From Podarcis pityusensis (lineage: Eukaryota): a stretch of DNA of 64,000 bases. Every line of letters begins with the position of its first letter. Position 1 is the first letter of the stretch. Below, in pieces: positions 1 through 64,000 of this stretch. Below the pieces are notes generated by a model. It searched no databases. It worked only from the letters and a program-made list of their open reading frames with translations, and was not told where the DNA came from. A program made the position numbers and the translations under genes. The stretch is from the NCBI GenBank assembly GCA_964106645.2, contig OZ067042.1; one strand, given 5' to 3'.

Positions 1-3000
1 TTGGGGGGGGGGGTGAATAGGATCTGTATAAGATCTTGCATAGCACCCATTCATTTCCATGGGATTTATACATGATTTATTGGCACACTGTACTCAAAGT
101 AAGGTGGGGAAGGGGAGGTCTGAAAAAGATGTGCATTTTCTGTGCTGTGGATGAGTACAGAAGAAGAACGTATAATGTCCAGTCAAGTATAAATCTGGTC
201 TATATGCCTATCTGCCTATATGCAACAGGTTACATAGGTCAAGAAGCAATTATGGGTACAGAATTCCTCAAATAGGAAGGGGTAGGATGTGCTTTTTGGT
301 TTTTAGTAAACATATAGCATTCTGGGTTGTCCTAAGTCCTATTTACATGTTACTCTCAAGTAGGGCATATCCATGTTGACTATGGGAAGCGGTTGTGCTT
401 TTATCCCTTGTCCACACCATTGGGTCTTCTCCATGCAACAAGAATGTGTGCACACAGTTGTCTGCAGAGAAATTCACATGCACAACCACTTACTTGTGTG
501 CTGAGGTTGCACAAGTTTTCATGGAGGCCTCACATTCAAACAGGTGTTCATGCATCAAAATTTATCTGCGCACAACCACACACAACACAGTTGTTGCAGT
601 GAGAAAATCTGATAGTGGAGTTAAAGGCTAGAGATTATTTGCCACCTGTCTGGAATATTTCAGTTAAGTCAGTACCATACTTAGGGCAGGACCATCCCAA
701 TGTTGTTAGATTCCAAACCCCATCAGTCCTAGCCAGCATGACCAATGCACAAAATTAATGGGAGTTGTAGTCCAGAAACATCTGGAGATTTGCACGTTCC
801 CCACTCCTGATTCAGCGCAACTATCTAGAAGGAAGTTCATAGAAGTCAAGTTCCCCATTTCTTCCACCCTGTACAGCCCCCTGTGCCCCTGCAAAGCTTA
901 TCCAGAGGGTATTGTGGGGGGTGTCTGTCTTATTCTGGGCGGTTCTGTCCTCCCACAGCAGTATCCCTGGGTCCCATCCCACATTTTTTAGGAGGGACTC
1001 CTGGTTATCTGTAGAAGTTTTTTTTCTGGGGCAACCAGGTGACTAATAGGGGGGGAGTGAAGAGGAAATATCTGTCCATGAAATTCCTTCTGTACACATA
1101 TCTAAGGATCCAAGAAATCTACTGTTATTACTTCCTCTTTCCTGACCTAATTGGCAGTTCTGCCAAACCAAACTTTGATACCTCCACAGTTGAAAGATTC
1201 ATTAATGTATAAAATCAAATGAACGTAGGGGGAAATCCAAACACTTAAAATAGTACCAAGAAATTTGTCACACAGCACAGAAGCTATCAATATCTTTCCC
1301 TAGCTACCTAGGAACTTATTTATTTATTTCTCATGGAAACCACTGATAGCGATAAAACCTTCAGATATCCATCTAGAGGAGAAACAGTCATTTAAAATGT
1401 ACTAAGATTAACATCCCGGCAATTAGTTTTCCTGTGGTGTCTCTTTACAATCATCATTAAACATGTTCAGGGAAAAGTATTTTCAATCAATGCTCTTTTC
1501 TCAAATGCTTCTCTTTTCTTAAATATAGTGGCAGTTTGATTCTTCTTTCTCAATGCATCTTCATCCTAAATGCTATGTATACAAGTACAAATTAAAAACA
1601 ACTTCATCAAGCACTACTTTTGCACCCAAATGTATATGAATCTCTGACTCGGGTATCAGCCCTAACATAAGCAACAGCAGCAGCCCCAAATACTCAAACT
1701 GCTGGGCTAGATCAGGTTATCTCATTTAACAGTGGTCAGTAAGAGAACCCTAGCAAATTGACAAGCATGATATACTGGAGATAACATGCCTTGTTGTTTA
1801 TCCCCATTATTCAATACTGAAAACTAAACAAGAAGACTGCATTGTAAGCTGTCATGGTTCTTATACATTGATAGATCTGTCCATTGATAGATCTTTCCCC
1901 AAGGATAAGACATACTATACCTGCTGCCACATGGAAAATGCATAAAATAGCACACCCACAAGCATATTTAATCAGAAGTAAGTCCTACAGGGTTCAATGG
2001 ATCCTACTCTCTAAGTAGGTGTAGGATTTCAGCCTTAATCACTTAGCCACAGAAGGATTGTCATCAAAACAAAACAAAACAAAACAAACCTTGGTGAGCC
2101 ATGCAGTGGCTAGACAAGTGGTGGGACCAATTTTTTCCAGATCAACACAAATGATTTGTAGTAGCATAGAGGCAATTTTGTGGTAGTGGTGAGCCACTGA
2201 ACGTGACAGACATCTTATCACATGGAGCAGCTTTTCTACAGAGAAGTCATTTCCAGCTTAGCATCCTCTAGATGTAATGGACCACAATTTTTGATGGATG
2301 ATTGGACCATCATACTTCCATTTACTATATAGTGGCCTTTCCCAACCCAGTCCTGGGGCCACAATTCTTGTCAGCCCTAGTCAGCATGGAACATCTGAAA
2401 GGCAAAGGGCTGGGAAAGGCTACAGTAGAGTAAATGGAAAAAGCGGCCAAGGGGCTATTACCAGGTCGGGCAGAATCTCTTAGAAAGCTTTTGGAAAGGT
2501 ACTGGTAGCTCTGTCATGAGGCCAAATGAGGGTGGCAAATTTGTTGCTTTGCTTGTTTGCCTTGCTGTCCCCTTCAACCACCCAGCTAGTGCCATCCGCC
2601 TAGGTGTTGTTGTTTTTTGTTTGTTTGTTTTTTATTATATTTTGTTGGAAGCTGCCCAGAGTGGCTGGGGAAACCCAGCCAGATGGGTGGAGTATAAATA
2701 ATAAATTAATTTTTAAAAAATAAGTAGAAGTATATGGCACTCTGGAATCATTTCATGCTCTCCAGTATGAGCCTCACTTGCTCATCCCTTCTTGTTAAAT
2801 GCTTTGCTACTGCTAACATGGCAACAATGCTGGCCACATCTCAGTCTCTGGCTCTCCTTCCCCACTGTCTCACTCAGGGCTGGGGGATCCTTCAGAGCAA
2901 AGCATTATGGGTAAGGTGGCCCAGAAAATTGCCTGCACTGTCAGTTTTCTCACCATGGTTAGAAATCCTTTTTTAAAAATTACTTAAAAACTTTAAAGTT

Positions 3001-4281
3001 ACTATAGTAACTTTTGACAAGTTTTTGTAATAATGGGAAAAGAATAGTTAGCCACTTCCTGGCCATCCTGCCCAGGATGCCTGCCCTTCCTCATAGTGTA
3101 AAAAGGGGGAGGGGGGCAGATGCTGAGATATGGCCAGCACTGCCTCTGTGTCAGCAACAGCAACACAGTTAAGTGGTAAGCCAGGGAGAGAGGACAAAGA
3201 AGGGCCAGAGATGCCCGCCTCAGGTAGCACAATGTCTCATGTAACCACTGGACCACATTCCAAAGGATCCATCCAGCAGTTACTCAGAATGATGAAAGAT
3301 AACATTCTGGGCCAGCTAGAATCAAGCTCTGCAGCAACTCCATTAAAATATATATGTTTCCCTTGTTCTATAACTAAATGTCCTCCAGAATTAAACGACT
3401 ATATTTCTGACATTTTTTATTTCAGTTTTTCCTTTGGAATCTTGATAGATGTTTTAGACTTTTAGAGTCATCAGGCTGTCTGCCTTGGTATCATCTGTTT
3501 GCCTCCCCCCCCCCCCCGTTTATTAGGAGTTGTTCTTCTATTCCCTACCACTATCTAGTTTATTTTTTTCATTTATTTTAATATGTGTCCCAAAACATAA
3601 TGTTTAGTGAGGTGTGTTAAGAAAACGACTGATGGATGCACTCTGAGGGCACACTTTATGACCTAGTTTGTACACTATAGTTTATGGGCAAATTAAAAGA
3701 AAAATGCATTCTATCAGTTGTACCTATTGCAGAAACTCATAAATGAAGGGCAAGGCAGCAAAAGACAAGGTATACATATATTTCTCATGGTTCAGTCTCA
3801 AGAAAAACAACAACACCTCACCAAGCTCTAAGACTATGTTTGCCGACTGTAAACTTAGTGACATAGAGGCAATTTCTCAGCTGGAATCATTTTCCCATCA
3901 AAGACTAGCAATGGGGAGACCATCTGGATCCAATACAAAATTAATAATAAAAAAGTGATTAATTTTGCAATAACAACAGCCAGATGGTTAGAATTAGTTG
4001 CTATTTGCAGGCCAGGTGGGGTGGGGTGGGGACCTTCTTCAGACCATTCTCCCTCATGGGCAACCTCCCAGGGAGAACTGGCCAGCTGGGATGGGGGAAA
4101 AATTCTATTCCGTTCACATTTAAAGCCAAATTTACCAAATTTGCACTTTCCATAACAATATGAGAATTGAAAAATAGCCATCCATCAAAATCTGCACTTG
4201 TCTGTGATGCATATCAGGGGGAGATGCACATGAAAATGAATCAATTAGTGAAAAGAAATAATGCATTATATTAAGGAAAAT

Positions 4282-4797
4282 TAGAATCATAGAGTTGGAA
4301 GGGGTTCTGGGGGACATTTAGTCCAACCCCCTGCAATGCTGGAATCTCAACTAGATCATACAAGACTTATGGCTATACAGTCTCTACTTAAAAACCTCTA
4401 ATGAAGGAGAGTCCACCACCTGTCATGGGAGTCAGTTCCACTGTCAAACAACTCTTATTGTCAAAAAGTTCTTCCTGATGTTTAATCAGAATCTCCTTTT
4501 GTGTAACTTGAACTCATTGGTTTGGGTCCTCCCTGCTGGCGCAGGAGAAAACAAGCTTGCCCCATGCTCCATGTGACAGTCCTTTAGATATGTGAAGATG
4601 GCTATCATATCTCCTCTCAGTCTCCTCTTTTCCAGGCTAAACATACTTAACTCCCTCAATCATTCCTCATAAGGCTTGGTTTCCAGACACTTTTAGCATC
4701 TTGGTTTTAGCATCCTCTGCACATGTTCCAGCTTGTCAATATTCTTCTTAAATTGTGGTGCCCAGAACTGGACACAGTACTCCAGGTATAGTCTGAC
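4282..4797 (-). mobile_element. CR1 LINE 3' fragment
   Basis: Reverse of the CR1 tail (CCTTCCAACTCTATGATTCTA). Minus-strand frame gives [24 protein letters not shown]. Confidence 0.8.
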
Positions 4798-5804
4798 AGA
4801 TATTTCTGTGTATGTATATTAAATCCAGAGCAGCCGACATCCATGTGAGCCATTTCCCATAGTCCTCGATGTACTACACGCATGCATGGAACTTTCAGGG
4901 CGACACCTGAAAACCAGTGTGGTGACCCCATACTGCATTTTCTGGATGTCTTCTTGCACATTAAAAATCCCAAGACAACATCCATTCATTAGCCTCACTT
5001 AGAAGATTAATTACAATGACCTACTTCTGATTAATCTTGCTAGATTTCATGCAGTCAATTGCACATTGAGATTAATGTTATCTCCCCACAATGCCCAATG
5101 CTTTGTTTGGACTATTACATTTTAAGTTATTTATTTCTTGATGGTTTCAGCAGATTGTACTGTATAGGGTTCAGTTTATGTTGCTCTCTACAGCTAAGAA
5201 GAATAACAATGTAGCATACATACCTGTTAACAGAAACTTGGAAAACTGAGATTGAAACAGTAATGAGGGACACTTCTAATGGGCAACATTTACCCATCAC
5301 ATTAGCCAGTCATTAAAAGGTTCTCACTATACTTGGAGAACTACTATTTGTTATTCCTCCCCCCCCCCCTTTTGCATACCTTTCTCTCTGACAAACACCA
5401 GTTTACATAGGTGAGCAATTCCTCTGTCAACCTTGATTTATAAATGCATCTATTTTATTATTATTTTTTAATAATATTTTTTATTGCTTTTTTTCCAAAG
5501 TCAAGATCCATCGTCAATTTACACAACAAAAGCAGTTTTACAAAGAAAAAGAAAAAGTTAGAAAGAAGAAAATTCACTTTTCCACATCTTTTTTCATAAT
5601 CAACTGGACTTCCCCAGATCTTCCATCCCTGCATTCTTTACAATAAAAGAATATTATACAGCAAATTAATACCTTATTTCATATGTTTTTGTACTTTCAT
5701 CTATCTATATATTCTAAATTTAAACTTTTCACCGTCATGACTTAATTTCAATCATTTTCGAATCTCAATACTGAAGCATGTTTTTCTCAAAACTTAGCAA
5801 ATTC

Positions 5805-8800
5805 TCAACTTTCATATAGCTTATAATGTTTTTGTAGATAGTCCTTAAATTTTTTCCAATCCTCTTCCACTGCCTCTTCTCCCAGGTCTCGAATTCTGCC
5901 CGTCATTTCGGCTAATTCCATATAGTCCATCAGTTGCGTGTGCCACTCTTCCAGTGTGGGTAACTCCTGTGCCTTCCAATATTTAGCTATAAGAATTCTT
6001 GCTGCTGTAGTTGCATATAAAAAGAAAGTTCTATCTTTCTTTAACACTCTCTGGCCCACAATGCCCAGGAGGAAGGCCTCTGGTTTCTTGTTAAAGGTAT
6101 ACCTAAATACCTTTTTCAACTCATTATAAATCATTTCCCAAAAGGCCTTCACCCTCGGGCATGTCCACCAGAGGTGAAAAAATGTTCCTTCAGCCTCCTT
6201 ACATTTCCAACATTTATTGTCTGACAAATGGTATATCTTTGCGAGTTTGACTGGGGTCATGTACCACCTGTACATCATTTTCATAATGTTTTCTTTTAAG
6301 GCACTACATGCCGTAAATTTCATACCGGTGGTCCCTAACCTTTCCCAGTCTTCAAACATAATGTTGTATCCAATGTCTTGTGCCCATTTTATCATGGCTG
6401 ATTTAACCATCTCATCTTGAGTATTCCATTTAAGCAACAAGTTGTACATTCTTGAAAGCACTTTCGTCTTAGGTTCAAGTAATTCCAACTCTAATTCTGA
6501 TTTTTCCACCTGGAAACCAATTTTTTTGTCCTTTTTAAAGATCTCTAAAATTTGGGCGTAATGAAACCAGTCTCGCACCTTTCCTTTCAATTTTTCAAAA
6601 CTCTGCAACCTCCAAGTGTCACCTTCTCTTTCTATTATTTCACAATATTTTGCCCAGCCACCCCCCATATTAAGTATTTTTGTGGCCTTAGCCTCCATCG
6701 GTGATAACCACCTCGGAGTCTTGTTTTCGAGTAAGTCCTTGTATTTAGTCCAGACAGTGAACAAAGATTTCCTGACAATATGGTTTTTAAACATCTTATG
6801 AGACTTCACCTTGTCGTACCACAAATATGCATGCCACCCAAAAGCATTGTTAAACCCTTCCAGATCTAGGACATCAGTGTTTTCTAACAAAAACCAATCT
6901 TTCATCCAGCAGAAGGATGCAGCTTCATAATACAACCTTAAGTCCGGCAGGGCAAATCCCCCTCTTTCCTTTGCATCTGTTAGTATTTTAAATTTTATTC
7001 TGGGCTTTTTGCCCTGCCAGACAAACTTCATAATGTCCCTCTGCCACTTTCCAAAACACTCCACTCTGTCCACGATCTGCAGGGCCTGAAACAGAAACAG
7101 CATTCTTGGCAATACATTCATCTTAACTGCAGCAATTCTTCCCAACAAGGAAAGTTTCAATCTTGACCAAATTTCTAAGTCCTTTTTGATTTCAGACCAG
7201 CATTTTACATAATTGTCTTTAAATAGATTCAAATTTTTCCCGGTCAAATTAACCCCCAGATATTTCACTTTTTTAACCACATTTAATTCTGTTTCCTTTT
7301 GAAACCCCTCTATTTCTGAAGGTGTCAAGTTTTTTGCCAAGACCTTAGTTTTTTGTTTGTTTAACCTAAATCCCGCCACCCGACCAAACTCAGAAATTAG
7401 TTCTAAAGCTCTTTTTGTGCTGGATTCTGGCTCCTGTAATGTCAAAACCAAATCATCTGCGAAAGCCTTCAGTTTATATTGTTTTCCTCCGACCTGTATT
7501 CCTTCCACCTGCTGGTCCTTCCTGATCAAGTTAAGCAACACCTCCAGGACAGAAATAAATAGCAAGGGTGATAAGGGGCACCCCTGTCGTGTTCCTTTTT
7601 CAATTTTAAACTCCTCTGTCACCACATTATTTACTATCAATTTAGCTTTTTGCTCTGAATAGATTGCTTCAATACCATTTTGGAACGCCCTTCCCACTCC
7701 CATCCCTTCCAAATTTTTCTTCATAAACTTCCAAGATATATTATCAAAGGCCTTCTCCGCATCTATAAAAATCAAAGCTGCTTTTGTATTCAAATTTGTC
7801 TGCAATAACTCCAAAACATCAACAATATTCCTGATGTTGTCAGACAAATGCCTGCCAGGGAGAAAGCCTGCTTGGTCTTTATGAATTACTTCTTTTAAAA
7901 CTTTTTTCAGTCTATTTGCCAAGATATCAGCAAAAATTTTATAATCCACGTTTAGGAGTGAGATGGGACGGTAGTTCTTAAGTTGAGTCTTTTCAGATTC
8001 CAATTTTGGTATCAAAGTGATGAATGCCTCTTTCCACGATTCTGGTGCCCCCTTCCCTTCCATAATTTGGTTACATACCTCCATTAATGGTTGAGCCAAA
8101 TATTCCTTCAATGTCTTATAATATTTGGAGGTAAGTCCATCTGGGCCTGGGGATTTGCCCAATTGCATGTTCTGAATGGCACTTTCAATTTCCTGTTGTG
8201 ATATTTTATAATTCAGGGCTGTTTGTTTATCTTGTGTAAGTTTTTGCAGGCCATGACTTTTTAAGAATTTATTTATCTCCATCTCCACTTGGGGTCCTTG
8301 AGTGTACAATTTTTTAAAATATCTCTGGAAGCACTTTCTAATTTCTTCTGGTTTCTGAATACATTCTCCTTCAACCTCTAGATTGGTAACAAAGTTCAAT
8401 CTTTGTCTCTTTTTCAGCTGCCATGCCAGCAGCTTCCCACATTTATTAGCCGATTCGAATGATCTTTGTTTCATCTGTTTAATTTTCCATTCAATTTCTT
8501 GATTTGTCAGTTTCACATATTGTGCTTGATGGAATTTTATTTCTCTTAAAACCTCTTTTGATTTTGGATTAAGTCTCAACTTTTTCTCTCCGTCTCTTAT
8601 CTTCTCCAAAATCTTGTCCTTTTTACCATTCCAGAGTTTTTTCTTAATAGTATTCTGTTGTATCAGGAACCCTCTCATAACAGCTTTACTCGCATCCCAG
8701 ATTGTTTTCTTTTCCACCGAAGTGTTCAAATTTATCTCAAAATAATCTTTCATCGTTTTTTGGGCCTTCTTCACAATCTCCTGATCTCTAAACAAGGAGT

Positions 8801-9545
8801 CATTCATTCTCCATCTGAAGGATCCAGCTGGTGTAAGTCTTAAGTCTATTTTCAAAGCATTATGGTCGGAGCAAGTTTTGGGGCAGATCTCTATTTTTTT
8901 AGTCTTAGGAGCCAGTCCTCTAGATGTCCAGATTTGGTCGATTCTTGTCCAGGATAGGTGGGCCTCAGAAAAGAATGTTCCCTCTTTACCTAGAGGGTTC
9001 TTTGTCCTCCAAATATCAATCAAGTCCATATTGTCTGTAAGTTCAAAAAAAGTCTTTGGTAGTCTGCCATCTTTAGTCAAATTTTGATTTTGTGACTTAT
9101 CCATATGCGTGGAGACAACCCCATTCATATCTCCCATCAGAATGATGTTAGTATAGTCAATATAGTCCAGCATTATCTCATGCAGCTTCTTATAAAATTC
9201 CGATTTCCCCTCGTTTGGTGCATAAATTCCTACTATCAGAAATTTTTCTCCTTGTGATTGTATTTCAATCGCCAAAATTCTTCCTTGTTCGTCTTTAAAC
9301 ACAAATTTTGGTGCTAGGCTCTCCTTTGCATATATCACAACTCCTCTTTTTTTGACTTTATCTAGTGATGTAAATTCTTGGCCTAGTCTCTTGTTGGTTA
9401 GTACTCTTCTATGGAGCCTAGTTACATGAGTTTCTTGAAGACAGATGACGTCTAATTGTTCTTTCCTCAATATATGAAAAATTCTCTTCCTTTTCTCTGG
9501 GGAATTTGCGCCATTAATATTCCAACTAAGAAGCTGCAAAGACAT
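5805..9545 (-). CDS. L1 ORF2p (1246 aa from the ATG at 9545): APE endonuclease, reverse transcriptase and CCHC zinc knuckle
   Basis: EN motifs SWNING, LQETH, IYAPN, GDMN, RIDQI, SDHNA. RT motifs KSPGPDG, YRPISLLNVDYK, DAEKAFD, RQGCPLSPLLF, FADDL. Zinc knuckle CWKC...HLWWTC. A 14-nt spacer separates it from the ORF1 stop. Confidence 0.95.
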   Translation of the reverse strand: MSLQLLSWNINGANSPEKRKRIFHILRKEQLDVICLQETHVTRLHRRVLTNKRLGQEFTSLDKVKKRGVVIYAKESLAPKFVFKDEQGRILAIEIQSQGEKFLIVGIYAPNEGKSEFYKKLHEIMLDYIDYTNIILMGDMNGVVSTHMDKSQNQNLTKDGRLPKTFFELTDNMDLIDIWRTKNPLGKEGTFFSEAHLSWTRIDQIWTSRGLAPKTKKIEICPKTCSDHNALKIDLRLTPAGSFRWRMNDSLFRDQEIVKKAQKTMKDYFEINLNTSVEKKTIWDASKAVMRGFLIQQNTIKKKLWNGKKDKILEKIRDGEKKLRLNPKSKEVLREIKFHQAQYVKLTNQEIEWKIKQMKQRSFESANKCGKLLAWQLKKRQRLNFVTNLEVEGECIQKPEEIRKCFQRYFKKLYTQGPQVEMEINKFLKSHGLQKLTQDKQTALNYKISQQEIESAIQNMQLGKSPGPDGLTSKYYKTLKEYLAQPLMEVCNQIMEGKGAPESWKEAFITLIPKLESEKTQLKNYRPISLLNVDYKIFADILANRLKKVLKEVIHKDQAGFLPGRHLSDNIRNIVDVLELLQTNLNTKAALIFIDAEKAFDNISWKFMKKNLEGMGVGRAFQNGIEAIYSEQKAKLIVNNVVTEEFKIEKGTRQGCPLSPLLFISVLEVLLNLIRKDQQVEGIQVGGKQYKLKAFADDLVLTLQEPESSTKRALELISEFGRVAGFRLNKQKTKVLAKNLTPSEIEGFQKETELNVVKKVKYLGVNLTGKNLNLFKDNYVKCWSEIKKDLEIWSRLKLSLLGRIAAVKMNVLPRMLFLFQALQIVDRVECFGKWQRDIMKFVWQGKKPRIKFKILTDAKERGGFALPDLRLYYEAASFCWMKDWFLLENTDVLDLEGFNNAFGWHAYLWYDKVKSHKMFKNHIVRKSLFTVWTKYKDLLENKTPRWLSPMEAKATKILNMGGGWAKYCEIIEREGDTWRLQSFEKLKGKVRDWFHYAQILEIFKKDKKIGFQVEKSELELELLEPKTKVLSRMYNLLLKWNTQDEMVKSAMIKWAQDIGYNIMFEDWERLGTTGMKFTACSALKENIMKMMYRWYMTPVKLAKIYHLSDNKCWKCKEAEGTFFHLWWTCPRVKAFWEMIYNELKKVFRYTFNKKPEAFLLGIVGQRVLKKDRTFFLYATTAARILIAKYWKAQELPTLEEWHTQLMDYMELAEMTGRIRDLGEEAVEEDWKKFKDYLQKHYKLYES

Positions 9546-9559
9546 CCTGGAACAATTTG

Positions 9560-10594
9560 TCAACCGATGGGGTTGTCTCCCTTGTCGTCTGTATCCAGAG
9601 GTGGATCTGGTTTTGCACCAGGCGTAGGGGGTGGCCAAGTACCTATTGTTCCCTTCCGAAGGTCCTCCCCGTAGTCGTTTAGGAACTTTTCTTGCTCCTC
9701 TGCTGTTCTAATTTTTACCTTCTTCCCTTTCACACTGAAAGATAGTCCTTGAGGGAATTCCCACCTGTATCGGATTGAGTTGTTTCTCAACAAGCTTGCC
9801 AGATCTTTATATGTAGTTCTTAAATCCAACAACTGTTTTGGTATATCTCTAAAGATTTCTGCTGTCTTTCCCTGTATCACCAATGGATTTTTAAAATGTA
9901 GGCCGAGTATGTTCTCTTTTTCTTGCTTGTATCTCAAAATGATCAAGCAGTCTCTTGGTTTGTCCTTCTTGGCCACTCTTCCCAGTCTAAAGGCGGTGAC
10001 GATTTTAAAATCCTTCTCTTCTGCCAAGCCCCAGAACTTGGATATTTCTGCTGTCAAATAGCCAATCAAGTCTTCTTTTTCTAATTCTGGGATATTTCTA
10101 AGCCTAAGATTGCTTTCCCTGTTTTTCAATTCTGCCATGGACAGATACGCTTGCTGTTCAGTAACCTGTCTGCTCAGTGGTCTTACTTCCCCTCTAAGTT
10201 CCTCTATCCTTTTTTTATTTAGGTCTGCTTTTGTACTTGCTTCCTCGGCTAATTTTCGATTTTCTGTTATACTTTTTTCAAAATTTCCTATTGCCTGTGT
10301 ATTTTGGGCAACTTGGTCTGTCAATCTGTTTATTGTAGCTGTCACCTGGTCGAATTTGGTCGCTTGTTCATCTGCTTTCTTGTTTAAAGCCGCCAGCTGG
10401 TCCAATATTTCTTTAGAAACAGGGTCTAGCCCTCCTGCAGCCATATCCCCAAAAGCTGGCTGTTTAGATTGGCCTTCTTGTAGACCTGTCACAATTGGAA
10501 CAGATGATCTACGTAGCTGCACAGGCAAAGTTGATTGCAACAGTTCAGTTTGTTTTGCTTTCTTAGCAGCCCTTGTTTTTGCTGCACCACTCAT
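9560..10594 (-). CDS. L1 ORF1p (344 aa from the ATG at 10594): coiled coil plus RRM/CTD-like nucleic-acid chaperone
   Basis: Heptad-like region (ILDQLAALNKKADEQ...), NRESNLRLRNIPE motif, AFRLG...KPRDCLI and IFRD motifs typical of L1 ORF1. The 10609 start in the ORF track is a TTG. Confidence 0.9.
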   Translation of the reverse strand: MSGAAKTRAAKKAKQTELLQSTLPVQLRRSSVPIVTGLQEGQSKQPAFGDMAAGGLDPVSKEILDQLAALNKKADEQATKFDQVTATINRLTDQVAQNTQAIGNFEKSITENRKLAEEASTKADLNKKRIEELRGEVRPLSRQVTEQQAYLSMAELKNRESNLRLRNIPELEKEDLIGYLTAEISKFWGLAEEKDFKIVTAFRLGRVAKKDKPRDCLIILRYKQEKENILGLHFKNPLVIQGKTAEIFRDIPKQLLDLRTTYKDLASLLRNNSIRYRWEFPQGLSFSVKGKKVKIRTAEEQEKFLNDYGEDLRKGTIGTWPPPTPGAKPDPPLDTDDKGDNPIG

Positions 10595-13452
10595 TCCACA
10601 GCTGTCCAAGTTTCAAGGTCAAATTGTAAATCCCATGGGAAAAGCAATCCAGAGAATAAACATCCGAGCACAAAAAATTCCAAGACAGCCAGCAGTTCTC
10701 AGAGATAAATAGTTCCACAATCCAGCAGGGGGAGCTCCCCAGAAATTAGGGAGAAGGATAGAAATTTTCCACCATTAAGTTCCCAAATAAAAAATTAAAT
10801 AAAAACCAAAACAAGGGAGAGAACCCTCTGGATTCACTTTAAACTGCAGAAATAAAAGTTCTTTACAAAGGTGCACACAACAGTTCCTTTCTTATAATTT
10901 ACAAAGTAGCCCAATATAACTTTATACCTCATACACAGTTGCCACTGTCTGATGTTACTTTGTATCCAGACAGCCCGAGAGCTGAGTTCGTAACTTTGTA
11001 ATCCACAAAAGATAGAGAGAAAAATCACAGTCTCTGTCCACTTATAATATGGTTTTAACTTTTCTTTAACTTTTAACCAATCAAGTCCGAATTTGCAGGG
11101 TATATTCCAACTTCTTTTAAGCTCCTTTCAACGCTTCCGTTTTAATAAAACTTTGCTTGATACTTTAAACAAAGACGGAAGACTGACTTCCTTTTTAGCG
11201 TCTCCCGCTTTCAGCCGAAATTTACAAATTTGAGTTCAAATAGAGTCTCAGATTTCTTACTCACGAGTAAGTTGTTTCAAAATCAAATGTTGAAGGAAGA
11301 AAGGTCAGCGCTCATCAGCAGCAGCCGCGCGGCTTCACTTCCGCGGAAAGAGCGATGGATTCACATCACCGCTACCCCCTCCACGTTCCGGGGCCCCTTA
11401 CGGAGTCCCTTCTTCGTTTCCGAGGTCGCTCCTGGTGCCCGCCGAATCCCACGGCCACGGGCTCACTCTACCCGTGGTTTTTCTGAATGGGTCGTCGCTG
11501 TGCCGCAGCGCACGACCCTTTTCCGCGGAGCCCCTCTTCAGCAGCTGAAGAGGACCGCCATTGCCGTTTCGCGCCGCCTCCATCTATTTTAAAGGTGCTT
11601 ATTCCCACTCGGAAGCCTGATGGATTCACCATGCCAACTTTGCACATCATGGACAGCTATCCAAGTACACTCTGTTTGTTCTCTGTCATAAGGGATGTTC
11701 ATTGCTCAAGTTATAAAGCCTTGAACAGTGTCTATCATGGAAAACTAGTTTACATTTTAAATAGCCACATAAATACAAGAGCTCAGGTGTTGAGGTAATG
11801 GATCTCTTAGAATGCAGTGAGTTCACCTGCTACACATAGGGGAAGGAAAGCAGAGAGATAATAAAATGAAGGTTTATCTTTTTAGGTGGAAGAACCCAGC
11901 TTGTCCAATGTATATCTGGACCAGGCCATAAACCAGATCTGGATGTAGAGATTGTATTCTTAGTTCAGGATGCCTGAGATCAGTGCCTTGAGCTGGACAT
12001 CTAACAAACCAGTATTATTTCCCTTGAACAGGCACATCTGTCAATCATAGTGAGAGGAACCAATGTTGCATAAGATTGTGCAAAAAATCCATTAATTTCT
12101 CTGTTTACTTGGCTTTGTAAAATTACCCTATTCTCCTTGTTGAGAAATGATTTCCTAGGTTTGGTTTCTTAGAAACATAATTACATTTCTTTGCCATTTT
12201 GTCGGACATCTTGTTTATTTTTGTGATTTTAAATGACAACTTGGAAGGGAGTTAGACAAAAGTACAAACAGTTGCCTCTTCTGAGGGAATAAAGTCCATC
12301 ATCTTTCAAAACAATATGTGCAGTGTGGTTCTCCTGCAAGGGCAAACTTCATCATTTTGGGGTGGTTAAAATAGAAATCACTTAACCTTAACCTCCCCTT
12401 GTGTTCCGTTTGCAGTGAGTCTGAAAACAGGTGAAATGACAAACATTCCACTTGGTAAACGGGCAATAATTGATTAGCAATGAGCAACGCAACTGGGACC
12501 TTATTTGAGCTACAATAAAGCTTAGTTGACTGGAGAAAAAAAGTACCTGGCCTCAAGAGGGGAGGGGAGAGAAAACCTTAATTAAAAATCCATTTAATAA
12601 TACTGGACAGCAAGAATTTGAGATAATGAAATCACAGGTACCCAAAAACTGAAGAGATAGAATGGACCTTAGAGCAAGAAAACTACAACAAAGAGGAGAA
12701 AAACAACTGGAAAGGGATACAAAACAACAGACAGGCACACATGCAGCCAGAAGGGGTGGGTGGGGACTCTGAGAAGCGTATGTGCAAACTTGAAAGGAAA
12801 AAAGAGAGAAAACAAAGGGAACCAAAAAAATAAATAATCAAAGTGGATGTTGCCTGTTGGAAAGAAGAAAGGAAATAGAATAAAAGGGAACAAATAAATC
12901 ACATGGAAAGCCCTAGAACTGAACAGAGGGAATGTGAAATGCCCCAGTACGAAAGGCCGGCAAAATAGCAACCAAATTAACACAAACCATGAAGAAAAGA
13001 AAAGAAAAAGAGTGGAATGAAAACACATTGATTGAAGTATTGATTTAAAATTGCTTGTTTGGAAACAGAAAGGGATTGGGAAGGATGCCAGTAGTGCATT
13101 GGTCTTCTAAACATCCTTGTCTCCCAGGCAGATCTCACATGACCATGTGATAACCAAATGTTTTATGCTTTTTAAAACATTCCTCCCCCAGTTACGGTGT
13201 TTGAACTTCCCTGGTGGAAAAATTCACAGTGATTAAAATCTAGACCTGTCTGTCAAAATGAAAGATCTCTGCTATCTCTCCACCCACTGCCCACTGAAGC
13301 TCAGGGCGCTGCCCAAGTCAGCTAGCAAAGTTCTCATTTGCAAAGGGAAGCAAAGCATTAGCCTTGGTATGAAGTAGAAACTAAGTAGGACCAGGTTAGC
13401 TAAAAAACTAAGTATGAGGCACCTCATGTTTAAATATCTTCAGGAAAAACTA

Positions 13453-13899
13453 CCATATTTTTCGCTCCATAAGACGCACCAGACCATAAGATGCACCTAG
13501 TTTTTGGAAGAGGAAAACAAGAAAAAAAAAATATTCTGAATCCCAGAAGCCAGGACAGCAAGTGAGATCGCTGCGCAGCGATCCCACTGGCTGTCCTGCC
13601 TTATGGGATAGCCGTGCGCAGCCTCTCCCAGGCAAGGGGAGCCTTCATCCCCTGCCTGGGAGAGGCTGCGCGTGGCTAAGGCTTCCCCAAGAGCCACTCT
13701 CCCTTTAAAGAGTGTGCGGAAGGGCAGCCCTTCTCCCTCCTCAGGGAAAAGCCCCCAAGAGCCACACACATGCTCCATGCGGCTCTTTAAAGGGAGCGCA
13801 AAGTAGAGCCTCCCGCCTGCATTCGCTCCATAAGACGCACACACATTTCCCCTTCCTTTTTAGGAGGGGAAAGTGTGTCTTATAGAGCGAAAAATATGG
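13453..13899. mobile_element. Tc1/mariner (pogo/Tigger-like) MITE
   Basis: TIRs CCATATTTTTCGCTCCATAAGAC / GTCTTATAGAGCGAAAAATATGG, flanked by TA on both sides. Confidence 0.8.
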
Positions 13900-15125
13900 T
13901 ACTTTGTCTGTCCCATCAATATGTGAGGCACATCTGACAGAAGCTCAAAAGAGAGCTTTCTTGGTGGCTCTTCCCAGGCTCTGGGACATCTTATCAAGGA
14001 AGGCCCAGCAAGTTTCATCTCTGGTGACCTCCTGCCCACAGGCAACAGCATTTATATTTAGGCAAGCCTTTGGCTCATAAACTGATTTGGAAGTGTGCTG
14101 AAATTGGTTTATAAAAACAAAATTATTTTTTGTGATACTTTACTTAACTCAACAACTTATTTTTATTAGTTTTAAAATGTGTTTTATTATATTGTTGCTA
14201 GCTGCATTGAGCACAATTTCAAAGAAAGACGGAACAATCAACCATGGTGGTTGATTGGTTCCATGTATAAATACCAAGGATAAGCACAGAGGTGACAATA
14301 AAAACGCAATGCTGAACTATAATGCACTACCATTGAATTCAGGCTACTGTCAATATCTTGGATTACTGCTGCCACTATGCAGTCTTTGGAGTAAGTCGTT
14401 GGAAGCCCTGGCTTCCAGATTGGTTGTGATGCCTTCCCAACCCCTTGCACAACATGTGCAGAGGGGATCAGGCCCTACTTAATCTTGCCCCTCCTGGTCT
14501 AAACCAGCACCTCCTGGATGTTCTGTAACCTTGGGTTGCACCAATAGTGACAGTGACCATCTGCTAACAGAGATTTCAGTCCGTTTCCAGTAATGTGTCC
14601 ATTTTGCATGTGTTCAATCATAATTCCACCCTGTTTCTTCATTAACTTGTGATTTAAAAAAAAAGAATTTTGAGTACAAATTTTAATATTTATTTTGTCA
14701 CAAAACACACATGTAAATAATATTTTATCTATATGTAGCTTCTCCTAAAATATGCATTTTTGCTGTATTGGATTGTATTTTTAATGCATTGTATCTGATC
14801 TGTGCATTAGTCTAGGACGTGTAAATTAGGCCAGTACATTTGTGAACCAAACTAAATTCTCCTCTGTTCTTAAGTACCACTAAAATGATTGGTTATTTTA
14901 TAATCTGAGATTAAATACCACAATTTCACATACTTAGTACCTCAAATGTTAACCCCAGTTGCCATAAATATCTGCAAGACTATGCACAATGCTTCAGAAT
15001 TCAACCTGTGGAAATGGGCAAGAGGCCTGTGGCAAGAAACATTTCCTTAAATGACTTTCAACCCATGCCTGCAGGAAGTACCATGTCACTGACAAAAAAC
15101 AACAACACCCCCTGCAGATACTAAC

Positions 15126-15284
15126 CTTCTGATCCTGACTATAGGCCAGAATCCAATCCTCCTGTTTGGGATGGAAGAGCATGCTGTGGATGTAGAAGTT
15201 CAGGCGGTATTTTTGATAGGTGGCGCCTTCATCAGAACTGATCAACAGGCTGCTCTCAATCTCAGGGTCAGTAAGCAACATAAT
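15126..15284 (-). CDS. SORCS1: Internal coding exon of the VPS10 domain-containing receptor SorCS1 (159 bp, phase 0-0)
   Basis: Translates to IMLLTDPEIESSLLISSDEGATYQKYRLNFYIHSMLFHPKQEDWILAYSQDQK, containing an Asp-box-like SSDEGATY motif. From memory this fits SORCS1 (LTDPEIESSLL, RLNFY, WILAYSQDQK) better than SORCS3. Canonical acceptor ttacAG (15285-15286) and donor GTTAG (15125-15121). Neighbouring exons were not found in the window. Confidence 0.9.
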
Positions 15285-15982
15285 CTGTAAGGATCAAGCA
15301 GAGGAATACTGAAGGTTAGGATGAGGATAGGCGAAGAAATAGCTAAAACCTCTAAAGCTCTAGGAAATTTTTTTTTCTTCATGAAAGAGTATTCGTTTTA
15401 GTGAGCGTCATGGCTGTGCAAAGCAACACAACACAAGCAAAGCAAACAAGTTGATACAAAACAAAGGTGACCTTCTCAAAGGCAAAGGGATTTTATAACT
15501 AAACATCCTACTTATTAGAACTTCTCCAAATACTTTTGTAATCCGGTCTACTCTAAGTTCTTCACTGCGTTCAGCATTGCTACAGTTTATTGTAATTTTG
15601 GTAGTGAATGGGATAGGACAGATGTGCCCTATAACTGCATTTTGAGCAGGAGCTCAACAGTTTTGCATTACAGAAAACACTGATCAGTTTTTGTTTGGTT
15701 TCTACCGAACCCCCCTATTCTTTCCAAAAGTGGCATCGACTGAGTAAAATACTATGCCACTGAAAAAATGAAACTTTGAGGTCACTAATGTAGTGTTACT
15801 AATTTAGAGACTGAGCACTGTCAACTGGAAAAGCAAAGGTTAACTTCTCTTCCTCTGAGATTTCACTCATTCATTAACACATGAGCAGCACAAGAAAGAG
15901 AGGGCTGTCATCGTGATGCCAAACACATAGCTCAAAACTCCATAATGAGGGCAAAAGTGAGAGCTGAGAAGTGTCTTAAAGT

Positions 15983-15984
<2 letters not shown>

Positions 15985-16018
<34 letters not shown>
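15985..16018. repeat. (TA)17 microsatellite
   Basis: Read directly from the sequence. Confidence 0.95.
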
Positions 16019-16019
<1 letters not shown>

Positions 16020-17893
16020 CAGAAACTGGAAACCCTGAATACAGACATCAAAGTTTTGGGGGCGATTTCATGGTAGTCCTACATACACTATCAATATGGA
16101 TAGCTGCTTGCATTTCCAGGGTGATTCCTAGTAATATAGGCTACTGTGTCACTATCAACTACCATACTTGACATGCCTACTGTCTTTTTCTACAACAAAA
16201 CCGGTTACAGTCTCAAATACAGGAACTTTCCCACAGTTCTGGACATCATTCTAAAACACCCGAGTCAACTTGCTAAGTGAAAAGTATTTCACTCTCAGCA
16301 CTTGAAACCCTGGAACACAAACAAAAATTTGTCCTCCTTCACTGTGGAAGACTGCCATTGTATTGTTTCTTGACCTTCCCCTGGCCAATTAATGTTTCCC
16401 AAATCTCACTCCTCACTCACAGAAATAAGACAGGATTCAGATTGGATCAAATGAATTAAATCAATGAGAAAGCTGTAACTGGTCATTTTAAAATGGAGAG
16501 ACTGGTTTGCTCTGCAGAACTGAGAGTCGGTATATAGAGGCACTGGACTCTCACTCTTCTATGCAATGTCTCTCCAGAGCTGTGTATACATCAGGGTGCA
16601 AATGCACACAGTTTGCACATATCTGACCCATATGATTTTACGCTGGATTTCCCCTCCTCACATTATCTGCAAATCAGGAAGATCCAAATTCAACAGGGCA
16701 AAAGCGCAGACAGCTGCTTGGATGAATAGACCATGTGGATGATGTGAAAAAGTATGCACAGATGGGATATATAAAATCTACATTAAACTGCTGTGTACAC
16801 CCCACGTCCTTTCTGTCTTTCATCCATGTTCCTCTTTTATTTTCCTCTTTACTTTGAAGCTGGTCATGTCAGCCCATCTCATCACTTAATTCTGCTTTCA
16901 GGAATCCAGATAAACAAATGATAAGTATTTTAATCCGACCGGTGTCATTTCATATAGCTAATAGTACAAAGACATGAAGCAGAATCCACAGAGGTGAGAT
17001 GCTTACATGGGGCAGAAATGCACACGCAACCAGAACAGCAGCACTTCTTTCTGGCAAAGTGGCAACTGCCTTTCCAAATGAACAACAGATTGTCTCTTTG
17101 GCAGTGGGAGCTACTATGGCACCAACATAAAGCCTTGGCTATGCATGCTCTCTGCTCTCCTGCATGCAGATATCAGTTCTTTGGATTTTGGCCACAGTTC
17201 ATTGTACATGCCTGCAAATATGCAACGCACTGAAACAACTTTACATATCTGGCTGCTCTAGGCAGAAACAGTATGAATGGTGCACATAAAGCTCCCTCAG
17301 CAAGATGCACCCATTGGCACGGATATTAAATAGACATATATCAGCATGACTTCTTGTTGGATGATATATCAGCAGTGCCAATATTAAAAAAAAATGAACA
17401 GACAGATGGTTGAGTAATTCCATTACCTAAAACAAAATTAAAACTGATGCATATTAGCTGTTCGCTCAGCCCACCCAACTAAGTAATTAGCATATTTGTC
17501 TGCCTATTTTACACTTCTTTTGTATAGGTATGCATGCATGGATATATGCATGTCCATGCAAAAGCAGGCACACATGTACAGGTATAAGTGTTATGAACAT
17601 ATTTATTGAGTGACATGAATTTTCTATATTTAGTCTTCCATTTATATTATCTGATAGTGTCTCCATTCAGAATCTGTGGACTGGAAATTCTGTAGCAGAG
17701 GGCAAAAGCAAACTGCTCCAGATATCTAATCTGAACTGAAAGCCACCCACTATAGCAGTCAGAATGCTCATAGTATGGACATCTGTGAGACCTGGTGAAA
17801 TCAGTTGAGGTATATAGTTCATTGCATCATCATTACAGATCGTGGCAGAAACTTGCGGTCATGTAAAAGCCACTGAGTCTTGTGATAACATAA

Positions 17894-18171
17894 AGGTAAA
17901 GGATCCCTGACAGTTAAGTCCAGTCGCAGACGACTCTGGGGTTGTGGCACTCATGTGGCCAGCATGACAAAGCCGCTTCTGGCAAACCAGAGTAGCGCAC
18001 GGAAACGCCGTTTACCTTCCCGCCGAAGTGGTTCCTATTTATCTACTTGCACTTTGATGTGCTTTCGAACTGCTAGGTTGGCAGGAGCTGGGACTGAGCA
18101 ACGGAAGCTCACCCCATTGCGACTGGCAAGCCCAAGGCTCAGTGGTTTACACCACAGTGCCACCCTTGTCC
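17894..18171 (-). mobile_element. Sauria-type SINE with internal deletions
   Basis: Reverse-complement (ACCTTT) tail and body shared with the other copies. 13-bp TSD TGTGATAACATAA (17881-17893 and 18172-18184). Confidence 0.85.
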
Positions 18172-19313
18172 TGTGATAACATAATGTCTAACAAATAAGG
18201 ATGGCATAAACTTTTGTGGACTTGTATCTGCTTCATCAAATGCATGAAGTGGTGTGCAAAGTTTGATGGTTATGCACATGTTTGTGAAGGGAAAATAGTT
18301 GTCAGTGGTGAGTTCAGAGGAAAGTGAAGTGTAAAAGCTGAGGACCGTACTGGTTACATTAAGGTTTTATTATATACAAAGTCATTCGTGATGTTTGTAA
18401 CAACACAAACCATTCTCAGCCATTGAGGATGCTTCAGGTACCCTTATTTATTTGTGACAATCCTCCAAGAACATGGGTGTGAGAGAGTGAATAACCATCA
18501 AAAGAAGAGAGAAAGAATGCTTAAAATAGAGCCTATAAAAAATGGAATTTGGTAAGATTTAGGACTCATCCAGACTTTTGTGTTGTGTTTCTAGGCACAA
18601 GTCTTTGTCCAAGCAGGGGTTTTTCTATCCTGTGCTTTCCCTGGGGGGAAATTCCACGTTTTACTATTGAATTGGAGCAAACAACCTTTGGGTTTCTTTG
18701 GGGTTTTTAAAATAAAAAAGCTAATATTTTGAACTTGCATCCCCTGACTTATGAGGCTCACCCTCTTCTAAAGGAGGCACCTGTAAGTAAAATAGAAATA
18801 GAGAACAGTAAAGATTGGGAGGGTGTTTTATTTATTTATAAGATTTCTTAGTGGCACTTTGCCATAAGGTCCATGGGTCGGTTATGCTATTATATACAGT
18901 CATTAAAAACAGATAAAATTGTTAAAATTATAAAACAAGTAAAACTGTTCAAAATGGTCCTACCAAGCACAGGAGCATAGCTGTCACATTCCAAGGTAAA
19001 GAAATGCATCTTCAATATACAGAAAAGCTATATTAAGAGAAGGCTAGATGCACCTCTGGGGGAAGAGGTGTTTAAGTGTTGTTGATAGAGAAAGGCCTCT
19101 CTTTCTACAGAAATATTTGCAGGTAAATTTATACAAATTTATGCTCAATCCATTGATTAACAAGTCATATGATTAGTTAACTAATATATTTAATAGCCCT
19201 GCCACAAATTCAGGGGAAGGGGCTGGCTACATGGACTATATTTCTTTTCTAATTCAATCATATGCAATCCTGTATGCAGGAAGGCTGAAAATACTGAAAG
19301 ACTATGGTAAAAA

Positions 19314-19459
19314 CAGTGTTTTTTTCTGGGGGGATGCAGGGGTACACATACCCCTAAAAATTTGTGAATCTAAGTTTGGTCTCATTGAGGGGCAGTATTT
19401 CAAAATCAGTAGGAAAATGAGAGTACCCCTAAACGTTTTTTTAGGGGGGAAAAGCACTG
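19314..19459. mobile_element. hAT-type MITE
   Basis: TIR CAGTG(T/C)TTTT / AAAAGCACTG and perfect 8-bp TSD GGTAAAAA. Further copies at 31171 and 44387. Confidence 0.8.
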
Positions 19460-19929
19460 GGTAAAAACAAACAGAAACAAAAAGGGGTAAATATTTTACT
19501 TGAACAATGCAAATTACTCTATCAGACATTTTGCTCTGGCTTTTGCCACATTTTCTGGATACTGGCTGAGAAAGTAATTTTTGAATAATATGCCGTGCTG
19601 CTAATTGATAGTAAGCACTTCCCAAAGAGAGTATAAAGCAACATGAGTGGCATCTGTCACTTTGTTAATGATCTAGTTTTATGTGCAGTCATGCTGTAAT
19701 AGATGAAGCAAATCATGGAAAGTTTTGGGGGTTTTCCCCTTTGTCATTATGTTTGGAAATTCTCTTTATTGTGATAATTTGTGGCTATATTTCTATGCAT
19801 GCTTGAGTTGCAAACCAGTGGGTACTTTCCTCAGAATTACTGTATCTAAACATAGATCAGTATATTCAACTGTGAGTATACACTATATTCTTGTGCTTTT
19901 CATCTTCTCATCTAAGTTTGCACAGGATA

Positions 19930-20278
19930 GCAGCTCAAAAACTGTGCATGCATGTACAGCATGGAAGTCTCCAGTTAAAGAGGCATTTCAAAAGGAACAT
20001 CTGTTCAAAAGGAACAAACCAAACAGGAAGGGAGGGGTACGTAACAGCATTATATAGAAAAGGTGTGTGCACTTGCAAAAAGATCCGTGACTCAGAGCAT
20101 GGAAGGCAGATTGAGAGTATGGGTAAAATTGGTAGGAGAGGGAAACAGTGACCTTGCTGTGGGTGTCTGCTATAGACCTCCAAGCCAGACTGAAGACTTG
20201 AATGATGCCTTCCTACAGCAGATTACCAAACATTGAAAAAGGAGATAGCTAGTAGTCATGGGAGACTTCAGCTACCTC
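19930..20278 (+). mobile_element. CR1 ORF2 endonuclease-region fragment (decayed)
   Basis: Translates to ...VGVCYRPPSQTEDL...LVVMGDFSY with stop codons. Upstream LFKRNKPNRKGG. Confidence 0.7.
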
Positions 20279-21743
20279 CAGGGCCTGATGAGCTGCGCCT
20301 AAAAGTACTAAATAACTTTGTCGATGTTTGACAAAGGAAGTCTCACTGAAATAAATAAGGCTTAGGTTGGGGGTGGCTACAGAGCAGTGTTTCCCAAACT
20401 TGGGTCTCCAGTTGTTTTTGGACTACATTTCCCATCATGCCTGACCACTGGTCTTGCTAGCTAGGGATGATGGGAGTTGTAGTCCCAAAACAGCTGGAAA
20501 CACGGATATAGTGGAATCTAATATAGCTTGCATATGTGCTCTTTCTTTACAGAATTTGTGCATTCTTTTCTGAGTTCTGGGACCCTTTCCCATTGCTTCA
20601 CAATGGGAAGGAATCCCCAAGTGCATTTGGGGCACAGCTATGTTGAGAAGAAAAACCATGGGACATATTACGAGTGTATAACTAGGTGGAATGGGATCTT
20701 TTTAAGAACAAGGGCATTTGAGAAGAATATTGTGAGAGAACATGTTATAATGAGCCATATAAGTCTATGAACTAGTCTCCCAGAGGATGTGGATATACGA
20801 TTCAGTGTTTATGAGGCTTAATAAAAATAAATGGAGTAGAAATTCCTGCAGCTACGGATCTCCCTGTCTGTGTAAATCCCTCATTCCCCATGGGTTAAAA
20901 CCTACTCAGCAGCTGTCTTGCCATCAGTTCACCCATCCTCACAATGTTCTACAGTTAATGAACTCTGTGTCACCCTGGGCAAATCTCTTGTTAATAATCT
21001 TGGCACCATCCGTGCATACTCCAGCCAGGTCCGGCCATTTTTATGTTCACTTTGTAATGTAGTAAGTGATGCATCCAGACCTTGCTGCAAGGAAGGCTGC
21101 ACTGGTACAAGGAGCACTTAACCTCTTAGTAACTCGAAGAAGATGCCAAAGACTGTCCACAGAACATTGGAAATAGCAGGAGGGCAAAGGAAAGGGGTGC
21201 TTGTTCTGGGAAGCTGCCAAGTCCTGCCAATTTCCTTCTTTTTTTCAGATGATAAATCCAGCAGCACTGGACTGACATGGGGGGAGGGAGAGGGAAAGGA
21301 AGCAGGATCATGGCAGGCCCCACCACATTTCACATACATTCAGAATATACCACATGAGCATGAAACAAGAAGGATTCCTACAGGCTTGATGTGCCTACAG
21401 TTTGTTTGCATCTACAGTCTGACCCAACAGGGCCAGAACTGTGACACAATAAAGAGTCGTGCCTTCAGTGCAGCTGGTCCAACTCTATCAATTTCACTCC
21501 CATCAAGTCGTGGCCAGGGCTGCAGCCCAGGTGGGCTTGTGCAGCTCTCCTGGCTTCCTGACGCTGTTCAACACTTCCAGTTTCTGAGAGGGAATGGGGA
21601 AGGGTGCATGGAGCTCAGTGCAATGCAGGTGCAGAGTTAACAGTGATGGAGCGGCTCTGCCATTGCGCCCACAGTAAGCTCAGCTTCCTGCTGCCTTGCT
21701 CCTTTCCTTTTCAGCAACCAACAGGGATGTGCAGCAGTGCAGT

Positions 21744-22164
21744 CAGGGGCGTCTTACCCATAGAGGCTAGTGGCGCAGGGCACTAGGGTGCCAATTTCTG
21801 GAGGGCGCCAGGGAAGAGACGGAGGCTGGATGCGGCACCTCCTGGCATTAGCTCGCCACCCTCGCCCGCCTCCACCATGCCAAGCCGAAGTAGTGCCACG
21901 CCTGGAGCCTCCGCCTGATATGGCCACCATGGCACGAAGTGGTCAGCTGAACTGGGAGCCACTACGTCCAGCCTCTGCCTCTTCCCCGCCGGAGGAGCTG
22001 CCCTCCAGCCGCTGCCTGCATCCTCCAACCCCGCAAAGCTGGGTGCATCGCCGGCAGCGGTGTCTTCCCTAAAAAAGGTCGGCAACTCTGGAAAACGGGG
22101 GGGTGGGGCAGGGCACCGGAGGGATCTTTGCACCACGGTGCCAGATATGCTTAAGATGGCCCTG
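21744..22164. mobile_element. GC-rich hAT-type non-autonomous element
   Basis: TIRs CAGGGGCGTCTTA / TAAGATGGCCCTG. TSD AGTGCAGT/AGTGCATG (6 of 8 match). Confidence 0.7.
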
Positions 22165-25100
22165 AGTGCATGCTATGCTATCAGCTGCTATTCCCATTAG
22201 AAATTAGGCAGACACAATCCCTATGGAATTTCAGGCACCAGATTAAACCAGTTTTATTTCAGGAGGCTTTTGTACTATGAATGTTTTTCTAATGTTCCTA
22301 TTTTCTGATGCTTTAATCAGAACATTTTGTGTGTTTGTTCATTTATGTGCAGCATTTATATCCCACTGTTTATTCCAAAGAGATCAAGGTGGTGTATGTG
22401 ATTTTTTCCCTCCTCCTCATTTAATCCCCACAGTAGTCCTGTGGGTTAGGCCAGGCTGAGAGGCAGTGACTGTCCCACTGAGTGAATGAATCTTTATTTG
22501 CATCAGCCATCAGCCATAGCAATAAAACAACAATATGATATACAAAGAATAGAAAGAAAAAGTCAATTATATAAAATACATTTTAGGGTTTTGAATCAAA
22601 AGTCAAATAGTGGATCTTATTCTGATTGCCCCAGCTGAAAACCTTGCAAGCTTTGCTGTCACCAACTGTCCCAGTGAGCCAGTGAGTTCATGGCCAAATG
22701 AACATTTGAACCTTGATCTGCCAGGTTCTAGTCCAATGCTCTTTTTTATTTACAGTATTTATTAAATGTTCTTCATTGAATATTTTCCATTCCAGAGCAG
22801 GGAACAAAGTAATAAAGAGAGAAAAACAGCTGGCAAAAACCACAAAACCATAATAAATGGGTCCAATAAACAACAATTTAACAATTCTGCCATAAGGTAA
22901 AAAAAAAAGAAAAAAGAGCAAACAACAATAGCAAAAAATAAAATTTCTGATTTTACCAAATACCTAAGTAAAAGCAAGCACAAGACATTCAAACAAATTG
23001 AAACAGATTAAACAACCAACCATCTGAACAGCTCACATCCTATTTTCTGCTTATGGCATTCCACCCCCTGTCCCTCTGTCTTTCACTCAACCAGGGCCTC
23101 ACTCTGTGCCTACAGACTCTCACTCTTTGACTTCTGAGTAACTTAGCACCTTTTGTCCCTCTCTCCAACACATCCAGATTCTCACTCTAAGTGGCATGAA
23201 CTGTTGCGCTGAAGCAGCTACTGCAGAAAAGGGGGATAAAAATAATAGGGGTGGCAATAAGCCACAGCTCTCCCTTCCATTTTTGATAGAACTCACAGGC
23301 CTCAAGGTCAGTAAGGCTGCCAGGTAAAGACATGCAGATGGATGGACGCTGAACACTACACCACTCTTTTCTGTAAGCCACTTTGAGACATATAGAGAAA
23401 AGTGGAGTAATAAATTCCTTAAATAAATAAATACTTAATGAACATAGGGCAGCCTGGGGCCTATTGCCACACTCCTGCTCCCCTACCACATGCATTTTAG
23501 TATTCCTAGATTTGTCTTAAAACGGACTCTGAATATTTTGTAAAACAAACAAACAAAAACAAAACTAGCCTTTGGCGTTTATTGTTTTATTTAAAGTATT
23601 TCTATTTAGTATCTCTACTATTTAGTATCTCTAAGCTGTGTACAAACATGAAAACATAAGAATAGTTAAAATAATAACATAAAAACAGAGAATAAAAAGA
23701 AAGAAACTTTGTAATAACAGGGTCCAGTCTTATCGGACAGGAAAAAATATATTCCTTATTTTATGTACGCTACCTGAATTTGCATTAAGTTCTCCACCGG
23801 GATGCCAGCCATGGCCAGTCTAATTGTAAGATTGTATCTTCCTGCTTTGCTTTTACTTAACACCATGAATGATAATAACAAAGTGCAATGAAACAGTCTC
23901 AAAGAAAAATTGAGTAAGCCGATAGCCGGGTACTATTTCTTTCCATGCTTGATAAATAGTGGGTAAGTAGAATTATACTTCCTCTGGATTTATGGCCAAG
24001 TCAGCACTGGTAGATTATGATGGCTTTTCTGCCTCTTAAATACAAAGAACACAGTCCTTTATTAAATAGGGAAGTTTAGAGGTTTTTTTAATCTCTTGAC
24101 TGTCCTAGCAGAGAGAATTAGTGGGCTACGTAGAAAGAGATTTAAATGAACTCCTTTCTATATGGGAGATCAAGCGATGCAAAATATGTTAAATCCACTT
24201 TTTCCTGGGTTAGGGGAGTACATAATAAGTCTCCTGCTCGACATAAAGTGGTTTTTATTATTGTTGTTGTTTTTAATATATGTCTATTGTGGCATAAATG
24301 GAATTGTTAGTTTGTTTAACCCAGGCTGTGACAATGGCCATGTTACAGAAAACAAATTTGTCATTTCTGGATAATAATAAAAGGTGCTATATGTTCAAAA
24401 CAAACATAGAATGAAACTTCAATGCAGCAACACAACACAAACTTCCTATTTTAGGAAGGCTGCCCATGCAGAAGAAGCAGCTATAACTCAAATTATTCAG
24501 AGTACACAGGACCATGAACAATGGATTATTTTTTAATATGACGATCAATATAAAGGGGATTATGTGTATGTATATACTGTATAAGAGAAAGCAAGAGAAG
24601 CTTGAAAGTGGTTTAAAGGAATGCATGGATCTATTTGCCTAAGGACATGGTAATCCCTGATGAGAGTATTTGTGATAGGTGGAACAAATAGTTGGAGACT
24701 ATGGAGAAAGTCATGTAATTATACAGTGGAACACTAGTAACCTGAAAGAACTGACTGCCTTAGACTTGAAAGGATACATGCACTTGCTCTATTTGCCTGA
24801 TTACCTCTTCCTATGCTTATATTAGCCTCTGGCAGCCACAGGCAACCGGCAGTTTGGTGCCGTCTTCCAGCTGGGATTTAACTTTGGCTTGCTATTACTA
24901 ACAAATTCATTTGGAAAAGCTGAATCTGCTTTAGTCCTGCATCTGACACAGGGCACTTGTGACTCAGTCTTTCGAAATCTGTTGCTACCAGATGTGGTGA
25001 TGGTACAGTCTTAGAAAACATTAAAGGGTAGGTCTATCATGGGCTATTAGTCAGGATAGTTAAAGGGAACCTCCATATCTGGAAACAGTATGACTGGAAG

Positions 25101-25246
25101 CTGCACTCTGAACATTTGTTAGAAAGGTAGGGTGTATATGCTGTAAAGAAACAAATGGATACTGGTTGTTAGGGAGACAAAGGGAGGACGTCTGTTGCTT
25201 TCATGCCCTAATTGTGGGCTTCCCTGATGCATCTAACTAGCCATTA

Positions 25247-25487
25247 CAGTGGTACCTTGGTTTAAGAACAGCTTAGGTTATGAACAACTTGGATTAAGAA
25301 CACTGCAAACCCGGAAGTAGGTGTTTTGGTTTGTGAACTTTGCCTTGGAAGCAGAACATGTTGAGTGTGTTCCATTTGTAAATTGAGTCCCCTGCTGCTA
25401 TGGGAAAAGCACACCTTGGTTTAAGAATGCTTTGGTTTAAGAACGGACTTCTGGAGCGGATTAAGTTCGTAAACAAAGGTACCACTG
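25247..25487. mobile_element. Tc1/mariner MITE (CAGTGGTACCT family)
   Basis: TIRs CAGTGGTACCTT / AAGGTACCACTG with TA TSD. It interrupts an older CR1-like 3' fragment (about 24970-25540). Confidence 0.8.
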
Positions 25488-25545
25488 TACTGGAAACACA
25501 ATGTGGGGTTTGATGGATTCAGGTTCTGGGCTAACTTGCAGGAAA

Positions 25546-25660
25546 GGGCCATAGCTCAATGGTGGAGCATTTGGTTCACATGCAAAAGGTATTGGGTTCA
25601 GCACCAGGCAGAACCTCCTATCTAAAACTCTGGGCAGCTCCCAGTCATTGTAGACCTGAA
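25546..25660 (+). mobile_element. tRNA-derived SINE head (decayed)
   Basis: GGGCCATAGCTCAATGGTGGAGCA (A-box-like) followed by GGGTTCAGCACC (decayed B-box). Confidence 0.5.
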
Positions 25661-27660
25661 GTATGGAACCTTTTTCAGCAGGAGGGCCATATTCCCTGGT
25701 GGAGAACCTTCCAAGGACTGTATGCCAAAGGTGGATGGGCCATAAGCTATCAGCAGACATGATTTTTACCTTTATACAATAGGCTGCATTCTAGCCACAC
25801 AAAAATTAGAGGTTAATATGCACACACATCTCCATCCTTCATCCAGGAAGCAAGAGGCATTATCTTAATTCAAGGGCATATCCCAGAGAGGCAAAAACGC
25901 TCTAGCAGAGTCTGGATAAGGACTGGAGAAGGTTGGGGCATAGCTTAGGAAGAGCACCAGAGACCAGATAGAGAGGTCTGAAATGTTGCATTCGTCTTCC
26001 AGGCCTGAGATTCCACACCTCTAGTATGAACAGTACTGAACTAGATACAGCAGTATTCTATTATCTATCTTCCTATGATCTAGCAGGGCTTTTTTGACAA
26101 CTATATGTGGATTTATTGTGTTAATTGTACTAGTTATAATGCCAATGCATCTATCCCAACTTTTATTGTACATTTTTTATACTATGGTACATGTTGTGTT
26201 ACAGAACTGTGGCTTTTTGATTGATATATCAGTCTGACATGCAAATCTTTTAAAAGCAGAAAAGAATTGTATAGTGGGATACTGCTCCAAACTTGGTCAC
26301 ATGAAATTATAGTGCAAAATGCCTGAGATTGGGGTTGCAAACATTATTTTTTTCCTGGGAAAGATTAACATGGAAATTAGCACTAAATTCTACTAGGTTT
26401 CCAGAAGTGGCTTTGACGTAAAATGCAGAAATGATCAGGTAAGGAAACATCAAGAAGGCAGAAAAAATGTCTGAATCATGTAGCCTGAAATCAGCACAAG
26501 CTGGTGTTTTTCTTCACTAGCTGAAATGTCTATGTGAATTTAAGTGACCACACATAAATGTCAAGTTTCACATGCTCAATGAATGTGACCAGTTTACCAA
26601 AAACGCAGCTCCTTTCAGAGATACTACTCAGCCCAGTTTCTCAAGTCACCAAAATAGTTGTGTGAACCCAGCCTAAACACAGTCCAATTAAACAGATATA
26701 GTGTACATTAATAATAAAATCATTTCACAGATATCTTGAGCAGCATACTTGAGAAAATTTCAGATTTTCCCCCCAGTCCCTTATTATAAATGCTTACTTT
26801 ATGACTATCATAAATAAGAGCATACATTAACAAGAGATTTTTTTTTAATGACTCTGGATAGCTTCTTTAACAAGAGACAATTAGTGTGAGAGCAACATCG
26901 TTCCAAAATAACCTGCATGTTCCCAGCTCTTCTTCTGTAAATTGAAGACGCTTTGCAAAACTGATGCCTTTAAATGAAACAGCAAGCATTTCTTTATAAC
27001 TGCCCCCCTCATCAAATAGGGTTCAGCCAAGAACAGATGGTCTTGATGGCAATCTGAACATCAGTTCTTTCATGTGTACCAAGGAAATGGATGTCAGCCT
27101 ATTGCGACATCATAATCTTGTCTGATAACTGCTAGCACTTGAAGGAAGTAGTAACCTTTTGGTATTTTCACATCTCATGTATTCTAAGAAAACTGACATC
27201 AGAGTTTGTGCTAGACTTTCTCAGTATAAAGTCAAACCTGAAACAAGTCATATTTTCCCAGTGTCAACCTGCTTACAAAAGGCCACACAGGACTACAGAA
27301 ATGGTACCCCCTGGAAAATTTCAGAGCTATGGGTCTGTTTTGATATAATCTTGGGGGAAAAGAAACTACCTTAAATTTATTTCATGGTGTTCCTACTTCA
27401 TGCTAGTAACAGAAACAACTAATGTGCTGGGTGAAAACGTACTTCCTTTTATCTGTCCTGGTGTTAGCCATTTTAGCCACACTGTATATAATTTTATATA
27501 TAGCTCTTGACTTCATATCTCCTTGCTCACGTTTCTAAGCTAAAAGCCCCAAATAGTGAAAACTTTTCTTGCAGGGAAGTTGCTCTGCATGAATTAAAAT
27601 ACATAAATTATCTTTGTTTATTGAATACATTTATATACCACTTGATTATTTGCATTTCTA

Positions 27661-29793
27661 TTTTTTTTTATAAGATATTTATTGAGATTTTCAAAATGTT
27701 ACAAAATAAAAATAAAAAAGAAGAAAATACAAAATAAAAATGGTTACCAAAGTAGAAAAGGGGAAAAACAAACCACTTCCAACAATACGAATACAAATTC
27801 AAAATAAGAAAAAAAACAGAAAAAAACAAAAATACACCAGAGACATTTAAGAACATTTAAAAACAAATTCATTATTCTCAAATCCTCAACTGTCATTACC
27901 TCCTTTCTTTGACCTCCTCCTCCTCCCTTTCTTTGTATCCTAGTTATTAATTATCCCAGCAAATCCTTTCCATATTTCATAATATTCTGTCATTACATTA
28001 CCTTAAACTGTTTTAATCTTATCTTTCTATATAAAAAAAAACACACCTTGAAACTTAAAGCTTAAATCTTATCCTTACCAACTTCTCATAGCCATAATAT
28101 TCTTTCATAATTCTTTAAACATCTTTACTAAAGCCGAGTAATTTCATTCCAACATCTTTCTAACATTCATCAATTTTATAAAACAGTCCTAATAGTAAAA
28201 AAAGAAATACAAACAGATCCAATCTTCATCCAGCGTCCCTTCCTCCTGGTCCCGGGTTTTGTCAGTCCTTATTATCCCATCGATCTAGCGCATTAACCTG
28301 GCAACCTTATATCCGAGGCCCTCAAGTCTCTTCCATGTCCCTTCTGCAGCTCTTCTTCATATTTGTAACTGTATTTTCCCTTGTCTCCTGCTCGTGGTAA
28401 CTCCAGCTTGGCAATATTTTTGACCCTTCTTGACAGATCAGCCCCTTTTCCATATTCAACACTAAATTCCATGTGATATTTAAAAACATGTTTCAAAAAC
28501 CCTCCAAAATTAAGAGCCCCCACAATCCCAAACATCTCACGGCCCATTGCCAGATTTGAAAAGTCCAAACATCCCAGCATAGGGGGGTCAATCCAGCCCC
28601 CCATTTCCAAGCAAAACCAAACTTTTTCTTTCCAAATCTGGCTTTTTCCAAGTTCATTTGTCAAGTCCGAAAGCTCATATTCCTGTTGGGCCTGATTAAA
28701 TCACTCCTGATTTAATTCCTGGGTGGACTCCACATACTTTCCCACTGTCTGTTCAAAATTTCCCACTGCCTGTTCAAAATTTCTAGTCGAAGTCGCCATC
28801 AAATTCATCTTCTCATGTAACTGTTCCAGTAGGGCATTTGTTTTATAGAAAGCACACAACAGAGCTTCTGAATACATTGTCCTGCAAGGTCAAATGTCTA
28901 TTCCCACGATTGTAATCTGTAACAGCTGCCGGCTCCCTGGAATTGGTTACAGTTTCACAGTCTTCCTCTAGGGGGAAAACTTCTATTTGTTCTTGCAACA
29001 AAGTTTTCCTTTTTGAGATATTTTGTCAATATTTGTTCCTTTAAAATGCGAAGGGAAACAGTGGAATCACTATGTTTCTCTTCTTTTAGCTATCTGTCAA
29101 AAACGTTTGTCTCTGGTCAATGAGCTTCAAACGTCAGTCCTGACACCCCGCTCCAGGATCAGGACGGTGAAAAGTTACTTTACTTTAAACTCACTTTAAA
29201 CAGTCCGAAAAAGATCCCCCTTCTTCTCCTACTGTCGAAGGGGGGTTCCACAATTTTAAATGGTGAAATCCAATCCTTTAAAGGCGATTTTCTGAGCTTT
29301 AGTTTACGTTGTCTTTGCTTTATTCTGTCTACAAAAGAACGGAAGGCTGACTTCCTGTTTAGACCTTCCCGTTCTGTACCAAATTGAAATAAATTTTTAA
29401 ATCCAATTCCTTTCTGCTCGCAAGTCCTTATTTAAGGTCCAGTTGTTCAAAGTTTAAGTACTCACGGGTGCTTATTTTAGAGTCCAAATTGTCCCAGGAA
29501 AAAGGCAGCGCTCTCCGGCAACGGCTATGCAGCTTCGCTCCACGGAAATAGCAGTTGACTCTCAGCACCGTGCCACTTCCCCCTCTTCACTTTGGAGCCC
29601 GTTAGTGGGTTCCTTTGCGAGTTGGGGGGGGCGCTAAGGGTGCCTGCCGAGTCCCATGGTCACAGGCTTCATCCGCCTGTGATTTTTAAAAGGGTACCCG
29701 CTTCGCCGTAGCGGAGAAGACCCGTTTCACGCGGAGCTAGTCCCTCCAGTTCAGAGGGAGTCCGCCATTGCCGATGGCGCCACCCCAGAAGTC
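27661..29793 (-). mobile_element. Non-autonomous L1-derived retroelement (2.13 kb, HAL1/half-L1-like architecture)
   Basis: Perfect 17-bp TSD GATTATTTGCATTTCTA (27644-27660 and 29794-29810). AATAAA (27678-27683) plus A9 tail. 5' end and several 5'UTR blocks are similar to the L1 at 5458-11580. ORF1-like ORF and ORF2 C-terminal remnant present, no EN or RT. Confidence 0.85.
28293..28877 (-). pseudogene. ORF1-like reading frame of the non-autonomous element (194 codons, one in-frame TGA at 28701-28703)
   Basis: MYSEALLCAFYKTNALLEQLHEKMNLMATSTRNFEQAVGNFEQTVGKYVESTQELNQE*FNQAQQEYELSDLTNELGKSQ... continues in frame with the 28293-28664 ORF. QAVGNFEQTV matches L1 ORF1 QAIGNFEKSI at protein and DNA level. 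Confidence 0.65.
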
Positions 29794-31170
29794 GATTATT
29801 TGCATTTCTAACTGGTGTATGTAAAAAAATAAAAAATAAAATCCATAAACATATATATACTTGCAGTAAAGATATGGCTTATTACAAAGAAGCTGTTACA
29901 TATTGTCACCTGTTTTTTGTGGGGGTAGGCTGCATGCCAAGACCCTTATAATTCCCTGACCCAGAAAGTGTTATAATCTAAACAAGGATTCAAATTGTTG
30001 AAATAGCCAGACAAGGTAATGGCCCTCTAAGGTAACAAAGGAATTGACTCTGTGCCAGATGGAAAATGGGTAGGCTCCCTCCCTCAACTCGCTAGGATTT
30101 GGAATGACAAAGATCAAGGGGGAGAACTCATTTATGTGAGCCAGAAGCTAAAATCCAGTTATGTGAGCCAGTATGTTTCCAGGCACAATTCAAAGTGTTG
30201 GTGCTGACCTTGTGGTGGCGTGCAACAATATTTACTTCACTGATTTAGAGACAATGATCGACAATTACACTTGCCTATTGATTTTAACTCCTTTGCCACT
30301 CATTCAGCTAACTTGTTTTGTTTCATATAAAATATGCCAATAGAATACGTAACAGGAAACTTGGCATGAACACCAGGAGAGCTGAAAACATAATGAGCAT
30401 CTCTTTGTTTATTTTTAGAAGATACCACTATCAACCTAGTCAATAAAGTGTTTGGAAACGTAACACGTTTCGACTCATGTTCATGTGTAACTTCTAAGAA
30501 AAGCAAAACAAAGTTTCTTCAGTTTTAGGGAAGGATGATAAATGGGTGCATTTTGTTTGGTTGCAGGAGCTTGTGTCAACTTTATTGACTTTCCACACAG
30601 AAAAACAAAAAAGAAAAACCTTTAAACAATTCGTTTGGAGCATCTGTAAAGGCAACTTGCGTCTGCTGTGAGTAAATGGATTCTGATCACTTCTAGGCAC
30701 CAGCCTGAGAAGAGAATAATTACCTTTGCTGGGGGTGATGGCTGAATCTTGATTTATCTATGCTTTTCATTCTGACTGAATGTAAACCAATAAATAGTGG
30801 TTGGGGCAGGATAACTGGTTAGGCATGAATTCTGCCCAACAGTGTGAAACTTCAAAATGTGGCTTCTGCATTTTCCTCTCACCTTTTTCCCACAATTATG
30901 GAGGGAGAAAATTTAAAAGATTCTTATTTGCTCTAATGAAGCAAAATAACCTACATGCATGTACAAAGCAATGGAAAAAAAGGTCAGAAAAAATTCCCCA
31001 GAAGTTTCTGACCAAAGCAGCAATAATTTTGAGGTTTAGAATGTGAGTGAGAGTCATTCCTTATTGAGGTGATTGTTATTTTTTACCACTATTGCTGTGA
31101 TATCACATGCCAAGGGGGAATTGGGAGCAAGCAAACCATCAAACTTATCCCTTTCTGCGGTCTTCATTGC

Positions 31171-31330
31171 CAGTGCTTTTTTTCTGGGGGAAATGCAGGG
31201 GTATGCATACCCCTAAACATTTTGTGAATCTAAGTTTGGCCTCATTGAGGGGCAGTATTTCAATATGAGTAGGAAAATGAGAGTACCCCTAAACATTTTT
31301 TATTACTATTTTTAGGGGGGGAAAGCACTG
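31171..31330. mobile_element. hAT-type MITE (same family as 19314-19459)
   Basis: Near-identical body and TIRs. Degenerate 8-bp TSD TTCATTGC/CTCACTGC. Confidence 0.78.
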
Positions 31331-32066
31331 CTCACTGCTATCACCAAATGAACACATTTGGTTTTCCTGGCTGCCTTCACTAAAGCAGCCTTTTATCTGA
31401 AGTGAATTTGTTGTTTCCTTTTGGCTGATTAAGCCAACTCACTGTTAGAAATACAAGGCAATTAGGTGAAAATTGAGACATCAGACCAAATTTAAGCCAG
31501 TGCACTCCTAACCACCTGTGCCTCAAATGACAAAGATGGGTTTATGGGCACCCTCAGATGACATACCTATTCCTTCAGAGTTCCTTACTGATCCAGAACC
31601 AGTAAATGCAGATCAGAACTTAGTTACATACCAAAATTCACACTTACCAAATGTTCTGAGGCAGTTCTCAGCTCAAAAATGTACCAAGCTATTTTAAAAA
31701 TATCTATTTAAATGTGCAGATTATTGCAGAAATGGGACAGTGGATACATGTGAAAATGATATGGATCAGAAATGGGCTGATCTTTCCATCCTTATCATGC
31801 CAGCATAATCACTGCTATGACTGGAGTACAGTACCTTGATGAATTTCAGGCATTTTATACCTGGTGTGAAAAGGATTTTTATTTCTCTTCTACAAGCAGA
31901 GTAATACTCTGCGTGCAAGGAGGAATCCCATCACACAAAAGAAAGAGTCCTGCAGATGTGGAAGCTTTGTATTGCACCCCATCCCAACAAACCATGATGG
32001 AAATATTGACTCTTACCATTCTCAGTTCTTATTCAGGAAACAGGAATGCATTTAAAAGCCAGTATA

Positions 32067-32431
32067 AAGGTAAAGGTACCCCTGACTATTAGGTCCAGTC
32101 GCGGACGACTCTGGGGTTGCGCCCTCATCTCACTCTATAGGCCGAGGGAGCCGGCGTTTGTCCGCAGACAGTTTTTCCGGGTTATGTGGCCAGCATGACT
32201 ACTAAGCCATTTCTGGCAAACCAGAGCAGCACATGGAAACACCGTTTACCTTCCCACCAGAGTGGTACCTATTTATCTACTTGCACTTTGACATGCTTTC
32301 GAACTGCTAGGTTGGCAGGAGCAGGGACAGAGCAACGGGAGCTCACCCCGTCGCAGGGATTTGAACCGCCGACCTTCTGATCGGCAAGCTCTAGGCTCTG
32401 TGGTTTAGACCACAGCACCACCCACATCCCC
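32067..32431 (-). mobile_element. Sauria-type SINE, full length
   Basis: Same family body. TSD TAAAAGCCAG(T/C)ATA at 32053-32066 and 32432-32445. Confidence 0.88.
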
Positions 32432-32445
32432 TAAAAGCCAGCATA

Positions 32446-32566
32446 GTAAAGGTAAAGGGACCCCTGACCATTAGGTCCAGTTGTGACCGACTGGGGTTGA
32501 GGCGCTCATCTCACTTTATTGACCGAGGGAGCCGACGTACAGCTTCCGGGTCATGTGGCCAGCATG
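32446..32566 (-). mobile_element. 5'-truncated Sauria-type SINE (3' 120 bp) abutting the previous copy
   Basis: GTAAAGGTAAAGGGACCCCTGACCATTAGG...GGCCAGCATG, the same 3' segment as the other copies. Confidence 0.8.
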
Positions 32567-33464
32567 GTGTTAAAGAGTATCAGATTAGGACTGGGTGACC
32601 TAGCTTCAAATCCCAACTCAGCCACAATGTTCATGAGGTGACCTTTCTTACCTTGTGGGATTGGTTTGAAGATAAAATTTTAGAACTAGTGGTAGAAAGA
32701 AACCTTATATACCCTCTGAGAAACTTGGAAGGGTAGATTTTTTAAAAAATGAATATCTAAATATTGGTGGGGGGATCCAATGAGAATATATGTGAATTCA
32801 AATTTTGGCCAAATGTTTTTGGTCAGCATTATGGTTCTGCCATTAAAAGGCTGATCCAATGAAGAGACCAAAGTACTAAATACCTTCTATGCAGGGGGTT
32901 GGGGGTTAGAATCTTGAAATTCTTTGCCCATATTTGGGAACAGCTGTTGCATTATTTTGTCAGCTCACATAAGAGTGAATCAGTGCAGATTCTAGACTGC
33001 ATTCTCCTTCTTTGGTGTTAAGAATTTTATTGACTTGGTAGACAGACGGCAGCAGGTTTTCATACAATAGGAGAATAACACAATGCAATTTGATTTTGTG
33101 GAACATCTCCCACGAGCAAGTATCAAAGGACTACAATCAGAGCTTGTAATTAATGTGTGCTGTCTTTAGTTGCCATGTCTTTGACAGTTAGATAAAAACA
33201 ATACTTTATGATAAAAATAAAAGGGTAGCTATGTCAACAGAGTGACAAAGCCGGTGAATAATTATAAAAGAAATGCTATCCGAGAGCTTTAATTGAAGAA
33301 GGGTGAAAAAGGTGAGGTACCAAGTAGAATGGACAGCTCAGAAAATGGAATTTTAAAGCAGTAATTTATACAGGAAGTATAAGAATGAAAATGGTTTCCT
33401 AGTGGATGTTATTGGTTTTGAAAAAAAGGATAGGAGTTCAACAACAGTCTGTAAAACACAGACT

Positions 33465-33640
33465 GTCTCGCCAGAGTGGTGCATGCTCTAGTTGTCTCCC
33501 ACTTGGGCTACTGCAACATGCTCTCTTTGAAGGTGACCTGGAAACTACAACTAATTCAGAATGCGGCAGCTAGACTGGTGACTGGGAGCAGCCGCCAAGA
33601 CCACATAACACCGGTCTTGAAAGACCTACATTGGCTCCAG
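33465..33640 (+). mobile_element. L2-clade LINE ORF2 fragment
   Basis: VHALVVSHLGYCN...KLQLIQNAAARLVTG...DHITPVLKDLHWL. Confidence 0.75.
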
Positions 33641-33983
33641 TACCAATCTGTGCTGCACTTGTGATGCTCTATTTTCCATCGTGTTGTTATTTATTATTTG
33701 TAAGCCACTTGGGTTTCACTTGAATGAAAAGCAGCACAGAAATATAATAAACCAAACCAAATCAAAATCACAATTCAGCAAACAAGAGAGAGAAGGCTTA
33801 AACAGGAAATATTTTTATGAGATCAAAAACCAAAACAACATATTTCAAGGACCAGATTACACAATGACCTCCAGAATCATTATAGCAATGTTTTTAATTA
33901 GATGTAGAGCTTCTCACATACTGTATACAAGCATATCCACACACCCATGCATTTGCACACGAAAACACAGCAAAATTGAATTA

Positions 33984-34209
33984 CAGTCATACCTTGGTTC
34001 TCAAACAGAATCCATTCTGGAAGTCCGTTTGACTTCTGAAAACATTCAAAAACCAAGGCGCGGCTTCCGATTGGCTGCAGGAGCTTCCTGCACTCAATCA
34101 GAAGCCACATCGGACGTTTGGCTTCCAAAAAACACTCACTTCTGGGTTTGTGGCGTTCAGGAGCCAAAACAGATGAGTACCAAAGCATTCGAGAACCCAG
34201 GTGCGACTG
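33984..34209. mobile_element. Tc1/mariner MITE
   Basis: Imperfect TIRs CAGTCATACCTTGGTTCTC / GAGAACCCAGGTGCGACTG with TA TSD. Confidence 0.75.
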
Positions 34210-34951
34210 TACAGCCAAACTAATTCTTCTGGAGGCCATGCCTTGCCCCACTATAATCCACCAAGCCAAATGCAGTTCAATCACCCTCCTCTTTTTTTCT
34301 GCCTGCTACAAAAAACAAGGTTTGTGTCTGTTAAGCATCTCACAAGACACATCTGATGGGCTGCATTTGGTTTAGTTTGCCACATGCTAACCTGGCCTGA
34401 ATTAGTCTGTCATTCATTCATTTATGGTTGACTTGTCCCTTTACATCTTGTTTGTCCAATAAAAAAAGATGTGCTTGCCTTCTTTGCTTTGTTTCCTGCC
34501 AAACAGGTCTGCTAACACATAAATACAAGCAGGAAAACATGAGAGACTGGAATGAATGCAATTCCAAGTGTAGCTATAGCCTACACAACAGCTGCAAAAT
34601 CACATTGCACAGAACACCTACACTCATAGGAAAGAACAGCCATTTCCTCAGTGACAGGCTTTTGTATATTGAATGGTAAGGAAATGAAATATCTGTGCAA
34701 CAGAAGGGAAAGATGATTGGAGCCCCTACAATTTAACACCATCACCTTCATTCATAAAGGACTAAAACACAAAAGGCCCTGAGTGTAGCTTCCATCTTTC
34801 GTCTCAGAAGCTGGCAACACAGCAAATAAGCATTTCTACTGTACAAGAATGGTAATGAAAGTTGCATATCCTCCAAGATCTTGAGTCCCAAAATGAGGAT
34901 GTGCGTCTTCCGATCTTTGTTCCCATGTGGGTCACATGACCTGTGTAACAT

Positions 34952-35295
34952 AAGGTAAAGGTAAAGGTAAAGGGACCCCTGACCATTAGGTCCAGTTGTG
35001 GCCAACTCTGGGGTTGCAGCGCTCATCTCGCTTTATTGGCCGAGGGAGCCAGCGTACAGCTTCCGGGTCATGTGGCCAGCATGACTAAGCCGCTTCTGGC
35101 AAACTAGAGCAGCGCACGGAAACGCCGTTTACCTTCCCGCCGGAGTGGTACCTATTTATCTACTTGCACTTTGACGTGCTTTCGAACTGCTAAGTTGGCA
35201 GGAGCAGGGACCGAGCAACGGGAGCTCACCCCATCGTGGGGATTCGAACCACCGACCTTCTGATCGACAAGTCCTAGGCTCCGTGGTCCCACGTC
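34952..35295 (-). mobile_element. Sauria-type SINE, near full length
   Basis: (AAAGGT)n tail, family body and reverse B-box GGATTCGAACC. No TSD seen. Confidence 0.85.
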
Positions 35296-36452
35296 GGGAC
35301 CCAAAAACACACCTTTTTGGGGGGGGGGTGCTTTGCTCTCACACTTTTTTCAGGGCAAGATCTTGGCATGAAATTGCATGATATAACAGTGCCCAAAATA
35401 GCCACTGTGCTTTTGCGGGGAGAAAGGAGGTGTCATAGTTTTTCTGGGATGCATGCAGGTGGAAGCAAATATGAAGATAGGATAGGAACAGACACAATTC
35501 TGGAAAAAGCCCCAAGCTCAGTCGCATTTGATTTTGGCAGTAATTGTTATATCTTGCCAACCTAAATGTTGATGATTTTGAAAACCAATTCAGATTTGAA
35601 AAATAAATAAATATTACATTCAAAGTTCAACATGATTTCCCCCCAAAAATGTGAATTGCTGCAGTAATTATACAAATACTGTTTCCAGTTCCAGCTGGAG
35701 CTAATTTATGTCCTACACAGAACATGTGTCTGGCTAGCCATAGTCATTTTTGTCAGATAGAGATACAATCTCCTGCCTTTGTCTCACGTTATTTCCCAGA
35801 CTCATCAGCTGCATTGTTAATTTCAATAATTAGATGTACTTGCCTGCTATTCAAAGAAAACAGCATTCAGCAAATATGGATGTAATTTAATTGAATAATT
35901 TATTTGATGAGGGCTTTTATTTTTCCTTCCTGATATTCAGTCAGCTGTGACAATAATGGAATATTGCACTGAATGCCGAGTGATAACAGAACTGTACTTT
36001 TAATTTTTCATGTTCTTAATAATGAAATGATGTTCCCATTGCTTAAAAGCATATAAATGATGAACTAATCAAGTGCAGAACCTTTTCTGAAAAGCATGGC
36101 ATCACATTGTAATGTGTCAAGAATAAAGTACAAATTCAGAACATTGGATTTCAATTCCCTGAACATTTGATTGTTTAGAAAATTCAAAACTTTTGAACTT
36201 TTGAAAGTTTTAATAAGTTGAAATGGTAGTGTAGCAACAAATGCAAAGAAGATGCTAAACAAGGGCAACTACCAGGGAAGCACTTATCTCTCAGGAATAC
36301 TGCTTTAGGGAGGAAAGGATGCTAATGGGAGGCAGGCTAAAACTACTAGGAAAGGAGGAAGACAGCTCATTCATAAAGTCATATCTTTTGCTCTAAAGAC
36401 CAAGGTCAATGAGAAGCTAAGTCCCCTACCACAATAATTTCTATGCTTCTTC

Positions 36453-36658
36453 TACGCTTCAGGTTACAGACTCCACTAACCCAGTAATAGTACCTCGGGT
36501 TAAGAACTTTGCTTCAGGATTAGAACAGAAATCGTGCTCCGGTGGCGCGGCAGCAGTGGGAGGCCCCATTAGGTAAAGTGGTGCTTCAGGTTAAGAACAG
36601 TTTCAGGTTAAGAACGGACCTCCGGAACGAATTAAGTACTTAACCTGAAGTACCACTG
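36453..36658. mobile_element. Tc1/mariner MITE lacking its left TIR
   Basis: Body nearly identical to 47897-48154 and ends GTACCACTG-TA. Confidence 0.7.
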
Positions 36659-39600
36659 TATTGCCAATTCAAGATTTCCAAGCTTGAATCCAGACATCAG
36701 CTATGGTACCGTCTCTCTTATTGGAAACCTCACTCCCACATTTTTCTACCTAGTGGCTCCTGACCTGCTCCAGTAAGTTTGGAGTTTTGTGTGTTTATAT
36801 ACCCCAGCACTACTCAGAAGTAAGTCCCATTGAACTTGTTTCCAAACAATAACATTTAGAATTGCAGTTTGCAACCTTACAGTTTCACCCAAACAATGTT
36901 CACTCTGAAGTAAGTAGCACTGAAACGAAGATAAGATTGGAGTTTTAACTCTCACTGAGACTAAACTATGGGACTAAACTGGGCTAAGTAGTTTATGGAT
37001 CAAAACAATTAATTCATCAAGCTTAACAAATGTAGCAGGGTTTAGCTAAGTACCCACTAAAGGAAATAATTTATAACCCAAACAACAATATATCAGTATG
37101 GGTTTGTGGGTCATGACTCCTTTACCATTTGCAAATCTGTTCTGACAAGAAAATTGGCCTCCTCCAGAGCTAAACTTGGTAATTCACCAGAGATTTTAAA
37201 CTCCATTGAATTATCAACATTTGCATGAGCCCTATAAGAGGAAGCATTTATGTCAGTGACTGCTAGTTTTAAAAGCTACTTTGAGTTTCTTTTGACCACT
37301 GGAATTAATGTTTAAAGTCTGCTGTATAAACTGGGCTGAGTGCCCCTATTTGCCATTCTTGTTCCTGATATTCCTATAAATCCTTTTTGAGCTGAATCTT
37401 GGTCTTGGGTCATGCCTGAACCCACCTACACTTCAGAGGCAAAGAGGGGCAGCTAGGAAAAAAACCCCCCGCTCTTCTCCTATTTGCCAGCAAGGAATAA
37501 CCAGGTCAGGGAGTGACTTCTATTGATTTCAGTGGCTCTACTCTAAATAGAATCAAAACTGAATATAACCCTATGCTTTTTGATAATGTAGTATGTAACT
37601 CTCTATTTCAGAAATTTCCCATTATTTTTTTCTGGAAATTTCACACGCGGTTTCAATCACTGTGGAAGAGCTTGGGAAGCAGTGTGTGGTATTGCTGAAA
37701 GAAGGGTGGCTGTTTGGAGAAACATTCTCACTTATTACTAAGTCCTTTTGCATGTCTTTGAGGACTACTGAGATTTGCTTGCTACTTGAACACACCTATA
37801 GCTTCCAGGAGAATTTCCCTATGTAATTGGTTTCTTTGGCCACTGGAAGGGAAGCTTGATCCAATTCCTGAAAGTATAGCATAAACATACCTTTCTGCAC
37901 ATCAGTGGTTCCTGCTGGACCTCTAAGAAACACCACATCTGGTTAAAAAAAAAAAGATCCCCTTGCACATGCAATTCCCACTTGAGACACACAGAAACAC
38001 CCTGAGCCCACACTTCCTATGACCTCACACGCATGAATATCACGACAATACAGAAGGGGCTGATTACATTTGGATAGGGTGTTAATTGGAGAGAAAAGAT
38101 ACATATGGTTGATACCATCCACATGGTTACACAACATCATTGGGGTCACATGGGACTACATGAGGAGAAACTAGCTCAATTGCACAAGTTATATGACTAA
38201 ACAAGTTTTGTGTCTACTGTATAATGCCAGAATTAGCTTTGAGGTACTTAAGAAAGTACCTCTCCATTTCTCATCAGGAATTCAATTTTAAATTCAGTAC
38301 AATAAGTTTTCACTGCAGCTTCCTAATTTTTCTTGTAATTACATTTCCTATTTCTTGAATCATGCATTAACTCTCTAAGCCTGTTGTTGCAAATATCACA
38401 CTTATTTGAGATCACAGGCAGCCATCAATAAACATCTCTCTTGAGTTTTGGGTACTTAGACAAACATCTGCTGGGTAACAAATTTCAGAATTAAACCCAA
38501 AGAAGCTGCATTTAATTCTGTTGTCAACAAGTGTCTTAGTTAATTGTAGAATCTGCTGGATGATTAAAGCAGAGGGGAAAACAAATGAGAAATAGCTTTT
38601 TGTGATTCAAAAACAGGTTTGGCATGACCATTTATTGTTCCAGTTATTCTGACATGATTAGGTTTACCTTAAAGCTGATAATTCTATGGTAATTACTTTA
38701 CAGCAGTAACAACTAGTGTCTTTGTTTTCTTATCCTGGTGTTTTGTTTTTTTTAAAAAAAACAACAGATATCTGAATTCTGCAAGTGGTTTTTAGCTACA
38801 GTGTCTCAAGCTTAGAGTGGGGAGCCACAAGTTCAGGGACTGAATGTGACCCTCCAAAACTACCTATCTGGCCCTAGAGTCTCTTTCCAGGCCACACCTC
38901 TAACCAGCCCTGCTTCACATCCTCTATCAGTGTTTCTGCCTGGCTGGAATGTTCTTTGGAACTCTGATAATGCATCTTGCTTGTCGTGATGGGGAATAGA
39001 GAGGAGAATGTGTATATAGAAACTAGCCTGCTGTACAATGGTAAAATTTACAATTGGCCTCACCCATGCTGTGGCCCTCAGAACAAAAGGGAATGTGGCC
39101 CTTGACAAGTCCTTGTATTAATTATTGCATGTATAACTATTATTCCCTGCACCAGTTACTCCATCAATTATTCGTCTTTTTTCCTAAAAGCTCCTCTATC
39201 TATTCCTCTTTTACAAAGAGGGGAAAGAAGAATTTTTGATGGATTGATACATGATGGTTGTTGGGTCTATAAAATCCTCTATTTAATCTGTGCAATATCT
39301 TTCCAAGCAGTAAAGTCTCTGCTCACCCATCAACCCACATTTTCAACATACTAAAAATACAATATATATCTTAGAAGTGGCCTGCCAACCAGAGTTTCTA
39401 GCTGATGAGTACAAAACCACTGTGGAAAATTCAGTGGTGCCCCCTCCCCTGATTTCTCTCTAGCTATTTGGCTTCTCTGTCTCACTGCCTTCCTGATTCC
39501 CCTTTCATGTACATAGTGCTCAATTGATGCCAACTCCTGTTTCTAGGTTCCTAAGTTGTGTGGGGTATTTTCAGACTCCTCCACTTTCATACTTGCCTCC

Positions 39601-39910
39601 AGCATTGGCTATGTTCAAGTTATATGCTTCTCGTTCCTAGGGATCAGGGGCCTTCAAACATTTGCCAATTTCATGTGTACAAAAAACTAAGCACAAAACC
39701 AGCCCAAACCATAGTAAAATGGTTTCCATTTCAGGATTTCATTTGCGCTTATCACCCTAGATTCTGGAATCTGTTTAATTCCAGTGTATTTTTTCAAAAA
39801 AAATATCATGTTTGGACCCTGGAACAAACACAAATAACATTTTCTTTCCTTATTACTAAACAACAACTGATTTAGATACTCTCCCCTCATATACACTGAA
39901 GGATCTAGGC

Positions 39911-40047
39911 CAGGCATAGGCAAACTTGGCCCTCCAGTTGTTTTGGGACTACAATTCCCATCATCCCTGACCACTGGTTCTGTTAGCTAGGGATCATGGG
40001 AGTTGTAGTCCCAAAAACATCTGGAGGGCTGAGTTTGCCTATGCCTG
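39911..40047. mobile_element. Palindromic hAT-type MITE (GGGACTACAACTCCCATC family)
   Basis: Long TIRs CAGGCATAGGCAAACT / AGTTTGCCTATGCCTG. TSD ATCTAGGC/ATGTAGGC. Confidence 0.8.
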
Positions 40048-40141
40048 ATGTAGGCCTTTCAACTCTCCAGTAGCTCCTTACAGAATACTTTTTTCATAAT
40101 AACCTAACCTGAAAACTTGTTGAAGAATCCTATAACTAAAC

Positions 40142-40167
40142 ACATACATACATACATACATACATAC
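40142..40167. repeat. (ACAT)n microsatellite
   Basis: Read directly from the sequence. Confidence 0.85.
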
Positions 40168-41328
40168 GAGTTTTGTTTTTAACCAGCTGTTAAGAATATA
40201 TTTAGCTCTGGTTAGGCAATTAACAGCTGCTGGCCACCCCTAATTAACCTTTAGTCCCTCTTTAAGACAGTAAAAGAGGCTATTCCTACTAGGAAATATA
40301 TTTTTTTTGGGGGGTTGTTTCATTTTTACTGGGTAGACTGCAAAATAAGCCCTTTCTCTCTGACATCCCATCACTGAAGCAATGCATGGTTGAGCTGTAG
40401 GAGGTTGTCGTTCTGATAGCTGTCCCCTGGGAAAGCTGGGGGAAACAATGACAAAACAGAGACATTCCTAACTTGTCTGCGGTTGATGCACAGTATATTG
40501 CATGAGGGCTTAGATTTCAGACAACAGCTTCTTCCTCCCCTTTCCCCTTTTTTCCAAAGAGCTTTGTTCTGTCATGCTGACAATGCATTTTGCTCAGGGA
40601 AGGTGAAACACAGCAGACAAAACGAGATACTGAGGAGGGGGGAAAGGCACAGTGCCAGAGGGATAATACACCATTCTGTGTCTTGTTTCCTCTCATTAAA
40701 CACCCTGGGCTCTCATAGTCAAGGGAGCCTAAACTTTTCACAACGGTGAAGAAGCAAAGGCTTCTCAAAATGGTTGGCTGTATTTAAGTATTCCTTAACT
40801 GAAGGACTACATCATTATTATGAATATCAAAACATGTGCAGGTTGTAATGAGAAATGAATAAGACAAGGGCATTTAAATGGTTCTGTTGGACCAAATGAG
40901 AGATCTACCCAGCCTAGAAACTAACCTAGAATGTTTTGAAGTTGCTAGATGCACAGTCAGTGACTACTGGACTCATTACCTGAATCTGATGAATCAGCTG
41001 ATACTTTTGTTCACAGCAATCCCATGCTTGCACTTCTGATGAAAGCAACTTCAGGGTCAACAGGGGCCATCATATATTATGACCAAAGTATGCTGGTAGG
41101 ACCTTCTGTTTTTTGTGCACTCTCTCTGGTTTAGTAATATAGAACTAAACCAGAAGTTCTCATTAAAAACAATAATAGCATCTTAACAGTATAATGTGGC
41201 TTTCTAGTTGTGCATCCATGTTAGGTGTGCTGCAAAATCAGATTGATCAGCAGTTGGGCCTCCCAAAAAATATACTTCTTCTTAGCTGTATTTCACTATT
41301 AATATACTTCTTCTTAATTGTATTTCAG

Positions 41329-41706
41329 GGACGCGGGTGGTGCTGTGGTCTAAACCACTGAACCTCTTGGGCTTGCCAATCAGAAGGTCGGTGGTTTGAA
41401 TCCCCGTGACGGGGTGAGCTCCCGTTGCTCAGTCCCAGCTCCTGCCAACCTAGCAGTTCGAAAGCACACCAGTGCAAGTAGATCAATAGGTACTGCTCTG
41501 GCAGGAAGGTAAACGGTGTTTCCGTGCGCTGCTCTGGTTTTGTTGTTCCATTGCGCCAGAAGTGGCTTAGTCATGCTGGCCACATAACCCAGAAAAACTG
41601 CCTGTGGACAAACGCTGGCTCCCTCAGTCTGCAAAGCGAGATGAGCGCCGCAACCCCAGAGTTGTACGCGACTGGACTTATCTGCAGGGGTCCTTTACCT
41701 TTACCT
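41329..41706 (+). mobile_element. Sauria-type SINE, full length
   Basis: tRNA-like head with B-box-like GGTTTGAATCC and (ACCTTT)n tail. 15-bp TSD TTAATTGTATTTCAG (41314-41328 and 41707-41721). Confidence 0.9.
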
Positions 41707-43362
41707 TTAATTGTATTTCAGTTCAACAATTACTTTGATAAAATACGTATTTTGTTATGTGCAAATGGCTTTAGATACCTATTAGGTCCATAGATTACCA
41801 TATAGCATATATTCAACACAAAAAACAGCAACAATTTGTTGTTGACAAAGGACAGCTGGACATATAAAGGGCCCCATTACCCTTAGGGCCTCATCAAACC
41901 TAAATTTGGCCCTGTACTGACATATAAAGGAGCTTCCCATGTTCTTAAGAGCAAGCCAGATGGTAATGGCCTTCAGTCTGGGCCAAGGCCAGGTTTTTTG
42001 GCCTAGTGACCCTGAGCAACAGTAGCCCTTTCACAAGAGTCCACCTGCAATCTACTCCCATGATTTTACACTTGCATTGGGGGAAGCTAGTATCTAATAA
42101 AATATGAATAACAGACGGCTTCTTGCCCTGGGTTCACGCATCAGATTTCTAACACATGAACCTGGGATTGGGGGGGGGGGCAGTCCAGACTTTGCGCCTG
42201 ATGAGATAATGCACTTTTTCTGACATAGAGATTAATATCTATGTCAAAAAAAAAAAAAAAAAAAAGAAAAGCAAAATGAAATAACTCTCAGAGAAAACAT
42301 CATATCTTTTTCAGACCCGGAAAATCAGATATTTATAGACTTTGCTGAGAATATGTTGTTTGCCTCTATAACTCATATGTTAAGTATCAGAGATAAGTTT
42401 TCTCCAAGAACTTTGGATTTACTGTGGTGATCAATTCTTTGTTCATAGATAAGCTCTATACCATTTAGCACTGTTTATTGCCTGACAGCAGATCGATTGA
42501 ACATTGTCAGTTTGAAAGCTTCTGTTTCCATTGACATGAATATCTAGAAACTGACAGTGTGTTTACTGGGGGCTTATGAAAATCATAAGACCTCCTCTTT
42601 TTTTTAGTTGTGTGCATTCAGCATTAGTGTTCTGTATATCATTTTAATGAGTGAACTCCTCTTGGTTTAATTTGGTATTCGCTTAGCATTTTTAGCTCTC
42701 AGAAAATTTTCTGAAAAAGCTCAGCCACAGAGGTTTTTCTTTGTATGCATAAGATCTGAGGTCCAATCTCTGCATCCCATAGCAGAGTCAGGAAATGTCT
42801 TCACCTGAAACCATGGAGAACTGTTGCCAAAATAGGTAATATTGAGCTAGATGGACCATCCAACGATAGCCCTGTTGAGATATTCTAATCATGTCTAAAA
42901 ATCAAAACTCAAGCAGGGAAAGCAGGACCAAATATGCTAAGCACAAGGGACATAGCTTAGCGCACTTGTTCCTGCTCATGTGTTGGTTTTACATACAGGT
43001 AGAATGCTTGAATAGTGGTTTTTTTAAATGTAAAATAGGGGTGGCTTGCCTAATGTTACTACAGTTCCCCATTAAGTTTGACCATGCTGCTTTGGGCTAA
43101 TGGGAGCTGGAACATTTCTAGGGCCTCACCCTGGTCTAAATCTGGTTTCATATGTCCAGTGTCTCAGTATAGGACCCAGAAAACTTTATCACCTGACTAA
43201 AAAAAAACCAGTGCTGTCTTCAGTGGGCCATAAACCCAAAGAAGCTACCTCTTTTTAAATCTTTACTGATTTTTTTTTCAATAGAGCAACAGTAAAAATA
43301 GAACAGACCAAAGCTGGAGAGATTTCCAGTCCTTGAGCCAAGAGAACTATGTGATCCTAGAA

Positions 43363-43498
43363 AAGGCATCACCAAAATCAGCTCTTCAGATGTTTTGGGA
43401 CTACAACTCCCATCATCTCTAGCTAACAGGATCAGTGGTCAGGGATGATGGGAACTGTAGTCCCAAAACATCTGGAGGGCCGAGTTTCGGGATGCCTG
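43363..43498. mobile_element. Palindromic hAT-type MITE (same family)
   Basis: Same body. TSD TCCTAGAA/TCCTAGAC. Partial relatives at about 20385-20500 and 690-810. Confidence 0.72.
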
Positions 43499-44059
43499 TC
43501 CTAGACCAAGATCCAAAAAGGCCTAGCTCAGGGAAGCTTCCCAGACCAACAAAGCAAGAGCCTTCTTGAATCTACCCATATAAACCTTAACCTAACTCAT
43601 TTTGATGCCAGAAGCTCTGCTCCTGTAATCCCCAGAGTAACATGGAAACTATTCAGACAGGCCAGGTGATGTCACTTTCATTTTCGCTGCAAACATACAG
43701 TACTTGAGCACCAGATTTTACATATTCAAGACTATATTGGGACATACTATAGCATATATTAATTGCTGGAATAATGACACCCTTGACAAAGGAAACATGA
43801 TTTGCTCCTTGTCCCTATCCTTCAAAGAGCTTGAGCCTCTTTATTTGCTAAGCTGTTTCCTTTTCTTTATGTTGCTCCTTGAAGACTCACCTCCTCCTCA
43901 GAAAAGGCTTTCCTGAAATTCCTCGGCCTTCCTTTGACATCTCCTTCACTACTACCCAACTTGTCCCTACTCCCATTGCATTTACCGTTGTTAATTCCTG
44001 CCGTTACTGCAGTCTTGCTTATCTTTGCTGGGAGGATGGGGCTGTAAGTTTTCTGGGCA

Positions 44060-44350
44060 GTGTCGCTGCCCCCATCATTCAGCCCAGCTCTAAGGGCCTT
44101 CTGGTGGTTCCCTCATTGTGAGAAGTGAGGTTACATAGAACCATGCAGAGGGTCTTCTCAGTAGTGGTGCCCGCCCTATGGAACACTCTCCCATCAGATG
44201 TCAAATAAATAAATATATGACCATCCATAAACATCTGAAGGCAGTCCTGTATCGGGAAGCTTTTAATGTGTGATATTCTGTTGTGTCTTTGTATATTCTG
44301 ATGGAAGCCACTCAGAGTGGCTGGGTCAACCCAGTCAGATATTTGGGGTA
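44060..44350 (+). mobile_element. L2-clade LINE 3' fragment
   Basis: Recognisable L2 3' end (CTTCTCAGTAGTGGTGCCCGCCCTATGGAAC...CAGAGTGGCTGGG). A related tail lies at about 2640-2710. Confidence 0.55.
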
Positions 44351-44386
44351 TGTATATGTGGAGTGTGTGTGTGTAGTGTGTATATA

Positions 44387-44526
44387 CAGTGCTTTTTTCT
44401 TTAAAAAATGTTTAGGGGTACTCTCATTTTCCTACTCATATTAAAATACTGTCCCTCAATGAGCCCAACTTAGATTCACAAAATGTTTAGGGGTATGCGC
44501 CCCCTGTGTCCCCCAGAAAAAAGCAC
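44387..44526. mobile_element. hAT-type MITE (same family, opposite orientation)
   Basis: Reverse complement of the 19314 and 31171 body, flanked by TG/TA microsatellite. Confidence 0.75.
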
Positions 44527-47284
44527 AATATATGTGTGTGTGCGAGCGTGTGCGCGCCACATACATACATAGTCTGTGCTGTACCTAGGACAATGCTGAT
44601 GGTAATTAAAAAGTATATCGAGTGGAAAAATCACTTAATTATACAAAGAATGGGTTAGCCATTATAATACATTGTATTCCCCCAGATTTCAAGTCCTCCT
44701 CTCTCCTTCCATAGCTGGTATCTTGCAGCCTAGTACAGTCACATAGTCTAGTGCAGCACAATTTTATGGTAAAAATAATGAAATGTTTCACTAGTAAAAT
44801 AGAATATCTTAGAATAAAACATATTCATGACACTGCCAGGTTCATACTTTTCAAAAAAAGATATTGAGGCTGTGATGGATAAAATATCACTTTCCTTCCG
44901 TTCCCAAATCGGGACTGCGATCAAAATGGCATATTAACGTAACGCAGTCTCACTTACATATGCAAAATTTTATTTAAATGAAGCTTTTAAAGGCTTGATA
45001 TAAGACATTGTTTAGTTGACTGAGCACAGAAGTGCAAACCAATGTGCCTTTGAGTGACTAGAAAATATCCTCATTCTCAGTGGGTCTCCTGGCTAGAGAT
45101 TGCATATTCATGAATTAGAAGAATCTTCATCTGCCCTGCTCCTGCTCAGCAACAGGCGCTTGCACTTTCTAGGAGAAACATAAAAATGACCTGCTCACAA
45201 TCTGTGGCTGTTGCTAATCTTAGAGCATTAGGCTGCAGTCTTAAGTTCCTTGATGTCAATAGTTCCTACTTTTGGCAGGAATGTTCAGGACTGCAATGTT
45301 ATTTTCTCCCCATCAGGTATGAGAAGTATTTTCAGTATAATAAAGCAAAAAATCAAGCTTGTGTATCCACAGTAAATCCATCTATACACCCTCTGCTGAT
45401 TCTGTTTTTTTTTAATTATTTTTCTTTTATAATCACTTTCTCATAAATAGCCAAACAGTGTTGATTTGTGTACTGAAAGAGTTACTTATTTTAATTACAT
45501 ATTTTTATCTTCCCCTTATTTTTGGCAAACAAGACATAGTTGACAGAGCATCTAAGAAAGTGGGATCTTGTCAAGCAAAGCTATGTTGACCAAAGTCAAT
45601 TTGTTAGTCTTTAAGGTATCACAGATTTCCTGATTGTCTCTTTTGCTGCAACAGACTAATAGCTACCGCTCTAGAAAGACATGCCATGAGAGTAGTAGGG
45701 AAAATACTAGGACTTCTTAGCCACTGCATCAGCACCCAGGAACCATACAGACCCCAAACTAATAATACCCTTTTGGACGAATTTATGGGACAAAAAGGTG
45801 GCAAAGAATGGGATATGATTAGATAGATCCCTCTCTATATTCAACTGCTCTGCATCATCTGTGTAAAACAAGCTCTGATAGCTCAGAGAAGCCTCACTTC
45901 ACAATTCAGTGAAAGGCAGAGATAGGTAAAGCTATGATTTAGTCTAGCTGGAAAATCATATTCAGTCACCAATGCAAAGGTCTACCATAAGAAACCACAT
46001 GGGAAACAGAATATGATGGAGGCCTGGGTAGATGCTGCCAAGTGGATGAGAGCTGAACTAGAGCTACAGATGCCAATGCAAAATGCAAACTCACAACTGC
46101 GTAGATTTTAGCAAGTGCATAGTCCCTGATAGATACATACACCTTGACAATAATGCTGCATTTTGATATTTGATGTTTATTGTAAGCCTCTAACCTAGTT
46201 CATTCTTATGGCTGTCACTGCCTCTCTTGCAGCTTGCCACTACCTAACTGGTGCAGAGAAGAAGCACCTCTTCCCACAAGAGCCCCCCCCCCAAATACAA
46301 TCTAGGAGTCTCTTCCCACCAGCATCTGATCAGAAGCTTAGCTTTGGCTTCCCACACCAGTTGCCATTGCCTAAACAATTCTTACTCACACCAGATGGTC
46401 TCTGTCTATACACTGTAGTTACCTGACACCTGACATTTTGCTCTGTTATTGTTCCATGCGTAACCACTTCTCCATGTTCTACTCTATCACTCTTCTGACT
46501 TAGGCTGGATCTCGACACATCAAAGAAGCATTTCGGTTAAACGTGTTGTAAACTCATACAGGGAAATCTGGTTGGAAAAGACGGGAGTCCACAGTGCCAT
46601 CTGGTGTCACAGTGTTATACTGCGTATACAACACATATAAAATGCTTTTTCTTTACCAATCTAGCTGAGTCCCTAGTAGAGATAATTTCTAAAATGAATT
46701 CCTGAACTGGTGCATGTACATTTGGCCATGGTTTTCAGTTCACTCATGTTTACGCTTCCCAATAAACACAAATATTATTTTTTGTGCTTTGTTTCCTCAA
46801 TGAGCATGTGCTCAACAAGCACATCAATAACCTGAAGGGCATAGAATAACAAAAGGAACAGCAAACTATGGCAAAGTCTGCACAAAGTCTGGAAATTTAA
46901 AAATAGAACAGACGGATGGCAGATTGTCAATGTGTCAGTGTTGCTCTGCAAACATCACTGGAAAACTGAGAATACTGAAATCGTAAAGGAAATTTGGGTG
47001 GGGGAAATTTTGTAAGGGTCCCTACTGGCTACTTCATCCTTGCAGCTTTGTTGAAAGAGCACAGTAGCTCTCTCAGAGAGTACTTTTCAGTCAAATCTGA
47101 GATGAAAAAAGATGTAGAAGTAGCACAGGGAACAGTCATTCAGCTGCTAGTTGCATAAGCCAGTTTGCCATACTTTCAAATTTATCCATACCAAGCAGTG
47201 AATTTCACATTAATGCATAACAAAATGGCAAATGCTTCTACAAGTTTCCTGTGCTCAGATTCAAAATCGCATAATGAATGATGA

Positions 47285-48315
47285 AAGCTTACAGTGTTTG
47301 GGACTTTTAAGTTTAGAGAAGAGGAGAGCAAGACTGGACATGATAGAGGTGTATACAATTCTGCATCATGGGGCAAAGGGGATGGAGAAAGGCTCTTCTC
47401 CCTCTCTCCCGAACATCCAAAGAAGCTGAACACTGGAATATGGACAAAAGAAATTACTTATTCACATGGTGCACAGTTAAAACAATGGAATTTGCTCCCA
47501 CATGAATAGTGCTAGCCACTTACAGAGATGGCTTTAAATGAGGATTAGACAAATTCAAGGAATGTAAGATTCTTAACAGCTACTAGCCACAAGGGATATG
47601 TTTTATCTCCACTAATGGAGGCAGTATGTGACTGAGTACAGTAGTACCTCGGGTTACATACGCTTCAGGTTATATACGCTTCAGGTTACAGACTCCGCTA
47701 ACCCAGAAATAGTAAAGTGTTGAAGCAATTATTCTTCAACATCAGCTTCGTTGGACTGGTTATGTTGTGCGGATGCCTGATGATCATCTTCCAAAGCAAC
47801 TCCTCTATTCCGAACTTAAAAATGGAAAGCGTAATGCTGGTGGTCAACAAAAGAGGTTTAAAGACTGTATCAAGGCAAATCTAAGAAAATGTAGTACAGT
47901 GGTACCTCAGGTTACATACGCTTCAGGTTACATATGCTTCAGGTTACAGACGCTTCAGGTTACAGACTCCGCTAACCCAGAAATAGTACCGCAGGTTAAG
48001 AACTTTGCTTCAGGATGAGAACAGAAATCATGCAGCGGCAGCGCAGTGGCAGCAGGAGGCCCCATTAGCTAAAGTGGTGCTTCAGCTTAAGAACAGTTTA
48101 AGGTTAAGAACGGACCTCTGGAACGAATTAAGTACGTAACCAGAGGTACCACTGTACCAGCTGCTGGGAATCAGGACAGGAGAAGGGAGCGAAGAGCACT
48201 GTTGTGCTCAGGTCCTACTAGTGCATTTCCCATAGACATCTGGTTGGCTATTGGGAACATGATGTTGAACTATGTCAGCCTCGGACCTGATCCAGTGGAG
48301 CTCTTCTTATGTTCT
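47285..48315 (+). mobile_element. CR1-like LINE 3' fragment interrupted by the composite MITE
   Basis: LGLLSLEKRRARLDMIEVYTI at about 47297. The sequence resumes after 48156 and ends CTCTTCTTATGTTCT. Confidence 0.65.
47639..48154. mobile_element. Composite insertion: MITE left end (47639-47714), RTE-like LINE fragment (47715-47894), complete MITE (47897-48154)
   Basis: Outer TA duplication (47637-47638 and 48155-48156). The middle translates to RMPDDHLPKQLLYSELKNGKRNAGGQQKRFKDCIKANL, an RTE-clade C-terminus. Confidence 0.75.
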
Positions 48316-50829
48316 CAACTGAGAAACTGCATGCAAACCAAGGCAGTCATCAGGTGAACATTTCAACTGACCGCTGCTTCACTCAGTTGGCCTTCATTTT
48401 TGAATGTATGCCTGTTGGTTAGTTGTGTGGCATATTCTCCATTATGTACTAATCATGCCAGCTTTGCTTTGCCAAATCACATTTAATTTTGCTTGTTATT
48501 TGGAAGCTTTGAAAATTGACAAATGAATAATTATACAGAGATGATCCAGAGCTTGGCCATTTATTCTTTTCTCTATCTCTTGGCAATGGTCTGAAGAAAG
48601 AAGCAATTAGCCATTAAGGAATGAGGGAATCTATCAGCTACACTGTTGTTCTTACACAGGAACTCAGCCATTTGCATTCCTGTTCCATGAAAGAGATCAG
48701 GGTTTTATTCCACTAATGTGAGAAAATGGCCACTGATTGCTATGTGAGAACAATAGGTGTCCAAGTGGGTGGCAAACCGCATGAAAGCTCTATTTCCCTA
48801 TATTGTTTGTGAGTGGAAAACCACAGGTATCAAACTCAGAATGACACAATTAGTGGCACTGGCTTCAACCTACAAACCCTTAAATTAATTGACCCTTGGA
48901 TAAATCAGACACTATTTCTCACTGTGTGTCCCATTTAAGATGGTTGGCTGACAGATGCCTATTTTGAGGCAAACATGTACGGCAGTACTAGGACAAAATT
49001 TGCCGTTCATGTTCACAACTATAAAGAGCTTGCTGGGTCAGGCTGGTGGCCCCCCTAGTCCAGCATCCTGTCCACACAGTGGCCATTTTGTTGCCTATGG
49101 CAAGCACACAAGCAGGCCATGAGACCAAAAGCAAAGGGAGGAAAAATCCTTTCTGACCCTGTCAACAGTGATCTGAATAGCTCTAATTTGAGGGAGGGTG
49201 GGAAGCTCATGGGGCAAGTGTAGAAATGAAGTTTCTCCACCACAAGAATGAGTTTCAAAGCTTTGCTGCAGAACAATCTTAAATATGAGTTACTTTGTAT
49301 TTTGTAACATTTATATTAATAACACATTGCAAACAAGAAATGGGGTTCAGTCCTTTATGTGGTTCAGTAAACTTTCCTCTCTCTGGTCCGAGACAGAGAT
49401 CCTAAGTTTATTCATCATTGGAGCTTTTGTATCTGGCAATAAGTCATCAGGGAGCTTGAAACATTGAAATGACAAAATGCCAGCCTTCTCCAATGCTTTT
49501 GCCATAGTGGACCTTCTTGCCGAAGGGAAACACAGCATTTTAAACACAATACAGTCAAACACACCATTTTATGTACATTAAACGCTAACACCTTCCTCCC
49601 GAGAGATTTCATGGAGTGGCTTCATCCTGCATGAGCATGACAAGGAGGCACAACTCTGTCTGGACTATGCACCGCCAGGCACAATCACGCACTACAGAGC
49701 ACAGCTTCCAAATTCTCCCTGCGGCCATTGCAAAAGGGTACTATGCAGAGGGAAAACCACCACCACAACCATGAACTGGGCACTTGCAGTGCTGCTGTAT
49801 TATTCATTTCCACCTTACAGATTATCAGTTTTCATAGTGTCAATTTTCACTTAGGTAGGGGTAAAGGTCAGGGACCGCCCTCAACAACCTGTAGCTTGAC
49901 ATCAGTCTGAGAAGCTGAACAATTTATCCACTGTGCTTTCAACTCCCTGGATTGGGGCCCACAGCACTGGCAAGTCAGTGGATTGTAGTAAAGAGTTTTT
50001 TATGATATTTTGGGAAGAATTCATCAAAGGATGATGAGACACATTTATCTTTTTGAAGGTTTTGCATTTCAATCAACTAACAGCCTTCTGACTGCTTAGA
50101 ATTTCAAAGCAGCTATCCTATGGAGGGATGCCATTTGGGGGTTGGGGGGGAGGGAAATCACCTAAAGAGAATTATTTGCTCATTATTCTGGTGATGAATC
50201 TGTTTCAGTTTGTTTTTGTTGTTTTTTTGTGTTGTTTTTTAAAGCATTTATTCATAAGGTGTCTTTGTGCCTACTCCTGGCAAATATCCTTAAACTATAA
50301 GAAATGTTTTTCCATCTCAGGATGCCAGTCGCATTATAACTCTTACAAAGCAATAATGCACCAAATTATATACTGCAGCGTGATCCCTATTCATATAATT
50401 CTTACAAGAATCTATACATAGTGCTTTATGATGGCTGTAATTTAGATATATCACATAATATAATATCTTTTATAGTATGTACCTAGTTGTTGTTTTTTTA
50501 AAAAAAATCAGCACATGAACTGACTATTTAGTAATAATAAATGTTTTCTATTTATACTTCTTCTATCCACTAGCTGCTGCTGCTGCTTTCTCCACAGCAC
50601 CATTTAAAAAATGCTCCAACACTATGTGCATGGTACATTTTTAAATGGCAGTGCTATGAGGAAGGTGAAGAAAGCAATGGCATGGTAAAGAGTTGCTTTC
50701 TCAGCACCATCTTGCTAATGTGTTTTGGGATGCAGCACAAGATTGCAGATGCAACAAAGAGCATCCTAAAATTGCATGAGAGCATGCCGCCCCAAATGGT
50801 TGTCATGTCCCTTTTCCCCAGGACAGTTA

Positions 50830-51161
50830 GGTAAAGGTAAAGGGACCCCTGACCATTAGGTCCAGTCGTGGCCGACTCTGGGGTTGCTTTATTGGCCGAG
50901 GGAGCTGGCGTACAGCTTCCGGGTCATGTGGCCAGCATGACTAAGCCACTTCTGGAGAACCAGAGCAGCGCACAGAAATGCCGTTTACGTTCCCGCCACA
51001 GTACCTATTTATCTACTTTGATGTGCTTTCGAACTGCTAGGTTGTCAGGAGCAGGGACCGAGCAACAGGAGCTCACCCCGTCGCGGGGATTCGAAGCACC
51101 GACCTTCTGATCGGCAAGTCCTAGGCTCTGTGGTTTAACCCACAGCGCCACCCGCGTCCCT
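50830..51161 (-). mobile_element. Sauria-type SINE, full length
   Basis: Family body. 13-bp TSD CCCAGGACAGTTA (50817-50829 and 51162-51174). Confidence 0.9.
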
Positions 51162-52516
51162 CCCAGGACAGTTAAGGGGTATGATATGATGATGTCGCAG
51201 TATTCATTTCATGCTGCGGAGAGAAAAGGGACCACAGAATGTATGTTTGCCAGACCCATGCATGGCATCACATTTAGTTCTATATTTATATAGGGAGACA
51301 TGGCATCTGAAATATATGGAGCCTATGCTGTGAAATGCTTTCCAGGTCACCTTGAATTGCAGCTGAAAAGTAACAGCAGATGAATTCAATTGCCACAACA
51401 TGGGTTGAATAGGCTCTTCTTTCCACTGCTAACAATATGGGCTGTAGCATTCTGCATTGTGTGAAGTCTGATATCAATTCTAGCTCCACCCTAAGCTTCA
51501 GTGCCTAGACCTTCTGTGGGAACCTGTTTAGAGTATATCTTTGAAGGTCACAAGAAAAAAAGGAAGACAGAGAAAGGCTGTTTCTAGTGCTTTAGAAAAG
51601 AATTTTTGGTGCAGGAAATTGAAAGACTGGAGAAAAATGGAAGGAGGGGATTAAATAGATGCCATATGATTTATCCACTTTCAGCAAGACCAATTCCACA
51701 AATGAGGCAGCAGCTAGGCACCCATTATCTCTTACTCAGGAGGTCATGGATGTAGATGTGACTTCCTAGTGGATAATAGGTATGGAGAGATCAAGGGAGA
51801 TGCTCACTCAGATGTTAATAAAAGGAAGGAGGGAGGAGATGACTATGGGTGCAAATTAACATGTTTTCCCCATGACATGCCAATTTATCTGTGACACAGG
51901 ATGAACATAAAGCAGTATATAAATTAATCAGTAAAGTATTCTGATAGTACTTTAGGGATTCATCTTACTATTCTTTTTTCTTTCTTTTTTCTACATTGGT
52001 TCTAAGACCAAAATACAAATATTGATTTTATCTGTCAGTTATAAGTGTGTGTAAGAGTATAATATGCTTCATTTCAAAATATCCATAAACTGATTAGAAG
52101 GCTTTTGCAAATATTCTGAAGGGGGAAACTGCAATTTATACTTTTCCTCTTCAGAATTGGTATGATGTGCATTTATTTTGTACTTGGATATTGGACCTCG
52201 AGTACTAAATGTGTTGTAAGAAACAAACTCTTAATGGATGGTCTACTTTGACTTAGCAATGTACAAAATATTAGGAAGGTAGCACCTTTTCAGGCAGAAA
52301 GGTAATCAAATTAGTGATCACTCTATCATATTGATTCAATAATTATATTAGCATCCTGATGAAAGGAAATGTCATTATTAGCACACATAACACACATTTT
52401 AATTGCAATCAGTAGTTAACCCTTGGGTTAATTAATAGTGGGTCTAATGATCAAGAAGGCAGTTACTCTATGTGCTGTAGAGGCAAATGATGGGCAAATG
52501 GGAAGGTAGTGGCCAA

Positions 52517-52913
52517 CATGGGTGGCCAACTCTCAAGAGACTGAGATCAACTTTCAGAATTAAAAACTGGCAGGGTTCAGCTCAAAGTTCTTGAGCTTTT
52601 CTTAGGGAGGAGAAAAGCCCCATGGGGAGGGGTTAAAAAAACTTTGGGGGGGCGTTCCTTTTTGGGGGGGTTAAAGGCAAGGGACAAAGGGATAAAGTCA
52701 CTCACAAAAAGATTGCTATGGATCAAAACAGCAGCACAGAGAAAGCTCTGTCTTCCCTTCCAGAGATCATATAACAATGGAGGGTGGCTGAGGGGGCATG
52801 GCAGGAGTCAGTTTTAGTGACGCTAAGGAAAGGGAGCCAGAGATCAACCGCGATCTACCAAAACCTTGTGGGGATCTACCAGTAGATCATGATCAACCTG
52901 TTGGACAACCCTG
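52517..52913. mobile_element. Probable hAT-type non-autonomous element
   Basis: Imperfect TIRs CATGGGTGGCCAAC / GTTGGACAACCCTG with subterminal GATCTAC/GTAGATC motifs. No clear TSD. Confidence 0.45.
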
Positions 52914-54239
52914 ATCCTAACTGATCCTAAACCTCTGCTGCCTTGCGGCTATATTCATTCATGAGAAAGACTTCATGAGTAAACCTCAAGGAGAAATCCA
53001 TATCTGCTGCCTTGTGAGACATCTTCAGGAGAAGAAAAAGACAAGGAGTAATCCCTACATAAACCCAGAATGGAGTCTTTTAGATGGTTGGATGGCACCT
53101 TGTACACCTCCTTCCAGCAACTCCTGCAGCCAAGCTGGTGCCACATGTATTGCTCTTCTTTCCTTTGGACCACATCAGTGAAGCCAAGGGACGAGGGTCT
53201 TGTCATTAGGACAGTCTAATTAATTAGTTGCTGGGTTCTGCCATAGCCACCTAAAGTACATTCCCATAGGTGTTGGTGTATAAGGAATAGTATGTGATTT
53301 TGACTTCTTCCAGTTGTAAAGAAGGCTTCCATGTTTCCTGCCTACTTTACAATACCTGTGGTGAGTCAGGGGTTCTTTTTCCACATGAAAGGAAAGCAAA
53401 AGTTACTTTTGCATTGAATTTCTAATATCAAAGCATGCAAATACGGAGATAATTTTAAAACCCTCATTTTCCCCCATGTAAACCAAGCTGGCTCTGCTAG
53501 ATTCTTGTGATAGAAGGCCTTCGCTGATTCCTGGAGGATGCATTTAACTTGTAGCCTTTTGCTTAGATCTTCCCAGAAATAGAGAACTATGTTGATATTT
53601 TCATTTCCCTCTGGGGAAATCCTAATCTTCATATAGAAACCTCTCCCCCATTTCACTGCTCTTGCTGCTACTCTCCATCTCCTTGAAGAACGGAATCTTG
53701 TCTAACAGAGTTTGGGAAATGCATTGAGCAATGAAGAACATTTTCCTATTGCTGGGGAGCTGGATAAGAAAAATGATGATCTTTTTTTTAAAAAAAGAAG
53801 AAGTAAAGTGTAGAGTCTGAATCTCACTAACTTGAAGGCTTTTTTGTGCTATTCTGTGAATAGAGAATAGAGTGTTCCAACCAATTAGAATATTTATATT
53901 AAACAATTTATTCAATATTTGCACAAATATGTTAAAAATTCTGTTGCATTTTTGTGATGAGGTTTTTGAAATACTCCTAAGTGAAAAAACATGTGGTAGT
54001 ACTTAAATCCTGGGAGAGCATATTAATCCAGAAGTCAAAATGTGAGAGCAAAATCTGAGGCACAAAGTGCCAGATATTCCTTCTTTATTGTGATGTACCA
54101 ACTATGAGCAGTGGAACACCTCAGAAACCTGAAATGGGTGTACAACTTCATTGCTGGTAAACCCAAACTAGAAAAGCAACACATTGTTGGCATTATATTG
54201 TGAAACTCAATATAAAACTCAAACCCCTAGTAAACAATA

Positions 54240-54427
54240 CAGTGGTACCTCCAGTTGCAGATGGGATCCGTTCCAGAGCTCTGGTTGGATGCTGAGGTTT
54301 CCGCAACCGGAGGGACTACTTCTGCGCATGTGTGCGCGGCGAAACCCAGAAAAATACTTGCGGGTTTGCCATGTTCGCATCCTGAAGTATATGCAACCGG
54401 AGGTGTGCATATCCAGAGGTACCACTG
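54240..54427. mobile_element. Tc1/mariner MITE
   Basis: TIRs CAGTGGTACCTC / GAGGTACCACTG. TA on the left and TT on the right. Confidence 0.75.
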
Positions 54428-55372
54428 TTCTTTTATTACTGGCCAGGTGGTGTTGGCGGTGAAAGCACGGCAGCACCGTAACAGTTGCTAACAGAATAGC
54501 CACCCTTTCAGATGTCAGCAGCCCACAGTCTCAGCAGAGATGGCTAGGCGAAGCTTGTAGAGTGCTGACTCAGACACGCGCGCAGCATGCACCACTATCT
54601 CATAGAATCAAAGAATCTCCCAACACTTACTCCTAGGGGAGGAAATCCCTTCCTCTCTAGATTGTCCCACAGTGGTGGCTGGTGGCTCCCAGTAATGAAG
54701 TTCACAAGCCATTCCTTCAGCTTAACATGATTTGCACAGTGGTTGTATGCTTAAAATGCTGTGATGAGCTCATTGGAAGAACAAATGAACCAAACAGTAG
54801 CTTCTTAGCAGATTAGTGGGTTGCACTGGGATTTCAGCCAAACACCAATTAAAATCTAATGTTTTGAAGAGAATGTCTTGCCCAATAAATACATACCAAA
54901 AACAGCATCTTTGGAAATGATCCTTATCTTGTACATTTGGCTATGGAGATGTTTGATATTATCTACAGCTTACTTTGAATTTGATATGTTTGAAAACTCT
55001 GCATGGGTGACAATAATAAATTAAATCTTGCCAATTTTTGTAATTTTAGGTACTTCCTGCATTCAAAGGGTTAATTTTTTTGTTTCTTAAAAAAGAACAA
55101 AACTCTCTGTTATGAAACATGCATTTCAAATGGAAGTGTCAATATATTATAAGCTTTCATATTTCAAGTATGCACATTTTGCAGCTGGCATTTGGATTTC
55201 AGTAGTTCAAATTTATGTCTGTTCAAATATCAAAGCCTACTCAAAAGGCATGTCTGACAAATGAAGATCAGACAAGACAAATAAAACAAAAGTCACGAAT
55301 GTGATCAAAATCAAAACAAGGGAGAATTTAAAGGGATGTGCATCATGCATTTGAGGCATTCAGTATGGTGGG

Positions 55373-55706
55373 CAGAGCCGTCTTTCCAATAGGGCTTAGT
55401 GGTGCGTTGCTCCAGGGTGCCGGCCTCTTAGGGGCACCCCAGAGAGTGGAGGAGCTGCGCGGCTTTGCCAGCGGCTTCCCCTTTCCCTGCATGCCCGCAA
55501 GCTGTGCCCCTTCAACCATATGGTTGGCAGGCATGCAGCTTGCCTCCCAAGCCTCTGTGGGGATTGTTCTCCTGCAGCGGCATGGGGGAGAGTCCCCCCC
55601 CCATGGCTGGCAGTGTGCAGCTCCCCCCCCCACACTATCTGTGGCAATTTGGGGGCGCTGGGCAGATATTTGCACCCCGGTGCCACATCTGCTAAAGACG
55701 GCCCTG
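55373..55706. mobile_element. GC-rich hAT-type non-autonomous element
   Basis: TIRs CAGAGCCGTCTTT / AAAGACGGCCCTG. Perfect 8-bp TSD ATGGTGGG. Confidence 0.8.
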
Positions 55707-55986
55707 ATGGTGGGCAATGATATTCTTGTGTGCCAACCCAATCTCTGAGCGGTGCAAGATTCCAGGGGTTCCAGGCACTTACCCAGGGCTTGTGTATCCT
55801 TTTGGAATGAGGCACAGTGGAAATTGTGGAGTCTTTATGAAATATGGCCTATTTACACAAATACACTACCTGAGCCTGTGATGAAGGGGTTCACAGCATC
55901 AACACCCCAAGAGGGTCTTGTTTTACCCATAGCCACAGCCTTAGATTCAAACAGAAATCAAGCATTCTTCTCAAACATTGCTTTGA

Positions 55987-56011
55987 TTCTCTCTTCTCTC
56001 TTCTCTCTTCT

Positions 56012-56042
<31 letters not shown>
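55987..56042. repeat. (TTCTCTC)n/(CT)n compound microsatellite
   Basis: Read directly from the sequence. Confidence 0.9.
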
Positions 56043-56046
<4 letters not shown>

Positions 56047-59000
56047 GCTTTACTTATAGGTCACATCACTGCAACTCTACTCGCAACTCTGGCTTTGTTT
56101 GTTGAGGGAGGGGCCCTCCACCCATTTGCCATTAATGGCTCATCAGTCAGGCTATCACCTCACCAGGAGGCTAGCCGGGCTATTCCAGGAAACAGAAACT
56201 TTGATTAAATTCTAAAACTTGCTAGATCCAGGAATTAAAAGGTTCTGGCTTCCAGCTTAATAATATAACAATATTATTGTGCCTCAATCAGAAGGACTAA
56301 GTGAGCCAGGTCTTTTAGGGGCCCTGCGACAATGGATCAAAATAATATTGATCTTCAAAGGAAATTACAATCAAGCTTTCTTAGTTCAATGTTATCCCAC
56401 GAGAGTGCGCACATGAGAAACCTCCAGATACGAAGCTTTCTGTGAGTTAGTGTGTAGGGTGTTCAAAAACATATTAGGAGATAATTTACGGGGGGGGGGG
56501 TATATGTCCAGGGGCCTCCACAGGGTTCAATCTGGCATTGAAAGGGCACCAGTTCCAGGGCCTTAAAAAAATTACAGGCAGACGAGCCTGTGAAAATACC
56601 ATTTGAACAGTTCTGGGATATTTTAATTATTGAATCAGTGAGACAAGGAAAGCAGGTATTGCAAAGCTAGCAACAGATTCTACCCTCCAATTATCAACAA
56701 ATGCCAGCTGTGGAATAATTGGGACATCATAGTATAAAGTAGAGAAAGTGAAGGAAAATAAACCATATCACCATGCACACTCAGAAAATTATTTCCTCTG
56801 TCTCCCCGCACTTATTTGTGCTGACAGGCAATTTTTTGTGTGTGTAATTAAAAATCTTCATTAAACACTACATCAGCTCCCCTCCAAATTAATTTACATT
56901 TTGTCCTCAATATTGCATTTTCAAAAATAAAAGGGGGTGGGTGGGTGGAATAGTTATTCCTGGCAAAGGTCCAAGATTCCAATTATAGCTTCCTCTATGG
57001 AGGAAAGTGAAATAGATTTTAATTGGGGCCTAAGAGTAAAGGTCAGTTTGCTGGGAACAATGGGTGTCTTTGGTAGTAATTGACTGAATCATCCTGTAGG
57101 AATTTGTAAATGTCAGTAACATTCTTAAAATGAGAGGAAAGGGAAAGGCCTCAAACCAAGGAATGACAGCAGAGATTCAGCAGCAGGGGAAAATATTGCT
57201 GTGGTTATTTAAACAACACCTTAACTAGGGATAATTTGAAAAAGCTGTGCAATGTGAAACGAGACTGAGCACATTTAACCAATAAGAGTCATAAAATAGA
57301 TATAAGATGCTAAATATTTGAAATTTTGATCTCACGTGTCCCTGGTCCCAAAGCTCATGCCAAAGGCCATATGAGCAAATAGGTCATTCCTGGTAGCTCT
57401 GTTCAGATCGGCAGCGAAGAAGATAACACTATTTTCATTTGTTACCTTAGACTTACATGGGGTTTTCTTCTTAATATTCATGCTACACCAGTAAAACTCA
57501 TCCTGACATTCCCTCAGAGGAGAACAACAGCTGTTCCATGCTCTATTTATGGTGCTCTTTCATCATGAAGATTTGATCACTTATTATGTCCTTCAACAGA
57601 TGATACTGAAAAATTAGCAGAATGAGGCAGTAGCTATGAAATGGAAGAAATTGGTCACTGCAGACTGCAGGTGGGGAAATGTCATGTAATGAAAACTATC
57701 TGTAAGTTGAAGACAGTACACCAGGAGGGGAAGTACTAGACTAGCCCTCTCTCTGCTGTGCTACCTTTAGAGAGAGGTATCAGTTTAGTCATAGGAAAAA
57801 TGTTTTGTGCATATAAGTGTTCTTGAGAAGTTCTGTTTATCAGGAGAAACCAGGGATTGAACCTGGGTATGCAAACTTTACTGTACTACTGAATTAAGAA
57901 CTCTTCCTTATAGAATGCTAGAGCTAATCTAAAGAATCTCAATAGGGCCGAGAAAGGAGTCAGACAAACGATTTGACACAGGCAGAAAACTTTTGTGAAA
58001 ATAAAGATGATAAAAATATAGCTCAACTATAGAAAAAGAACCCAACCCTGATGCTATTCTATACTGAACACAGAATTAAAGAAGTTCAATATTCAACAAT
58101 GCCAGTGACTTTCAATTAGATATCTCTATCCTAATTGCTATAGAAATTAGATCATGTTTCTTGGATTGTAGTTGTTGTTGTAGGGGTAGGGAGAAAAAGT
58201 GAAGGCATAAACTGTCTTTGGTACAACTTGATGAAACTCTCCTTGCTTTATCGACTGCATTTGTTTCTGGAACAGCATCCAAGGTTATAAGTCTCAGCCA
58301 ATGCAGAGAGTTTCAACCAGCCAAAGAATATTGCTTCAACGGTTTAAGCTATGCAATGTCATCCATCATAAAATAAAATATATTGAAGTCTTAATACTGC
58401 ACTCATATTTATAAATATTTTCAACTTTAGGGATCCAGCAGCATCAATAAAACACCCAGGCAGCTTTGTTAAAACCAAAGGAAAAAATGATACTTAATAT
58501 GAAAAAAGAAAAACAGGAGTAGAAATCTGGTCAATAAATTTGATGTCTCCCAGTTATATAGGTTGAAGCAGTCTTTTTTGGACTTACTATAGAAAAAACA
58601 ATATTCAGATCTCTACATTAAAAGAATGGATTTATTTATTTATTTATTTTTAAAGTATGTCTAAACATCAGTAATAAAAACCAGACACCTCATCTGGCTT
58701 TTGAAGTATTATTACATTACATTCTTACATTATCAGTAGCTCTAGGAGAAACTACCCAAAACTTCCCCAGAAGTAAGCTTCTTCTCTTCCTCCTCCTCCC
58801 ATCCACTATTTTACCTTTTGTAAGACTTTCTGTGTTTACAGTACACAAGTATGTTTGTGCAGATTTTTTTTTAAATGTAACTTCTGGGGGGGGGGGAATC
58901 TCATTGGTCTCAAAACTAAGCTATATGTGCATATTAGGGTCAACCTTAGTAACTTCTTTTCTTTCAGGTGAATCAGCAGAGATAGCCACAGCTGGAGAGG

Positions 59001-62000
59001 GAATTTCAGATGAAGCAAATTTGATCTAGAAGACTACAACATTTTCTTTGAGAGGTACATCATAATTTAAACCTTTGTTTTGAGGATTTCCCTCCATACT
59101 GTGTTGAAAACTCAGAGGACAAAACAGCTAATCTTATGCATCTTTATACCATAATTGCATTGTCTGCAGAGCATTTGCTAGACCACTGTAGAATCAGGCT
59201 TTATGACCTGTCTGTGTAACCTTCTCAGCTATCACAATCAGCCGTTTTGTTTTCGTGCTTCCACTACCATATCAATCATGTTTCATACAGTCTCATTCTC
59301 TCTGTCTATTAGTAAAAGAAATCCTTCACCAGCATTAAACCCACAAACCCACTGTAGGAGCTGATGACTTTCAATTTGATCTTTTTCCCTTAGAATGAAG
59401 AAGAACCAAAGCTATATCTGAGCTCAACACCAAGGACTAGACTTTAATCTGAGGGTTCAACAACATATCCTTGCACCTATCACCTAGGGTGAGTAAACTG
59501 TCATTAATTGGACACACAAGTTTAGCTCAGTGCTAAATCAAAGCAAAATGTGCAGTTGTGCTTTGCTTCTCTCCATCTCCTATTTTTGAAAGTTAGGTAG
59601 CTTTACAGAAGGATAAATATTCTATTTGTTTCTGTTGCTTTGAAATCAAGCAACACCTTTCCTACTAAACTCTGTAACCCATAGCCCCTTGTCTTGGAAA
59701 CACGCAGAGCAATACTAGACATATTAATCATCCCTTCTGTGCATAAAAAGGAAAATATTGAAGGATTAAGGCATCTGCAACCCATTCATTTTGCACATTC
59801 CGCAGCACAGCAATTAAAAATGAAAGGTTTAGAAGATATAAAAGCAAAATTTAATGCAGGAGTGCAGGACAAGAGAAAACAAAACCCAGGCCCACAGGAA
59901 ATAATCAATATCTGATGAGAAGACATTGTGCTATTAATAGTATGAAAGTGCTGGCAGATATTATCAACTGGAGTTTTATTAATTAACTGGAGATGCAAAG
60001 ATACAATGGTGTTGAAATGTACAAAGAACAAATGTACTGGTTCCTTGGAAAGAACACAGTGTGCAATTTATGAGGACACAGCATCTAAATTAGCCAGCAG
60101 CTCAGTGATTCCAGAAAAAATATTTCCCCCAACCAACCATAAGTCTCTTTTTTTTGCTTGCATTTTCATATCAGTCAGGATTTTTACTCATCCCATGTAG
60201 TTTTAAAAATCAAATACTTGGAGACCTTTGACGTTAAAGCCCATATAGAATAATAAAAAGTGTTTCTTATAAAAATAAAAATAAAAATCAAGAAGTCTTT
60301 TTTGAGAACTTTCTGTGTAATCCTATGTATGCCTTTTCAGAAGGAAGGTTCACTGTATCAAGTGATGTATTACTACCTAGTAACTTTTCTTCTTTCATTT
60401 TCAATTGCAGCCTCAGTTACTTTAAAACGGGGTGGTAAATTCCAAGTCTAGAGTCAAAAGCTACCCCAAATGGCCTGTTGGACTCTTCCTTGACCACACC
60501 TGCATCCCTTGGCTATGTTCATAGCAACCCTGCTCTACATACTCATCAAGTATATTTGCTTGGCTGGAATGTGCCCTTGAAATATGACAATGCCTCTAAC
60601 AATTGGATGGATGTTTCCCTATGTTTTTGTTGGATTGTGGCCCCTGGATGGCTGCCCATGAGAGAAAGTGGCCCTTGGTCTGGAAAAGCTTCCCCACAAT
60701 TCCTCTAAAACACATATAGAAAAAACTCAGCTACATTTCCCTTCAAATTTCAAACTCCTTCCATGTGCTAACTATACGTTTTCTCCTCTCTCTATGCAAC
60801 AGTCCATTAGAAGACCGGACCAGATAAGAAATGTATTGGACATTTGGGATTCCGGATACTTGTTGACAAATAACCATGCAGGCAGAATTTTTTTTGGCAG
60901 AACTAAGGTTTCCCTCTCCCCTCCCCCATTCTCCACTGTCATAAATCACAGGGCCAGGTGGCACCGTATTTCAACAAGATGAGAGTTATTTGCCTGTAAA
61001 CATGTTTTCTGTGGCTTTTATATCTCCAAGGTTTATACCCCTCAGTATTATTAGATTATTGTTTTCTATTATTATAGATTGATCCAAAATAAGATGTTGT
61101 AATTTACCCAAATAAAACCCCAATAGTGACCGATCAGCAGCTTAAATGGTAAATAATGTTTTCTTCTTTATGTCTCATAAAACCCTCCGGGAACTACAGA
61201 TTCATTTATTGCCTGGAATATCTTGTTTAAAAAAAACAACCTGTGCTTATTTTGGGGGTGGAGGGAGAGAAAGAGAGAGACGAAAGGTGGAATATAAAAA
61301 CATTAAAGAGAAAACTGGCATTCACAGACCACAGCAGACACTTTTCAAAATATGTCAGTGTGCATTTATATGCAACATATTACTTAGGGAATGCTGGTCA
61401 AATAAATATTAGAATCACAGTGTCGGAATACTGTAAAACTGACAAGAGATCTGACAGTTTTGTCATCCAGCTGTTACATTAAAACAAGGTGTGGTATATT
61501 AAAGTACCCACAACAAATTAGCATAAACCAAACAAATTACAAAATTCAGGTGAAAATCAGTTTAGGCCTGTGGCTTTCAATAAGACTACCACTCTAATAA
61601 ATAAGGTCTATTAATTTTTGTTGGACTCCAACAAGAAACTATACTTAGTTTTGAGCTGTAGTTAATGTACCTTGCATTCAGAGACACATTTACAAGAGGG
61701 CAACTGTTGCAGTTTGAAGTGGCAAGAAATTTGAGGTGGCAACAAGTGCCAGTTTGCCCTACTATGAATACACCTCTGACTGGGGGGGTTCCCTTTCCAC
61801 ACAACTGTGAGTTGGGGGGTGAGGTTTCTACGGCTCAGTGCCATGCAAGCTGGGATGGCTCCTAGCATTTTCCTGGCTTAATCCCACTGCTGCATCAGAG
61901 CTGCTTAGATTCCCCTGGGTGCTCTTTGATGCCCACCTCAGATTCGGAGCATGGCAATGATGGCTGGGTGTGCCAATCCCTTTGGGATCTGTTTGGCCAA

Positions 62001-62696
62001 GAGCTTCAGTCACAATTGCCTCTTTTTTGTGATGATTCCCATGTGTCATGGCACTGTCAGACAAGGAATGTCCAAAGTGGGGAATCAATTTGCATCTGGG
62101 CATAAACCTGCCTCCTTCATTTCCTGCTTGACAGCTGCTTAAGGGCCATGTGGAGCCATCTCCCACTCCCAGAGCTGGTGAGTCAGGGATAGGACAATCT
62201 CTTAGGTATACTCCAGGCATGCTTGCTCATTATCTTTCCAGATGCCCACATAGAGCTGTTTGCACTGTCTCACCCCTCTCCCCTCCAATTGTAAGCACCT
62301 TAAGAAACTGTGTCAGAGGTTTGCGCCCAATCCCAGCTCACTTGCAATCCAGCAACTTGTTCACAAGTTTTTCCTCTGCCAGCAAGCAGGCACTGGTCGT
62401 GAGCAGAGGCTGGATGATATGTGTAAGGCTTTCACTCTGCAATTAATAAGAGAAGTGAGACCCTGGCAGGGGATCGTCCCAAGGAGCCCCTGGATATGTT
62501 CCGTGGACCCCCAGCGGTCCCCAGATCCCTAATTTGGAACCACTGACTTAAAGACACAAGGAAGAACTATTCATTCAACACTAGAATCCATTCCACTGGA
62601 GCAATCAAAACAAAACACCAGTACTTTTGGCAATCTATACCTGCTTCTTAAAGTTGATTATTTAAAAATAAAATTTCTAACACTTCCTGTTCAAGT

Positions 62697-62908
62697 TACA
62701 GATAGGTAGCCGTGTTGGTCTGCCATAGTCAAAATAAAAAAAATCCTTCCAGTAGCACCTTTAAGACCAACTAAGTTAGTTCTTGGTATGAGCTTTCGTG
62801 TGCAAGCACACTGTGTATCTGAAGAAGTGTGCTTGCACACGAAAGCTCATACCAAGAACTAACTTAGTTGGTCTTAAAGGTGCTACTGGAAGGATTTTTT
62901 TTATTTTG
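62697..62908. mobile_element. Penelope-like element terminal-repeat (pLTR) insertion arranged as an inverted repeat
   Basis: 15-bp TSD ACTTCCTGTTCAAGT (62682-62696 and 62909-62923). Perfect 86-bp arms 62727-62812 and 62826-62911. Contains a minimal hammerhead core of the kind known from Penelope-like elements. Confidence 0.75.
62815..62852 (+). ncRNA. Minimal type I hammerhead ribozyme motif
   Basis: GUAU-CUGAAGA-A-[GUGUGC UU GCACAC]-GAAA-GC-UC^AUAC. It has the CUGANGA and GAAA boxes, stem II, a palindromic AGCU mini stem III and a 4-bp stem I (GUAU/AUAC). Predicted cleavage after C62848. Confidence 0.7.
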
Positions 62909-64000
62909 ACTTCCTGTTCAAGTCATTCTTCTTTATTTAATTTATTGAATGATGTTGGTTCTAGTGTATTGTTTAGCTCTTAGGCTGTGTGACATTTCCA
63001 TATAATTCATTCAAAGTTTTGAAATAAATTTAAAACTTTAAATTTATGCCAGTCAAAGAACAATAAATGCATATACAGACGTCAACCATTTTGCTTGGGG
63101 GTTCCGTTCCTGGCCCTTGTGTGTGTCTGTGGCGTGCATGTAAGTCTGCGCCACCTCATTATGCCCTATTATGCCACTGTTCCACCCCGCCCCACCCCGC
63201 CCCACCCCTGCCCTGCCCCCATTCTGCCCTCTTCCAAGTATCTGTCTTTATTGCCCTCTTTTTGGGCCCCACTGGCTGCAGAATCTCTATGCCTGGGTCC
63301 ACAATGAGTTTGCTATCAATAAACAGGTTGCACGTGAGTGTAAATAATAAATAATGTTTTTGTGTGCCAGCCCAAAACATTTTGCTGCCTGAGGCAAAGG
63401 GAAAAATATCTCCCTCTTCCACAGACTAGACTGGCAGGTGTATCCTACCTCAACAGTGACAATATGATAGTTTCCTCCATGGCACCTGAGCATACCTGGC
63501 TAGTTGGCATAACAGTTTACATAACAATCTTGTATATAATTTAGTTTGGGAATTATGGGGGTTGTTTGCCTCTTAGAGTCAACCTTGGCAGGCATATAAT
63601 AATCCTATCAGGAGGTGTTAGAAAATAATGGCAGAGTGTGAATTCCTAGTAGTCTGGTCTGTAAAACGCAAAAGCATACTTTTTGATATTGGTTGGTTTG
63701 TGGATTGGGTTATGGGGGGGCGGGGAGTATCTTGGGGGTATATGAGCTACTTGTGGAGATGAAGGATCTGAGGTTCTTGTAAGATCAATCTTGGTGCAGG
63801 AGGAAGGAGAGTGGCCTGACATAAGATCCTAAGAACTCTGACTGAAAGAATTTTGCTAAAAGGAATTTTAGCTAGTAGAAACTGTTGAGATATTAATAGC
63901 TGGCTGCATTTATCCTCATTTATTTTCAATATCTTTTTGTCCTCTTGGATTGTTTGTGTGCATGTAACTATTAATATATTGAAACCTTTTCAAGATTAAC

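What the first reader, a model, noticed from the sequence alone, without database searches (positions are those of the whole stretch)
27661..29793. Candidate lizard 'half-L1': a 2.1-kb non-autonomous L1 derivative that retrotransposed as a unit
Seen: the element has its own 17-bp TSD, a TT/AGAAA target resembling the L1 endonuclease site, AATAAA and poly(A), so it moved by retrotransposition. Its 5' end (GGCGCCATCGGCAATGGCGGACTCCCTCTGAACTG) parallels the intact L1 5' end (GGCGCGAAACGGCAATGGCGGTCCTCTTCAGCTG), and both have 5'UTRs of 0.9-1.0 kb. It carries one ORF1-like ORF. Of ORF2 only the extreme C-terminus is recognisable (28218-28266 reads TDKTRDQEEGTLDEDW versus TGRIRDLGEEAVEEDW in the L1). 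Known: HAL1 elements are ORF1-only L1 derivatives described in mammals. Inference: this is an analogous, independently derived squamate parasite mobilised in trans by L1 ORF2p, with a related autonomous L1 16 kb away. It is much diverged from that L1, so it is not a simple deletion of that family.
Basis: partly seen in the sequence, partly recalled or inferred. Interest (0 to 1): 0.8.

Follow-up and report, generated by a model that had tools for sequence, protein, structure and literature searches.

The report
Lizard L1-derived mini-retrotransposon family
This 2.1-kb insertion is one (now dead) copy of a real family of short lacertid-lizard retrotransposons derived from L1 that have lost the reverse-transcriptase gene, keep a shrunken ORF1 with a new conserved tail, and presumably copy themselves with enzymes borrowed from full-length L1s.

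Summary
27661-29793 (minus strand) is a complete retroposed unit. It has a perfect 17-bp target-site duplication, AATAAA and a 9-nt poly(A) tail. Its 300-nt CpG-rich head is about 69% identical to that of the intact L1 at 5458-11580.

It is a family, not a local deletion. Three more full-length copies with the same architecture and different duplications lie in Podarcis lilfordi, and partial copies lie in five Logan run assemblies. At least four deeply diverged subfamilies exist (down to 28% protein identity).

The ~200-aa ORF is a shortened ORF1: coiled coil, half an RRM, a trimmed CTD and a new tail. This is detectable only by profile comparison (E 3.9e-8; C-terminal half alone 1.4e-5). An 82-nt remnant of the ORF2 end starts at the ORF's stop codon (E 1.5e-5).

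The tail motif KGxGRDLRASDIRxPG shows clear purifying selection. The rest of the ORF does not. The window copy carries an in-frame stop.

Not shown: trans-mobilisation by L1 ORF2p, transcription and copy number.

I found no published description. Other first-stage notes from this scan report similar elements elsewhere in this genome; I did not check them.

Verdict: a new, HAL1-like variant of a known kind; moderate interest.

The parts
27644..27660 (.). Target-site duplication, copy next to the poly(A) tail
   Evidence: Identical 17/17 to 29794-29810.
27661..27669 (-). Poly(A) tail (9 nt)
   Evidence: T9 on the + strand, directly abutting the TSD.
27678..27683 (-). AATAAA polyadenylation signal
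   Evidence: TTTATT on the + strand, 8 nt upstream of the tail. It sits at the same position in L001, L002 and L008.
27670..28213 (-). AT-rich 3'UTR (about 545 nt) with a GGAGG-repeat purine tract
   Evidence: Collinear with the 3'UTRs of L001, L002 and L008. Only the last ~30 nt weakly resemble the L1 3' end.
28214..28295 (-). Remnant of the last ~27 codons of L1 ORF2, beginning at the stop codon of the mini-ORF1
   Evidence: An nhmmer profile of three copies gives a single significant hit on the L1, at the end of ORF2 (E 1.5e-5). It reads TDKTRDQEEGTLDEDW here and in L001, and TDMTRDQEEETLDDDWK in L002. The frame is not kept in L003-L006.
28293..28877 (-). Mini-ORF1: 194 codons plus stop, broken in this copy
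   Evidence: Intact relatives are 196-215 aa (P0001, P0002, P0003, P0005, P0007). hhalign of the family against lacertid L1 ORF1p gives prob 95%, E 3.9e-8. The C-terminal half alone matches the ORF1p CTD at E 1.4e-5.
28701..28703 (-). In-frame TGA that breaks the ORF in the window copy
   Evidence: P0001 and P0002 have Cys here, and the window also lacks two adjacent codons.
28737..28778 (-). Tandem 7-codon duplication (NFEQAVG NFEQTVG) in the coiled coil
   Evidence: Present in the window copy, P0001 and L008. Absent in P0002 and P0004. It is a subfamily marker.
28296..28343 (-). Conserved C-terminal tail KGHGRDLRASDIRLPG
   Evidence: Across 7 copies of at least 4 subfamilies, 8 residues are invariant, each encoded by two synonymous codons. 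Pairwise differences at codon positions 1/2/3 are 0.10/0.15/0.43. The motif is absent from the L1 in every frame.
28878..29793 (-). 5'UTR (916 nt)
   Evidence: Element positions 57-298 and 432-481 match L1 5'UTR positions 70-307 and 403-450 at 68.8% and 82%.
29494..29793 (-). CpG-rich head, presumed internal promoter
   Evidence: GC 0.60 and CpG o/e 0.67-0.90, against 0.17-0.6 downstream. The L1 shows the same profile. The head is conserved in L001, L002, L004 and the L1, with three palindromes; 8 of 35 predicted pairs carry compensatory changes.
29762..29772 (-). Conserved box GGCAATGGCGG at +22 to +32
   Evidence: The AATGGC core is invariant in four family copies and the L1. Its resemblance to the YY1 box of human L1 is from my own knowledge and was not tested.
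29794..29810 (.). Target-site duplication, copy next to the 5' end
   Evidence: Identical to 27644-27660.
5458..11580 (-). Intact full-length L1 (candidate ORF2p donor), 16 kb away
   Evidence: 11-bp TSD TAAAATAGATG. ORF1 is 349 aa and ORF2 is 1277 aa, with Exo_endo_phos (5.5e-16) and RVT_1 (1.2e-40).

Best explanation
The element is one copy of a non-autonomous, L1-derived retrotransposon family of lacertid lizards (about 2.1-2.2 kb).

Each full-length copy has these parts:
- an L1-type 5'UTR with a 300-nt CpG-rich promoter head
- a ~200-aa 'mini-ORF1'
- an 82-nt stub of the ORF2 end
- an AT-rich 3'UTR
- AATAAA and poly(A)

The mini-ORF1 comprises the ORF1 coiled coil, about half an RRM, a trimmed CTD and a family-specific 13-aa tail.

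Likely mechanism:
1. RNA polymerase II starts at the fixed GACTTC 5' end, directed by the internal head (inferred).
2. The RNA is polyadenylated (shown by the structure).
3. The mini-ORF1 is translated. At least its C-terminal tail is needed for propagation (inferred from purifying selection).
4. ORF2p from autonomous L1s, such as the intact one 16 kb away, nicks TT|AAA-like targets and reverse-transcribes the RNA from its poly(A) tail. This gives 13-19-bp duplications (inferred, because the element has no endonuclease or RT of its own).

The lineage has evolved as a short element for a long time and has split into several subfamilies. The window copy is a dead-on-arrival or decayed insertion with a nonsense codon.
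For: Retroposition hallmarks.

Homology to L1, collinear in three separate segments:
- 5'UTR, E 4e-14
- ORF1, by profile: E 3.9e-8; CTD alone E 1.4e-5; pairwise N-terminus to P0010, E 4e-6 to 5e-7, and CTD to P0020, E 5e-4
- ORF2 end, E 1.5e-5

The ORF1p reference set is bona fide: it hits human L1 ORF1p structures 2ykp/2yko at E 7e-4 to 1e-3.

No RT or endonuclease: no other ORF of 50 aa or more exceeds 62 aa, and there are no Pfam hits.

Family:
- L001, L002 and L008 are full-length and collinear, with their own TSDs and the same first nucleotides.
- Partial copies L003-L007 come from five Logan runs.
- Distant subfamily proteins P0005, P0007 and P0009 share the architecture and tail.

Targets: TT|AAA in L002; in L001 a TT|AAAA target fits one placement of a boundary that the run of A leaves ambiguous; T|TAGAAA in the window copy.

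Selection on the tail.

Candidate helper: an intact L1 in the window.
Against:
- Copy number is unknown. Only 4 full-length and 5 partial copies were seen, most found through intact ORFs, which biases the sample.
- dN/dS over the whole ORF (0.31-0.44) is not clearly below the out-of-frame controls (0.33-0.94).
- Between distant subfamilies the three codon positions differ about equally. Most of the ORF may therefore be weakly constrained.
- AlphaFold gives no confident fold beyond the N-terminal helix (pLDDT 43.8).
- Invariant ORF1p motifs are missing: NLRIR, RDCLI, and RWEFPQG in intact form. Canonical RNA binding is doubtful.
Confidence: 0.82

Rival explanations
1. The family is L1-derived and trans-mobilised, but its ORF is a non-functional relic. 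On this view, propagation needs only the promoter head, the 3' end and the poly(A) tail. The conserved region around the ORF end is kept as an RNA or DNA signal rather than as protein.
For: - Whole-ORF dN/dS is not distinguishable from the out-of-frame controls.
- Codon positions differ evenly between distant subfamilies.
- No confident fold.
- The window copy, L007 and L008 have broken ORFs.
- The stretch around the ORF end and ORF2 stub is also the best-conserved nucleotide segment across subfamilies.
Against: - In the last 16 codons, changes pile up at third positions (extra states 6/6/18).
- Eight invariant residues each use two synonymous codons, and the stop is at the same place in all 7 copies.
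- Just downstream, the frame is not kept.
- Proteins as low as 28% identical keep the same length (182-215 aa) and end motif.
Confidence: 0.15
2. The short copies are recurrent by-products of a full-length L1, formed by splicing of its RNA or by template switching, like human SpIREs. They would share a junction without being a self-propagating lineage.
For: Recurrent splicing also predicts a shared junction with different TSDs. Other internally deleted L1 forms exist in Podarcis; for example P0010 is an in-frame ORF1-ORF2 fusion.
Against: - No full-length ORF1p close to the mini-ORF1 exists among 1.84 billion representative proteins. The best full-length hit, P0010, has E 8e-4.
- The nearest L1 5'UTR is only about 69% identical.
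- Subfamilies that differ by more than 30% in the UTR and about 70% in protein all keep the short architecture.
- The tail motif occurs only in the short elements.
Confidence: 0.04
3. The copies are processed pseudogenes of one or a few host genes that were domesticated from L1 ORF1 (as L1TD1 was). The purifying selection would then reflect a host function.
For: The C-terminal motif is under selection. P. lilfordi annotators called some copies as proteins.
Against: - Every copy seen is itself a TSD-flanked, poly(A)-tailed insertion.
- Each carries an L1-type promoter head and starts at the same nucleotide.
- No intron-bearing parent was seen.
- Several deep subfamilies would need several source genes.
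Confidence: 0.04
4. A single full-length L1 insertion at this locus later lost its interior by deletion.
For: None beyond the L1 likeness.
Against: The same architecture occurs at three other loci with different TSDs.
Confidence: 0.01

Closest known systems
HAL1 ('half-L1') elements of mammals (Smit 1999 and Bao & Jurka 2010, as cited in PMC5753468)
   Same: Both are L1-derived, lack ORF2, keep an ORF1-derived ORF, amplified as families, and arose independently of each other. PMC5753468 states that HAL1s originated several times in mammals.
   Different: HAL1 encodes ORF1p (PMC5753468). This family's ORF is about 200 aa against about 345 aa, has lost roughly half the RRM and part of the CTD, and has gained a conserved 13-aa tail. 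It also keeps an 82-nt ORF2 stub. It occurs in lacertid lizards, and its nearest relatives are lacertid L1s, so its origin is independent.
SpIREs (spliced integrated retrotransposed L1 elements of humans; from my own knowledge)
   Same: Both are internally shortened L1 RNAs that were retrotransposed as units with TSDs and poly(A).
   Different: SpIREs are near-identical to their parent L1 and arise anew each time. This lineage is deeply diverged from every L1 found and has its own subfamilies.
RIME/ingi and NARTc/L1Tc pairs of trypanosomes (from my own knowledge)
   Same: Both are non-autonomous elements made of the 5' and 3' ends of an autonomous non-LTR retrotransposon, mobilised in trans.
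   Different: Those elements are about 0.26-0.5 kb and non-coding. This family keeps a coding ORF with a selected motif.
HeT-A of Drosophila (gag-only non-LTR retrotransposon; from my own knowledge)
   Same: It encodes only an ORF1/Gag-like protein and depends on another element's reverse transcriptase.
   Different: HeT-A belongs to the Jockey clade, is telomere-specific, and has a full Gag. There is no sequence relation.
L1 ORF1p (structures 2ykp/2yko)
   Same: The order of coiled coil, RRM and CTD is kept in the profile alignment. The lacertid ORF1p profile hits 2ykp/2yko.
   Different: The mini-ORF1 profile itself finds no solved structure at E of 1 or less. Most invariant ORF1p residues are gone.

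Membership tests
L1-dependent (L1-derived) retroposon | Flanked by a target-site duplication of about 7-20 bp | tested here: met
   17/17 bp in the window copy. About 13-19 bp in L001, L002 and L008.
L1-dependent (L1-derived) retroposon | 3' poly(A) preceded by AATAAA | tested here: met
   The same holds in the three other full-length copies.
L1-dependent (L1-derived) retroposon | Insertion at an L1-endonuclease-type site (TT|AAAA in sense orientation) | tested here: inconclusive
   L002 is TT|AAA. L001 fits TT|AAAA only under one placement of a boundary that the run of A leaves ambiguous. The window copy is T|TAGAAA. L008 is degenerate. Four sites are too few for a profile.
L1-dependent (L1-derived) retroposon | Sequence homology to an L1 | tested here: met
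   5'UTR E 4e-14. ORF1 profile E 3.9e-8. ORF2 end E 1.5e-5.
L1-dependent (L1-derived) retroposon | No reverse transcriptase or endonuclease of its own | tested here: met
   No other ORF of 50 aa or more exceeds 62 aa, and there are no Pfam hits.
L1-dependent (L1-derived) retroposon | Mobilised by L1 ORF2p in trans | not testable with these tools
   Needs a mobilisation experiment. An intact L1 is present in the window.
HAL1-type (half-L1) element | Encodes a complete ORF1p (coiled coil, RRM and CTD) | tested here: not met
   182-215 aa against 339-376 aa. There are gaps inside the RRM and CTD in the hhalign alignment. Invariant ORF1p motifs are absent. There is no confident fold.
HAL1-type (half-L1) element | ORF2 absent | tested here: met
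   Only an 82-nt stub of the ORF2 end remains.
HAL1-type (half-L1) element | Amplified as a family with a shared structure | tested here: met
   Four full-length copies in at least two genomes and five partial contigs. The size of the family is unknown.
HAL1-type (half-L1) element | Descent from the mammalian HAL1 lineages in Repbase/Dfam | not testable with these tools
   Repbase and Dfam are not on hand. The nearest relatives found are lacertid L1s, which argues for an independent origin.
SpIRE-like recurrent splice product | Near-identity to a full-length parent L1 outside the junction | tested here: not met
   The best full-length ORF1p hit has E 8e-4. The nearest L1 5'UTR is 69% identical.
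SINE | Pol III head derived from tRNA, 7SL or 5S RNA | tested here: not met
   No tRNA and no Rfam match in 27740-29900.

The most novel reading that the evidence does not exclude
The mini-ORF1 is not a decaying relic but a parasite-specific adaptor. It would be reduced to a coiled coil that joins or mimics L1 ORF1p trimers, plus a new C-terminal peptide (RDLRASDIRxPG) that captures L1 ORF2p or a host factor on the ribosome. If so, a non-autonomous LINE derivative has evolved its own protein tool to hijack its helper. That would be a lizard counterpart to the way Alu uses SRP9/14.
Probability: 0.2. Interest if true: 0.72.

Novelty: new variant of a known kind. Interest (0 to 1): 0.5.

Why it matters
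ORF2-less, ORF1-bearing L1 parasites are described for mammals (HAL1). I found no such description for squamates in the held literature.

This finding shows that lacertid genomes, which hold many co-existing L1 lineages, also support a long-lived, diversified lineage of L1 hitchhikers. It offers a natural experiment on what an L1-borne RNA minimally needs to be copied: the promoter head, about 200 codons of remodelled ORF1 with a selected tail, the ORF2 end stub, the 3'UTR and poly(A).

There is also a practical point for annotation. Gene predictors have already called these ORFs as 'hypothetical proteins' in Podarcis lilfordi.

Tried and rejected
So there is no depth-based copy number, no empty site in sister species and no RNA evidence.
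- Pfam gave nothing on the ORF pieces, P0007 or P0010.
- Pairwise BLASTP of the ORF against the neighbouring ORF1p and ORF2p gave only a weak coiled-coil hit. My idea that the ORF's second half derives from the ORF2 C-terminus was rejected. The profile comparison places it on the ORF1 CTD instead.
- AlphaFold with the 11-sequence alignment gave pLDDT 43.8, so I ran no fold search. The ESM Atlas gave no usable hit. The PDB sequence search with the family profile gave none.
- dN/dS by Nei-Gojobori looked low (about 0.36), but the out-of-frame controls were similar. I rejected it as evidence.
- A DNA profile of the ORF against the L1 was not significant (E 0.52).
- A third word search, with the family profile, added no new members.
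- An exact look-up of the window's 123-aa ORF piece found nothing on record.
- There is no second copy in the window.
- Five literature searches found no lizard HAL1-like report. Bao & Jurka 2010 is not held.
Full report
**The insertion**

On the minus strand, 27661-29793 has all the marks of a retroposed RNA:
- A perfect 17-bp direct repeat (27644-27660 and 29794-29810) sits exactly at its ends.
- AATAAA (27678-27683) lies 8 nt before a 9-nt poly(A).
- The 5' end reads GACTTCTGGGG.

In sense orientation the target is T|TAGAAA, close to but not exactly the L1 endonuclease consensus. No tRNA or Rfam family matches the body, so it is not a SINE. No second copy lies in the window.

**Relation to the neighbouring L1**

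An intact L1 lies at 5458-11580 on the minus strand.
- It has an 11-bp TSD.
- ORF1 is 349 aa. ORF2 is 1277 aa with endonuclease and RT domains.

The element is collinear with this L1 in three separate places:
- **5'UTR.** 68.8% identity over 250 nt (E 4e-14) and 82% over 50 nt.
- **ORF1.** See the section on the ORF below.
- **ORF2 end.** The last ~27 codons of ORF2 match an 82-nt stub (28214-28295) that begins at the stop codon of the element's ORF. Pairwise this is weak (E 0.47). A profile of three family copies gives one significant hit on the L1, at exactly that place (E 1.5e-5).

Both elements have a 300-nt CpG-rich head followed by AT-rich sequence. An alignment of the first 150 nt of four family copies and the L1 shows a conserved GGCAATGGCGG box at about +22 to +32, and three palindromes. 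Of 35 predicted pairs, 8 carry compensatory changes. With only five sequences this is suggestive, not proven. The likeness of the box to the YY1 site of human L1 is my recollection and was not tested.

**It is a family**

I searched the 135-aa piece of the ORF downstream of the in-frame stop. This found a 201-aa 'hypothetical protein' of Podarcis lilfordi (P0002), a 196-aa Logan protein (P0001) and a 199-aa P. lilfordi protein (P0003). Their loci show full-length elements that are collinear with the window copy from its first base to the poly(A).

| Locus | Identity to window copy | Target-site duplication | Notes |
|---|---|---|---|
| L001 | 86-91% | AAAAGTATGACTCA[C/A]GCGA | intact 201-aa ORF |
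| L002 | about 68% in the UTR | AATCTATGGCGTGTG | inside a zinc-finger coding sequence |
| L008 | 90.5% over 2030 nt | degenerate | frameshifted ORF |

All start with GACTTC(C/T)GGG, which points to a defined transcription start.

An exhaustive profile search added more distant relatives: P0005 (212 aa), P0007 and three variants (215 aa), P0009 and P0008. Their short Logan contigs carry the same ORF end and, in L004, the same 5' head. It also excludes a local post-insertion deletion.

**What the ORF is**

The window ORF (28293-28877) has 194 codons with an in-frame TGA at 28701-28703. Intact relatives have Cys at that position. I searched it in pieces and never read it through or repaired it.

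Direct comparison with the neighbouring ORF1p gives only a weak coiled-coil match, and Pfam finds nothing. Pfam also fails on the genuine lacertid ORF1p, so that negative says little.

To test ORF1 descent I collected eleven lacertid L1 ORF1p sequences. Their profile hits human L1 ORF1p structures 2ykp/2yko. Results against this set:
- The family profile aligns end to end: probability 95%, E 3.9e-8, 192 columns, with gaps inside the RRM and CTD.
- Without the coiled coil, the C-terminal half still aligns to the ORF1p CTD (E 1.4e-5, 60 columns).
- Pairwise, the N-terminal 90 residues match the ORF1 part of P0010 (E 4e-6 to 5e-7). The C-terminal part matches several ORF1p CTDs (down to E 5e-4).

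So the ORF is a shortened ORF1. It has the coiled coil, roughly half of the RRM, a trimmed CTD, and then a tail (HGRDLRASDIRLPG) found in no frame of the L1. AlphaFold is confident only for the N-terminal helix.

**Is the ORF needed?**

- Within the close subfamily, dN/dS is 0.31-0.44. Out-of-frame controls give 0.33-0.94, so I do not count this as evidence.
- Between distant subfamilies the three codon positions differ about equally.
- The last 16 codons are different. Across seven copies of at least four subfamilies, eight residues are invariant and each is written with two synonymous codons. Pairwise differences at positions 1/2/3 are 0.10/0.15/0.43. The minimum extra states are 6/6/18, which by my own chi-square arithmetic on those counts gives p of about 0.01. 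The stop codon is at the same place in all seven.
- Immediately downstream, the reading frame of the ORF2 stub is not kept in L003-L006.

I conclude that the ORF is translated in source elements and that at least its tail is functionally constrained. The function of the rest remains open.

**Mechanism**

Shown: the architecture, the retroposition hallmarks, L1 descent, the absence of RT and endonuclease, and multiple independent insertions.

Inferred: transcription from the internal head, translation of the mini-ORF1, and target-primed reverse transcription by ORF2p from autonomous L1s. The intact L1 16 kb away is a candidate, but its proximity is not evidence.

I weighed four alternatives:
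- **A relic ORF.** This stays plausible for most of the ORF.
- **Recurrent splice products (SpIRE-like).** No close full-length parent was found, and the deep subfamilies all keep the short form, so this does not fit.
- **Retrocopies of a domesticated host gene.** Every copy seen is itself a TSD-flanked, poly(A)-tailed insertion with an L1-type promoter head, so this does not fit either.
- **A local post-insertion deletion.** Excluded by the three other loci.

**Comparison with known elements and novelty**

The closest known kind is mammalian HAL1, an L1 derivative encoding only ORF1p that arose several times (PMC5753468). The family works like a HAL1 but fails one defining feature, a complete ORF1. 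It is also of independent, lacertid origin.

Five full-text searches found no description of such elements in lizards. Repbase and Dfam could not be consulted, and Bao & Jurka 2010 is not held. The family may therefore be catalogued without my knowing.

**Earlier notes from this scan**

Other first-stage notes on the same genome list further 2.1-2.4-kb RT-less L1 derivatives with 205-218-aa ORFs. I could not see their sequences, so they are leads only. If they belong to the same family, the copy number in this genome would be substantial.

I did not knowingly send those letters to any search tool afterwards. Later tool calls used 27740 onward or the ORF and 5' parts.
- There are two exceptions. 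Local alignments in the closed sandbox read the whole element file. The 'relatives' look-up of the search of earlier findings widened my range of 28293-29793 on its own to 26793-31293, which covers those places. It returned nothing.

Noticed in passing
window 5458-11580 (-): Full-length L1 with an 11-bp TSD (TAAAATAGATG). ORF1 (349 aa) and ORF2 (1277 aa, EN + RT + Cys-rich C-domain) are both intact and overlap by about 80 nt. It looks like a potentially active element.
   Followed up: partly
P0010 (Podarcis raffonei XP_053229072.1): This annotated 340-aa 'uncharacterized protein' is an in-frame fusion of the N-terminal half of an L1 ORF1 to a mid/late part of ORF2. It is therefore another kind of internally deleted L1 in lacertids. 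It echoes first-stage note s1-717256.
   Followed up: no
L002 2980-3085 and 5256-5340: The L002 copy sits inside a C2H2 zinc-finger coding sequence. The flanks read CGKSFS..G.L..H..TH on both sides of the TSD.
   Followed up: no
window 29644-29793 (-) and 11431-11580 (-); L001 3079-3228; L002 3086-3235; L004 1-140: The first 150 nt of the family and of the L1 share a GGCAATGGCGG box and three palindromes. Their arms change in a compensatory way between copies (8 of 35 pairs). This could be RNA hairpins or palindromic protein-binding sites in the promoter.
   Followed up: partly
window 28737-28778 (-): An exact 7-codon tandem duplication in the coiled coil is shared with P0001 and L008 but not with P0002 or P0004. 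Conversely, an 18-codon segment (MREEDVAESWAPEMEGAA) is present in P0002, P0004 and P0003 and absent here. Both indels are in frame.
   Followed up: partly
L008 740-815 and 2985-3060: The L008 copy appears to have inserted into another repeat. Its TSD has decayed at CpG-like positions, which suggests an older insertion than the window copy.
   Followed up: no
window 27900-27930 (-): A purine tract (GGGAGGAGGAGGAGG) in the 3'UTR is kept in L001 and partly in L002. It recalls the G-rich tract of mammalian L1 3'UTRs (my own knowledge).
   Followed up: no
window 21143-21640 (+) and 33681-34223 (+): Two further ORFs of 165 and 180 aa with no Pfam match. Their nature is unknown.
   Followed up: partly
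window 62815-62852: Another first-stage note reports a minimal hammerhead ribozyme in a Penelope-like insertion here. I did not examine it.
   Followed up: no
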